A stretch of 64,000 nt of DNA, from assembly GCA_951406725.2 (NCBI GenBank), contig OX597816.1, positions 31,992,001 through 32,056,000 on the forward strand. The letters are read 5' to 3'. The stretch comes from Octopus vulgaris. Taxonomy: Eukaryota. The translations under genes were made by a program, and so were the position numbers. The notes below the pieces were generated by a model that searched no databases, was not told the DNA's origin, and saw only the letters and a list, made by a program, of their open reading frames with translations. This document shows positions 1-64,000 of this stretch, in pieces (position 1 is the first letter of the stretch; every line of letters starts with the position of its first letter).

Positions 1-245
1 CTGGATGTAATTAACTGATTTGCGTGAAGCAGATTACTAATACTATGTTTGCAAACATATTCACAATCTTCCATATTTGAAGAAATCGTTATACCAAATA
101 TCTATGATTAATTGTTCCGTAATAATTTAGTCGATGAGGGAAAATGCATTTTGAACTGTTTTTAAGGGTAGTGTGCCTGGTGGAAAGAAAGATATTCATC
201 CCCAAATCTGACTCGATAACGGCAGAGTTTCTATCAGAGCGATTA

Positions 246-444
246 CGAGGGCTGCTGAAAAGTTCTTGGCTTTAAATGTCTCACGAAAGTGTTAATCAGA
301 GTACAACATACCGAATTCCTTTACATGGCTTAGTAAACCTGAAGGACCGTTGCAATAAGCGTGGGAACCTGAGAGGAGAATACGTTAGATAAAATCATGA
401 TTTATTACCAATTACCCAAAGCGAGGAATTTTTCGCACCCCTTG
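246..444 (+). mobile_element. Mariner-derived MITE (internally deleted)
   Basis: TA at 244-245 and 445-446. Imperfect TIRs cgagggctgctgaaaagttc and gaatttttcgcaccccttg. Internal KDRCNKRGNLRGEYV* resembles the mariner transposase C-terminus. Confidence 0.7.
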
Positions 445-1099
445 TACAAGCGCACATTGGTTTTATTTCAAGAAGTAATAGATCAAAGCTACCAATCTAG
501 AACAGTACCAGAATCCGAGAAATATTTCCACAAATATAAAACTAACTTCCTTTATTTTCAATGCTTTTGTGTAATCTTGGATCTTTTAGAATAAATATCC
601 ACAAACATTTCAACAAAATGCTCAAAAACGAAACCGTGGTTAGGAATACTTAAATTCTTAATCATTGTTTTGTCTAGCTTTATAAACATGCTATGATGCC
701 ACGCTCTTATTTTTGTAGTATGTATTTAGTTGAAATATGCCATGAAAGCGAAATGGAATCATTGAAGAGATAGTGTGCTACAAAATTACAAATGTTAGAT
801 CTCATTTTAAAATAAGACATCATATTATTTGTTATTCTGTTCTAAACTATTAGGAAGAGGAATTTGTACGTATATTCTGAAGCAATCCATGTGTGTGTGT
901 GTATGTGTGTGTGCATGCGAGCGTTTGCATGTGTGCAGTTGTGTGTGTGTGTGTACATAATGCATATTGAAGCGCAACTTAGCGATATTTATACCTCCTC
1001 TGATTGTGATGCATCGTTGCGCATACAGATTCATTTTGTAGTTGAGAAAAAAAGTTAGTTACATGCAGGACGAAAAGCTGTCTGAATAACAGAAAGAGT

Positions 1100-1720
1100 T
1101 GCCTCTATCATGATGTTTTGCGTCGAGTAACAGAATGTCATCGTTAAAACTGATGCTTAATGCGTTTTGAAAACTGTGTAAGCGTGTAAGACACGACACA
1201 GACAAGTGTATCAAAGTATACGGAATCATGGCCAGCAAGAAGAGACACGCTATTCTTACTCCATCGCACGCCTCGGTTCATCCCTACATTGGGGAATATG
1301 AACTTAGGCTCATTTCAGAGAGCTCCGTGAATCAGTTGGAGATTGTAGTCTATCCTCGGCTGCATAAGGATGCTGCTGAAAAGCCAAATGTAGGGCAGTC
1401 TGATTCGGCCCCTCTCCCTAGGTTCAGAAAGTTTCAAACGGTCTTGAAAGTTTTGTATTACTCCGTCTTCACAAGCGCCATTTTCTGGCCTGTTTATTCT
1501 GATTATAATTTCCTGGAGAAGTATGTGAGGTGCGACACTAAATGGTATTGGTATCAATTAATCTACCTGCCATGCTAATGGTTAGCTGATGGCCAATACC
1601 AAGAAGGTTTTCGAAGTGTTTCCAGGGAGAGAGTGATGAACGTATGCGTCAATTCTGGAGCCTTCAACAGTGGCAGAAGCTAAGAAGAGCTATATTAAAA
1701 AATGCTATATCACAGCCATA
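1100..1720 (+). pseudogene. Degenerate Tc1/mariner transposase fragment (DD37D/maT-like)
   Basis: ORF 1228-1578 contains GQSDSAP and FWPVYSDYNFLEKYV, which match QQDSAP and WPPNSPDxNPxDYYVW. Downstream sequence resembles the transposase C-terminus. Confidence 0.65.
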
Positions 1721-4700
1721 ACCGAGTTGATATTATCTGACCTTTTTCAAAACATTTCAAATTTTTCATAGGTAACTTGTTTTATTTTCCTTTTATATAA
1801 CCTGTCGTATTCGACCGAACAACCAGTATACGTTCTACTTTCGGTACATATTCGAATTGTTGCTAAATGTACTTCTGATTTGAATTATATGGAATCTACA
1901 TTTTTTCTTTTTAACTATTTTAAAGATAATCTTTTTACATAGTTATTTAAATCCTGTCGCACTCAATACATAATCGATATTTGATTGGGATTTCCTTTCT
2001 TGAAACACATATCTTGAACTTTCAATATATATTTTTCTTTTAATTTAGTCAATAGATTCTACTTTAATGTATCATTTGACATCCTAACTATAACCATAAA
2101 TTCACCTGGAAGCCTCACGTGTTTAAAGCAAATGATTATCTAAAGTTGTTTCGACCATAAAACGTACGTTTGAAAAGTGACTAAAACTGGATTATCACTG
2201 AACATTATGAACTAGATAACATTGAATTAAATTTAAACAGCGAAAATAGTTCCTGTGTCCGAAGTATCCAGTACCCGAAATGTTTGTTACACACAATATT
2301 GTTAAAGGTATTTTCCCCTACTTTTATCCGTAATGCTGGTCTCTGTTGTTAAATAAATGTCTCCCTTAAAATTTAATATACGATATAATTTGAACTAAAT
2401 TGCATTTTCTGTCTTTATTTAATTGCAATACTATATTTTCAGTTGTCTTAGTATTTCTTAATTATTATTTGCTCAACCAGACTATAGCAGCTATTAAATA
2501 TTTGGATATATTACTTTAAAAAACTATAATTAATATCGATGTCATCATTACATTCGTTTCAGAGGTTCAATATTTTAAAATGATTGTTGGATTTTAAGTC
2601 GTTATTTACATCACAATGAGTTATGGATCAGTGAGGTATATGTTCCTCCTCGTACGTCGTAATGCAAAGAATCAATATATATTTCAAAGTTCTGAATTAT
2701 AACAATAAATATATGTTAGATTACGTAGATACGTTGATATTGTAGATAAGTCAAAAGAGACAACATGGTGATTTCTCAATCACAGGTGGCTCTTGAGACT
2801 ATATCTCAGAAAACACATAATCACCATACAATCATAACGGTTTTTGATGGCTATTATGCCGGTATTTTGAAATTCATCCACGTTTCTTTTTAAAATTGAA
2901 CCTATATTCCTGATCCTCTTTAGTTAAAATAACATTTCAATTTTGGAAACAGGTCACGGGTATAGCATAAAAATAGAGTTGCAGCCTGCATAGTATATTA
3001 GAAATAACTAATTCTATAGACTTGAAAGTGAAAATAAGAAACTTATCGCAAATTAAACATATTACTTACTTTCATCCCCTAACAGCTACTACACATTCTT
3101 TGTCCAATTCTTTTAGTTTTAGTATATCTATATTAGTATATATGTCTTGATATTTATTTACGTTTTCAGTCATTATGTGTATAAATAAAATCAAACTCTA
3201 TTATTTTTCCGCCTAAAATACTTTACATACTTGCTTATAATATCATGCTTTGATGTTGTTATTTAAAAACAAACAAAAAGACCGAAAAAACAAACCACGA
3301 CTTTTAATGCAATTTCGGCTTAGATAAGTTCATATCTATAGTAAATGTATTTTTCCAGATATTGCAAAGCTTGTACGATAAGAATTTATATAAGTTTATG
3401 TTAGCAGCGAGATAGCGATTTGCAATTTAGTGTAAGCAATCAATTCTTCAAAATTCTTTGATCGTATATTTTCTTTGAAATAAATCATAAATAAGAAGCT
3501 ATTGTTATTATCATTAAATAAATCCGATACATTGAGAGTAAACTACGTATTCATCAGTAGTTTTCTGCACTTTTTATATGTTTACACTTACCTTGTATAT
3601 GTTTGAATAGTCCTAAGTAAAATATGTTTGGTAAGGTGGCGAGATAACATTATATAAAGCGAGGTCAGTATTTTTTAGATCAAGATTTTTCAACGAGCTA
3701 CACTTTCGAAAAACTTTCATTACATTCCATGCTTCATAAAATAATGTATTATATATCTTCACTAGTGCTTGACATGTTCTTTATGCCAGGCAGAAGTAAT
3801 GCCCTGTTTCGTTGAAATATAGATATACATAAAAAAAAATCCATCAAGCAAAAGAAGGTAAACAAAATTGAAACAGAACACACATTAAGTTGTTTAAAAT
3901 ACATCGTTTTAAAATACCCAATTTTAAAGATCGTATTGATATCTGTTGTTTTACTTGAAAGTAGTCGATTTATTTGGTAAAGCAGTGGAGGAATATAAAG
4001 AGAACTGTAAGAAATTAATAATTCAACTATTTCTCTGAAATTATCGAATAGAAGAAATTAAAGTGAGCAGTGCTTGTGAAGTTAAGTTATACCTCTGTAG
4101 GGTGGGAGCCAGAGGAAAAACACTGACAGCTGGATAGAAGTAAATGTACACACTCATAAAAGTGTGTACACACGTATAAATGTACACACGTATAAAGAGC
4201 TAGCTGGGTAGCTTGCTAGCTAGATAGATAGAGAGATAAACAGATAGATAGACAAATGGGCAGACAGAGAGAAGGATTGGTTTGTGGGTAGATAGAAAGT
4301 TTACAGGATGTGGTTTATCGAAACATCGCCAGGAAAAGAATGCATTTCTATTCCTTCCACCTTACATTTAACCCTCTCTCTATTTATATATCTATCTATC
4401 GCTCTGACTCTCTCTTTATCTCTTTTGGCCTCTCCTTATGTAATAGCGCAAAAGTATACATGTATACATAGATAAATTCTTAAGGGAATAGCAATAGGAC
4501 TATCTGTCTCTCTCACAGTTATCTTGAATGTACTTATGAATTATTAGAAATTATTAGGAAAATAGTCATAATGCTAACAATTTTGAAAAATAGAAATTTC
4601 TCATTTTCATCATTTGTATTTTAATAGTTAGCTAAACATTTTTGATGACCTTGCTGAGAAATGTGTTTTTATATACATACCTATGCACATTCATTCAGGT

Positions 4701-4749
4701 AGGAATACGGATAATTTGGTGCCGCATTCGTGTATATGTGCTTCTGTGT

Positions 4750-5058
4750 GTGAAAGCACGTGGCACTGTGTTTAAGGTATTCGCCTCACGAGCTCTATCT
4801 ACAAGTTGTGACCTTCAGGAAGGCATTTTATTTAACCTTGCTCCAGTCCACTCAGCTGGCCCAAATGTGTATTCCCTGTATTTCAAACGGCCAGCCATGT
4901 CACATTATATTCCACGCTGAATCTTCCTGAGAACTATGTCATGGATGCGCTTGTTTGTGGAGTCCTAAGTCCCCGGGCACGTTAATTTCAAGAGTAGGCT
5001 CCTCATTGGATAGGATCAACTGGAACCCTAGTCTTCATAACCGACATTGTGCCAGTTA
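4750..5058 (+). mobile_element. tRNA-derived SINE with Meta-like central domain
   Basis: Degenerate A-box head and central ttgtgaccttcaggaaggcattt...ttgctccagtccactcagctgg. Aligns by eye with the copy at 25051-25360. Confidence 0.7.
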
Positions 5059-8000
5059 TTTAAGAGTGACTGTGTGTATGTGCCTACGCGTTTGATTATA
5101 CAGGTAGAGACAGAGAAATTGAGAGAGGAGATGAGTGAGAGTAGAGACAGAAAAAACCGGAGATAATAGACATATTTTTCTTGTGATGACTTCTAAAAAT
5201 ACTGTTGAGAAATATGTAAATGGTTTTGTGTACATTCATTCAAACTTATAACATACATATAGAGCATATAATGTGAGACTCAACTAGTAGTTTTGTAAAA
5301 TATGGTGTGATTTACAAAGGCATACAGTAATACTTATTCACTTTTTGTAATCTTTAATGAGATATAGCATTTCAAAATACATTAAAGAAATCGTAAGCTT
5401 TCCTTAGAAAGCTATGATCAGGCTACATCCTTGTGATACCACTCTGAGAGTATGTATTAACTTACTATTTGTTTAGACTAAATAATCTACTAACGCGTCA
5501 ACAGATATTCTAATACGTGCAACTTACTACAGGATTTCAATGCACGATTACAAACAATACACATTGAGCGTGTAATAAAATTCCGAATATAGTATTAAGC
5601 ACAAACCGACGAATCTCTGACTATATATAACGTTTTTATAAGCCTTTCTTGTTGGCTGCTAATATTTCTATGAAGCCTGAAAGGACTAGGTTGCTTATGT
5701 TTTCAAGGACAAACTCAAATAACAATTCATTACATATATTATGAGAAAATATTATTTTCATCTGTTATTACGGATCATAATTTTATTTTTAATAATAGGC
5801 TATTTAGTTAATCATGTTTAAGCTCCTTTATTAAACAGAGCATGTCCGTTTATGCGAAGATACTCCAAGACTAATCAAGGCTTGCTTATGTTTCTCAGCA
5901 CTCGTATCGATATTCAATATATTGACTGTGGAGTCATTTGTTTGACTAAGCTGATTAATAAGATCCATAAAAAGAAATCTAACTACATTTATATGACGAA
6001 TGCAGTTTTTATTTATTTATTTGTTTTCTTCAGAGTGATGTGCCTGTGTATTTCGTTGAATACATATCTCGCATATATGTGATGAATATAAGACTCATAG
6101 ATTCAACTAGTTTCAGTAATCGTTATATTATCCAACTCTGGAATTAAATATTTATTATGTTCACATATCTATAGTAGTAATAATCTTCTAGTTTTTGGTA
6201 ACATGAATCTAGCACAAAAAGAAATCAAATGAAAGCGATATGCTTACCCATCACTTCTCCTGACCAATTAGGTTTGAATATGAATTTTGGCTTTTAACAT
6301 TTTCTCTGAGGATTACAATTCCGTTTGTTTTTCTAGCTTTGTAGCCAATATTATTTAAAAGGTAGTTTAACGTGATGATTTGACATTTTATTACTTTATT
6401 AATAAATATTTCTCTCAATGAAATTGTTTATGGAATGGATTTGATACTTATAGGCTTATCGACAGAAGCCTTCATGTGGCGTTCGTATGCAAAACTTCCA
6501 TTTGTTTTATATATTTTCTATTTCAACAAGAATATATTATGTTCATTTATATTGTTCCCTGCAAGCATGGTAAAAGTGATTCGGCTTTGTACTGTACATA
6601 TAGAGAGTTTACGAATCTTAAGAATTTTAATCGACAATGATCAGAGGTAATTTGAATGACAAAGATGAGAGAGGCAATACATTCTACAATGATCATAGAA
6701 GCAATGTTATTATTCAATTGTTTAGACACTAATATAGTAAGTTGGAATGTATTTTCTCTGCTGTTATCTCGTATGTAACGTAGTTACTCTAACTGATGGA
6801 ACAAACACTCGGCGAAAGAGTAATTACACGCACTATTATTCAATAATAATAATAAAAAAAAAACAATACTGCGAGATAGTATGAATGCTATTTCTGTTGA
6901 TGAATGCGCCATGAATACAAGACAATAAACTGTTCATTTCCCCAAAGAATGACCTCAATAATCTTATTAAGTAATTATATTCATATTTCTACACAGTATT
7001 GTAACATTATGCAAAAGTAATTGTTTCCTAATGTGCACTGAATTTTAGAAATCTGACAAATAGGGATGTACATAAGTTTAGTGAAATTGCATTGTTCTTG
7101 TACCAATACACAAAGCAAAGCCATATATATATTGAATCTTAACAGATGATACAGCATGTGCATGTGAGCATGAAAGAATGCAGAGTATTAGATGCGTATA
7201 TATATATACGTAACTAGTTTTCATCAAAGGCAATTTCAGTTTAGATCATTTGATAATTTGATTAAATATATTAGTGAAAATATTACTGTAGTCGTGCGAT
7301 AGGGATTTATGTTAGAGAGAGAAATATCTCATGTGCGATAACACGTTTTAATGAGACAAGCAACATGTCTAAATCATATATGATAACGCTTGTGTAATTC
7401 TTTTACCTTGGTTTTCTTCTTATTTCGGTTACATTTTATGGCAAATCATAAGTCTCTGTTCTCTAAGTTGACTCCTCTGAAAGACTGGTGATTTACAAAG
7501 CTTGACAAAAAATCAAGACAGTTAAAACATTGTTACACGAATGTTTAAGACTTAATGCGGAATAATAATATTTGAAAAAAATTCTATGCTTAAACTTCCA
7601 AAATTCTTACATTAACAAGTACTTTTTTCTTTTTAGCTTACATGACTAAAATAAATACTTAAGTATTCATTCTGTAGTGTGCATTTTCTTACGACTAAAA
7701 GACCGAATGTGTTTGCCAGAAAAAGCATCTCCGAATATTTCAAACTTATAGCTATTCTAAACACCTGGCCCGCTCAGAATATTCCATTTTAGTATAGATT
7801 TATTTCAGCACGGCATCTTACAGCTGTTAAATCTCGACGATTATAATTTTTTTAAGGCATTTGAACACCTAATTTCATCAGTGTCTCAAAGTTATCGACA
7901 AAATTTTGGATATTCTCATTCATGCAGCACTAGTATTTCAGCACTGTTATTTCATATAGGACTTATTTGTAGACTAATGCATTTTATCTTTCTTCCGTTC

Positions 8001-9119
8001 ATATTCAAAACATGCCCTGCCAAACGAAACCGAATAAAAGGATGTATAATAGGACATGTAAATAGTGAGGTCAATAGAGTACTTTGATATTAATTATGCT
8101 ATTCTATTGTATGAATTTAGCTTCTATCAAGTCTCAACTATGCTCACATGTATACATATATACGGATGTGTTGTCTGAAAATTTTAAAAAATTAATACAG
8201 TAAAAATCATGCTTGTTAATTCAAGACGAATTTCTTTTAGAATTAAGGACTCGAAATTGAACTAAGAATTATATGATAGTACGAACAAACTGACAACTGA
8301 GCAATACCAAGCAACATATGCCAGATCTGATTGCATAATGAAAATTCAATTACTTCTATTTTATTTTAATCTTGTAACACATGTTGCAGTTCAGTTCAAC
8401 GAATTGTTGTTATCAATTTTTTTTACGGTGAACAGTCAGAGTGATAACATCTGTAAATGAAAGGATGTCACCTGACATGTTTGGATTGAAATACACCCAA
8501 TATTGGAAAAGAACTATGTGTCATGATGATAAAGGGAAAGTCACAACATGCTTATAATTTGACAGTTTCTCAAAGATCTATCAACGCTGTATAGGTGTAA
8601 GATGTGATTACATTTTATATTAATGATAACACACTTTTAGAATTCAAAATTTAAAATATATTTGTTTCTTATGTTCAAATTTACTGCAAATAGATGTAAC
8701 TGATAAATGTAACTGTTGCTGTTGAGCCAGAGGTATATTCAATATTTCTCTATTTCCCATTCACTGTCCCCTTTTAATACACATACACATGTGTTTGTAT
8801 TAATACCCAGATACGCATATACACACACATATTAATATCTACGTATATATAAGAAAGGTTATGTCTGTCTATTTGACCCACAAAGTGAAAATATAACCAG
8901 AGACTATCTGCCTTTGATTTTCTTTCTATGTTTCCTCTATTCTCTCTCTTTTTATATATTATCTGTCTGTCTGACTGTCTGTTTATCTGCCATGCTATTT
9001 CAAAGAGATTCTGTCTCTTTGTCCCGCAAAATGAACCTCAAACCAGACACCATCTCTGTATGATTTTCTTTGTTCTCTGTCGTTTTCCTTCAATTTCTTT
9101 CTTTCTCTCTCTCTCTCTA

Positions 9120-10470
9120 TCCCTCTTCCGTTCTTGGCGAGGAGAGACTTCCAATTGATGACGAAAAGCTTCTTACACTCAATCCAATTTGTAATTCAAC
9201 TAATTTACTTGATGATTTGGTGAATGGAATCTTTCCTAATTTTCTGCATAATGCAGCAATACGAATTGGATCTGTGAGCGAGCTATCCTGGCTCCCAAAA
9301 CGTCTTGCAGTTGATAGCATTAAGAATATACTATTGAATAAATTTCCGGGAGATATATTGGCTTATAACCCAATTGACAGTGTTGTTGATGATCAGGATA
9401 ATGTTAAAACGCCATTGAAATTTTGAACTCACTAGATCCACCAGGTATAGCTCCTCATAGTCTTCAGCAGAAAAAGGAACTACTATTATGATATTGCGTA
9501 ATTTGTCTCAACCAAAATTATGCAACGGTATAAGATAAATTGAGCACAAACTTATGAGTATCTGCTTGATGAAAATATTCTCACTGGTTGTGGTAAAGGA
9601 GACACCGCCTTCATTCTTCGTATACCAGTTATACCATCTAATGTCTCATTCTACTTCAAACGATTACATGTTCCTATACGAGGTTCATTTGCCACAAGCA
9701 TCAATAAAAGTCAGGGCCAAACACTAAATGTTGCTGGATTGCAACTTCAAGAACTGCGAAGTCAAAGTAGGAGCATCATGTGCTGGATGGAGCAAAAGGA
9801 AATGATTTTGCTGACGTTGCCCGAAATAAAACAAAAAAAGCATTGCTTATAAGGAAATATTCAGTCTTAATGCAACATGAGTACTTCCATAACTCAATTT
9901 CCCATTACTATCATTACATTCAAGTATGACTATGTTACCTCTTTCAATGATCTGTATCATATAATTGTCATGACTGTATTGATGAATATAGTAAAAAATA
10001 AAACTTACTATTGTGATATAATAAATCAACTGAAGTTCATGTCTTTTCTTGTTCAATTTGTAAAAGATGTCAAAAGATCACCATGTGTAGTAAAGGAATA
10101 TGTACACCGAAATAAAATGATATAAAACATTGTTTATAAAGAAATATTCATTCTTAATGCAACATAAATACTTCAGCAACTTCATATACTAATACCAACA
10201 TTAGAATGAAGAATGAGTTAATTACGTATTTCAATGAACGGTATTATATAATTGTCATTAATGCATATATTAATAAAATAATACATATACGTATTATTGC
10301 CATATCATAGCAAACCACAAGTTCATGTGTGATATTCACCCCCCTTCTACGTCAATTTTCGCATGGCTTAATCTTCTAAAAATACATACATAGAGGAGGA
10401 GTAAATTAAATGTGGCTCCTGATAAACAGAAAATGTAATTATCCGATCAACACTGGGTATTTCTGCTCGT
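9120..10470 (+). mobile_element. Helitron 3' fragment with PIF1-like helicase pseudogene
   Basis: Broken translation reads NSLDPPGIAPHSL, IMILRNLSQPKLCNG, RIPVIPSNVSFYFKRLHVPIRGSFATSINKSQGQTLNVAGL, which are Helitron helicase C-terminal motifs. Possible 3' terminus ccgatcaacactgggtatttctgctcgt at about 10443-10470. Confidence 0.9.
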
Positions 10471-10515
10471 ATGTGCGTATATATAAATAACAATTACATA
10501 CATATGAATATATAT

Positions 10516-11317
10516 AACGTGCGTCCGTAGATAACTTAAAATTGTATGATAGATTGCCGTCAATTCATTCTCTCTTACCTGTTTGTGTCTGCCTTCCAAT
10601 TGCTGTATTTTTACTGAGATCTCCCTTTTTAGTAGAAGAAATAGCTATAACTCTTTGACTGCTATTTCTAAATTCGGTCTGTGGCAAGGCAATTCGTTGC
10701 TAAACCCTTTATTGCTTAGTATTACTTAAATTTTCCTCGAATGAGGCTTTTACATACCGAAGACTACTTGGTGTAATTGATAATTATTCCAAATTAATTA
10801 ATTTCACCCTTCATTATTACGGATAACCATATTTTATCTCAGTAGATGACCACAGCATCTTGTTTTGGCTACACGCGGGTGGGAAGGGGCTGGTGACACA
10901 ATCTTTTCATTCACACTTTGAATTTGGTGATACTAGTTGCGGATTCTAGCTCGCTCTGATACTGAGTTGAGTTGGTGCCTTCTAGTATCTCAAAATTCAA
11001 TATATAATCATTTATGATTATAGTATTCTACGCTGAAGAGAAAAGAAGTTTGGGTAAGGTAGAATTATTTAATATTTAATTCTTATGCTTTCCTAAAAAC
11101 TTGATTTCGAAACGTGCGTCCGTAGATAACTTAAAATTGTATGATAGATTGCCGTCAATTCATTCTCTCTTACCTGTTTGTGTCTGCCTTCCAATTGCTG
11201 TATTTTTACTGAGATCTCCCTTTTTAGTAGAAGAAATAGCTATAACTCTTTGACTGCTATTTCTAAATTCGGTCTGTGGCAAGGCAATTCGTTGCTAAAC
11301 CCTTTATTGCTTAGTAT
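10516..11317 (+). mobile_element. Non-coding hammerhead-bearing element, 595-bp unit, about 1.35 tandem copies (retrozyme or Penelope pseudo-LTR-like)
   Basis: Direct repeats of about 207 bp at 10516-10722 and 11111-11317 appear identical. TA-rich flanks. Hammerhead at 11027-11126. Confidence 0.8.
11027..11126 (+). ncRNA. Type I hammerhead ribozyme motif
   Basis: tctacg-CTGAAGA-g(69-nt hairpin stem II)c-GAAA-cgtgcg-TC-cgtaga. Stem I tctacg/cgtaga is complementary. GUC cleavage predicted after 11120. Confidence 0.8.
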
Positions 11318-11324
11318 ATATATA

Positions 11325-11375
<51 letters not shown>

Positions 11376-13021
11376 TATATGGATATATGTATGTAGATAT
11401 GCTTATGTAATATATAGATGAAAATGTATATATGTAAATGTGTACATATTTGTATGTAAATCTCGAAGTTTTTAATGAGTGTAGTATCGATTTAAGGTCC
11501 AGTTTCTCGGAGATGGTGTTACCAAACCAAATACTTAAGGAGTATATATCTAATATTATGTTTATTGTAGTTCGAATGACCGATACGTTGGTATTAAGCC
11601 TCATGACTGGGAATCAATGTTTTGTGCGTAGCAGACATTAACGAAAATATCCTCAGTATGTATTATAACTGGGGAAGCATATTCTAAAGATTGACTCATT
11701 GGTAGATTTTGAGATGAGTGAGGCATGTGTTATAAGTTTTATTTCTATTTGCCATGTATTCAATTCGTCATTAAAATAAATATGATCCTTATGTTTCTGT
11801 TAATTCTAAGATACTAGGTCATGATGATCTTTGAGTGTATCATGGGGATGAAATTAAAACAGAATATTAATTAAATGTTTTGTTTTTTTCACAAAATTAT
11901 TTTCGTTTTAGGTTCTTTCTTGTATTATTCAGTTCATTATTCATTATTCAGTTCCATTAATTTCTTTTACTATTGGTAAGAAAACGAAGAGACTTAAGTA
12001 AATGACACGAGGAAGAATTTACCGCTGTTATATAAATAATAAACTCAAACTTATTTATTTTGCAAATATTTATTCATATCAAAATTTATCACGAACACAA
12101 ACTCGAGAACTAAAAGCTATGGAAATATAATAAAAAAAACATTAAGATATTAAAGTTTTAATTTATGATCTAAGACTTTCAAAGAATGGAATTTTTCTTC
12201 AGACCATAACCGTCTGTGGCGTTTCTCTAAAGCGTGTTGCTACCGTACTATTTCATCTTTTTTCCTGGTTTCTTCTCCCTGGATACACGATGCAGCTTGG
12301 TTATGATGAAAATATTCTTAGTTATGTAAATAAATAATTTTTCCTAGTTTCTAGCGTCAGTTTACAAATAAATACTTTTACTATATATGATTTATTATTA
12401 TCTGTTTCACATAGAATTCTTCAAAGCATTTATGTTGCGCAGTAAATGATACCAGCTCAAATATTCCGAGAACTAACCGCAGCAATGATTTTACACTGAC
12501 TGCCGCCACAGAATTTCAGAGAAACTAGGCTTTCCCAATTTCGAGGTGTAGTACACACTAAGTCCAGAATATCAGAATGAAATAACTGGGGACAAATGGA
12601 GCGATGGAAAACTATCCCAGGTAGGTGGGGAGATACAATTGTCTCACAGTCGTATCCTAGTTCATGTAAATTAAGCTAGAGATTGAGAGACCATATCCAC
12701 TGCCTGGATTATGTGTAATAGGTTCTATAAATGGAAGTGATTAGAGACAACTTGCTTCAAATGGATAGCCTACATATTGTACAGCAACATACATTTTGAA
12801 TAAAGAAACTGTGTAATGTTCTTACTTATTGTCAGCTCTGACTATATAGATTGATATCCAGGTGATAATTTGGATTATAATGTCCATTTGTGCTTTTCCA
12901 TTTAATGTGGTATAACTGAATTAAGATAGATTTGGATGCCCTTTCAAACATACCAAATGGCTACTTACAACTTTTTTTAAAAACCTGAATTGAAATAATT
13001 ACTTTTATATCTTCGCATAAA

Positions 13022-13102
13022 CACCCTCTCTGTACATAACTCCATGTCCCCCTACATGGCCATGATTTTTGCTTTTTGAGCCAAAAAATTAACTTAACTT
13101 AA
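13022..13102 (+). mobile_element. CR1-type LINE 3' UTR tail
   Basis: tctctgtacataactccatgtccccctacatggcc...gagccaa matches the 3' UTR at about 46775-46835. Ends in short (aactt) repeats. Confidence 0.65.
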
Positions 13103-15849
13103 CACTTATCTGTGTTTCTTCGGTTAGTACGTCATTTCAGCCTCAAAATATTTGTTCTGTAAAGTATAAAGACATGGTAATTCACTGGAGGTAACATGAA
13201 GTAACTGAGGATGTTATGTCTTCCATTGCTAAGGTTTAATTTGAAGCTTATTGAGTGCACTGTTAATTGTATATACATGTTTCATTGGTAAGGGAACTAG
13301 TAAAGTTAAATACACTATCTTACCCAATAACACACAATACTTCTCCGACCAGAAATAGAAAACACAACTTAACCAACGAGTAACTATTAGCCTAACCATC
13401 AGTTATCACCCCTTTGCAATATACAATTGTGTGCTTTACGTTAACCACTATTTGGGAAATACGCCTTATGTTTTCCTACATGTAATGTTACAGATAGTTG
13501 AGAAGTTAAATTTCAAGCATTGTCTATGTCGAAAGCCTACAATTTTAATGTTAACCTTCAACTCATGTCTTCTATCTACATCTATACACCTCAAAATGTC
13601 TCTGTGTGTGTGTATGTGTATGTTATTTATGCGTTTCAGCCTTTTTCATCCGATTTTGATGACTTTTGTTTATCAAATGGCACATTTACTCAGGCTGGCC
13701 ATTGCTGCATTACCGATGCCTAGCAGAAAAATCGATAAACTGAATGGACTCACACTTTTTGCCAGAAAACGACAAAAATTTGCATGCCTGAAATTTTCTA
13801 ACAGGAAAATCCGATTTTTAGAATTTTGGTGTCAAAAGGACAGCCATAACATGAACTTTCAGACAGATATTTTGGCACTGCCTTGGGTCCCCTCATTCCC
13901 AAGAAAATTGCACAAAAATTAGAAAAAAATCGATTTTTCGTATTTTTTGCTATGTTACACGTAGTCCGCTTTCCTTGGTTTTTACGTCTAGAAAGCCACA
14001 ATGTAATAACCGTTCTATCAATTATCTGTTATATGTCCAAAGGCATGTCTATGCGACAAGAAAAACCGCGATAAACTGTGAAAGATTCGATTTTATACAC
14101 TTTTCCCCACTTTAAATTTTCAAAATCTCCTCACTGCTTTGGTGGATTGCGTTCACACTTTACATACTATTTAAGGATAACGTTAGGGTATTCCGTTTAA
14201 AAAACCGATTTTTGCCCTTAAATCTCTTATTTTTGACCAAATTCGTCCAAATCTCACGTGAAAGCTACAGATGAATCAACAATAGTTTAAAATTATTTAT
14301 GGCTTATATACTATATTCAACTTACAACAGATCTACGAAATATTGAGAAATATCACCTTTTCGCCTTTTTACAGAGTTACACCCAAGAACGCTGTTTCAA
14401 TGAACGCCCGATTTTTGTTTTTTGTTGGAAAAGGACCGCTATATTGCGTCATTTCTGGAAAGTATTTGACATTGTCCCTGTGCATCTGGATTCTACAGTA
14501 AAATGTAAAACATAGACACTCCTCCAACACCTTCACCTTTATGCAGAGGGCTAGGTCTTGATCAACTTTCCACTCTAACTTACTTCTTTGCTTGTAAAAA
14601 TGACACATGGCACTTAGTTCGAGCCGTTGACACCGATCCCCCCATAATTAGACAATGTCCTTTCAATACCAATCTAAGAGGATCAAAAGCCTGTGATGGC
14701 AAGACATTGAGCGATTTGTAAACATTTTCCTCCACCATCATTAGCCGAACTTCGAGCACCTCCTCCGGCGTTTGGTTGTTCAACTTAATAAATGCCACTT
14801 GGGAAAATCTCTTCTTCATTAAAGTCAATGTTTGTACCTTAACGCAAATATCTTCAAATAGATGTACAACGATGAAAGTTTTAGAACCAATTTAGACCAT
14901 TGCCGAGTATTTAATATCCGAGGAAAGCCTGGTACTCCTGTTTAATATATAACATGGCGTAAATGTAGAATTACGCACAGTTTGCTCACTGACGCAGCGG
15001 TAATCATGCATTGTGGGATCTAGATGATTAAGCAGTTAACATATTCTGTTGTTGTACGTTGTTAAGTAATTAGGTGAAAAGCCGAAAAAATAATGGGAAA
15101 ATACAGGAATAAACTTATGTTTATACGATGATTTCGTTAAATTCTCAGATATACAAATGGTGATGATGGAAATTATCTTTATGATGCCGCAGATAATCAT
15201 TTTATTGTTATTATTGCTTCCATGTTTAACTCAGAAAAAGCCATCTGCTGTGTTAAGAAAAGTAGTAAATCCTGACCATATCCAATTTTTAAAAGCGCAT
15301 ATAAGGTTAATTAGTTGGATAATATACGTTTCCATATTCAAGACAAACGTTTGATATTTGAGAACGAGGAACGTCTTCATAGAAATTTTTCACGAATTGG
15401 ATTTTTGGATGTTTCTGTTTTGTTTGATAGCTGACAGAATTTCCGATGTAGGAAATAATGTTTCATTTGCATTTTTCACTATTAATTCATGTTATGAATA
15501 TACAATTGATAAGACATTCAATAATGGATTTCTAGTCACGTATGTTATTCTGTACGTATTTTACACATCATACATCACTGTTGGTATATAGGTGACGTTT
15601 TAATCATTCGTTCATTACTTCCAAAACTTGGTACTCAAGTATATAACTGAGGAGATTATACATGTAATAAATGCAGGAAAAAGAATATATCCGACAATAT
15701 TTTTTTTTCAATGCGATCTATTTTCCAGATTGGTTGTTGAAAACCTGTGCAGAAGAGGAGAAACTTTGACTAGAAATAAATGTCATCAACACAAAATTTA
15801 AAACAAAACATTTTCACATAAAGAATAGGAAATAATGATGCACTGCATT

Positions 15850-18800
15850 TTCCTCACACTTTAAGAGGTCGTGCAGATCACCACCTGCAGTTCATGAATT
15901 ACTCTAAAGAATCTATATTGATGGGAGTCGCTAGAAATACTAAAAGTGCGAAGCAATATAGATACATAGACACAAGTACCAAGCGAGCGAAATATAAATA
16001 TAAACAGCAAGAGAGGAGTGCTATAACAACAGCAAAAATAAAATACAACAACACTTCACCTCCGAAAACCAAACAACGAAGATCGATCTATGGGTAAACC
16101 ATAACACCAAATAATACAAACATGAACAACCTATCATATAACCAAGTGGCAAACCAAAGAGGCACCTCTTTTTTACTAACTTATCTAGAATATATGAAGG
16201 CCGACCTAAGCTATGAGATCCGACGTGCTATCAGTAGCCATATATTCAAGACACAAGGAACACCCACTAACCATCAACTAGAACATCACACGCACACACT
16301 GCTCCATACTAAATCTCCCACTCACTGCTAGCTCTAAACAGCATAACACGATATTAGGCATTTAGAACAATACAGACATCAAATTACATTTGTCTGGACA
16401 TTCGTACTAAAAGTGGCATCGACCCATCACTCACTGCCCCAAAATGGAATATCCCATACATATATAGTTGGCTTGCCGAAACGGCACGCAACATCCCTTT
16501 CGTTATCCTTACTGAAAATCACCTAAACAGCATTCACATTGATGCCGAGCTGAAAATAAAAGATTTCATTATCATCCGTGCAGATCGCACAGACCGAAAT
16601 AAAGGAGGAACAGACCTGTTTCTTCGTGACTCCTTTTTACTTGATGCCAAGGATATATTTTCCATTGGCTAGTGCGAATCCATATCAATATTCAATAATA
16701 TCAATATACAATAAGGCGGCGAGCTGGCGGAAACGTTAGCACGCCGGGGGAAATGCGTTGCCGTATTTCGTCTGCCGTTATGTTATGAGTTCAAATTCCA
16801 CCGAGGTCGACTTTGCCTTTCATCCTTCCGGGGTCGATAAATTAAGTACCAATTACGCACTGGGGTCGATGTAATCGACTTAATCCCTTTGTATGTCCTT
16901 GTTTGTCTCCTCTGTGTTTAGCCCATTGTGGGTAGTAAAGAAATACATATTCAACAAGGTCAACGACATTATCATTGTTGATCTTTACAGTCCTCTAAAT
17001 GCTTCATTAAATTCAAGTTCGTCCTTCAAAAATATTATACCGGAAACACACTGGTGATGGATGAATTAAACCTTTCTTATATTAACTTACCCGCGAATAC
17101 TCTGAAGTTAGGCAACTGCAACTTACTCTTTAATGGATTATTTTTCCTGACACACCTAGTGCTCCATCCATGAAGATAAACTATAACAACCATGGATATA
17201 ATATTAACATATCACTCTATCTCTATTCACAGTATCAAAGACCTGCAGATGAACAGCTGTTGATAAAAAGTATAAAACAGAACTCATATGCAAATTAGCA
17301 TAAGACCAATGTCTAGCCAGTTGGTCCATTGATCGATGATAACGGCATCCTGCAGCACGATGCTAAAGAAATGGCAGAATTATTGCAGAAACAATATTGC
17401 TCTGTCCTTAGTAATCCCACTGATATTGACGTAAGGGAAGCGAACGAAGTCGATACCCAACATATAATCTCGGACATACCCGTTACCGCTTCAGAAATCA
17501 CAGTAGCAATAAATGAGTACCAATACTGCTGCAGGCCCTGTAAGATTCCCCGCTAATCGCATGAAGGAATGTAGACGCTAACTTGCAGTCCCTCTAACTA
17601 ACCTCTGGAGAAATTCTTTGAACTCAAATTAAATACCGAAACAGCTCTTATCCCGTTTTTGAAACAGAAAAACAGATCGTTCGCAGTTAGCTATCATTTA
17701 GCCTCAATCACTTCCCATATCATTAAAGTGTTTGAAAGGGTACTTGACATCTTGGAGAACAACATACTCCGACATTTAAACCGGCATGGCTTTCGCTCCG
17801 TCCGGGACTGTCTACAAAAACTCTTACACCACATTGATGATGTCCTTAGGCATTCAGATCAGGTTCGAACTCTAATGTCATGTATCTTGACTTCATTAAA
17901 GCGTTCGATAGAGTGGACCATAGTATCCTACTGTAAAAATTATGAAAGGTTGGAGTCAGTGAAAAAATATACACTGGATTGTGTATTTCCTGGAGAACTG
18001 AACACTTGTTCTGATCAGTAGAATCAACTCAAGCCCAACAAATTTCACAAGTGGTGTCCCTCAGGGGACTATCTTGGGTCCACTCCTCTTTATAGTCTAT
18101 ATAAACGACCTATCCAGCAACATAAAACAAAGCAAATTAAAAAATAATCGCCTATGATTCTGAGCTTCAGAAAATTATCAATGAAGAAGACTGAACTGAA
18201 ATCATGTCTGATCTACATGCTGTGATTCAATGGACAGACAAAAACAAACAGGAACTAAACCATGGACAATTTGAGCTGAAGCATTTTGGAAGAAACACTA
18301 TTCTCAGACAGTTATAATCTCTTCCTTCGGCGGAACCAGTCACAACATCTGGTAATATCAGAGACCTAGGAATAATTGTTGATAATCTCAGCTGGAGTAC
18401 CCACACCAACAATAAGGTCGATATAGCTCACAGTATGAGCTCCTGGATCCTAAGTACCTTCCCGTCAGAGAGCAAGGTGTCATCATTTCTTTTTCTCCTC
18501 GTTTGTACTGCCACACCTCGAATATTGCTGGCCCCTGTGGTCTCCCCCATACAAAACAAAATATCTCGAAAGGCATGACTGATATCGATTATTGGCACCG
18601 CCTCAAAGAATTGAAATTCTATTATATCCAGCGCCGCAGCGAGCGATACATCCTTTGCACGATGTGTATAATATACCACGACCATTGCCCAAACGACCTC
18701 AACATTAGCTTCTATATTCATCCAATGGTAGGTCTACGGGTCATAATCTCCTACCAAATTCATGATCACAACACATAAATACACTGCCCTATTTAACATT

Positions 18801-19039
18801 GTCTCGAAATAGGTCAAAGAGGAAAAGGATCCTATTACCTCTAATGGATCTGAAAAAAATGTCTTCAAGGAATACCAGATCAGCCACCTATAGCTCGATG
18901 GAATTCACTCAACAATATCGTCCTACTTGAATGGAGCATAATACCATCAAACTTGATTTTAAAAGAATTTAGCTAATCCTATCAGGTGGTGCGATTACGT
19001 TAGACATGGACTGGGCAACTCTTTGGTCGAATCATATCT

Positions 19040-19045
<6 letters not shown>
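15850..19045 (+). mobile_element. Degenerate CR1-clade LINE (APE endonuclease + RT), interrupted by a SINE
   Basis: APE-like ILTENHLN...IIRADRTDRNKGG at about 16500-16610. RT motifs ASITSHIIKVFERV, RHGFRS and SGVPQGTILGPLLFIVYINDL at about 17700-18110. Many stops and frameshifts. The 5' boundary is approximate. Confidence 0.85.
16713..16945 (+). mobile_element. tRNA-derived SINE with Nin-like domain
   Basis: Head aaggcggcgagctggcggaaacgttagc and core gaggtcgactttgcctttcatccttccggggtcgataaattaagtacc. Several copies in the window. Confidence 0.88.
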
Positions 19046-19084
<39 letters not shown>

Positions 19085-19086
<2 letters not shown>

Positions 19087-19207
19087 TCTTATTCCTTTCA
19101 GTTGAAGTGTGTAGGATCGAAGCATAAAATACTGTATTCTAACTAATACATATTCTTGTTGTTCGTACAACTCTTTGTCTGTTTTTTTTCTGTAAACATC
19201 AACTATA
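19085..19207 (+). mobile_element. Degenerate short repeat, same family as 56035-56250 (Penelope-like)
   Basis: ttgaagtgtgtaggatcgaagcataaaa resembles the reverse complement of 56130-56160. Lies between (TA)n and (TG)n. Confidence 0.4.
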
Positions 19208-19214
19208 TATGTGA

Positions 19215-19274
<60 letters not shown>

Positions 19275-20045
19275 TCGTGTGTACAAACTCACATGTGTGT
19301 GTTCATGTGTGTGTAGGTAAGCAAACTTATTCCATGAAAACCAAATTGCAGCCGATTACATTCCTGTTCCAAAACATTTATCTTGGTCTCCTCGAGATGA
19401 TTTTTATCTACATCAGTTTCTTCCTGGGATTTCCTGCATTCCTTAGACTACAGGAATCCAATTATTACTTATCTTTCATTCTTCCTGTTGTCATCCGACT
19501 GACAAAATACAAATTATTTTTTTCTGAATGGTATACACACAATGTACTCCTCAACTTACATTTCTTATATAACTTCGTCAATGAACTAAAGATAATAAGA
19601 AAAAGAAACAAACAAAAATGAAAAAAATTAATTAAATCCCCACTTCCGAAGATCTATTGTTTTGATGTGGTTATGACAACGTTTACGCAATGGTCACTGC
19701 ACCGCACGTTACTAAACGTCTAACGCTGAAACGCAGGTAAACATGATATTTGTGATGTTATATTGAAAAAAAAATTAAGTCACCTGATTTTTTCTTCACT
19801 CAGATATATATGTGTGTGAATGTGCGTGTGTGCGTGCCGCGCTCCTGTTTTATTTCCTTTCATTTCTACGGAGTATTTGATGTTAGCACTCACATGAAAT
19901 ATTTGTCGTTATATTTCTCTAGAAATATATGCTATTCATTTCACTAACTACGTTTAGTAATTTCAAACATAGTTCCTTTATTGTATATTTTGTTTTCCAG
20001 TTTCAGCTCTTGAGCTGTGGCCATGCTGTGGCCATGCCATATACT

Positions 20046-20277
20046 TATTTCTTTATTACCTACAAGGGGCTAAACACAGAGGGGACAAACAAGGACAAGC
20101 ATAGGTATTAAGTCGATTACATCGACCCCAGTGCGTAACTGGTACTTAATTTATCGACCCCGAAAGGATGAAAGGCAAAGTCGACCTCGGCGGAATTTGA
20201 ACTCACAACGTAACGCAGACGAAATACCGCTAAGCATTTCGCCCGGCGTGCTAACGTTTCTGCCAGCTCACCGCCTT
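20046..20277 (-). mobile_element. tRNA-derived SINE with Nin-like domain
   Basis: Reverse complement is closely similar to 16713-16945 over its full length. Confidence 0.88.
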
Positions 20278-20674
20278 TATTGTATATACTTCATGCTATT
20301 ATTATTAGCAAGTGCAAGGTGGTGGGCTGGCAGAGTTGTTAGCTCGCCAACAAACTGTTTACCGGAATTTCTTCAGTTTTAATCTCATGTTAAGGCATTT
20401 TGCAAAAATTTTAAGCGATTATTATTAACATCTATTTGGCATCTTCAATATAGATGTATTCATATACAATCTTCACTCATTGGACTGACACGTGATTCCT
20501 GTACTCTCTTTCTTTCCTCTTCCCCGTTCCCTCTCCGCTTCTCAGAATCTAAACTGTAGTTTAGAGCAGAATATTTTCTGTTGCCCGTTTTCATGACAAA
20601 ACATATTTATGATAATACTTCAAAATCTGCTGAGACCCAGTCCTGCTTTTGTTTTTGTTTGTTTGTTTATCTTT

Positions 20675-21000
20675 GTCTTCTTCTTCTACTTCTCCTCCTT
20701 CCTCTTCTTCATTCTCCTTGTTCTCATCCTGCCTCCTCTCCCTCCTGTTTCCTCTATTAACTCTTCTTGTTTTTTTCTCTTCTGCTGCTTTTCACTTCCC
20801 TTCTTCTTCTTCTTCTTCTTCTTCTTCTTCTTCTTCTTCTTCTTCTTCTTCTTCTTCTTCTTCTTCTTCCCCTTCTTCTTCTTTCTTCTTCTTCTTCTTC
20901 TTCTTCTTCTTTTTCTTCTTCCTCCTCCTACTTCTTTTTCTCCACCTCCTGCTACTTCTTGGGCTTCTTCTTCATCCTCTCTTTTTCCTTCTTTTTTCCT
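20675..21000. repeat. (TTC)n microsatellite and pyrimidine-rich tract
   Basis: Seen directly; near-pure core at about 20800-20915. Confidence 0.95.
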
Positions 21001-21029
21001 TGCTATAGGACATTTGCAATCTATAGAAG

Positions 21030-22215
21030 CTTGAAGATTCGTCAGGGAAAGACTTGTAAGAAGAGGACAGATCAGGGTGATCCATCAGATCGTAAATGAC
21101 GTGGCAAATCATCCCCGGGCTCAAACCACAGCTGATTCATTAATACTACATCAAAGACCTCTGCTCTACCCGACAGAAAATTGTAGGTTAGGAAACTGGT
21201 GCGCCGGAGCGTAATCTCAGGAAACCGAGGGTCCTGTAGCATGCTACTACTGAGAAAGGAAGATATAAGGAGCTTGAGAAAAAGGCTTGTCAAGCTATTT
21301 ATAAAATGACAGGATCTACACGGGAGAAATTGGGAAAGTTAAGAGGATCAATGTACGGTACAGGAAAGGAATTGTATAGAGTGAATGATTGTAGCCGTTT
21401 AGCGAAAGGAAAGCGTGTACTAAGCAGGAAGATCAGGAAAATGAAACAGTTGGGGAAGGAAAAGTACAGCCTGAGAAAGCGATGGTATTGTGCTACGGAA
21501 GACGAAAAACCTGGCCTAGTACTGCTGTACGAAGCATTAAAAAGGAAAGGTGGTTATGTGCTACGACATATCCGCCGATAAGAGTAAAGAAAACAAAGTA
21601 AAAGGACTCGGAAACAGTTTTTGCGGGTCTCATAGGGGGTTAATAAGAAGCCATTCACTGAACTGAAGATCAACACATTTCTTGCGCAAAAGAAGACAGC
21701 TGTGAGGCGAAGAGACTCTAACAGAGAACTTTTTTAAGGCAGAGACGATAAAACAGTTTAGGCCAATATCTTCATTGAATGTGGAGAGCAAGATCATTAT
21801 GGGAATTCTCTCAAGGAGAACAGTGGTATATTTACAGAGTAATGGATATGTTGTTGAATCTGTTTCAAAGGCCGGAATCCCTGGAATCTCCGGATTTGTT
21901 GAGCAATTATTTTCAATTTGGGAATCTATCCAGGATGCCCAACAGAGAAAGACACTCTGAAGGTGGTATACTTTGTCCTAGCTAATGCATATGGCTCCGT
22001 GCCACACGAATTACTGATGAGGGCCGTAGACCACTTACACATTCCGGAGAAAATATCAAATTTAATGAAGATATATCATGACAGTTTCGAGATGAGTTTC
22101 ACAACTAGAGATTTTAAAACTGATTGGTGCCGACTGGAGATTGGCACTTCTGCTGGCTACAAAATTCTGTCACATGGTTTATCTTGCTCATGGAGTTGGT
22201 TTTGGCCTCTGTTCT
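21030..22215 (+). mobile_element. Degenerate HERO/R2-group non-LTR retrotransposon RT fragment
   Basis: FRPISSLNVESKI, KAGIPGISGFVE, LANAYGSVPHELL and TDWCRLEIG resemble HERO-clade RT motifs. Frameshifted. Confidence 0.78.
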
Positions 22216-22309
22216 TGTAACCGTTATTTTTATTATTATTATTATTATTATGATTATGCTGATCATCATCATCACCAACATCATAATTATTATTATTTTC
22301 TCTTTATCA

Positions 22310-23160
22310 TGGGATTTGCTGGAGTACCTGCAGCCTTGCATGCGTAGAAGGCTTACTACTTGCAGTCTACGGTTCCATGCTATTCGTTCTTTGCAACACT
22401 CGAATGATTTCCTCATTATACTGGGCCTGCAAAGGAGGAAAAACTTTTGTAACAGTTCTACTAACCACTCTATTCCAATTCCTTTTATATTCCTATTACC
22501 GCCTTCTGATCCTGTTCTCAAGAACCATAAAATAATGTTCACTATTTTCACATTCTTCATTTCCCATAATCTGGCTATTTCGTATTTACGAGAAATGAAT
22601 CCGTCTATCTTTTCGCCTTCCTCCTTAGCCATTCGTGGGTCAAAAAGGCATGCAACATAAGCTATATAAAATATGCGGTGCACGTTGTCCAACACTACTA
22701 GGTCTGTTATGCTCTAGTACCTGATCTAGTTCGGAGTGGGAAATCTCTGAGGTTTTCTTTGTATGCAACTACGCCACTATCTGTCATTTGTGCTCATACC
22801 ACGTCGTGCCTCCCTCTAGCCCCCAGTTTTCGCAGAGTTTCCAATGTAGCACTTTCACTACCTGGTCTTGTCGCCACAACTTGTAGTGTTTTGGTCTAGT
22901 CCAGAGCTTTCGTTTGTGTTAGGAGCAATGGTTTAACTCGGTTTATTGCAGATGCAGCACAGCGAATGCACTTGCTCATTCCTAAGGTTGACCCTCCAGT
23001 CCGTGGCCAAAGCTTGGTTTTGCGCTGCCAATATAGTTCTCATAGTCTCTTTGTTTATTGTTCCTTTCATCAGACAACCGACTTACCCACCCTATATAAT
23101 TGTTGGCCTCGTTCTAAAACTTAAAGCCATCAAGAGTGTTAATTTTAAATCTTTTACATA
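22310..23160 (-). mobile_element. Degenerate R4/Dong LINE 3' fragment
   Basis: Minus strand KETMRTILAAQNQALAT and DLVVLDN...VACLFD...EKI...KYEIARLW (REL endonuclease). The 3' end abuts (TTA)n at about 22225-22298. Confidence 0.8.
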
Positions 23161-23429
23161 ATATGCAAGCTTGCAGTAGATGTTACAGTTTTGAGAAGAA
23201 TGGGAGCTGATATCCGATACCTCATTGTTACACATTGACCGTTACTAAGAGAAATACAATATTTCTTCACATTTCTAATATTAAATCAACGCATATTGAG
23301 ATATTCCTTACTCCGTGTAGAAAAAACGCAATATAAAATGATAACTTTTATTCAGAGGTAAATTTTTCCTTCTGCCTAGATCTCAAAACCCTCTATAAAA
23401 TTTTACAATCACCAACATCTGTTAGTGTC

Positions 23430-23760
23430 GGGTTTAGAATTACACTAATTATTGGAAATGGTTAAACTTTTGGAGCTTTCTAGCAAATGATCCAGTCCTA
23501 ACCGTTTATATACGCCACATCCAATCCTTCGTATCATTCTACTTATTTAATGAGCTCCAAGTTGATTAGCCATTAAAAACAAATCGTTTTCTCAGGGAAC
23601 CGCTACTTTGGTGCTTTTCATACAATGTGTCGTGGTTCGTTGTAATCCTGTTTTTTTCTGTGGAGTTCTTGATATTGCTTCAATATCTTCTCTGTACATC
23701 CCATCAATTTTTGTATACATCATTCCCTTTAAATTCAAAATAAATCCGTTTCGTTGTCGT
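23430..23760 (-). pseudogene. Possible highly decayed Tc1-like transposase fragment
   Basis: Minus strand KIDGM and QDYNEPRH...KSTK resemble Tc1 IDGxM and QDNDPKHxSKST. Weak. Confidence 0.3.
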
Positions 23761-24116
23761 AGCATTTGAATATAGTCACATCATTCTTTGCACAGAATTG
23801 TTTACAGATCTTTCTTCATCATCCACAAAAACAGAAAATTGAAGTAGTTTTTTTGCCTTATATTAAAAACAAAAACAAGAAAAATCAGCAAGAATATGGC
23901 CCGCCTTTAATTAAAGTACTCTATACATTCTTAGGTTGTCTGTTTTGTTTTGCTGCTTCTCGCTTCCGTTTTATTTTTTGCCCAATTCAATTTTCCATCA
24001 TTATACCGCACGACTGCAATAACCACTCACAACATTTATTAAACAGCTAGAAGTTTGGTGTCAAATATTGTTTAAATTTATCAATTAGTTTGTTTTCACT
24101 TTCCTCTTCACTATAT

Positions 24117-24176
24117 TGACATCATTCCAGTATATGACATCATTCCAGTATATGACATCATTCCAGTATATGACAT
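24117..24176. repeat. 18-bp minisatellite (tgacatcattccagtata) x3.3
   Basis: Three exact copies plus a partial copy. Confidence 0.95.
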
Positions 24177-25050
24177 ATTCAGTGAGAGCAGGTCATAACT
24201 CGCTTCTTCTCACTTGCTTATTGCTGTAAATGCGACCGCTTCCCCCCACCTAGTTATAGAATAGGCTGCATTTTTTAATAAGTCAATCTTCTTTCTAGTG
24301 TCGCTGGGGCTCACCATTACATTAATGAGTTAATAGGTTTCATTTTTCCTTTTCGGAAATATCAAGTCATCCATAATGAGAGCATAAGAGAATATTTTTA
24401 AAAAGACGCATCGTTTTGTTTATTATAATCCATTCTTATTTAAGGAGTCGTTGCAGTGTTTGTTTATTAACGTGAATGATGTCGAAAATGTAAGCTTCCT
24501 TTCCTATTTGCATTTTTTGTGCTGTCATTGCGAAAGTTTTCCTAGCTTACATGTGACAGAAATAGTCACATATAGGTACGTTTCTACTGAATTACACGTG
24601 ATCATCATCATTCCCTCACAGAATGGCTATTGCCATACATTTAAGCGTTGCTAGGGTATATAACTCTTTGTAAACCATACTTTTTCTTTGTGTCCGTCAA
24701 ACTTCTTCACTTGATCTGTATTATTTCTACAAGTATGATGATATGTATGACTGTAAATTAAAAGACATCGGTGTGCTAGAATGAGATCCAAATGTGAATT
24801 CAGGCTTCCAAGCGTTTATATCTAAAATCTTTCTGCTGCCAACTGCCCTTTCATTCTACGGATTCAGTCAAGAAAGCATGTGTTTTGCACCGTTCAGCAG
24901 TGAAACTTTGAAAATGCCTGAAAGGTAATCTTGCACTCTCTCTAGAATTTCAATATTTTCTGCTTTATAAATTCTCTCTTTTATCGTTCGGGGTAAAGGG
25001 GCTCTGTATGACGATTGTTGTCGATTCAACAACATCATGTCTAAACGGTA

Positions 25051-25360
25051 TGACGTTGCATGGCTTAGTGGTTAGGGTAATCGTCTTCTGAACATGGTGT
25101 CTTGATTTCGATTCCCTTTAGGACATTGTGTCCTTGAGAGAGACACTTTTTCCTGTCCTTCCGGTCGACAAACCACGAAAAATGAATTGCATGTGTAATT
25201 CAAAGGGCCCATCATGTCAAATTATGTGTCACGTTCAATCTCCACGAGAACTACGTTAAGGGAACGCCTGTCTGTGGAGTGCTCAGACACTTGTACGTTA
25301 ATTTCACGAGTCGTGATCCTTTGAAATCTATCCCTCGTCGTCGTAACCGATGGAATGCCA
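25051..25360 (+). mobile_element. tRNA-derived SINE with Meta-like central domain
   Basis: A box tggcttagtggttagg, B box gatttcgattcc, then ttgtgtccttgagagagacacttt. Body shared with 4750-5058. Confidence 0.8.
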
Positions 25361-26244
25361 AGTTTTTCTCATTCCAAAAAGAAAAAAAAATACTACTTTT
25401 ATCATTGCAGTATGAATCAGTTCATAACTTTTAGCGGAACGAAAAAATAATATTATTGAAAAAAACCCATAAAAAACATTGATTTCGAATTAAAAAACAT
25501 TACATAAAGTCAAATACTAAAAAATTGGTACACAGTCGAGGATTTTATAATTTCATCCGTGCCATGTATAATATTCCGTGATTTTTGAGGTATTTAGATA
25601 GAATGAACTAGAAAATGAATAATTCTTTGAGCAACATATAAAGTCAATAGAAGAAAACGATATGGATAAAACTTAATCTTCCTTTCATATCACGAAAGAG
25701 ACCCTGATATTTGGAATTTCAATCGGATATCTGTGACTTAATATTTTAAGTAAATTTTTGGTCATTGAAAAAGAAGAAAATTAAGTAAGGAATTTTATAT
25801 TTCTTCGCAGTCGATATTGATTTGTATTTAAAAGATTGTTGACTGTGTATCATAGCATTCATTCGTTGTGATCCGTCTCTTTTTAAACTTAACAGCTAAA
25901 CAAAGACCATTATCCATTGTAGTTACTTTATTTACTCAACTGCAACGATTTAGAGTAAATTCGATAATCACACACACATTATCAGTTAAATCAATCAGAC
26001 AAAGCAACACTCTGCTAAATGTAAATTATTCAAATTCAAAGAAGAAGAAAAGAATCTTAAATATTTATCTACTAAACACGCAAAGGAAGAAATTATCAAA
26101 GCATAAGATAACATAAATAATGCACAATAAAAAAATATGCCTACGTTCTGTATCTTCTACATCTGAAAGAAAAATGTAACTCTCTACTTGCATATATAAC
26201 GATTTTGAAGTCTTCAAATAAAAATGTTAAAATATTGGGGGGTC

Positions 26245-26765
<521 letters not shown>

Positions 26766-26804
26766 TATATATATATATATTCAAGAGAAATTACATATAT
26801 ATAT

Positions 26805-27011
26805 ACCGGAATAAACACATAAATGTGAAACAAGGTGGAAAAAGAGTACTCAAATACCAGTGTTAGAGTAATATGCTTTATTTAAAGCAGCAGAAAATTC
26901 AACAAAACCTGTTACTCTGAGTTTCCTATTGCCGTTCATCGGACAGTTTTTGCTAGCAACGGGAAACTCAGAGTAACAGGTTTTGTTGAATTTTCTGCTG
27001 CTTTATATAAA

Positions 27012-27012
<1 letters not shown>
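26805..27012 (-). mobile_element. Short Penelope-like element with inverted partial duplication and variant hammerhead
   Basis: Inverted arms of about 51 bp at 26876-26926 and 26962-27012. Minus strand 26909-26946 reads ctgt-CCGATGA-acggcaatag-GAAA-ctcagag-TA-acag. Confidence 0.62.
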
Positions 27013-27053
<41 letters not shown>

Positions 27054-27056
<3 letters not shown>

Positions 27057-27352
27057 GTGATCACCGTGACCGACCAGGCTATCAGATGTTGTTACACATC
27101 GCTAGTCACAATGTGGTTCGAATTGTTTTAGCCTTAAAATGACGCCACCCCACTGGCTAAGCGAGCAGGCCAACAGAAGAAAGTTGCGGCAAAAGAGTAG
27201 AGCAGGTATCGCCACCACTGCCCTGCCGGAGTCTCGTGGAGCATTTAGGTGATTTCGCTCAATAAACACTCACAACGCCTAGTCAAGGAATCGAAATCGT
27301 GATCCTATGACAGCGAGTCCGCTGCCCTAACAACAGGGCCATTGCGCCTCCA
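27054..27352 (-). mobile_element. tRNA-derived SINE (tggaggcgcaatggcc family)
   Basis: Reverse complement matches 30727-31019. A and B boxes are present, with (TG)n at the 5' side and (TA)n at the 3' side. Confidence 0.88.
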
Positions 27353-27357
27353 CACAC

Positions 27358-27431
<74 letters not shown>

Positions 27432-27436
<5 letters not shown>

Positions 27437-27630
27437 ATCCAAACATGAAAACACAAAGAGAAAACACAAAAACGCGAGGACGTGGAACAAGTATAGTATT
27501 ATTGGACGCTCAGGAAAGAAGGAAAGAAGGAGGGCAGAGCTCTTCGTCAGAAACATAGGAAAGGGAAAGATCCATAGAAGGGGAGACGGAGGAAAAAATC
27601 GCCAACGGGAGAACGTGGTCACATTTTGAA
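27432..27630 (-). mobile_element. Short TA-flanked repeat fragment (Penelope-like), truncated hammerhead core
   Basis: Island between TA tracts. Minus strand gtttCTGACGAagagctc has no following GAAA. Confidence 0.4.
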
Positions 27631-28332
27631 TATATATATATATATATACTAATCAACAGTATAATATTTGAAAGTGAAAATTTACAGCAATATAAATAGT
27701 TCATTACAACAGAAACATTAAAATGCTGATTAGTACTTCTCACACTGAAGCTGGCCGCAATTTGACGGTAAACAATTAAAGACTCCAACAGATTTCAACC
27801 TGGCACATACAGGTAGAATTTCAAAAGGTTGAAACGTAGTGGGGAAGGTAGATTTTTTTATATCAAACCAGAAACCGGTACACATATATATTTGTATCGT
27901 TACAAATACAGATTTATGTGATATTGGTATCTGAGGGTCTTTTTCGACCTGCTAGTTGAATATGTGGCTTTCAGTGCTAACATTTACTGGTCCAAATAAT
28001 GGTTTTGATTCTTATTTCTAGGGAGTAGATACATTAATGTGTACTTATGTACTTATATATATACAAGGATTTCTTGCATAAAATGATAGAAAACCAAGGT
28101 TGTGTAGATATTAGAGCGTTTATAGATATAAATGTTCTAATATCTATACAGCGTTCGTTTATTTTATTTTATTACACCAAAAATTCTTATAACACACGCT
28201 GACATAGAACCAAAGTTGCACCCTTTCTTCGCAATACTACCGAGTCTGAACTTAACTATAGTCTGTCTATAGCATTTATTCAGCAGTACCTGGCCCCTTT
28301 CGGTCTCAATGAGACTATTGAGACTATTATCT

Positions 28333-28396
<64 letters not shown>

Positions 28397-28687
28397 TAGA
28401 TATAGAGATATAGATAAATAGATAGATAGATTGATACCCATATAATTTCAAAGTAATGTGATTAAAATCCAAAATAAGTAACAAGGATATCCAGAGGTAA
28501 TTCAGTACGATCGTTTCAAGCAACTCGATTTAATTGAACAATGCAATTATTACATCATTTTTAATGTAGAACAATCCTCAACTGCATGAAAGACAAAGAA
28601 TTTAATTAAATTACAACAGATGGACACATTAGTATAACTTTACCTATTGTGTGTATATGTGTTTCGTTCTTCAGCATGACAGTTTAT

Positions 28688-28718
<31 letters not shown>

Positions 28719-28721
<3 letters not shown>

Positions 28722-28822
28722 ATAATCTGTCATGCTGAAGAACGAAACACACTGCCTCCCTCCGTAAAGCGAACTCACTACCTCGTGATTTTGAGCCTGA
28801 CGATCTAACCACTGAGCCATGG
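28719..28822 (-). mobile_element. Truncated tRNA-derived SINE head (Meta-like)
   Basis: Minus strand atggctcagtggttaga...gtgagttcg...tgtgtttcgttcttcagcatgaca. Confidence 0.7.
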
Positions 28823-29588
28823 TTGTTATCAACTTAATTCCTTCCCCGAAATTACAGGCCTTTTCACACAATTTAGAACCAATTTTATTTATAAAAATGT
28901 AAAAGACAATATGCGCTGACAAAAAATCTGCGTAAGGAACAATTGTTGCCTTGACAAATAAATTTGGTATTTCTACAAATTAAAACCATATCCCATGTGA
29001 ATATTGTTATATTAGTTGATAAAGACTTATTCTCAAGGGATCGCCCAATATTTAAAACACCATATACTTAATTTTATTGAAATTATGATAAAATAATACA
29101 AATAAAGGTCAATTAAATTAAAATAATTAACTAAAAAGAAAATTATATATCCTACAGCTTAATTAAAATAAGTTAATAACTGCAAAATTCCCAACTTATA
29201 GCGTATACCAGTAACGTAACATGATAACAATAACGAAAGCAAAATTTACTACAATAATGATGATGATGATGATGGTGATGACGATGGATTTAAATCACAA
29301 AATGCATGTTAAATGGAAAATTTTGAAAGGGAATCACGTAATAAAAAAAAAACGTAAAACAGGATGCTTTCGAAAGGTTACATCTATGATATTTATGGAG
29401 ATGCAGCTAATTTGATAATTGTACAGAAATGACTCATGCTTCATAATATTTACAAACTTATTTCTTTTGCTCTAAATAAACAGGCACACACACACACACA
29501 CGCACGCATGCACGTACACAGGCACACACAAACACGCACACACACACACACGTATCTATTTATGTTTGTATACGTGAACACATACATA

Positions 29589-30474
29589 CGTGGTCTGAGC
29601 AATAATTATTAGGTGTGTTGCCTTAGTAACGAACCTAATATATGCAGAGTAAAACCGCTTGGCACATATTTGCCTTGAATAATCATGTACATGCGCACTA
29701 AGTTTAAACGTTCTAGCTCACATCTGCTTTTAACAGAAGTGTTTGGAATTGACGTGTATATTGTGTAATCGTCGTTTTGGACATGACAGAACGTTGAGCA
29801 GAAAAGCTGCATTAAATTTTATAAAATGCATGGTGATACCTGTTCAGAGGCCTACGGAAATTTCTTAAAATATTCTCATCTTTTTCGACCCAGGCAATAT
29901 ATTACTTGTACAACTGAAACCCGAGTGTTTATTTGGTCACTGAAAAGCAGTTTTGTCCTAAACTTGTCGGGCACTAGTCTCATAATTAAAACTTCAGTGA
30001 TAACGGACGGAACTGAACCGCAACTAGTCTTCACAATTTTTTGATATCACACGGATGATGATTCAATGATACCCCTCACGTATGCGCACATATCTGCGAT
30101 TTTTTTCTCGGTTCTGCAGGTCTTCCAGAATGTTCATCTCTATCGATATTTCTTCGGCTAATTTGTAAATGTCTGAAACACTCCTACACTTGAAGGTGGC
30201 TCATCACACATCTCCATACACTGTCTGCAACTTTGCGTAGGCCTCTGAGCAGGTATCTCCATGACAACGTTCTCTACCATGGTCAATGTAACGATAACAC
30301 GCTACACACGTTAACTCCAAACAGTACTGAAAATAGCGGAAGTGCGCTAGAATGTTAAAACTTAGCCCCAGTGTCCGAAAGAGTTCAAGGTCAATATATT
30401 CCAAGTGGCTATATTGTGCGGGCTTTAGCTTCCACATTATGTCAACAAAATCGATACTTATTGTTCAGACTACA
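29589..30474. mobile_element. Mariner composite of two convergent 5' halves
   Basis: TIR-like ends cgtggtctgagcaataa and ttattgttcagactaca, each with a flanking TA. Both strands encode HGDTCSEAY (mariner N-terminal HTH). The minus copy continues as AKLQTVYGD. Confidence 0.78.
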
Positions 30475-30726
<252 letters not shown>

Positions 30727-30728
<2 letters not shown>

Positions 30729-31019
30729 GAGGCGCAATGGCCCTGTAGTTAGGGCAGAGAACTCGCGGTCGTACGATCGCGGTTTCGATTCCCAGACCGG
30801 GCCTTGTTAGTGTTTATTGAGCGAAAACACCTAAAAACCTCCACGACGCTCCGGCAGGGGGTGGTGATCCCTGCTGTGCTCTTTCACCACTCTTTCTTCT
30901 GTTGGCCTGCTCGCTTTGCCAGCGGGGTGGCGTCATTCAAAGGTTAAAACAATGCGAACGCATTGTGACCAGCGATGTGTAACAATATCTGATGGTCTGG
31001 TCGTTCACGTGATCACGCG
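30727..31019 (+). mobile_element. tRNA-derived SINE (tggaggcgcaatggcc family)
   Basis: A box tggccctgtagttagg and B box ggtttcgattccc. Matches 27054-27352 and 57770-57969. Confidence 0.88.
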
Positions 31020-31326
31020 ATATATATATATATATATATAATTTCAACAATTGAGGGTAAAATTAATTAATTATTAATCAATTTCACCAAGTGTTCAGTA
31101 TGCAAAGGGACCATTTAAGGCAAATTCAAATTATTACATTATATAAAAGGGCTTAGTAAAATAAATTACTTTGCCGCATACTGAACTCATTAGAAATAGC
31201 AGCTAAAAAACTTTTTTAAAACTATTTCTAATACTTAAAGAAAACCTCTCTCATATAGTGTTTGCTCAACTCAACTCACGAAAGTTTGGGGGTAAAGACA
31301 TCAAAAAATCAAATGCAAAGGTTATT

Positions 31327-31378
31327 TGAGAACGTACGTTTCAAGATTAGTCAACACGACACTTCTATCATCAGCTCA
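31327..31378 (-). ncRNA. Type I hammerhead-like motif (inverted copy)
   Basis: Reverse complement of 31661-31712. Confidence 0.62.
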
Positions 31379-31660
31379 GAAACTCCTTGGTTTGGATTTG
31401 AAAACACTGAAAGTGAGAGCATACCCTTTCGGCTTCTCATCGCTTTCGAAGATCTGCTCGCAACTAACAGATTTTAACGAAATAAGCATAGTGTTTGCTG
31501 ATTTTAACCCACGCTGGTGGAAAGGGGAGAACAGAAATTCTTCGCTTGCATATTTGAGTTTGTTGGCACTGTTAGCTGCGAGCAGATCTTCGAAAGCGAT
31601 GAGAAGCCGAAAGGGTATGCTCTCACTTTCAGTGTTTTCAAATCCAAACCAAGGAGTTTC

Positions 31661-31712
31661 TGAGCTGATGATAGAAGTGTCGTGTTGACTAATCTTGAAA
31701 CGTACGTTCTCA
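31661..31712 (+). ncRNA. Type I hammerhead-like motif
   Basis: tgag-CTGATGA-tagaagtgtcgtgttgactaatctt-GAAA-cgtacg-TT-ctca. Palindromic stem III and a GUU site. The first pair of stem II is T/T, which is non-canonical. Confidence 0.65.
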
Positions 31713-32220
31713 AATAACCTTTGCATTTGATTTTTTGATGTCTTTACCCCCAAACTTTCGTGAGTTGAGTTGAGCAAACACTATATGAGAGAGATTTTCT
31801 TTAAGTATTAGAAATAGCTTTAAAAAAGTTTTTTAGCTGCTATTTCTAATGAGTTCAGTATGCGGCAAAGTAATTTATTTTACTAAGCCCTTTTATATAA
31901 TATAATAATTTGAATTCGCCTTAAATGGTCCCTTTGCATACTGAACACTTGGTGAAATTGATTAATAATCAATTAATTTTACCCTCAATTGTTGAAATTA
32001 TAATTAATCTCCCTCTAATTAATGCTTCGGATTTTACCGAAATAAGCATAGTGTTTGCTGATTTTAACCCACGCTGGTGGAAAGGGGAGAACAGAAATTC
32101 TTCGCTTGCATATTTGAGTTTGTTGGCACTGTTAGTTGCGAGCAGATCTTCGAAAGCGATGAGAAGCCGAAAGGGTATGCTCTCACTTTCAGTGTTTTCA
32201 AATCCAAACCAAGGAGTTTC

Positions 32221-32272
32221 TGAGCTGATGATAGAAGTGTCGTGTTGACTAATCTTGAAACATACGTTCTCA
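32221..32272 (+). ncRNA. Type I hammerhead-like motif (second tandem copy)
   Basis: Same as 31661-31712 but stem III is catacg (one substitution). Confidence 0.55.
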
Positions 32273-32453
32273 AATAACCTTTGCATTTGGTTTTTTGATG
32301 TCTTTACCCCCAAACTTTCGTGAGTTGAGTTGAGCAAACACTTATATAGAGAGGTTTTCTTTAAGTATTAGAAATAGTTTTAAAAATGTTTTTTAGCTGC
32401 TATTTCTAATGAGTTCAGTATGCGGCAAAGTAATTTATTTTACTAAGCCCTTT

Positions 32454-32507
<54 letters not shown>

Positions 32508-32520
32508 ACGTATATATACT

Positions 32521-32584
<64 letters not shown>

Positions 32585-32618
32585 TATTGAAGTTTGCTTC
32601 AACATTGTGTATTGTTTG

Positions 32619-32889
32619 TAAAGATTAAGAGTTTTGAATGGTACAACAATGCACTATAATATAGACAATGGCCTATCTACCTTTTGTAGGTTAGTCGTCC
32701 AATCTCTGAATGAAAAAGAATAACCTTTAGGGACCGATTACAGCAGCGACTCCATCTAAGAATATTTGAAGAGGGGATATTATTCTCAAATATCATATCA
32801 GACTATTGATGACTAAATTAGAACAGGTATATAGTCCGTTGTCTATATTATAGTGCATTGTTGTACCATTCAAAACATTTTATTCTTTA
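32619..32889. mobile_element. Foldback or MITE-like element
   Basis: Perfect 38-bp inverted repeat at 32631-32668 and 32839-32876, with imperfect complementarity continuing inward and outward. Confidence 0.7.
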
Positions 32890-32899
32890 TGAAATAGAA

Positions 32900-34060
32900 A
32901 ATTTGAAGAGTTATCCTAACATTCAACACCAAACGTAATGGTAAAAATAAGATAGAAAAAGCAGAAAACTACTAACAGCGTATCTAAGTCCCCATCCCAA
33001 AGCAAACTGTGACATAATAGCTCTACGTCGATCAGAAAGAAGCCGTTACTTTATACAAATAGATAATCATTATAAAACAACAGCAAATGGACCATTAAAG
33101 TAATTAGAAACTTTGAGGGGAAGACTACTGCAGTAAAGCAATATAAGAAAAAAAAGATTTTTCTCTACAAAACAGAAGTAAACTAGAGCGACACACTGAC
33201 CTCAGATGACAACATAGTAGAAATGATCTCTGAGATGAAACACAACATGGAAACTGAATTACAAATTATACTGAAAAAGAAATGGAGAGAAAAATCACTT
33301 TATGTCCAATAACCTGGATGATTTAACGTAGAGGAAGTGAGCCTCAGTATGGCTCAAAATCTTTGAAGTAAAGGCCAAATTGGAAGGACTGATTCTCGCT
33401 ACACAAGACCAATGCCTTACTACAAACAATTATTATAACAAAAGACTGAAAACAGGTCTGAAGACCAGATGATGAATGTGCAACCAGCACAATGAAGCTG
33501 TTGACCTCATCATCTCGGGATGCCAAATAATGGCCAAGTCTGAATATGTATACAGGTAAAACAAAATAAGCAATTATGTCCACTTGCCAACATTTACAAC
33601 ATCTAAACTGACAGCCGGTGGTATAAGAAGAAGCAAGCAAGGTTTAAGAAGACAATCAGTCCCCAATCATCTGGGATATACCGGTTCAAACCTACAAAGA
33701 AATAGAACCTAATCACCCAGACATAATAGCCAAGGATTGGGGAAGAAATACCTGCTTGCAGATAGATTTAACAATCCCTTCTGATTAAAATATCGTAAAA
33801 AAAAGTAGTGGGAAAATTGTCGAAGTACTAAGACCCCGAATGTGAAGTATTCAAAATGTGGGACATAAAGGTAAAAAGACAGTACCAATAATAATCGAGC
33901 ACTGGGCAGGTTACAAATACCATATGAAAAAAATGTAGGAGCTACACCTGGATCCTCTTCACAACAAACTGTACAAAATATAGCCCTGCTAGGAAAAGCC
34001 ACAAACTGCGCAATACAATCCAACAATATATTTTAAACAAACCAACCCGCAATTACAAGA
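32900..34060 (+). mobile_element. Old degenerate R4/Dong LINE
   Basis: KWREKSL, EGLILATQDQCL and IWDIPVQTYKEIEPNHPDII are colinear with the intact copy at 35066-37063. The 5' boundary is approximate. Confidence 0.8.
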
Positions 34061-34189
34061 CACTCTCTATATAACACTTACCCAGTGAAATAAACTCCCG
34101 TCAGAAAGGCAGAAGACCAAAGTATTACACACTCAACACAAGCAAAACAAGAACAAAATACAGCACCACACCTCAAAGAAGAAAGCTAA

Positions 34190-34744
34190 CACAATATAGT
34201 ACCTACAATATCTGAAAGGTTTAGCTCCTTAGATAAGGAGCAGGGGTAATCGCAAGGAAAGTAGGCAAGCTAAACAGCTTAGACAGAAAGTGAAGGATGT
34301 TGCTAGATATGGGATACTCCACCGAACAAGTGACGAAGACAGACTGTATGTACCAAGCAAAAGAGGTAGAAGGGGACTGATTTAATGCGAGCACAAAATT
34401 AGAGCGGAAGAAATCAACATAGTATGGTATGAAAAAAATTCCACAGAACCACAATTATTGGAAGTTAGAAGGTCAGGCGTATGAAGGATAGGAAATTGCA
34501 ATCATAAAGCAGTAGTACCGATAATTGTGGGAGCCCTGGGAATAGCGAGTAAAAATCTTAAGAAGTACATGAAACAAATATCGGATGCAATAAGGGTGGA
34601 GCACTTGCAGAAAGCCTTACTGCTTGGAACCGCTAGAATTCTCCGGAAGGTACTCGAAAAATAAGAGGTGTTACCTTAGTTCACTGCTAGAGAACAGCTG
34701 ACACCGTAGTACATCTCCAGTGTTAGGAGCTACGCAAAGCCAAT
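34190..34744 (+). mobile_element. Internally deleted R4/Dong LINE 3' end
   Basis: VVPIIVGALGIASKNLKKYMKQI...LQKALLLGTARILRKVLEK*, then a 3' UTR followed by (TAA)n. Confidence 0.85.
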
Positions 34745-35065
<321 letters not shown>

Positions 35066-37063
35066 ATGGAGAAGAACGATATTTTCCCGATAGAACAAAA
35101 AGGGTGCCGCCGAGGCTCTTACGGACGCAAAGATCAACTGCTAATCAATCGTATGATCCTTGAGAACTGTCACAAGCGCAGAAATCTCAGCACCGCATGG
35201 ATTGACTATAAAAAGGCCTTCGACAGTATACCGCATCCATGGATCTTGAGATCGCTGGACATCTTCAAAATTTCCCCTGTGATTTCAAACTTCCTGAAGC
35301 ACAATATGTCGTTGTGGAATACGAATCTCCAATTATACCACTCTAATGGAGTACTTGCCTCAGAAAATATAAATATCAACTGTGGAATTTTTCAAGGTGA
35401 CTCACTTTCACCTTTAATATTCTACATAGCCCTAATACACCTTACAAGTGAATTAAACAGAACAGGGTATGGGTATAAAATTGCCAATAAAAAAATAAGC
35501 CATCTATTTTATATGGATGACTTAAAACTTTATGGTAAAGACAATAATGAACTTGAAGGCCTATTGCGTACCGTGAAAGCATTCAGCGATGACATCGGGA
35601 TGGAGTTTGGACTTGAGAAGTGTGCCAAGGCCACTTTCCAGAAAGGGAAAGTGAAGACCACAAATTCAGTCGTGTTAGATGTTGACACAGTCATAAGAGA
35701 GCTTGAGCAAGAACAAACATACAAATATTTAGGGATAAATGAAGGCTCTGGTATTCAGCATGCAAGCATGAAAGAGAAGATCAGGAAGGAATGTTATAGG
35801 AGAGTCCGTGCAGTCCTGAATTCTGAACTAAATGCACGTAACCAAGTGTTAGCTATAAATTCCTTAGCAGTTCCAGTTGTTACTTATAGCTACAATGTGT
35901 TGAACTGGAATATGAGTGAAGTAAAGAATATAGATAGGAAAATACGCAAGCTGCTGAGTTGTAATAGGATGCACCACCCAAAGGCAGACGTAGATCGCCT
36001 TTACCTTCCCAGAGCCCAAGGAGGTCGAGGCCTGATCCAATTTGAACTAGCTTACAAAACAACCACAATTGGACTGGCCAAATATCTCGAAATATCGAAT
36101 GACTGGATGCTAAAGCTCGTGGAAAATCACGAGAGACGAAAGAAGCTTCATTCTATCATAAAGGAAAGCAAAAAATTTGCTATTGATCTCGTGCAGGATA
36201 CTCAAACTGAACAACCCGAGGGAAGTACGGCAACTATTGTTGCAAAGAAGGTGAAAATGATGGCAATGAAAAAAGCGCACGAGCAATTGGCTGATAGGTG
36301 GGAGGAGAAACCTCTGCACGGCAAATATGTGACCCGCAGCAAAAAAGCTGATGTTGACCAGAAGCAAGCCCATCAGTGGCTACGGAGCTCAGGGCTAAAA
36401 GCAGAGAGCGAAGGTTTCATCCTGGCTGCTCAAGATCAAAGCCTATTAACCCGGAACTACCAGGCCAATGTGATGAAAAATGGAGCAGACCCAAAATGCC
36501 GATTCTGCAACGACATGATTGAAACAGTGGACCACCTAATCTCTGGATGTAAAGTCTTAGCACCAGTGGAGTATAAATTAAGACATGACAGAGTTGGCCA
36601 ATATCTACACTGGCTAATACGTCGGCATTACAATATCAAAACTGCCGACAAGTGGTATAATCACCACCCTGAGACTGTAACTGAAGGAGAAAATGTAACC
36701 ATTCTGTGGGACTTTCCAGTACATACAGACCGAACCATCAAGGCCAATAAACCAGATATTGTTGTGAAAGACCAAAACAATAAAGTTTGCTTATTGATCG
36801 ACATGAGCATCCCCTGTGATCATAATATCTCAGCGAAAGAGTTTGACAAGCTCAGAAAATATAAAGACCTACTCATTGAAATTGAGAAAATGTGGCATCT
36901 CAAGGCGGTTACAATACCAGTGATCGTAGGAGCACTAGGAATGATCAAGAAGGGAACCGAAAATTATATGAGAATGATCCCTGGCTTACCATCCCTGCAA
37001 GAAGTGCAAAAGATTGTCTTAACTGGTACATCACACGTATTGAGAAGAGCACTGTCGATGTGA
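35066..37063 (+). CDS. R4/Dong non-LTR retrotransposon ORF, 5'-truncated: reverse transcriptase, CCHC knuckle, restriction-like endonuclease (665 aa)
   Basis: Uninterrupted ORF with EQKG, WIDYKKAFDS, GIFQGDSLSP, YMDDLKLY, YKYLG, CRFC...HLISGC and KPDIVVKD...LIDMSIP...KYKDL. Confidence 0.95.
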   Translation: MEKNDIFPIEQKGCRRGSYGRKDQLLINRMILENCHKRRNLSTAWIDYKKAFDSIPHPWILRSLDIFKISPVISNFLKHNMSLWNTNLQLYHSNGVLASENININCGIFQGDSLSPLIFYIALIHLTSELNRTGYGYKIANKKISHLFYMDDLKLYGKDNNELEGLLRTVKAFSDDIGMEFGLEKCAKATFQKGKVKTTNSVVLDVDTVIRELEQEQTYKYLGINEGSGIQHASMKEKIRKECYRRVRAVLNSELNARNQVLAINSLAVPVVTYSYNVLNWNMSEVKNIDRKIRKLLSCNRMHHPKADVDRLYLPRAQGGRGLIQFELAYKTTTIGLAKYLEISNDWMLKLVENHERRKKLHSIIKESKKFAIDLVQDTQTEQPEGSTATIVAKKVKMMAMKKAHEQLADRWEEKPLHGKYVTRSKKADVDQKQAHQWLRSSGLKAESEGFILAAQDQSLLTRNYQANVMKNGADPKCRFCNDMIETVDHLISGCKVLAPVEYKLRHDRVGQYLHWLIRRHYNIKTADKWYNHHPETVTEGENVTILWDFPVHTDRTIKANKPDIVVKDQNNKVCLLIDMSIPCDHNISAKEFDKLRKYKDLLIEIEKMWHLKAVTIPVIVGALGMIKKGTENYMRMIPGLPSLQEVQKIVLTGTSHVLRRALSM

Positions 37064-37231
37064 GAACTGTTGCTGCTCATGTATTTTAATTTAACTTAAA
37101 AAAAAAAAAAAGAACGAACTACTGAGTTTGGTTTAATGGCCTACCAATGTATACTATGAGTTTCTTTGCCCTAGGAGTCGGGAAGACACTCGGCAAGAAA
37201 TGGAAGCAAATTTGAAAGAAGAAAAATAAAA

Positions 37232-37232
<1 letters not shown>
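35067..37232 (+). mobile_element. Young R4/Dong LINE inserted in (TAA)n
   Basis: ORF plus a 3' UTR of about 170 bp, flanked by TAA repeats on both sides. Confidence 0.93.
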
Positions 37233-37272
<40 letters not shown>

Positions 37273-37286
37273 TATGAGTTATTATC

Positions 37287-37365
37287 ATACTATGAGTTTC
37301 TTTGCCCTAGGAGTCGGGAAGACACTCGGCATAAATGGAAGCAAATTTGAAAGAAGAAAAAAAAA

Positions 37366-37366
<1 letters not shown>
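37287..37366 (+). mobile_element. Second, about 80-bp copy of the Dong 3' terminus
   Basis: Near-identical to 37151-37232 and followed by its own (TAA)n. Confidence 0.9.
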
Positions 37367-37401
<35 letters not shown>

Positions 37402-37449
37402 TTAATAAAAATAATAATAAATATAATAATAATAATGACTCTTCCTGTT

Positions 37450-37760
37450 TTTTCTAGGTGTCGTCGGTACAATAAAATAGGGATGTCGGAAACATCTAGA
37501 TAAGTTCCCAGCAAAAACTTTATCTCAGATTATTTAAAAGCGTATTCTGACAAGTACTGCCCAAATACTTAGAAAAACTTAACCATTTAAATGTCCGTAC
37601 TGTATTATATGAAAATATTTCACTACTCACTCTGCCACTTCCCCACGCGAAGCTTTCACTCATGCTGTAACATATCTTGCCATTCACTCGGCTTAGGACG
37701 CTGGGTGTGTCTTGGCAAGGGATTGTAACAGATATGCAGAGTGAACTTTAAGAAAATTAA
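37450..37760 (+). mobile_element. Old R4/Dong 3' fragment
   Basis: VGTIK...KHLDKFP and LTSTAQILRKT. Tail cttaggacgctgggtgtgtcttggcaag resembles the Dong 3' end. Confidence 0.65.
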
Positions 37761-37789
37761 ATTCGGAAAATATAATTAATAATAAATAT

Positions 37790-38001
37790 CGTCATCAACT
37801 TCATGATCATCACCATTATTGTCGTGATGATGATGATGATTATCATCACCATTTTCCTCATCCTAATCATCATCCTCATATCATCATCATGATCATCATG
37901 ATCATAATGATGATCATCATGATCATGATCATGATCTTGATCATCATCATAATCATCATCATCATCATCATCATCACCACAACCATCATCGTCATCATCA
38001 A

Positions 38002-38047
<46 letters not shown>

Positions 38048-38090
38048 GTCGTCATTATCATCGTGATCGTCATTGTTGTCGTCATTATGC
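37790..38090. repeat. (ATC)n compound microsatellite
   Basis: Seen directly. Confidence 0.95.
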
Positions 38091-40059
38091 AATTTTAATT
38101 ACGTTTGGGGTGAATGGAAGGAATGTTCTTTCGATATATTCAATACTAAAATGCTTGCCTTGTTTACCTAGTTTCGGTAAGACTGTTTTCAGATATTTCA
38201 CATTGATATTTTTTTAATGATCTCTTCTGTTATTGCATTGTCGAAGCGGGAATTGGCTCTCACAGCGGTTATGATCGTATCAATATCAAGAAATATCCCC
38301 CTTGCTGTAAAATCGACAAAAGAGCAATTATTTTGAAAAAAGAAGGAAAATAACCATAAAACTCTAGCATCAAAACACACACTCACTGAATAAACGTACT
38401 GATTATAGAATAGGTAATAGTAGACATATTTATTTGGAGATTAGAAGCGTTTCAAAAATAAATACAATATGCACACACTCGAAGTTAGTGAAAATTGTAT
38501 AACTGTGTACTTTTTGATAATAGAAATGTCGATTCAAGGCCTCAGTTGACCATGTAAGCGTAACTTGCAGCAGACATAGTTTCTGAAAGGAGCAACGTGT
38601 TGTATAAAAAAAGAAGTGACAGCATTCAGTTTTGAAGCAAAAATGCTTTGATGTTTTCCCACTAGAAATGTTTGGTTTAACAAATAAGAATTCAAGGAGC
38701 CGAGCATTTACAAAAATGGAGATATTGAATGTAGGGGAAGAAAATGGGGGAAAATACAGGTTTGCATACAAATCCAATACAGGAATCAGACGTGCTAGAA
38801 AGTCTGTCTTCCCTACTTACCACAAGCAAGAGCTCATAAATGAGAAAAAGGAAGTCGAGGTCACGATTATAGGAACTTTAGATGATAGTGTTTATTAAAC
38901 TTTTCTTGTGACAGTATAGGCTTTTGTCAGCACAGACTAGGGATTTAACTGAGTAGAAATGTTTTCATATATAAATTGTTGTAGCGGCCATGGTTGTGTC
39001 ATCATCTAATAAAAGATACATTATAAATAAACTTCTAATTCATATATGAGATGCGAATAATAGAATTCGTAGGTGACAGGGTATCACAGAAATCTGTGAC
39101 GAATCAGCTAACGAATGAAAATGACACAAATAATATTTTGAAATGAATGTCTTGACGCATTTGAAAAACGTATTTTCAAGTAATTATTCTTTGGCATATA
39201 TTTATTAGGGATATTTCCCCTATTATTGATAGCATAATCCCAAAACTTGACAAGAGTTTTATTCAGTGTATATAAAATTCATAGCATTTTGAGGCAAAGA
39301 AACACTTAATATTTTTTTAAATTCCAGTTTCCATCACAATAAACTCGCAGTGATTTGACAAGTTGATAGCTTGACGGACTAATGTTTTGTGAGTAAATAG
39401 AATGAGTCATCTGTTCCATAATATCTTCTTCAGTGACCTGAATATTTAAATGATCTGCTAATCACCGTTGACAGAAAGATGAATTCGCTGACCTGCTTCT
39501 TAGCGGGAACAGTAATAAATGAATTAAGATTTGACATTTAGTGCAATAACCCTGTTGGTCTTGATCTGGCAGTAATGAAAATATTAATAACTTAGTTACA
39601 AAATTGCTCCAGAATATCTACGATAAAGCACATCATATAAAATAAAACACATTTTTAGGTCGTGCTGCTTTTCTGCAGGGAACGCCGTTCACCTTTCCAG
39701 TATAATTATTAAATATTTCTTACCGTTTAGTTTAAAGATCTGACTAGAAAGAAAGAAACATCCTGACTCTACCCGACTCCTGCTTTCGGAAATGTCAATC
39801 AATTAATATAACTTAGTCGACAAGACATGAAACATAAGAGAATTCCCGAAAAGCACGTGAGCTTGATCTTCTCTCTATGTGTGTTTAATGTTTTCAGGTT
39901 TTTATACATCAAAAACTTTCAAGATCGCATGAAACATTTAAAAGTGTATATTAGTAAACGTAGCGAAAACAATTCTATCGAGAATTTCACGTATCTCGTG
40001 AAGTAAGATAGCTCATTGGTTCCTACTTTATTTAAAAAGAAAAACTATGTAGAGGCAGG

Positions 40060-41080
40060 CAACACCCATTATAAAGCACATCCTCTTCTGAACCACTAGG
40101 TGCTCAAGCAAGATTGCATTTCCTTTGAAAAATCCCACAGAATTTTCCAGGCGTCTTACTCAACAACGTTTCTCAGTATCCAATTTTGTTATCTCGCGAA
40201 TTCCAGGTGTCACTACAAAGAATACTCATTTGCGCAAGTCGAGGTCATTCTTTCACGATGTTGAGAGTTGTTTCGTCCATTCTATTACAGAATCGGCACA
40301 GTGGAGACGATTTATCCAGCTTGTGGCCAAAGACTGGTCCTGCGAGCTGGTATCTATCTCTATCTATCTCTCTCAAAATTCTCAAAATCCCATTCTTTAA
40401 CCAATCACAACTATCTTCTCCAGCACCTCCAGTTATGTCTAATTGCTGGTTATTGTTCAGTACCTTGATGCGTAATGTTTCTTCATGGCCTTCTCGTACT
40501 TGTTTTGTTCTATTTTTTTGTTCATGCTTCCCATTAAAGTCTCATCTCGAACTACCACTAGCAAGGTTTCCTTACATTGTGACAGATATACCTGCAAGTC
40601 CCCAAGTGTGACATGCATGCCGCCTTTCATACTTATCACTTCCATTGCTACATTTGATCTCTTCATGCATAGGCGATCAGTGATTGGCTCCATGCATTGT
40701 AAGACGTTTTCTCGTTTTACCGTCCAACACTTTTTGCTCATCTTCTCTCTATTTGCGAACTGCAGTGCCATACGGAATCAGTGCATCTGCACCCGAGAAA
40801 ATTACGGAAATGTTTCTGGCATATACATTTGAATTCCAGATTTTTTCTCAATCGCCAGCAGATATACATTCTTTGTCCTTGCTTTGATAATAATCCCAGG
40901 TATTCCCAGGCATTTGTATCCGATTTGAAGATAATTGCCTTCGTTATATCACCGCTTATGATACATATCACTTCTATTCCGACAAACTTTCTTCCCCTTA
41001 TCACCCGCAGTATACTACCATGCTATCTGTTCTTTTCAACTATCTAATACATTCCTGGCCGTGGAAGAACAGCATTGTTA
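40060..41080 (-). mobile_element. Degenerate R4/Dong LINE fragment
   Basis: Minus strand YKCLGI and LDGKTRKRLTMHGANH...DRLCMKR correspond to IDRKIRKLLSCNRMHHPKADVDRLYLPR in the intact copy. Adjacent to (ATT)n. Confidence 0.72.
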
Positions 41081-41103
41081 ATGAAAGATCGGTCTAAGGA
41101 CAA

Positions 41104-41179
41104 TTGTTGCTGTTGTTGTTGCTCTTATTATTATCATCATCAACATCATTAATGTTATTATTATCCTCATTATTATTAC

Positions 41180-41266
<87 letters not shown>

Positions 41267-41275
41267 CATCATCAA

Positions 41276-41311
<36 letters not shown>

Positions 41312-41312
41312 C

Positions 41313-41350
<38 letters not shown>

Positions 41351-41400
41351 TATTATTTTTATTATTATTATTATCATTATTATTATCATTATTATTATTA

Positions 41401-41431
<31 letters not shown>

Positions 41432-41590
41432 CCATTATTATTATTATTATAATCATTATTATTGTTATTTTTATTATTATTATTGTTATTATTATTATTA
41501 CTATTATTATTTTTATCATTATTATTTTTATTTTTATTATTATTATTATTATTATTGTTATTATTATCGTTATCATTTTTTAATTATTTA

Positions 41591-41647
<57 letters not shown>
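41104..41647. repeat. Long (ATT)n microsatellite
   Basis: Seen directly; about 540 bp. Confidence 0.97.
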
Positions 41648-42770
41648 GCATTTCAGTAGTACCTGTTGTGGTAGTATTTCTATTTGTATTTCTCGGATAA
41701 CATCTCGTTTTATATATATCGAAAAATATTCAATTCTCCAAGTAGTGATTTATGAATTGAAAAGAGACTCTACTCTCCATCGAATGTACTTTAAAGCAAT
41801 ATCAGTATGCGATAACTTCGAGAAAAATGGAATATTCACCAGGTCTATAAGTAAAATACATTCGTTGATGGTCAGATACAGAAATAATTTATAAGGGTGA
41901 AATAACATCTAGAAGCAGCGAGTTCATAAACAACTTATTTTAAGTATCACACAATCCACTATTCCACACCCTACAATAACATGTTTCTGAAATAAGACAT
42001 AGAAAATATTGATCTGAGAATGTAAAATGAACGTTGCCATAACTCTCAAATAATTGATTCTACGAATTTGCTCTCTAATAAAAGCAGAAATATATTACAT
42101 CTTAGATATGGTATTTAAGGATTACTTCTGTTTATGTCTACACAAAACAGAAAGTAGTTTGATAGAATATATTTAAGAATGTAACATGCCTATGTACTTT
42201 TCAGAAAGCCGCCAGGAATTAAAATGTTTTGCAAAATATGAATGTGATCTATATCGTTGAAAGGAATACATTTATGTAGAGAAGTGAAACCAATAGATAT
42301 TCCATGCACCACCGCTGCTTATTACGTTAATTGTTCACTATAGTCATTCATATTGAATATTGTTACTATAAGAAATATGTAAAGCGCTCAGTGTTGGTTC
42401 GTGTTTGGATCACAGAGATCATTACGTTCGTAACTAATGTATATTCAGCTTATGCATTTAATATTCATGTCAAATAATGCTACATAAAATGTTTATAGAG
42501 TCGTCAGCATTTCTCATTGGAGTACAAGATCTCTGATTTCATGAACAACCGTTTTCGTCCGCAAATCACAGATGATGATATATTAAGCAACGTAATGTGT
42601 TTTGTTGGATTGGAAACGCTAAAGTTAAAGGTTGACAGTGTCAGAATGCAATTCATATAACTAATACGTAGGACACAACCGTAAGTGTATCCACCACATT
42701 CTCCGCGCGTACATCTTTTATTAAGAATCAGATTCACTTGATAAATGTATCATTTTTAGATGCACTCACA

Positions 42771-43458
42771 AGATTTAACTGATTGTGCAGACTGTATCAT
42801 TCTGAATACTCAGTGTATTTATTCTCACTTCAATTTCCAATTCCACTTGAATTGTTTTTGAAATTCGTAGAGAAATATAATGAACCACCGTATACTAAAA
42901 TGAATGAAAAAAAAAATTCTCACTTTCTTTTTGATACACTTCACCTATTAATAAATATCTAAGCAAAGAAGAATTTCATTACTGAGAGTAAGCACGTTCT
43001 TTTATAATTAGCTTAAAAAAGGTAACGCACTGGTTAAGATATGGGTGTATCATATTCTGATTTAAATGTCAACATAGAAAGACATTAAATTAGCAGTACT
43101 AAGTAGGTACACATATTAGATTTAACTGATTGTGCAGACTGCATCATTCTGAATACTCAGTGTATTTATTCTCACTTCAATTTCCAATTCCGTTTGAATT
43201 GTTTTTGAAATTTGTTGAGAAATATAATGAACCACCGTATACTAAAAAGAAAAACAAGTGTCACTTTCATTTTGATACACCTCACCTATTATTAAATATC
43301 TAAGCACAGAAGAGTTACATTACTGAGAGGAAGCACATTCTTTTATAATTAACTACAAAAAAGTGACACGCTGGTTAAGATATGGGTGTATCATATCCTG
43401 ATTTAAATGTCAACAGAGAAAGACATCAAATTAACAGAACTAAGTAGGTACAAATATT
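42771..43458 (+). repeat. Tandem duplication with a unit of about 347 bp
   Basis: 42771-43117 is repeated at 43118-43458 with scattered substitutions and small indels. Confidence 0.93.
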
Positions 43459-45087
43459 ATTTTGCAAAAGCTAGATGAACAGTAATTTTTAAAAATCTTT
43501 GTACGATATTCAATAATATTATTGTGTCCTTCCATAATCTATGCTGAAGTCATATTAGTCTGCTGGCTCTAGCCATAGACCCATTAGATAACGGAGATTT
43601 TTTTGCGTGAAATGAGATGATGATCATCTCATTTCTTTAATATGCTATTGAAACGTTGGCAAATAGATTTTTATAAACAATTATTTATGTAATATGTGCG
43701 AAAGTATTTGGTTGTACTACATTAGTACAACGGAAAAGACATGGAATTTGAGAGCATTTTTAACTTCACCGTTTCCATTCCATGCAAAATCAAATGAATA
43801 CATGTAGTAATCTAGATAACGGTAGCATTTCATGATGCCTATGCACTCAAAATGACAGCGTAGAAGTAATAAAATTGTATTACACAAAAGAAAGCAGCGG
43901 ACATATTCCACGTAAGAATGCGGGCAGCTTCTTTGTCAATTACAAAATCTAACTTCTAGTGGACAGCATGATGTTATATGAAAGGTAGTAAAAGCAAATA
44001 CTATATTTGGTGAGGACTTATATGGATGTATTATGTTGGTAACTGAAAATTGGCATATGCTAGTATTTCTTAACACTTTCCGAAATAGCACGTGATGTAA
44101 TGCAATCATGCTCAAATTTTTGCTGATGTTAATATTCGATGTTTTGCTGTCTACTATTCAATGTTATTAAAACCCAACGAATGTATTATTGGAAAGGATG
44201 CTTGTGACATTATTATTGACATATAACATCCAGGCGCTATTATTTATATTTTTTCACTTTGCAATTCCATTCCTGTTATTCACAACAAAAACGGACGCGA
44301 AAGCTTTAATATTAGGCAATATGCATTTATAGTTCATCATAGATATTTCATCAATATAAGATCACTGGCTAAATTATACCATAACTGTAGAAATCCATTA
44401 TATTAGAATTCAATTAGATCATTTTATTGCTAATCCATCTCCAACTCAATGAAATACTTTCCTCCATATATGAATAAAATTATAGTTTCAAAAGCCATAC
44501 ATTTTCCTCTAGTTATTTCAAGCTTTAAAAGAATTCCTTTTTTTCTTTACGTCCTTATTCTGATATGGAAGGAATTGATTAATGCCACATATATGTATCA
44601 CTAATATCCATATAATTGAGTCATTGAGATTGCATTCTCTTTGTATTTACAATTTCAAGTCATTCACATAAATTCAGCTTATTCATAAGAAGTTTTCATA
44701 ATATAATGGCGAACACCATGACAGTATCCGGTTACCGAATCTAGATTCCGCTTTCGCTATGCGTCTTGTATCACGCAATGTTTGAAATACACAAGAATAA
44801 AACAATCGATAAACTCTGGCAAAGGACTTCTTAATTGCCATGAGATTGGTATGAATAAAATATTGCATTTCAAAATGTCTTTTCTTGGATAGATATGGTC
44901 AATTTTAATCACTGGCAATTAAAATATTTTAACATGTTACATTTTAAGTTTATCCCAATGATTTCGGGTAAAGCTTCATGTTATGGATGTAACATAATTA
45001 CTTATTTCTTATTTATTTCTGTTTTACAACCAGGGCTTTATAATTCACATGATATGGATCAATATTATCACCGCAATATTTCTCACA

Positions 45088-45440
45088 ATAATGATGTTGA
45101 TGATGATTTTATGCTCATGTTGATGATGATGATGATGATGGTGATGACGATTCTTATTGTTGTTGTTGCTGTTGTTATTGTTCTTGTTCTTCTTGTTCTT
45201 GTATTGTTCTTCTTCTTTCTCTTCTTCTTGTTCTTCTTGTTCTTCTTGTTCTTCTTCATCTCATCATCATCGTCATCGTCGTCGTCGTCATCATCATTAT
45301 CATCATCATCGTCGTCATCGTCGTCGTTGTTGTTCTAATTGTTACTGTTCTTACAGTTTTTGTTGTTATTTTTGTTGCTATTATTATTATTGTTGCTGTT
45401 GTTGTTGTTGTTGTTATTATTATTATTATTATTATCATTA
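45088..45440. repeat. Compound trinucleotide microsatellite (GAT/GTT/TTC/ATC/ATT)
   Basis: Seen directly. Confidence 0.93.
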
Positions 45441-46115
45441 TTTACGCTTTCCCTCGGGTAGATATTATATTGACACTATACCAATAGATCGAGCAATTTC
45501 CGATGGCCAAGTGACCTTGGGACCATTCCTTCTTCAATATTCTAACATCTTTCTGAGAATCTTCGCTGTTCCTAACAAGGCCATTTTCCGCAAACCTCCC
45601 TTCCAGATGGTGATGTCTAGCATTCCAAGCATTCATCCAACCTTTTACTTACGGCACCCAATGCGTTTCGCACTTGTTTATTCCAAATTAGATTCCAGTG
45701 TCCATGCTGAATTTATGAATCAAACCGTTCATGTGTTTTCTCAAATAATTTTAGTTCATCCATATTCAGCATTTGGTTTATCTTAAATCACCACCTCTCC
45801 AATCATAACTAGCATTTACCCTACTCAACAGAAAGGAAATTGGGACCATATACAATACAACCATTAAAAGCAAAATATTACCTCCTGAAATATTCCTCTC
45901 TTGATGTACACACGTTTCATTGATTGCCTACATCATGTCACCGCAGACTTCCAAACATCTACACTGCTTACAAGAAACCAACGTTTGCTGCGTTACAAAA
46001 TATTTCCAAAGATTCCACAATGCAAATATCTTCACCATTTCATAAGCTTTTGCATTAGTTCATCCAAAACATTACAAGCGTTGTGTGCCTCCTTTTACAA
46101 TCTGTAAGGATCGCC
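45441..46115 (-). mobile_element. Degenerate R4/Dong LINE 3' fragment
   Basis: Minus strand LRKMALLGTAKILRKMLEY* plus 3' UTR. (ATT)-type repeats on both sides. Confidence 0.8.
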
Positions 46116-46121
46116 TTATCA

Positions 46122-46122
46122 A

Positions 46123-46171
<49 letters not shown>

Positions 46172-46333
46172 ATTTTATTTTAATAATGATAATTATAATA
46201 ACACTATCATCATCATCACCATTATTATCATCATTATTGTTATTGTTGTTATTATTATTATTATTATCATTATTATTATTATTATTATTATCATTATTAT
46301 TATTATTATTATTATCATCATCATTATTATTAT
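46122..46333. repeat. (ACT)n/(ATT)n microsatellite
   Basis: Seen directly. Confidence 0.95.
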
Positions 46334-46554
46334 CCAACATAGTTTCAGGCATATTTCTATTGCATAATTGGCTCTACATCCGTATTACTGGAGTTTGTAA
46401 AAATGTTTATTGTTTTTTTATTGCTATTTGAGTGCAACCACATGTCTTGTATTGTGTCAGTTTGTTTTGTTATTGGGTCAAGTGATATGTTGTATCAGTG
46501 TTTGTATTGTGCGTTGTGTGTATAATGCGAGCTGTCTTCTGTTTTATATGTGGC

Positions 46555-46856
46555 CTATTGGTGTTCTTCACTTCTGCTCCAGAGCGTGGGCTGCGGGGTC
46601 ACTCTGAAAAGCTCTATCTACGACGATTTCATCTCAATCGAAGGAGAGGGGCTTTCTCAGTCCAGGTTGCGGATCCGTGGAATAAGCTGCCGGACGAGAT
46701 AGTGAAGATGCAGACGACTGCTCGGTTCAAAGTCTCTCTTGACCGGAAATGTCCTGAAATTTCTGTATGACCATCTTCTCTATACATAACTCCCTGTCCC
46801 CCTACTTGGCCTTGCTTTTGCTTTTGGAGCCAATAAAAACTGACTGATTGATTGGT
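46555..46856 (+). mobile_element. CR1-type LINE 3' end
   Basis: LRGHSEKLYLRRFHLNRRRGAFSVQVADPWNKLPDEIV...RFKVSLD is a typical CR1 ORF2 C-terminus, followed by a 3' UTR and short tandem tail. Confidence 0.88.
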
Positions 46857-47576
46857 TTAATTTACTTGACATTTGCTATTTAGACTGTCATGTGTTTCTG
46901 GATTGCTTCATTTGGGTTGGATAATTGCATTAAAAGTGTTTTGTGCTGGATGTAGTCTGTTCTTAACAGGGCTATTTTGGGATTAGTATATAGCGTTTAT
47001 ATTCCAGTTCTAGCTTCTACGGTTTGGGGCATGTCTATTTTGGGGATTTTTTATCATGAAGAATGCTCAAAGTATTATTGGTATTGTCTTCAGTTCTATT
47101 TCCCACATCTTTAATACTTCTCTTTCGAGGTCTGCCCCAACATCGTTCACAAGTATTGCATCAAATAGCGATATCAGACAAATGTGCCGGGCGACTCGTT
47201 TCGATGTTATGTTCGATTATTAGCACACAACGTTACATATTTATTTCTAATATACAAGCACAGAGGCAATCAATTAAGGGTGGATCGCTTTCGATTATGT
47301 ACTTCAGTACTAACCTGGTTCTTGAATCTATCGACCTCAAAACGATTCAAAGCAATGTTCACATTTGCGAAGTTAAAGCCAAATTGTAAAGAAAAGGTAC
47401 AGAAACCGCCAACGATTTTATCCGATTCATTAAATTTTTTGATGATAGGGATCTAAGGGAGTGGCAATTCAAACAAACATAAACTACATACTATACCTAA
47501 ATTTTCAAAGCCCACACAAATATGCATACATATGGATACATACATGCGCACATACACAAATACACGCATATATATT

Positions 47577-47621
<45 letters not shown>

Positions 47622-47625
<4 letters not shown>

Positions 47626-47832
47626 GGAAATCTGTTTATGTTACTTAATTATCTACATTACTTCATGAGTGTAGCCTCAACCACTAGGATGTCTAGAGAA
47701 CTCACATGTATTTTAGCTGATGAGTACGGGACACGTTTATATGCTGCAATTTTTGCAACTTTTAATAAAGCCTGTCCTTGTATGAAACGATTGTACTAAA
47801 AACCTCTCCATTCTTGTTGCTTCTTTCTCGCG
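47622..47832 (+). mobile_element. About 210-bp hammerhead-bearing island inside (TA)n
   Basis: TA tracts on both sides; contains the hammerhead at 47711-47801. Confidence 0.72.
47711..47801 (+). ncRNA. Type I hammerhead ribozyme motif
   Basis: ttttag-CTGATGA-gtac(60-nt hairpin: ggaca/tgtcc, tttat/ataaa, tgcaa/ttgca)gtat-GAAA-cgattg-TA-ctaaaa. Six-bp stem I and a GUA site. Confidence 0.83.
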
Positions 47833-47979
47833 TATATATATATATATATATATACATACAACTATACATACATACATACATACATATCCATCCATCCATC
47901 CATTTATCTATCTACCTATCTGTGTGTATGTTTGTATGCGTACGTGTGCGTTTGTGTATGTGTGTGTGTCTTTGTGTGG

Positions 47980-48016
<37 letters not shown>

Positions 48017-48699
48017 CGTGCGTGTGTAAAGTAACTGAAATAGACAACACATAAATGTCCTGGGACAAATTTCCTGCTGTCAGTTTAAAGCTGCTTAATA
48101 AAACAAGAATAACATTAAGCCATAGAGAAAAGTTTGACAGATGTCAAACTAAAGGGTTTTCTTTTCAAATGAATACCGATTTCATTAACAGGAAGATTCG
48201 CATAATAGTTTCTCCCTAATTAACTCACCTACTCAATCTAACTGCAAATTTAATCTTCTTAATATTTATCCCGTGTTGTAATTACTCAAATATATTCAAT
48301 ATATTTGATGGTGTTATACTGTTTTGTGAAAAATAACGTTCCCTTAGAAATATATTTCGATACCAACTATTTATATATTGCAGTGGACAAATATTAATAT
48401 ATGTATGGAAGTGTTTGCGTGTGTGTGTGTGTGTGTGTGTGGTGTGTGTGTGTGGAGAGAGAGAGAGAGAGAGAGATACTTGCAGTAGCATAGCTATGTA
48501 TACACGTATGGAGTGTATTGAAACATTACTATTTATCTAAGAAAGGGAGTATACAAAATATAATGTACAGTAGATAATTTGGTTTTCACCATGAAACTGA
48601 ATTTTATCAGTAAATTATTCATTACTTTACCAATTCTGGTCTAATATACAGTAGATTGGAGCCTTGTTAAATTTCGAATTCGTATTCAAATTTAATATG

Positions 48700-49937
48700 T
48701 TGGGTTCGTAATTAAGTTCCCACCGTTTTATTTTTTGATTTAATTTTTTTAAAGGTTTAATTAAAAATAACAACTAATTAAAGAGTAGTGTATTCAACCT
48801 TGTTGTATACAACTTCTTCTCAACGTTCAATCGGCTGAATGCTACTTCGTTGGTAGAATTCCGATTTCGACTCAAAAAATTGATCTAACCAAGCTCTAAA
48901 TTCTGCAACAATATTGAACGAAACTCCGCGCATAGCATTTGAAAGAGATCGAAAGAGGTGGAAATCTGCTGGTGCCAAATCAGGAGGGTACGGCAGGTGT
49001 GGCAGCACTTCCCATCCATGGGTTTGAGTGGCTTCCTTGGTCATATTGGCGATATGAGAGCGAGCGTTATCGTGCAGTAGAACTCTATGCTGTTGATTAG
49101 GTATTTTCTATTGAATAGCCGTATTCAATCGTTGCATCGGTTGAACATAGCGTTACCCGTTGTCCGTTCAAGCAATTATTAATGGATAATCCCTTCCCAG
49201 TCCCACCATAGGCTCAACATCGTTTTACGCGGATAAAGATCTTGTTCCAGGCGCGGTGTCGCTTGTTTACCGGGACTAAGCCATTCCTTACGCTGCTTCA
49301 TATTGATGTACAGGCACCATTTTTCGTCGCCGGTAACGATTCGGTAAAGGAATCGATGTTCGTGCCCATGAGTTGCGCGGTGACGAGCAAGCAAACCTGC
49401 GGAGATTGTGGCTCGTTGAATTTTGTTGTTGTTACCTAAAGAATGCGGAACCCATACTCCATACTTCTGAACCTATCCCATCGAATGAAGATGCATCTAT
49501 ATAGTAATGTGTGAGCATTCCATTTTCACTTCCAGTTTCCTCTTCGTGTAAAAGTTAGTTTAATCTCTCTTCATCGAAATCAGCTGGATGGCCAGAACGA
49601 GGTGCGAGTTTGAGGTCAACATTTTGATTTTTGAACTTGGCATAACAATCACGAGTGGTTCTTCCAGCTATGGCACTCTCTCCATAAACGGCACAAATGT
49701 TGCGAGCAGCTTTTGCGACCTAAGAACCTTGATTAAAAGCAAAAAAAGTATGAGGTGTCGAAAATGTTCGTTTTAGTTTACTTGACATTCCATTTTAAAG
49801 ATCTGAAAATATATAGAAATTAGATTCTAAAATGATTCAAATATAGAACTCTCGACAAAAATATATTCCAAACTTTAAAAACGCAATAAATTCCCAAATT
49901 TAAAAAAAAAACGGCCGGAACTTAGTTGCCAACCCAA
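48700..49937 (-). mobile_element. Near full-length degenerate mariner (D,D34D-type) transposon
   Basis: TIRs ttgggttcgtaattaagttcccaccgtttt and aaaacggccggaacttagttgccaacccaa. Motifs WVPH, IVTGDEKW, LHDNARSH and PYPPDLAPADFHLF. About 1.24 kb, frameshifted. Confidence 0.93.
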
Positions 49938-50653
49938 TATTGATGCTTCGGATTTGACTAAATATTTTATATTCTTATTTGTTTGTCCCGCTTAATATTT
50001 CTACTTGTACGGTTGGCTGTCATCCACGGAATGTTTTTCAAATACTTTTGTTGTTAAGTCACCTTCCTGAACTTTTCTTCGATGGCATTTGTTTGTTTTT
50101 TTGTTTTTTGTTTTTTATCGGGGGTCATATATCTTTGTTTCATTCAGTTTTCGTTTTCCTGCAGCTTATTAAATACCTCACGTGTTGCAGAACTACTGTC
50201 TTCTTTATTGCTTAAATATTTGTGCGTTTGTCGCTTATTACTTGTTTAATAGTTGGCATTTTTCTGTTGCCAAAATATTCTGTTTGTTCCCCTCATATGT
50301 ATTGATATCCTTTCGGAGTCTACCGCATAATATAACCTAAAATATTGTTTCATTTTTTCCTGCGACGAATGAATTTCTGTAGTTACTTCGCCGGTCCAAT
50401 TGAGTGTGCCCTGCCACAGTGTTAGTTATACATCTGTTCTGTCACCAGAAGTGTACACTTCCGGCTTTTTATATACGATTTCCCAGGGTGTTTATTATGA
50501 AAACTTCAACGTGACAGAACTTCATTTCTTCTGTTGAATATAGATTTCTTTTCCGGAATATGATGTCTTCCTCCTCTTACTTGTGAGAGCACAACTGGGT
50601 ATGCATTAATGTCAGTGTTAGCAATGTTTATTATTACTGAGTTTAAATTCATG

Positions 50654-50695
<42 letters not shown>

Positions 50696-50696
<1 letters not shown>

Positions 50697-50920
50697 AGGC
50701 TGTGTGCTGGTAGAATCGTTAGCACACCGGGCAAAATGTTTAGCGGTTTTTCGTCCGTTGTTACACTCTGAAAGTAAATTCCACCGAAGGTCGACTTTGC
50801 CTTTCATTCTTTCGGGAGGGATAAATTAATTACCAGTTTGGTATTTGGGTCAATCGAATGGATTGACGCCTTCCCCCAAAAGTTCAGGCTTTGTGTCAAT
50901 AATGGGAAAGATTGTTATTA
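50696..50920 (+). mobile_element. tRNA-derived SINE with Nin-like domain (older copy)
   Basis: aaggctgtgtgctggtagaatcgttagc...ggtcgactttgcctttcattctttcggga. Confidence 0.82.
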
Positions 50921-52135
50921 TTATTAACCCTTAATTCCTCGAAATTAATGAGGAATTGTGACAATGTGTTTCTCTGAAAACACAAGGTCATGATGTGTTT
51001 ACATGTTATATTCTGGCAGAAAACGTTCAGCTTGTTATTTCAGTGCATATTCGCTTGCTACTGTTGCTTGGCAATATAAATATTTTATTATTTACGCAAT
51101 TCGCATGAAATGTAACCTATATTAATTGTTTCCGTGCCACATATTTCTGGTTGTCATTACAGGTAATTTAGTATGGGATAAATACGTGCTTGTTGTACCT
51201 TCAATGGTAATTGTTCTGTCTGTTTTTAATTATTGGGGACTTCGTGTCCATCTCTAGATGAAACAGACTATTTACTAGAAAGGATATAAAATATTGCAAC
51301 CAATATTCGTATGTACTTCTATCTTAACGATTAATTATTTTCTTTTTTTCTGGCATGTGAATTTATGCTAGTTTACAATGTTCTTACTTTTGCCGTGAGG
51401 TTTTCTTTAAATATGTAATGTATAAAGTGTAAACAGTTCAGGACATTCAAATGCAGATTATTACTGTATTCTAGTAGATTTAACATTCAATTTCATTATA
51501 TTCAAATTCGAATCAAACTCGGAATCCCGATTCTCATGTTTTTCTTTCAATACATCAATTATTGTGAATTGTGGATATCAAATGTTGCTTTTAACTACCA
51601 ATATTTCTTCTCAACGATGAAATAAAAACTGTACTGTAATAGAACAGATCAACAATGGAACAAATATGCTCTGTCCATATGTTGCATTGATGTACAGTTA
51701 TTACCGCTAAGAAACTTCATTGGACACAGTGATCTATTTGATGTCAACAATTCTGTATAATTGGTTAAGAAAAGAAGCCGGGAACCAGCATTTGAAATAT
51801 GATAAAGATAAGGAACTATCTCTCATGAATTTTGTGAATATATTAAAACACTCTCTCCAAACAATTAATGGTGTACATCTTAATACTGGGTGCTAACAAG
51901 TAATAGTGATAACATTGTCTCATTTGCATTATGTAAATTTTAGATTGGTGCAGCAGTCTCAACAAAGTAATATTTAGCATTGACTTACATTCCACGTTGT
52001 TTCTTCTGTTTTTCTTGTAATTTTCCACACAATCTAATCAAAATTTATTCCGCTTATGTCCTTAGGTGTGGGGAAAGCTGTCTTTCTAGCCTATGCAATC
52101 ACTTTTTGAGAAAACGAGTTATCTGGGTATTTTTT

Positions 52136-52181
<46 letters not shown>

Positions 52182-52362
52182 CGTTTCGGTTGTATAAATA
52201 AATTGTTGACGAACATTGTTTACATGTTACCTCGGTGTGGACAAAATAATGTTGGCGATAGAAAGTACTTGTACTTCAAGAAGTCTAGAATGATGTGGTT
52301 GGAGCCTGGGAAGATGGAATCTACGAACAATTTGAATTCTTGTTTTGCTAGAAATCATACAG

Positions 52363-52427
<65 letters not shown>

Positions 52428-53544
52428 TATATATATATGGAAAGCAAATTTAATAGAAAACAACTAAATTGTGGGTAAGAGACATTCCGCAAAGCAAAGG
52501 CAGTTATTTATGAATTAAGATAAACACTGGGCGTTTGACGTATTTCCATATTTGTGAGCGTTATGCAAAAGTATTCAAATATTAAAACTCAGACTTGACG
52601 GTGTTTTTCTCATATTAGACATATCTAATTTGATAGGTTGATAGTTATATTCATGTACATTTAACGTAGCTTACAATCGTTGATTGTACCTTTAGCTGCC
52701 AAATTTGACTGCTTGCCCAAAACAAGTAGACAAATCATGAATTGTTTGACATTACAGAATATTAATTGAGATGAAAATTAATATTTCTGTATGTCATTAT
52801 TCTGCAATAAATATGGTAAATAATATATAGTCTAATATGGTATATAACATGTCTTCTAACTTCCCATAATTTTATTGTAGCGACCTCAATAAATATGAAT
52901 GATACCTAAATACAAGCGGGTGATAAACATACGCATAATAATTTACATAATGAAGGAAATTTTATTGCCTGTCAGCTGAACATTCCTTATGCGTCAATAG
53001 TATACTACTTTGAGTCCCTTGAAAAAATGGAATATAAATAACTTCGATCTCGGATTCCTAAGAAAATACAATGGTAAACTGTTGAATGACAAAATACTAA
53101 ATTCGTTAGTATTCTATTTAAGGCAGATATCGATATAAACTATCGAGTGGCCTTTACAATAGTGGACAATCACATACTTATCCATATTCAAAGAATAAAA
53201 CATTTGCTTACCGTTCATGTAAATATACAAGATGTATCTCAACGACATAGAAAATATTGCTACTCATTTAAGATGTGGATCTCCAAAAAATTAGTAACAC
53301 TGTTATGTAGGTTTTGAAACCTAAATTACAAAGATTCTGTTTAAAAAGACAGTAAGTTAGTATTATTTATGGTGACATCCTTTTAGTAAATTTCAAATTA
53401 CAATTATGCAAAAATTAATTATGAATTGCGAATTCAAAATAGAAATTGCATTATTTAGGTTCTTTATTGCACAACAAATTTCCTGTTCTCATCAAAAACT
53501 TCAAATTTTCAAGCATACATACGTATATACACACATACACACTC

Positions 53545-53745
<201 letters not shown>

Positions 53746-54034
53746 TGTATGTATGTGGATTCATGTATCTATGTGCGGGAATCGTGCTTATCATTCCAGT
53801 GCACTCTGAAGCGTAGCGATATGTTATAAGCAACGCTGAGATGGCAGCTTGTCTAAATTTGTCATTCTCTTAAAGAATACTTTCGTGTTGAAGATCACAC
53901 TATCAGGTATTAAGTCACTGCTATATATTTTATTTATGACAGCCCAACGTGCCGTGTCTTTAAATGATTTGAAATATAATTCTTTATATTTTTAGATGAG
54001 TGTGGGTTCAAGGGGATGGAATAATCATTTCTTC

Positions 54035-54192
54035 TCTTGGCACAAAACCCGAAATTTCGGGGAGAGTGAAAATCGATTACATCGATCCCAGTACTCAAGT
54101 GGTGTCATTTTATGGACAACGAAATAATTAAAGGCAGTGTCAATCTCGGCGAAATATAAACTCTGAACTTAAAGACGTGCGAAATGCCTCAA
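54035..54192 (-). mobile_element. Degenerate Nin-type SINE
   Basis: tcgattacatcgatcccagtactcaagtggt...aaaggcagtgtcaatctcggcgaaat aligns with 20110-20230. Confidence 0.7.
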
Positions 54193-54604
54193 ATGCTTAA
54201 AGACGTGCGAAATGCCTCAACGATGCATACACGTGCATATATCAGCATTTATATGTACATATAAACATATATACTGCCACATCTATGTCCCCCACCACAC
54301 GACCGATATCCTGTCCTCCAAGCGGTCAATTTCCTTATTACCACGCGGTCGATTTCCTGTTCTTCATTCGGTCGACGTGATGTTCCTCACGCGGTAGATT
54401 TTTTTGTTCACCATGCGATATTTTAAAAGTAATTGTTGTCGCAAATACCTAAATATCAGACTCATATAAGGCTTGATCTTTCTCGGGCAATCGCAGCTTA
54501 ACGTCCACAAACATTGACTCACTTCGATCGAACTCTCATTTAGACTCCAACTATCAAGGATTCTGAATCAAACTGTTCTGATCTGTATGTATGTATGTAT
54601 GTTT

Positions 54605-54703
<99 letters not shown>

Positions 54704-55345
54704 GTTCCGAAAGTTCAGAAAGAAAATATTTTGAAAGATCAATCATGAATATCATGACAAAGGGAAGGTCTGCTTCAAGGCAGAGAGCCAAACACTAACA
54801 TTTAAAAGGGACGGACGAACTTGCGAGCTGAATAAAAAATTAAAATATTGGAAACCCAAGTTTGAAGGGAGGGAATCTGAGGTGAGTAGAGTCACAATGA
54901 CTGACATTTCTTAACGACGGACAGCAACGTAGTGGTAGGTTAACGGCTGGCGTTTGAACTTGATGTAAAAGAAAATTCCTAAACACCAAGTTTTGAAGTG
55001 ATACTTTCTCACGACAGTAGACTCACCATGGCAAGCATTCAAAACTTCTTCATCATGGACGGCAACACATTGGCGGTTTAAAGGCTGGCTCAATTTTTTT
55101 AGCTTGATGTAACAGTGAATTCCTAAACACCCGCTCCTGTACATTTTAATCCTCTTCACGCCCCATTTAGACCTCTTTTCACATTTTGGTTAATATAAAC
55201 CGACTTAATTTGGGTCTACTCGGGCCACATTTCCTAAGATGAGGAATTTTGTCCTGGAGGTCACGCCTTTCATTTGAAGAAAACAATAGTTGGTATTTAA
55301 CATAGATGTGCATATTTTCAGCTCAACCGACCACATAATGCACAC

Positions 55346-55401
<56 letters not shown>

Positions 55402-55478
55402 TGTACATATATACGCATTATATATTTTTATATATATGTGTGTGTGTGTGTGTACGCATTATATATACAAATGTATAC

Positions 55479-55528
<50 letters not shown>

Positions 55529-56034
55529 CAGATATATACACTTTGTATATATAAATTATATATACATATTTATATATAAAACACACACACGCACACATAT
55601 AAATATACCCAATAAATAACTGATTCGTAATATTTGTTCTCATGATTCGTAATATTTGTTCTCATGCAGACAGACGTAGAGAGAGAGAGAGAGAGAGAGA
55701 GAGGTCTGGCAAATGCGGCAGGGGAAGAATAGTAGATGCTGTCAAACGACGTTATAGAGAGAAAGTGAAATGAGAGGTGGAAAGAGAGAGAGACGGAGGA
55801 AGACACGCAGATAAGAGAATGAGAGAAGACTTGTCAAAGTGGGCGTTTTTTACCCTTTTAACCACACCTTTTCAGATTTTTAACCTAACCCACTCACATC
55901 CTCACCTCCTTTTACATGTCCCTGTAAATGTTGGAGTTAATCCGACGGGATCTAGAGTCTTTTAACGAGTTCCAATGCCAAAACCAGACAAACAAACTTT
56001 CTCATTTCAGAATTATAGATATCGATATATATTA

Positions 56035-56540
56035 TATTGGGGATAATTTGCACGAAAATAAAAGAGTCGAAGACAGGTGGCACAGAGAACAAACAGATGT
56101 ATTAGTTTAACGCTCGAAAGGTGAAATAGGTTTTAATGTTTCGATCCTACGCTCTTCCAGAGGAAGGAACACAGAAAGAAACAAGAAGAAGAAATAAAGA
56201 ATGTGTAGTGGCTAGCGATCTACCATAGTGAATGCCAGACAGAAGGGTCACATAGAAGAGCTAGCAAAAAGGGGAGCAAATAAAGTAGTGGTGAACCCAT
56301 AACGAGGTGCGCATGTCTGTGTATAAGAGAGTATTATGTACGTGTGAGCGAAGACTGGTGACATTGACATGTGCGTGTGTGCATGTGCAGGTGTGAAGAT
56401 GTGGGGCTGGGAAGTAGTCAGTGCTAGTGTGTGCGTGGTGGTGTGATGTGATGTGTTGTTGCTATGGTGGTGTACGGTGTAGTGGTTTGTAGTGTGGTCT
56501 GGCTTTGGTTGTGGGGGAGGCGACAGTAAGAAAAGCAAGG
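56035..56540 (-). mobile_element. Probable Penelope-like non-autonomous repeat with decayed hammerhead-like core
   Basis: Minus strand ggaagagcgtaggatcgaaacattaaaa at about 56130-56160. Related to 19085-19207. Confidence 0.4.
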
Positions 56541-56579
56541 GTGGGGTGTGGGTTAGGCTAAGGATGGGGGTAGAGGTGG

Positions 56580-56612
<33 letters not shown>

Positions 56613-57734
56613 TTACTCAAAGATTTATACACACAAATATGCACTTATGATTACAATGAACGTTGTGTTACGCGGCATTTCCTAATTTCGAAATTGCAAT
56701 TTGATTCCCAGTTTGGAAAAGGTAATATTTCTGATTCTATATTTTCTTTAAAACTTCAGATCGATATCCCGCGTGGTGTACATCTTGTATGCGGTTCGTA
56801 TATCGTATTTTTGAATATAGAACTAACTAGTTTCCACAAATTTTAATGTTTCTTTGAATTTCAACTTATTAGGGAAGCAGTCAAAATCAAGTTTTCTTTG
56901 ACATTCAAATTATTATATGCAAACCAATAACGAACGAAAACCTCTTTGATCATTTTTAAATGTTGTGATATTGTAGTAAATGTATATCAGACGAGGCAAA
57001 ATGTGTAATAATTTTACGTAAGAAAATGCTTTAAACGAAATGTAATAATATCTGAATCGCGAATACATGCTGCAATTGTATGTCTTCTTCCTGCTTTAGA
57101 TACGATTTAAAAGAAATATCTCACATCACATTTACTAAGTATAAAGAGTATATAACATTTATTGATAGAGAATCCAAATTTATTTTCATTGAGTATTCAG
57201 GCAGAAATTATTTCAATTAATTCCAACTGACACAGATATTGTAGCTACAAAAATGAGTTCAAAAAACATACAAGGTTCTACACAGTTATTTGGAATTATA
57301 TTTAGTATGACTTTTTGTGCAAACGTTGAGACTATCCTGTGAACACACACACACACACACACACAAACACGCGCTCGCGCACGCACTCACACAGATGCAT
57401 ATGTGCTTTTGCGTGTGCGTTTGTAATTAATTGCACATGTCTGCGAATAAGCATATGAGTTAGAATGATCGCTGTTTAGTTACCTATTTTGGAGTAGGTC
57501 GTAAATTTCGTTATTGACTTTATTTACCGACACATCTGTACACAAAGTAAATGTGTTTGAAAGATGTGTCTTTTTTGGTATGTTTGTTCCGAAACAGAAC
57601 TTATTTTTGTGCCGTTGACACCGCCAGATTGAATGGTACTGCCGAGGTGTGGAAACCATAATGATATCCGTAGATAATTTGGTGAATGATATGTATGGTA
57701 TTATTGGTATGCCTATTTTTGTATATCATCCATT

Positions 57735-57769
<35 letters not shown>

Positions 57770-57773
<4 letters not shown>

Positions 57774-57969
57774 CTCCGCGACTGAGCAGGGCAACAGAAG
57801 AAAGAATAAAAGTCACGGCGAAACAGTACACCAGGAATCGTGACCACCCCTTGTCGGAGCTTTAGGTGTTTTCGCCCAATAAACACTCACAACGTCCAAT
57901 CTGGGAATCGAAACCGCGATCCTAAGACCGCGAGTCCTCTGCCCTAACCACCGGGCCATTGCGCCTCCA
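57770..57969 (-). mobile_element. tRNA-derived SINE (tggaggcgcaatggcc family, different 3' tail)
   Basis: The first about 130 nt match 30727 onward, then the sequence diverges. (TG)n at the 5' side and (TA)n at the 3' side. Confidence 0.85.
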
Positions 57970-57977
57970 CACAGACT

Positions 57978-58038
<61 letters not shown>

Positions 58039-61000
58039 ATAAAGATAGATATATAAATGGGTAGATGGGTTTATATTTAGATAGATAGATAAAACGTTAG
58101 ATATACAAAGCTCTAAAATACAATTATATAGATCCAATGAATACGTCATTCTTGCTTGTAACCAAGCAAGCTGTGGTCGTCTTCTCGATATATTTGTGTA
58201 TACAATTTACGAATTAAAGTTATATATCTTCAAAATGGACTAGTTAGTGTATAATGCGTTTAATGAACCATGCGACAGAATAATACGTACCATGAATCCT
58301 GATCTATGTCCTTGGTGTTACAGCATTTAGCAACAGAATTATTAGTTTAAGACCCTGATTAAAAGCTATCAGTATTATATCTATATTTCTTACGTACATG
58401 ATTGAGGTTTCTTCATCACTATACGTACAATTAAGTTTATTCATTTAAACCATGTACGTATTTCACTACTGAAACAACACAAAATGCACCTAGAGACATA
58501 ATCATATAGTCATGGTAAACTTTTGTGTAATTGTGTGAGTGCATCTATGCACGTGAGTGTGTGAGTGCATGCAGCTCATTAATACTTGGGAAACACTACA
58601 GTTTCAATAAAATAAGCATGCAGGAGGACTCTGTATTAAGACTAGGCTAGTGAAATATTTCATGGCAGTTTATTTTAATATTCATGTGAGATACGGTATG
58701 TAGAGGAGAAATGATATAAAATTACACAACATGAAAGTGAAAAGTGGATTTATTTAACATTACGTAGAAAAATCAAGGAAAATTTTATTTGACGTTAAAA
58801 GGATTAAGAAATTATAGACACTGTCGAGTGAATTTAATATGCAGCAGGGTAGACAGATGCAATATGCTTGATATTAGAGAGAAAGAAAAGAGTAGATTTG
58901 TTTTGTTTTTTTTATTTAGCACGGAAATGTGGACATTATTAATGGAAAAATGACTAATACATGTAGAAGCCATAGCGTCAGCAGGGAACTATTTCCTGCA
59001 TCTGTATATGTGTTGTGTATTTGTGGTCTGTGACAAAGAGGGAAATAGGGAGAGTGTGCATGGGTCTGTGCGTGAAAGAGAGGGAAAGAGAGGCAAACGG
59101 GGAGAGAGATAGAGAGTGTGTCTGTGAGTTTGTCAAACCTGTAAGATTATAGTGTGGATGTGAAACATGTTTAGCGATGTATGTGTTCGTATATAGGAGA
59201 CAAAGAGCTGAAGTGTGTGAGTCATTTTTCTCCTATTTAGTTGATCATTAAATGTCTGGTGAATTGATACAAATGAGAACACACGGGTAAAAAAGATATA
59301 TGGGTGAATTATATTACGCATGATCCCATTATAAAACATGTTGTCTCATTATATAAGAGAAGTGAAAAAAACGAGGGCATACATACAGAATGTAAGTGAT
59401 GGAGCAGGCCCTTGGTGGGAAAAACATATAATAATAGTAGACAAATATGTTATTTATGTGGAATGAGTTGTATATGTACATACCAAGAAAATTCGTATGT
59501 GATTTTATGTGTGTTTATGTACGTCAAATGTATAAAATTAGACTTGAGTTTGTTAACAATATGTGTATACAATGACATGTGTCACTATATAGATAAGGAT
59601 AACTGATATAAAGAGTATGCAGATGTATGATACAAAAGGGCATTAAAGCATATTGTAGAGAGAGGGTTCGTGATTTGGAAGAAAGTAAGTCGATTGATAT
59701 CAAACACAGGACCGTAAGCGTCTAAACAGAAGTTGAATTATGTGAGAGGAATAACATAAAATCATGACAAATTCAAGATGCAGGAGAATCTCATGTTTAT
59801 CATAGAGAAATATAAAGCCACAAACAGCTGGAAGAAGTAGGGATGAGTCGGAAGAATTAAAGATATCTCATTTAGCTACACACACGTACGAAGGAACATA
59901 CAAATGCACACAAAGGCGAGAAGGATGCATACATGCATACAAACACACGAAGGGTTGCCTGTCCCCAAAGAACCCACCCAGATACCCACTCACACAAATA
60001 TGCTGGAATACACTCAAATAAGAAAAAAAAACGCACATTACCACACGTACACGCAAACAAGCAAACAAACATACACACTCATTCACAGAGGTGTAACAGC
60101 CACAAACACACGCACACGCACACAACACCTCACACACGCGCGCCGCACAGACATATATTCCCACACACAAACATGCATCCACGTGCACTCAGTTGCTCAT
60201 AGAAACGCTTAACCCGTTGTAGCCGTCGCTTCCCCACAAAATGAAAGAACTACATAGTAAACCATAAATACAGGTATGAGACTGAACGAAGGCAAAAATT
60301 ACAAAAGAATGAACATTCAAAAAGGTCAAGGATGGCTGCTGTATTTCCAACCACAAAGAAAAACAGCCACACACATGTAAGTAGGCATAGAAACGCGCTA
60401 ACCTGTACCCACGTACGCAAGAGCAGGCACACACACAGAAAAAACTAACAAATAAAACTTTTGTTTTTTTCTCACCATACCCCTCTTCTAAACCAACATG
60501 CACCTGCTTACCCCTGCGAGCATGCATACATACAGACAAAATACCAATTACCAGAGAGACGCAAAGCAAATACTGGAGCTACCGGGGAAGTCACCGAGAC
60601 ACTGATAACTTCGCGAAATGCCAGGAAGAATGTTTTGACACGAGCAATCGATTCGTTATTTCGTTAGATATTATATGAATCACTTAACGAGAAAGAAGTG
60701 TAATTTATGTTTCCTAAGATACAATATTTGTTTCAACACAAGAATTGACATCAAGTAACATGCAAACCGAATGCAAAAGAACAAAACATCTGCGCGCGGG
60801 TGTGTGTATGGTATTGTACATGTGTGAGTGTGTGTCTGTTGTATGTGTGTGTATAGTGTCGTGTGTATGTGTGTGTGTGTGTTTGTGTGTACGTTTGTTC
60901 GTATATCTATATACCTATATTTCTAAATAAATTTACGTTTAATCGAGACATCATAGAGAACAATGGAGAAAAATACAACCTCAAATATATATATTTTGTA

Positions 61001-61299
61001 CAGTATTATTCTCATTAAATTACAGTCCGAAACGTATGTGTGCGAGATAATTTTTTTTAGTTTCGCTTCATGCAGCATTTATGTGCATTTAGATGATTCA
61101 GTAACTGTATATTTTCATCGAAAATCGGCATTGCTATGCAGCTTTGTTGAGGGTTTTGACCACTCTGATGGGTTAACTGAAATGATTTTAAATGACATAA
61201 TTAACAAAAGCCTATTGTATTTTACAGAATACGCTCTACTATTGTGCCCTTAGGTCATATGTTCTCTCACGTAGAATATAATTTTATAAGAACAATCTG

Positions 61300-61740
61300 A
61301 TATTTGAATTCTAAGTTCGGTTCCATCAGCAGCATGGATAAAATCTTGAAAGAGAAAACTGACGATATATATCTTCTTTAATAAGGGCAATGATCTCGAA
61401 CCTCATTTGTTGAAATCAATATCTGCTGTGCGCGATACTAGGGTTGATCTAATTTATCACTCTCGCTATTCATCTCGTACCGCTCTATATGATGATCATC
61501 TCATTGCCAAAATTTAAAAAAATGAAAAAAAAAAGAACAAAAGAAAAACACTCATGGCTAGGGAACCTGTGTCGCAATGATGACGAAGTCAAAGTGCTGT
61601 CGATGACTCTTTTGGCGAACAATATCGGATTCAGAAATTCTGCAACATCAATGGAAGTAGTATGTGGACCACAGGGTGTACTATGCCAGTAAGATTGAAT
61701 CGACAACCATGTAATACGCAAGAATACTTTTTCGTATATA
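61300..61740 (+). pseudogene. Degenerate mariner transposase 3' fragment
   Basis: HSRYSSRTALYDDHL (like HPPYSPDLAPSDYHL), NDDEVK-AVDD and LQHQWK*YVDHRVYY resemble the mariner C-terminus. Confidence 0.62.
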
Positions 61741-62742
61741 CAAAAACCTATGTACACACATGTACTCAGTCATTCGCATAATCATATGTGTTTTTTTGCA
61801 TGTACATAGAAATATATATGTAGGAATATATGATATGGAAAAATAGAGGTGTTGAAAACATGAAAGTGTAATTTAGTTTCATTTTCATGAAGATCCTAAC
61901 GACTTCGAGGAAACTATCTCATTGCAGTTCACCTAAATTTTACAACCTATACGTTTATTTTAGTTTATCTCGTCCAGCGTAATCGATTCGCTGCATTGTA
62001 TTATATGTAAAATAAGATGAGAAAGCAAAATGAACTTTCCAACACTAAACTTAAACAGGAAAACTAAGTTTATAGATACTGTTATGGCAACAGACTATAC
62101 AACTCTGTTGTATAGGTGAAGTAATTAGTCTATTAAGTCTTATGAAACAAACAGAATCATTGGATAATTATTGGATGATAATAATATGTATTATACACCG
62201 AAGAAAATTCAACGGTTTGAAACGTTAATGCATTACAATACACATACAGACACACGAACACACAAATACACACGCACACATATACACGCTCAAATATATG
62301 TATGCATACAAAGACACAAATGTCTGTGTAAGTGTTCGTTTGCATATGTGTAAGTATGTAAGTATGTATGTATGTACGTACGTATATAAGTACATATGTA
62401 TGTATGAATGAATGAAACAGTCAACTGAAGGCTTGAAAATTTAGGCTAACAGCACAGTGAATGCTGCATTTTGTCAACATACACTAAGTATAGCGTATAG
62501 GAAAAAGTGAAGTGCTATATTCGTTGACTTATTGCTCAGAAAATTAGATTCGTGCATGTAACTGTTACCTACGTGTTTTAATTCATATATTTTAGTCCTA
62601 AAATTCCAACGTCATTAAGGTGTGTAATACTATGTGGTATTAACCTCGGTTTATTGAAGATATATAGAGCTACATTTTCTCACACAGGTATACATAGATA
62701 TATGACTACATCTTGCTCCCTCTTTTTTTCTTTCTCTCTCCA

Positions 62743-62760
62743 TATGTGTGTATGTATTTA

Positions 62761-62842
<82 letters not shown>

Positions 62843-62863
62843 CATACATACATATATCTATAT

Positions 62864-62904
<41 letters not shown>
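62743..62904. repeat. (TA)n microsatellite
   Basis: Seen directly. Confidence 0.97.
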
Positions 62905-62910
<6 letters not shown>

Positions 62911-63256
62911 AAGCAACATTTGAATCTAAATTGTTGCTTATATATGTTTGTGTTATACCAAGGGTGCCATACTTTTGGTTTTCTTCATAGTGTTGTTCTA
63001 GAGAATGTTTAAGAAACCATAAGATAACTATGTGTTTGTTTTAAAATTTGAAATAACATAGAAAGTATTTTGCGTAGGATATGGGCAGTTCCCATGTGCA
63101 CTATCTTTTGAACTTCTGCCATGTTTAGGTTTCCTGGTATCTGAGATAGGTAGCAATCATCCCCTTTTGCTATCATTCCAACAACACCTATGACAACAGG
63201 TATTGTTGTGCGTGTATATATATATATGCATAGTTACATAGATATATATAAGGTTA

Positions 63257-63317
<61 letters not shown>

Positions 63318-64000
63318 AAACATTGGTATATGCACGGAAAGGTCTACACATCTATATGGTAATATACACCTAACACAGTCATGAATTATATTGTTTACAA
63401 ACTATTTATTATTAATCATTATATATTGTACAAAGGATACATCAACTCGAATACCGTGAAAGTCATAAATCGTACTAGATCTGGTATTTTATGAAGAACA
63501 TTAAATAGAAAGTTTCCTGTCAAAGAGGGGAAATTGGATTGTCTAGAATAGCAAAGAATCGATGTCAGTTTTAAATCCGTATGATGTTCATCAGATTTTG
63601 TTAAGACAAAATAAATTTCGTGTAATGATACGACGTAAGTACATTTTGTATAGCGTAAATGAAATAAAGACAGTACAGCTTTCTGTTTCAACTATGCAGT
63701 GCGAAGCACAACGTAAATGGTTATCACGTGTGTGTGTGTCAGTGTATTTGTCAGTGTATGTATGCGTGAGTGCGTGTGCATGTGTGTATGTGCGTGCACG
63801 CACGCGTGGTGTGTGAATGAGTGATTGTACGTGAAAAGGTTCATGCGTCCGTGTGTGTGTGTAGTGATTGAGAATGTGATGTGGAAAATAGGAAAATGAG
63901 AATGTACTGAAGAGAATCATATATGACAATATACACACATACGCAGGCACACGTACATATATATGAAAGCAAATACAGACGGGATGAAAGTAATTCATCA

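What the first reader, a model, noticed from the sequence alone, without database searches (positions are those of the whole stretch)
10516..11317. 595-bp unit with terminal redundancy that begins at the ribozyme cleavage site
The element starts 10 nt before the predicted GUC site (10525) and passes the same site again at 11120, 595 nt later. It then continues about 200 nt into a second, apparently identical round. A greater-than-unit-length copy is expected from reverse transcription of a circular or multimeric RNA (inference). The identical repeats imply a recent insertion. The unit is longer than the roughly 170-400 nt I recall for described animal retrozymes.
Basis: partly seen in the sequence, partly recalled or inferred. 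Interest (0 to 1): 0.82.

Follow-up and report, generated by a model that had tools for sequence, protein, structure and literature searches.

The report
Ribozyme repeat hitchhiking on Penelope retrotransposons
This is one of hundreds of young copies of a 595-base non-coding repeat with a predicted self-cutting ribozyme, likely pasted into TA microsatellites by a Penelope-type reverse transcriptase reading a probably circular RNA; the copies' ends give indirect evidence for how animal 'retrozymes' spread.

Summary
The 207-nt identical repeats, 595 nt apart, are real. The locus is a 1.35-unit insertion of a young, dispersed, non-coding tandem element with a type I hammerhead that has an unusually long 69-nt stem II: an animal non-LTR retrozyme. 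It starts 10 nt before the cut, not at it. Across 115 pieces, 5' ends scatter round the unit; 97 of 115 3' ends fall at two internal sites about 200 and 300 nt past the cut, nearly always in (TA)n. Inverted two-arm insertions mostly use one site per arm (20 of 32). This matches Penelope-like (PLE) two-site, both-strand priming. Units within an insertion share one haplotype, and this copy's private variant occurs only in its own two repeats, so one template was likely read more than once. Circle versus partly cut multimer is unresolved: six loci stop at the cut. Sister families (560-601 nt) share the priming domain. Four young (TA)n-ending PLE families exist; none carries that domain, so the partner is unidentified. 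The unit length is within a published range (51-972 bp). Cleavage and circular RNA are untested. Earlier scan notes (unchecked) report ribozyme-free analogues in other genomes.

The parts
10516..11317 (+). whole insertion, 1.35 units (u586 to u197)
10526..11120 (+). 595-nt unit from predicted cut to predicted cut; 35% GC; longest ATG-started frame 23 codons
   Evidence: folding z -5.8 against 100 shuffles
10516..10722 (+). first copy of the 207-nt redundancy; holds only the 3' half of the hammerhead
11111..11317 (+). second copy of the 207-nt redundancy; ends at priming site A
11027..11126 (+). type I hammerhead: stem I 11027-32/11121-26, core CTGAAGA 11033-39, stem II 11040-11108 (69 nt), GAAA 11109-12, 2-bp stem III with self-complementary loop, predicted cut after C11120
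10631..10831 (+). domain conserved across sister families (hairpin, long helix enclosing site A, hairpin before site B); inferred reverse-transcriptase loading domain
10708..10728 (+). 3'-end site A (u183-203; u197 alone 41 of 115 ends); used by this copy at 11317
10817..10833 (+). 3'-end site B (u292-308; 30 of 115 ends)
10685..10685 (+). private T>C variant (u160), repeated at 11280
10508..10515 (.). left (AT)n target remnant
11318..11340 (.). right (TA)n target, followed by (AG)n to 11373

Best explanation
This is a 1.35-unit copy of a young, non-coding, hammerhead-bearing 595-nt tandem element (an animal non-LTR retrozyme) in a (TA)n tract, likely inserted by a borrowed Penelope-like reverse transcriptase/endonuclease that probably read round a circular RNA. 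Step 1 (inferred): tandem copies are transcribed; the hammerhead, predicted to need a dimer because stem III is only 2 bp, cuts after GUC; monomers are likely ligated into circles. Step 2 (inferred): a PLE enzyme binds the conserved domain, nicks (TA)n and primes cDNA internally at site A or B, not at the cut. Step 3 (pattern shown, cause inferred): both target strands can be primed, mostly one at A and one at B, giving head-to-head inverted arms. Step 4 (pattern shown): synthesis stops at near-random points after 0.2 to about 6 rounds. Here it started at u197 and stopped after 802 nt, which produces the 207-nt redundancy.
For: 3' ends: 67 at A and 30 at B of 115 pieces; 103 of 115 followed by (TA)n; 5' ends uniform over ten bins (p=0.37). 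The most TA-like stretches of the unit (u475-495, u540-556) take only 2 and 0 ends, so TA microhomology alone does not pick the sites. 32 adjacent inverted pairs: 20 A+B, 3 A+A, 0 B+B; 11.0 A+B expected; 0 of 20000 permutations reached 20. A purified PLE starts internally at two RNA sites and extends both DNA strands (PMC11167929); (TA)n bias, inverted 5' copies and a one-ended tail are PLE traits (PMC8557442). One template per insertion: 1809 concordant and 16 discordant within-locus pairs at 12 polymorphic sites (1150 expected), 785 and 14 across arms, 20 haplotypes among 62 loci; 15 locus-private variants shared by all passes in 12 of 59 multi-pass loci. This copy's variant context has 2 exact hits in the 2.8-Gb assembly, its own two repeats. 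No indel within 7 nt at 171 crossings of the cut. Hammerhead: 95% of cells paired, 4 of 12 pairs with two-sided changes across three families. Six loci have a 5' end at u1-u2, a hint that the RNA is cut there in vivo. Circular retrozyme RNAs are shown in coral, mussel and axolotl, and PLE mobilisation is proposed there (PMC7229834).
Against: No RNA evidence of cleavage or circles was obtained. Four of the six loci that stop at the cut had first crossed an intact site (1.3-1.5 units), which fits a partly cut linear multimer better than a circle. Stem III pairing probability in the folded monomer circle is 0.01. In PMC11167929 ribozyme mutants did not affect insertion and unprocessed RNA was the main substrate. 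No PLE examined carries the domain, so the partner is inferred from insertion pattern only. Within-locus heterogeneous sites recur between loci 9 times against 4.3 expected (5-95% range 1-8). The covariation set is 10 related sequences, and stem II's first pair is broken in all four 578-family rows. The domain shows only 1 of 30 pairs with a two-sided change.
Confidence: 0.52

Rival explanations
1. Same element and same PLE-type mobilisation, but the template is a linear, uncut or partly cut multimeric transcript of existing homogeneous arrays; circles, if made, are a by-product.
For: Four loci cross one intact site and then stop at the next cut (L095/L268, L272, L020, L035). The monomer stem III is weak. 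The ribozyme is dispensable for PLE insertion in vitro. Non-autonomous Chlamys elements form head-to-tail arrays in a clade mostly lacking hammerheads. Earlier scan notes describe ribozyme-free arrays with this pattern (unchecked).
Against: Private variants are fixed in all passes, and for this copy no parent array exists in the assembly. Arrays of up to 9 units persist despite 5' truncation. Few unit-specific variants pass between loci.
Confidence: 0.35
2. The template is the cut linear monomer, and the enzyme jumps from its 5' end to a 3' end to build multimers.
For: Small excess of 5' ends at u1-u2 (3 of 115, p=0.02; six loci in all).
Against: 0 indels at 171 crossings of the site, whereas inversion junctions vary from 43 nt of filler to 5 nt of overlap.
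Confidence: 0.06
3. The copies are truncated pseudo-LTR pieces of an autonomous PLE, not an independent element.
For: PLE-type ends; Xenopus retrozymes are related to pLTRs.
Against: The unit repeats head to tail up to about 6 times per arm with no coding sequence. PLE protein matches in unit loci (4 loci among L001-L100) and sister loci (4 among L141-L212) lie in the flanks; where the junction was viewed, (TA)n separates them from the unit. Four young PLE families lack the domain.
Confidence: 0.05
4. An LTR-type element (TRIM or LTR retrozyme) or a one-off local duplication.
For: Two identical direct repeats around a 388-nt spacer.
Against: No TG...CA ends, no primer-binding or polypurine tract next to the repeats. 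The redundancy length differs from copy to copy and no unique target-site duplication was found. 272 exact hits of the junction 28-mer, control 0.
Confidence: 0.01

Closest known systems
Animal non-LTR retrozymes (Cervera and de la Pena 2020, PMC7229834; Li, Clavereau and Pollet, bioRxiv 10.64898/2026.07.22.740005)
   Same: Non-coding tandem repeats, one type I hammerhead per unit, GC under 45%, 6-bp helix I, 2-bp helix III with palindromic loop, co-occurrence with PLEs.
   Different: Stem II spans 69 nt (about 30-70 nt in sister families) against a 4-bp helix II in the canonical form (PMC4209133). No matching pLTR was found, unlike 24 of 57 Xenopus families that match known TEs. Insertion ends and (TA)n targeting are mapped here; the words target site, microsatellite and integration do not occur in PMC7229834's main text.
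EN+ Penelope-like elements (Neptune/Nematis type; Poseidon PAc in vitro, PMC11167929)
   Same: Two internal 3'-end sites downstream of a hammerhead, 5' truncation, inverted 5' arms, a tail at one end only, (TA)n targets.
   Different: No ORF; the unit repeats onto itself; the two sites are about 100 nt apart rather than 30-40; canonical rather than minimal hammerhead.
Non-autonomous Chlamys PLEs such as MRC1 (PMC8557442)
   Same: Non-coding, multicopy head-to-tail PLE-type insertions.
   Different: [quoted passage not shown]
Plant LTR retrozymes (search listing and passages only)
   Same: Hammerhead-bearing non-autonomous retroelements with circular RNA intermediates.
   Different: Type III ribozyme in true LTRs with PBS, PPT and 4-bp TSD; none of these is present here.

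Membership tests
Non-LTR retrozyme | Type I hammerhead motif in each unit | tested here: met
   (Rfam score below gathering; covariation supports stems I and II)
Non-LTR retrozyme | Head-to-tail repeats from monomers to multimers, dispersed | tested here: met
   58 of 78 loci have a piece longer than one unit
Non-LTR retrozyme | Non-coding, GC under 45%, no LTR features | tested here: met
Non-LTR retrozyme | Unit size (170-400 nt originally; 51-972 bp in the 2026 preprint) | tested here: met
   595 nt is outside the first range and inside the second
Non-LTR retrozyme | Self-cleavage of the RNA | tested here: inconclusive
   Only indirect: six loci stop at u1-u2
Non-LTR retrozyme | Abundant circular monomer RNA | not testable with these tools
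   Only assembled contigs were available
Non-LTR retrozyme | Homology to a host PLE pLTR (proposed in the 2026 preprint) | tested here: inconclusive
   None in four young families and about ten older fragments; the PLE set is incomplete
Penelope-like element (autonomous) | RT plus GIY-YIG ORF | tested here: not met
PLE-mobilised element | Two internal 3' sites, 5' truncation, inverted arms, microsatellite target | tested here: met
LTR retrozyme / TRIM | Fixed LTRs with TG...CA, PBS/PPT, short TSD, type III ribozyme | tested here: not met

The most novel reading that the evidence does not exclude
The 560-601-nt families are a lineage of viroid-like circular RNAs with no living parent transposon. 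They keep a conserved structure that loads a dimeric Penelope enzyme, which primes the two target strands at two sites on one circle. Between genome visits they also replicate RNA-to-RNA, which would explain why variants shared by all passes are mostly A>G and T>C (10 of 15, against 16 of 86 one-pass variants, p=0.0003). The same spectrum also follows from selection for G-U-compatible changes or polymerase error.
Probability: 0.1. Interest if true: 0.85.

Novelty: new variant of a known kind. Interest (0 to 1): 0.5.

Why it matters
How animal retrozymes get back into the genome has been a proposal: circle plus a borrowed enzyme, PLE suspected. This young family supplies the footprints: two defined priming sites, a strand-by-site pairing, a (TA)n target, single-template multimers, and intact candidate enzymes in the same genome. 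The circle-versus-multimer question and the partner's identity become direct bench tests. A compact RNA domain that recruits a (TA)n-targeting enzyme could also be of use for insertion tools.

Tried and rejected
Expression: no RNA holder listed on record. Contigs of three runs guessed to be RNA and one of unknown kind cover the unit, but contigs show no ends, strand or joints; this is not counted for or against. A control laying over neighbouring DNA did not complete, so background is unknown. Partner search: no blastn or profile match of the unit, domain or ribozyme to the non-coding parts of the 781-aa family, the 775-aa family, a third family or a fourth. Of 12 local alignments against shuffles, two were reached by at most 1 of 100 shuffles; I treat them as AT-rich chance and did not inspect them. 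L1-style twin priming (inverted arm starting where the direct arm stops) shows no general adjacency. TA microhomology as sole site selector was rejected. The domain motif is absent from IMG/VR viral contigs. A short-gap hammerhead pattern missed this ribozyme because of the long stem II. No earlier notes exist for this genome. Lunse et al. 2017 on dimeric PLE hammerheads was not held.

Full report
Observation. Window 10516-10722 and 11111-11317 are identical over 207 nt, 595 nt apart, between short (AT)n on the left and (TA)n then (AG)n on the right. I number the unit from u1 = 10526, the base after GTC. The insertion runs u586 to u197, 1.35 units. It contains the 10 bases before the first GTC, so the template was joined across that site; it is not a cleaved 5' end. 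The host is an unnamed animal-like genome of 2.8 Gb.

Ribozyme. A type I hammerhead spans 11027-11126: 6-bp stem I, core CTGAAGA, a 69-nt stem II, GAAA, and a 2-bp stem III. Rfam RF00163 aligns end to end at 21.2 bits, below its cut-off of 34, with 65 inserted bases. Across 10 sequences of three families, 95% of cells pair, 4 of 12 pairs change on both sides, and slid controls pair at 18-42%; these rows are related, so the shuffle counts are not probabilities. Stem III plus loop is self-complementary (duplex -10.2 kcal/mol; the natural variants give -11.2 and -15.3), while stem III pairing in the monomer circle is 0.01. This fits the dimer-dependent canonical form (PMC4209133, passages). Cleavage is not shown.

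Family. A DNA search gave 175 matches from 40 of 1984 candidates (the best listed at 97-100% identity); a junction 28-mer has 272 exact hits, control 0. I analysed 79 loci from L001-L100, after dropping overlapping fetches, merging two, and ignoring pieces under 60 nt or 95% identity; one locus gave no piece, and L018/L022 may be a local duplication. Selection favoured young copies that span the cut. Of 115 pieces, 67 end at u183-203 (site A) and 30 at u292-308 (site B); 103 are followed by (TA)n; 5' ends are uniform (p=0.37); loci hold 0.16-9.1 units; 34 loci are inverted. One copy sits in (GATA)n and ends in GATA (L023). No unique target-site duplication was found. Among 32 adjacent inverted pairs, 20 join an A arm to a B arm against 11.0 expected (0 of 20000 permutations); in 11 of 32 both arms exceed one unit.

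The cut as an end. Because sampling could miss short copies starting at the cut, I searched for breaks there: 8 hits genome-wide, 4 of them true 5' ends at u1-u2; the pattern cannot see all such ends. With L020 and L035 that makes six loci. My rough expectation is one to two. This is a weak sign of cleavage in vivo and concerns a few per cent of ends. Four of the six had already crossed an intact site, which favours partly cut multimers for those events.

One template per insertion. Passes within a piece differ by 0.43%, arms of a locus by 0.60%, loci by 1.35%. At 12 polymorphic sites, within-locus pairs agree 1809 to 16 (1150 expected), and 15 locus-private variants are shared by all passes, 8 of them across both arms. 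This copy's u160 variant context occurs twice in the assembly, once in each of its repeats; a third hit on another background lies in one unit of another array. All 171 crossings of the cut are free of indels. These data show repeated reading of one sequence. They do not separate a circle from a homogeneous parent array that is missing from this assembly. Heterogeneous sites recur between loci slightly more than expected (9 against 4.3), several at homopolymer or CpG positions.

Sister families. Related units of about 601, 584, 578, 562-564 and 560 nt carry hammerheads with long stem II and end at the same two places in a shared 200-nt domain. One motif of that domain has 7046 exact hits, control 0. 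Its consensus fold has 30 pairs, mostly invariant or changed on one side, so its structure is plausible but weakly proven.

Partner. The genome holds at least four young families related to one RT plus GIY-YIG protein (Pfam): 781-aa frames, 775-aa frames with 110 of 110 scored matches identical, a third and a fourth. All end in (TA)n; the first two show partial tandems, inversions and two 3' ends. The first three have a CX4CxxC linker before the endonuclease, a Neptune/Nematis trait linked to (TA)n targeting (PMC8557442, passages); no tree was built. None carries the unit's domain. The partner is therefore inferred from the insertion pattern, which matches in vitro PLE behaviour: internal initiation at two sites, both strands extended, ribozyme not required (PMC11167929, main text).

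Comparison and novelty. The element meets the testable features of non-LTR retrozymes (PMC7229834: passages and Discussion; bioRxiv 2026.07.22.740005: parts 1-3 of 5). It departs in the long stem II and in lacking a recognisable pLTR parent. Seven literature searches showed no description of retrozyme insertion ends in what I read; supplements and subscription papers were not seen and may hold one. PMC8490949 (passages) added nothing. Verdict: a new variant of a known kind, valuable mainly because it makes the mobilisation model testable. Interest 0.5.

Noticed in passing
window 31037-32464: A sister-family insertion (560-nt period, domain 67% identical) with an inverted arm, three hammerheads and (TA)n on both sides.
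   Followed up: partly
L122 5390-5430; L124 640-685; L109, L110: The 781-aa PLE's terminal repeat has a hammerhead-like motif with core TTGATAA (U3-A8 in place of C3-G8; the variant name is recalled) and a covarying stem II. Activity untested.
   Followed up: partly
L124 808-1500; L224 4200-5200: Both the 781-aa and 775-aa PLE families carry a long, apparently coding stretch between the terminal repeat and the RT frame; whether it is a separate ORF or is joined by splicing or frameshift was not tested.
   Followed up: no
L104, L108, L129, L133, L156 flanks: Further unrelated type I hammerheads with stem II of 14-61 nt; the genome seems rich in ribozyme repeats that a gathering-level Rfam scan would miss.
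   Followed up: no
L097/L242, L233, L139: Retrozyme-family pieces sit in the (TA)n tract next to PLE 3' ends, consistent with shared targeting.
   Followed up: partly
L087: The 9-unit locus has arm-specific variants (3 against 6 passes), so its two arms may come from two RNA molecules of one haplotype.
   Followed up: partly
runs X1, X5, X11, X15: The unit is held under seven organism labels; laid runs confirm it for two labels, A and B.
   Followed up: partly
window 9544-9852 and 16358-18021: Frames that look like a Helitron/PIF1 helicase fragment and LINE endonuclease/RT fragments (recognised from memory, not tested). A 287-nt degenerate repeat lies at 9828-10328.
   Followed up: no
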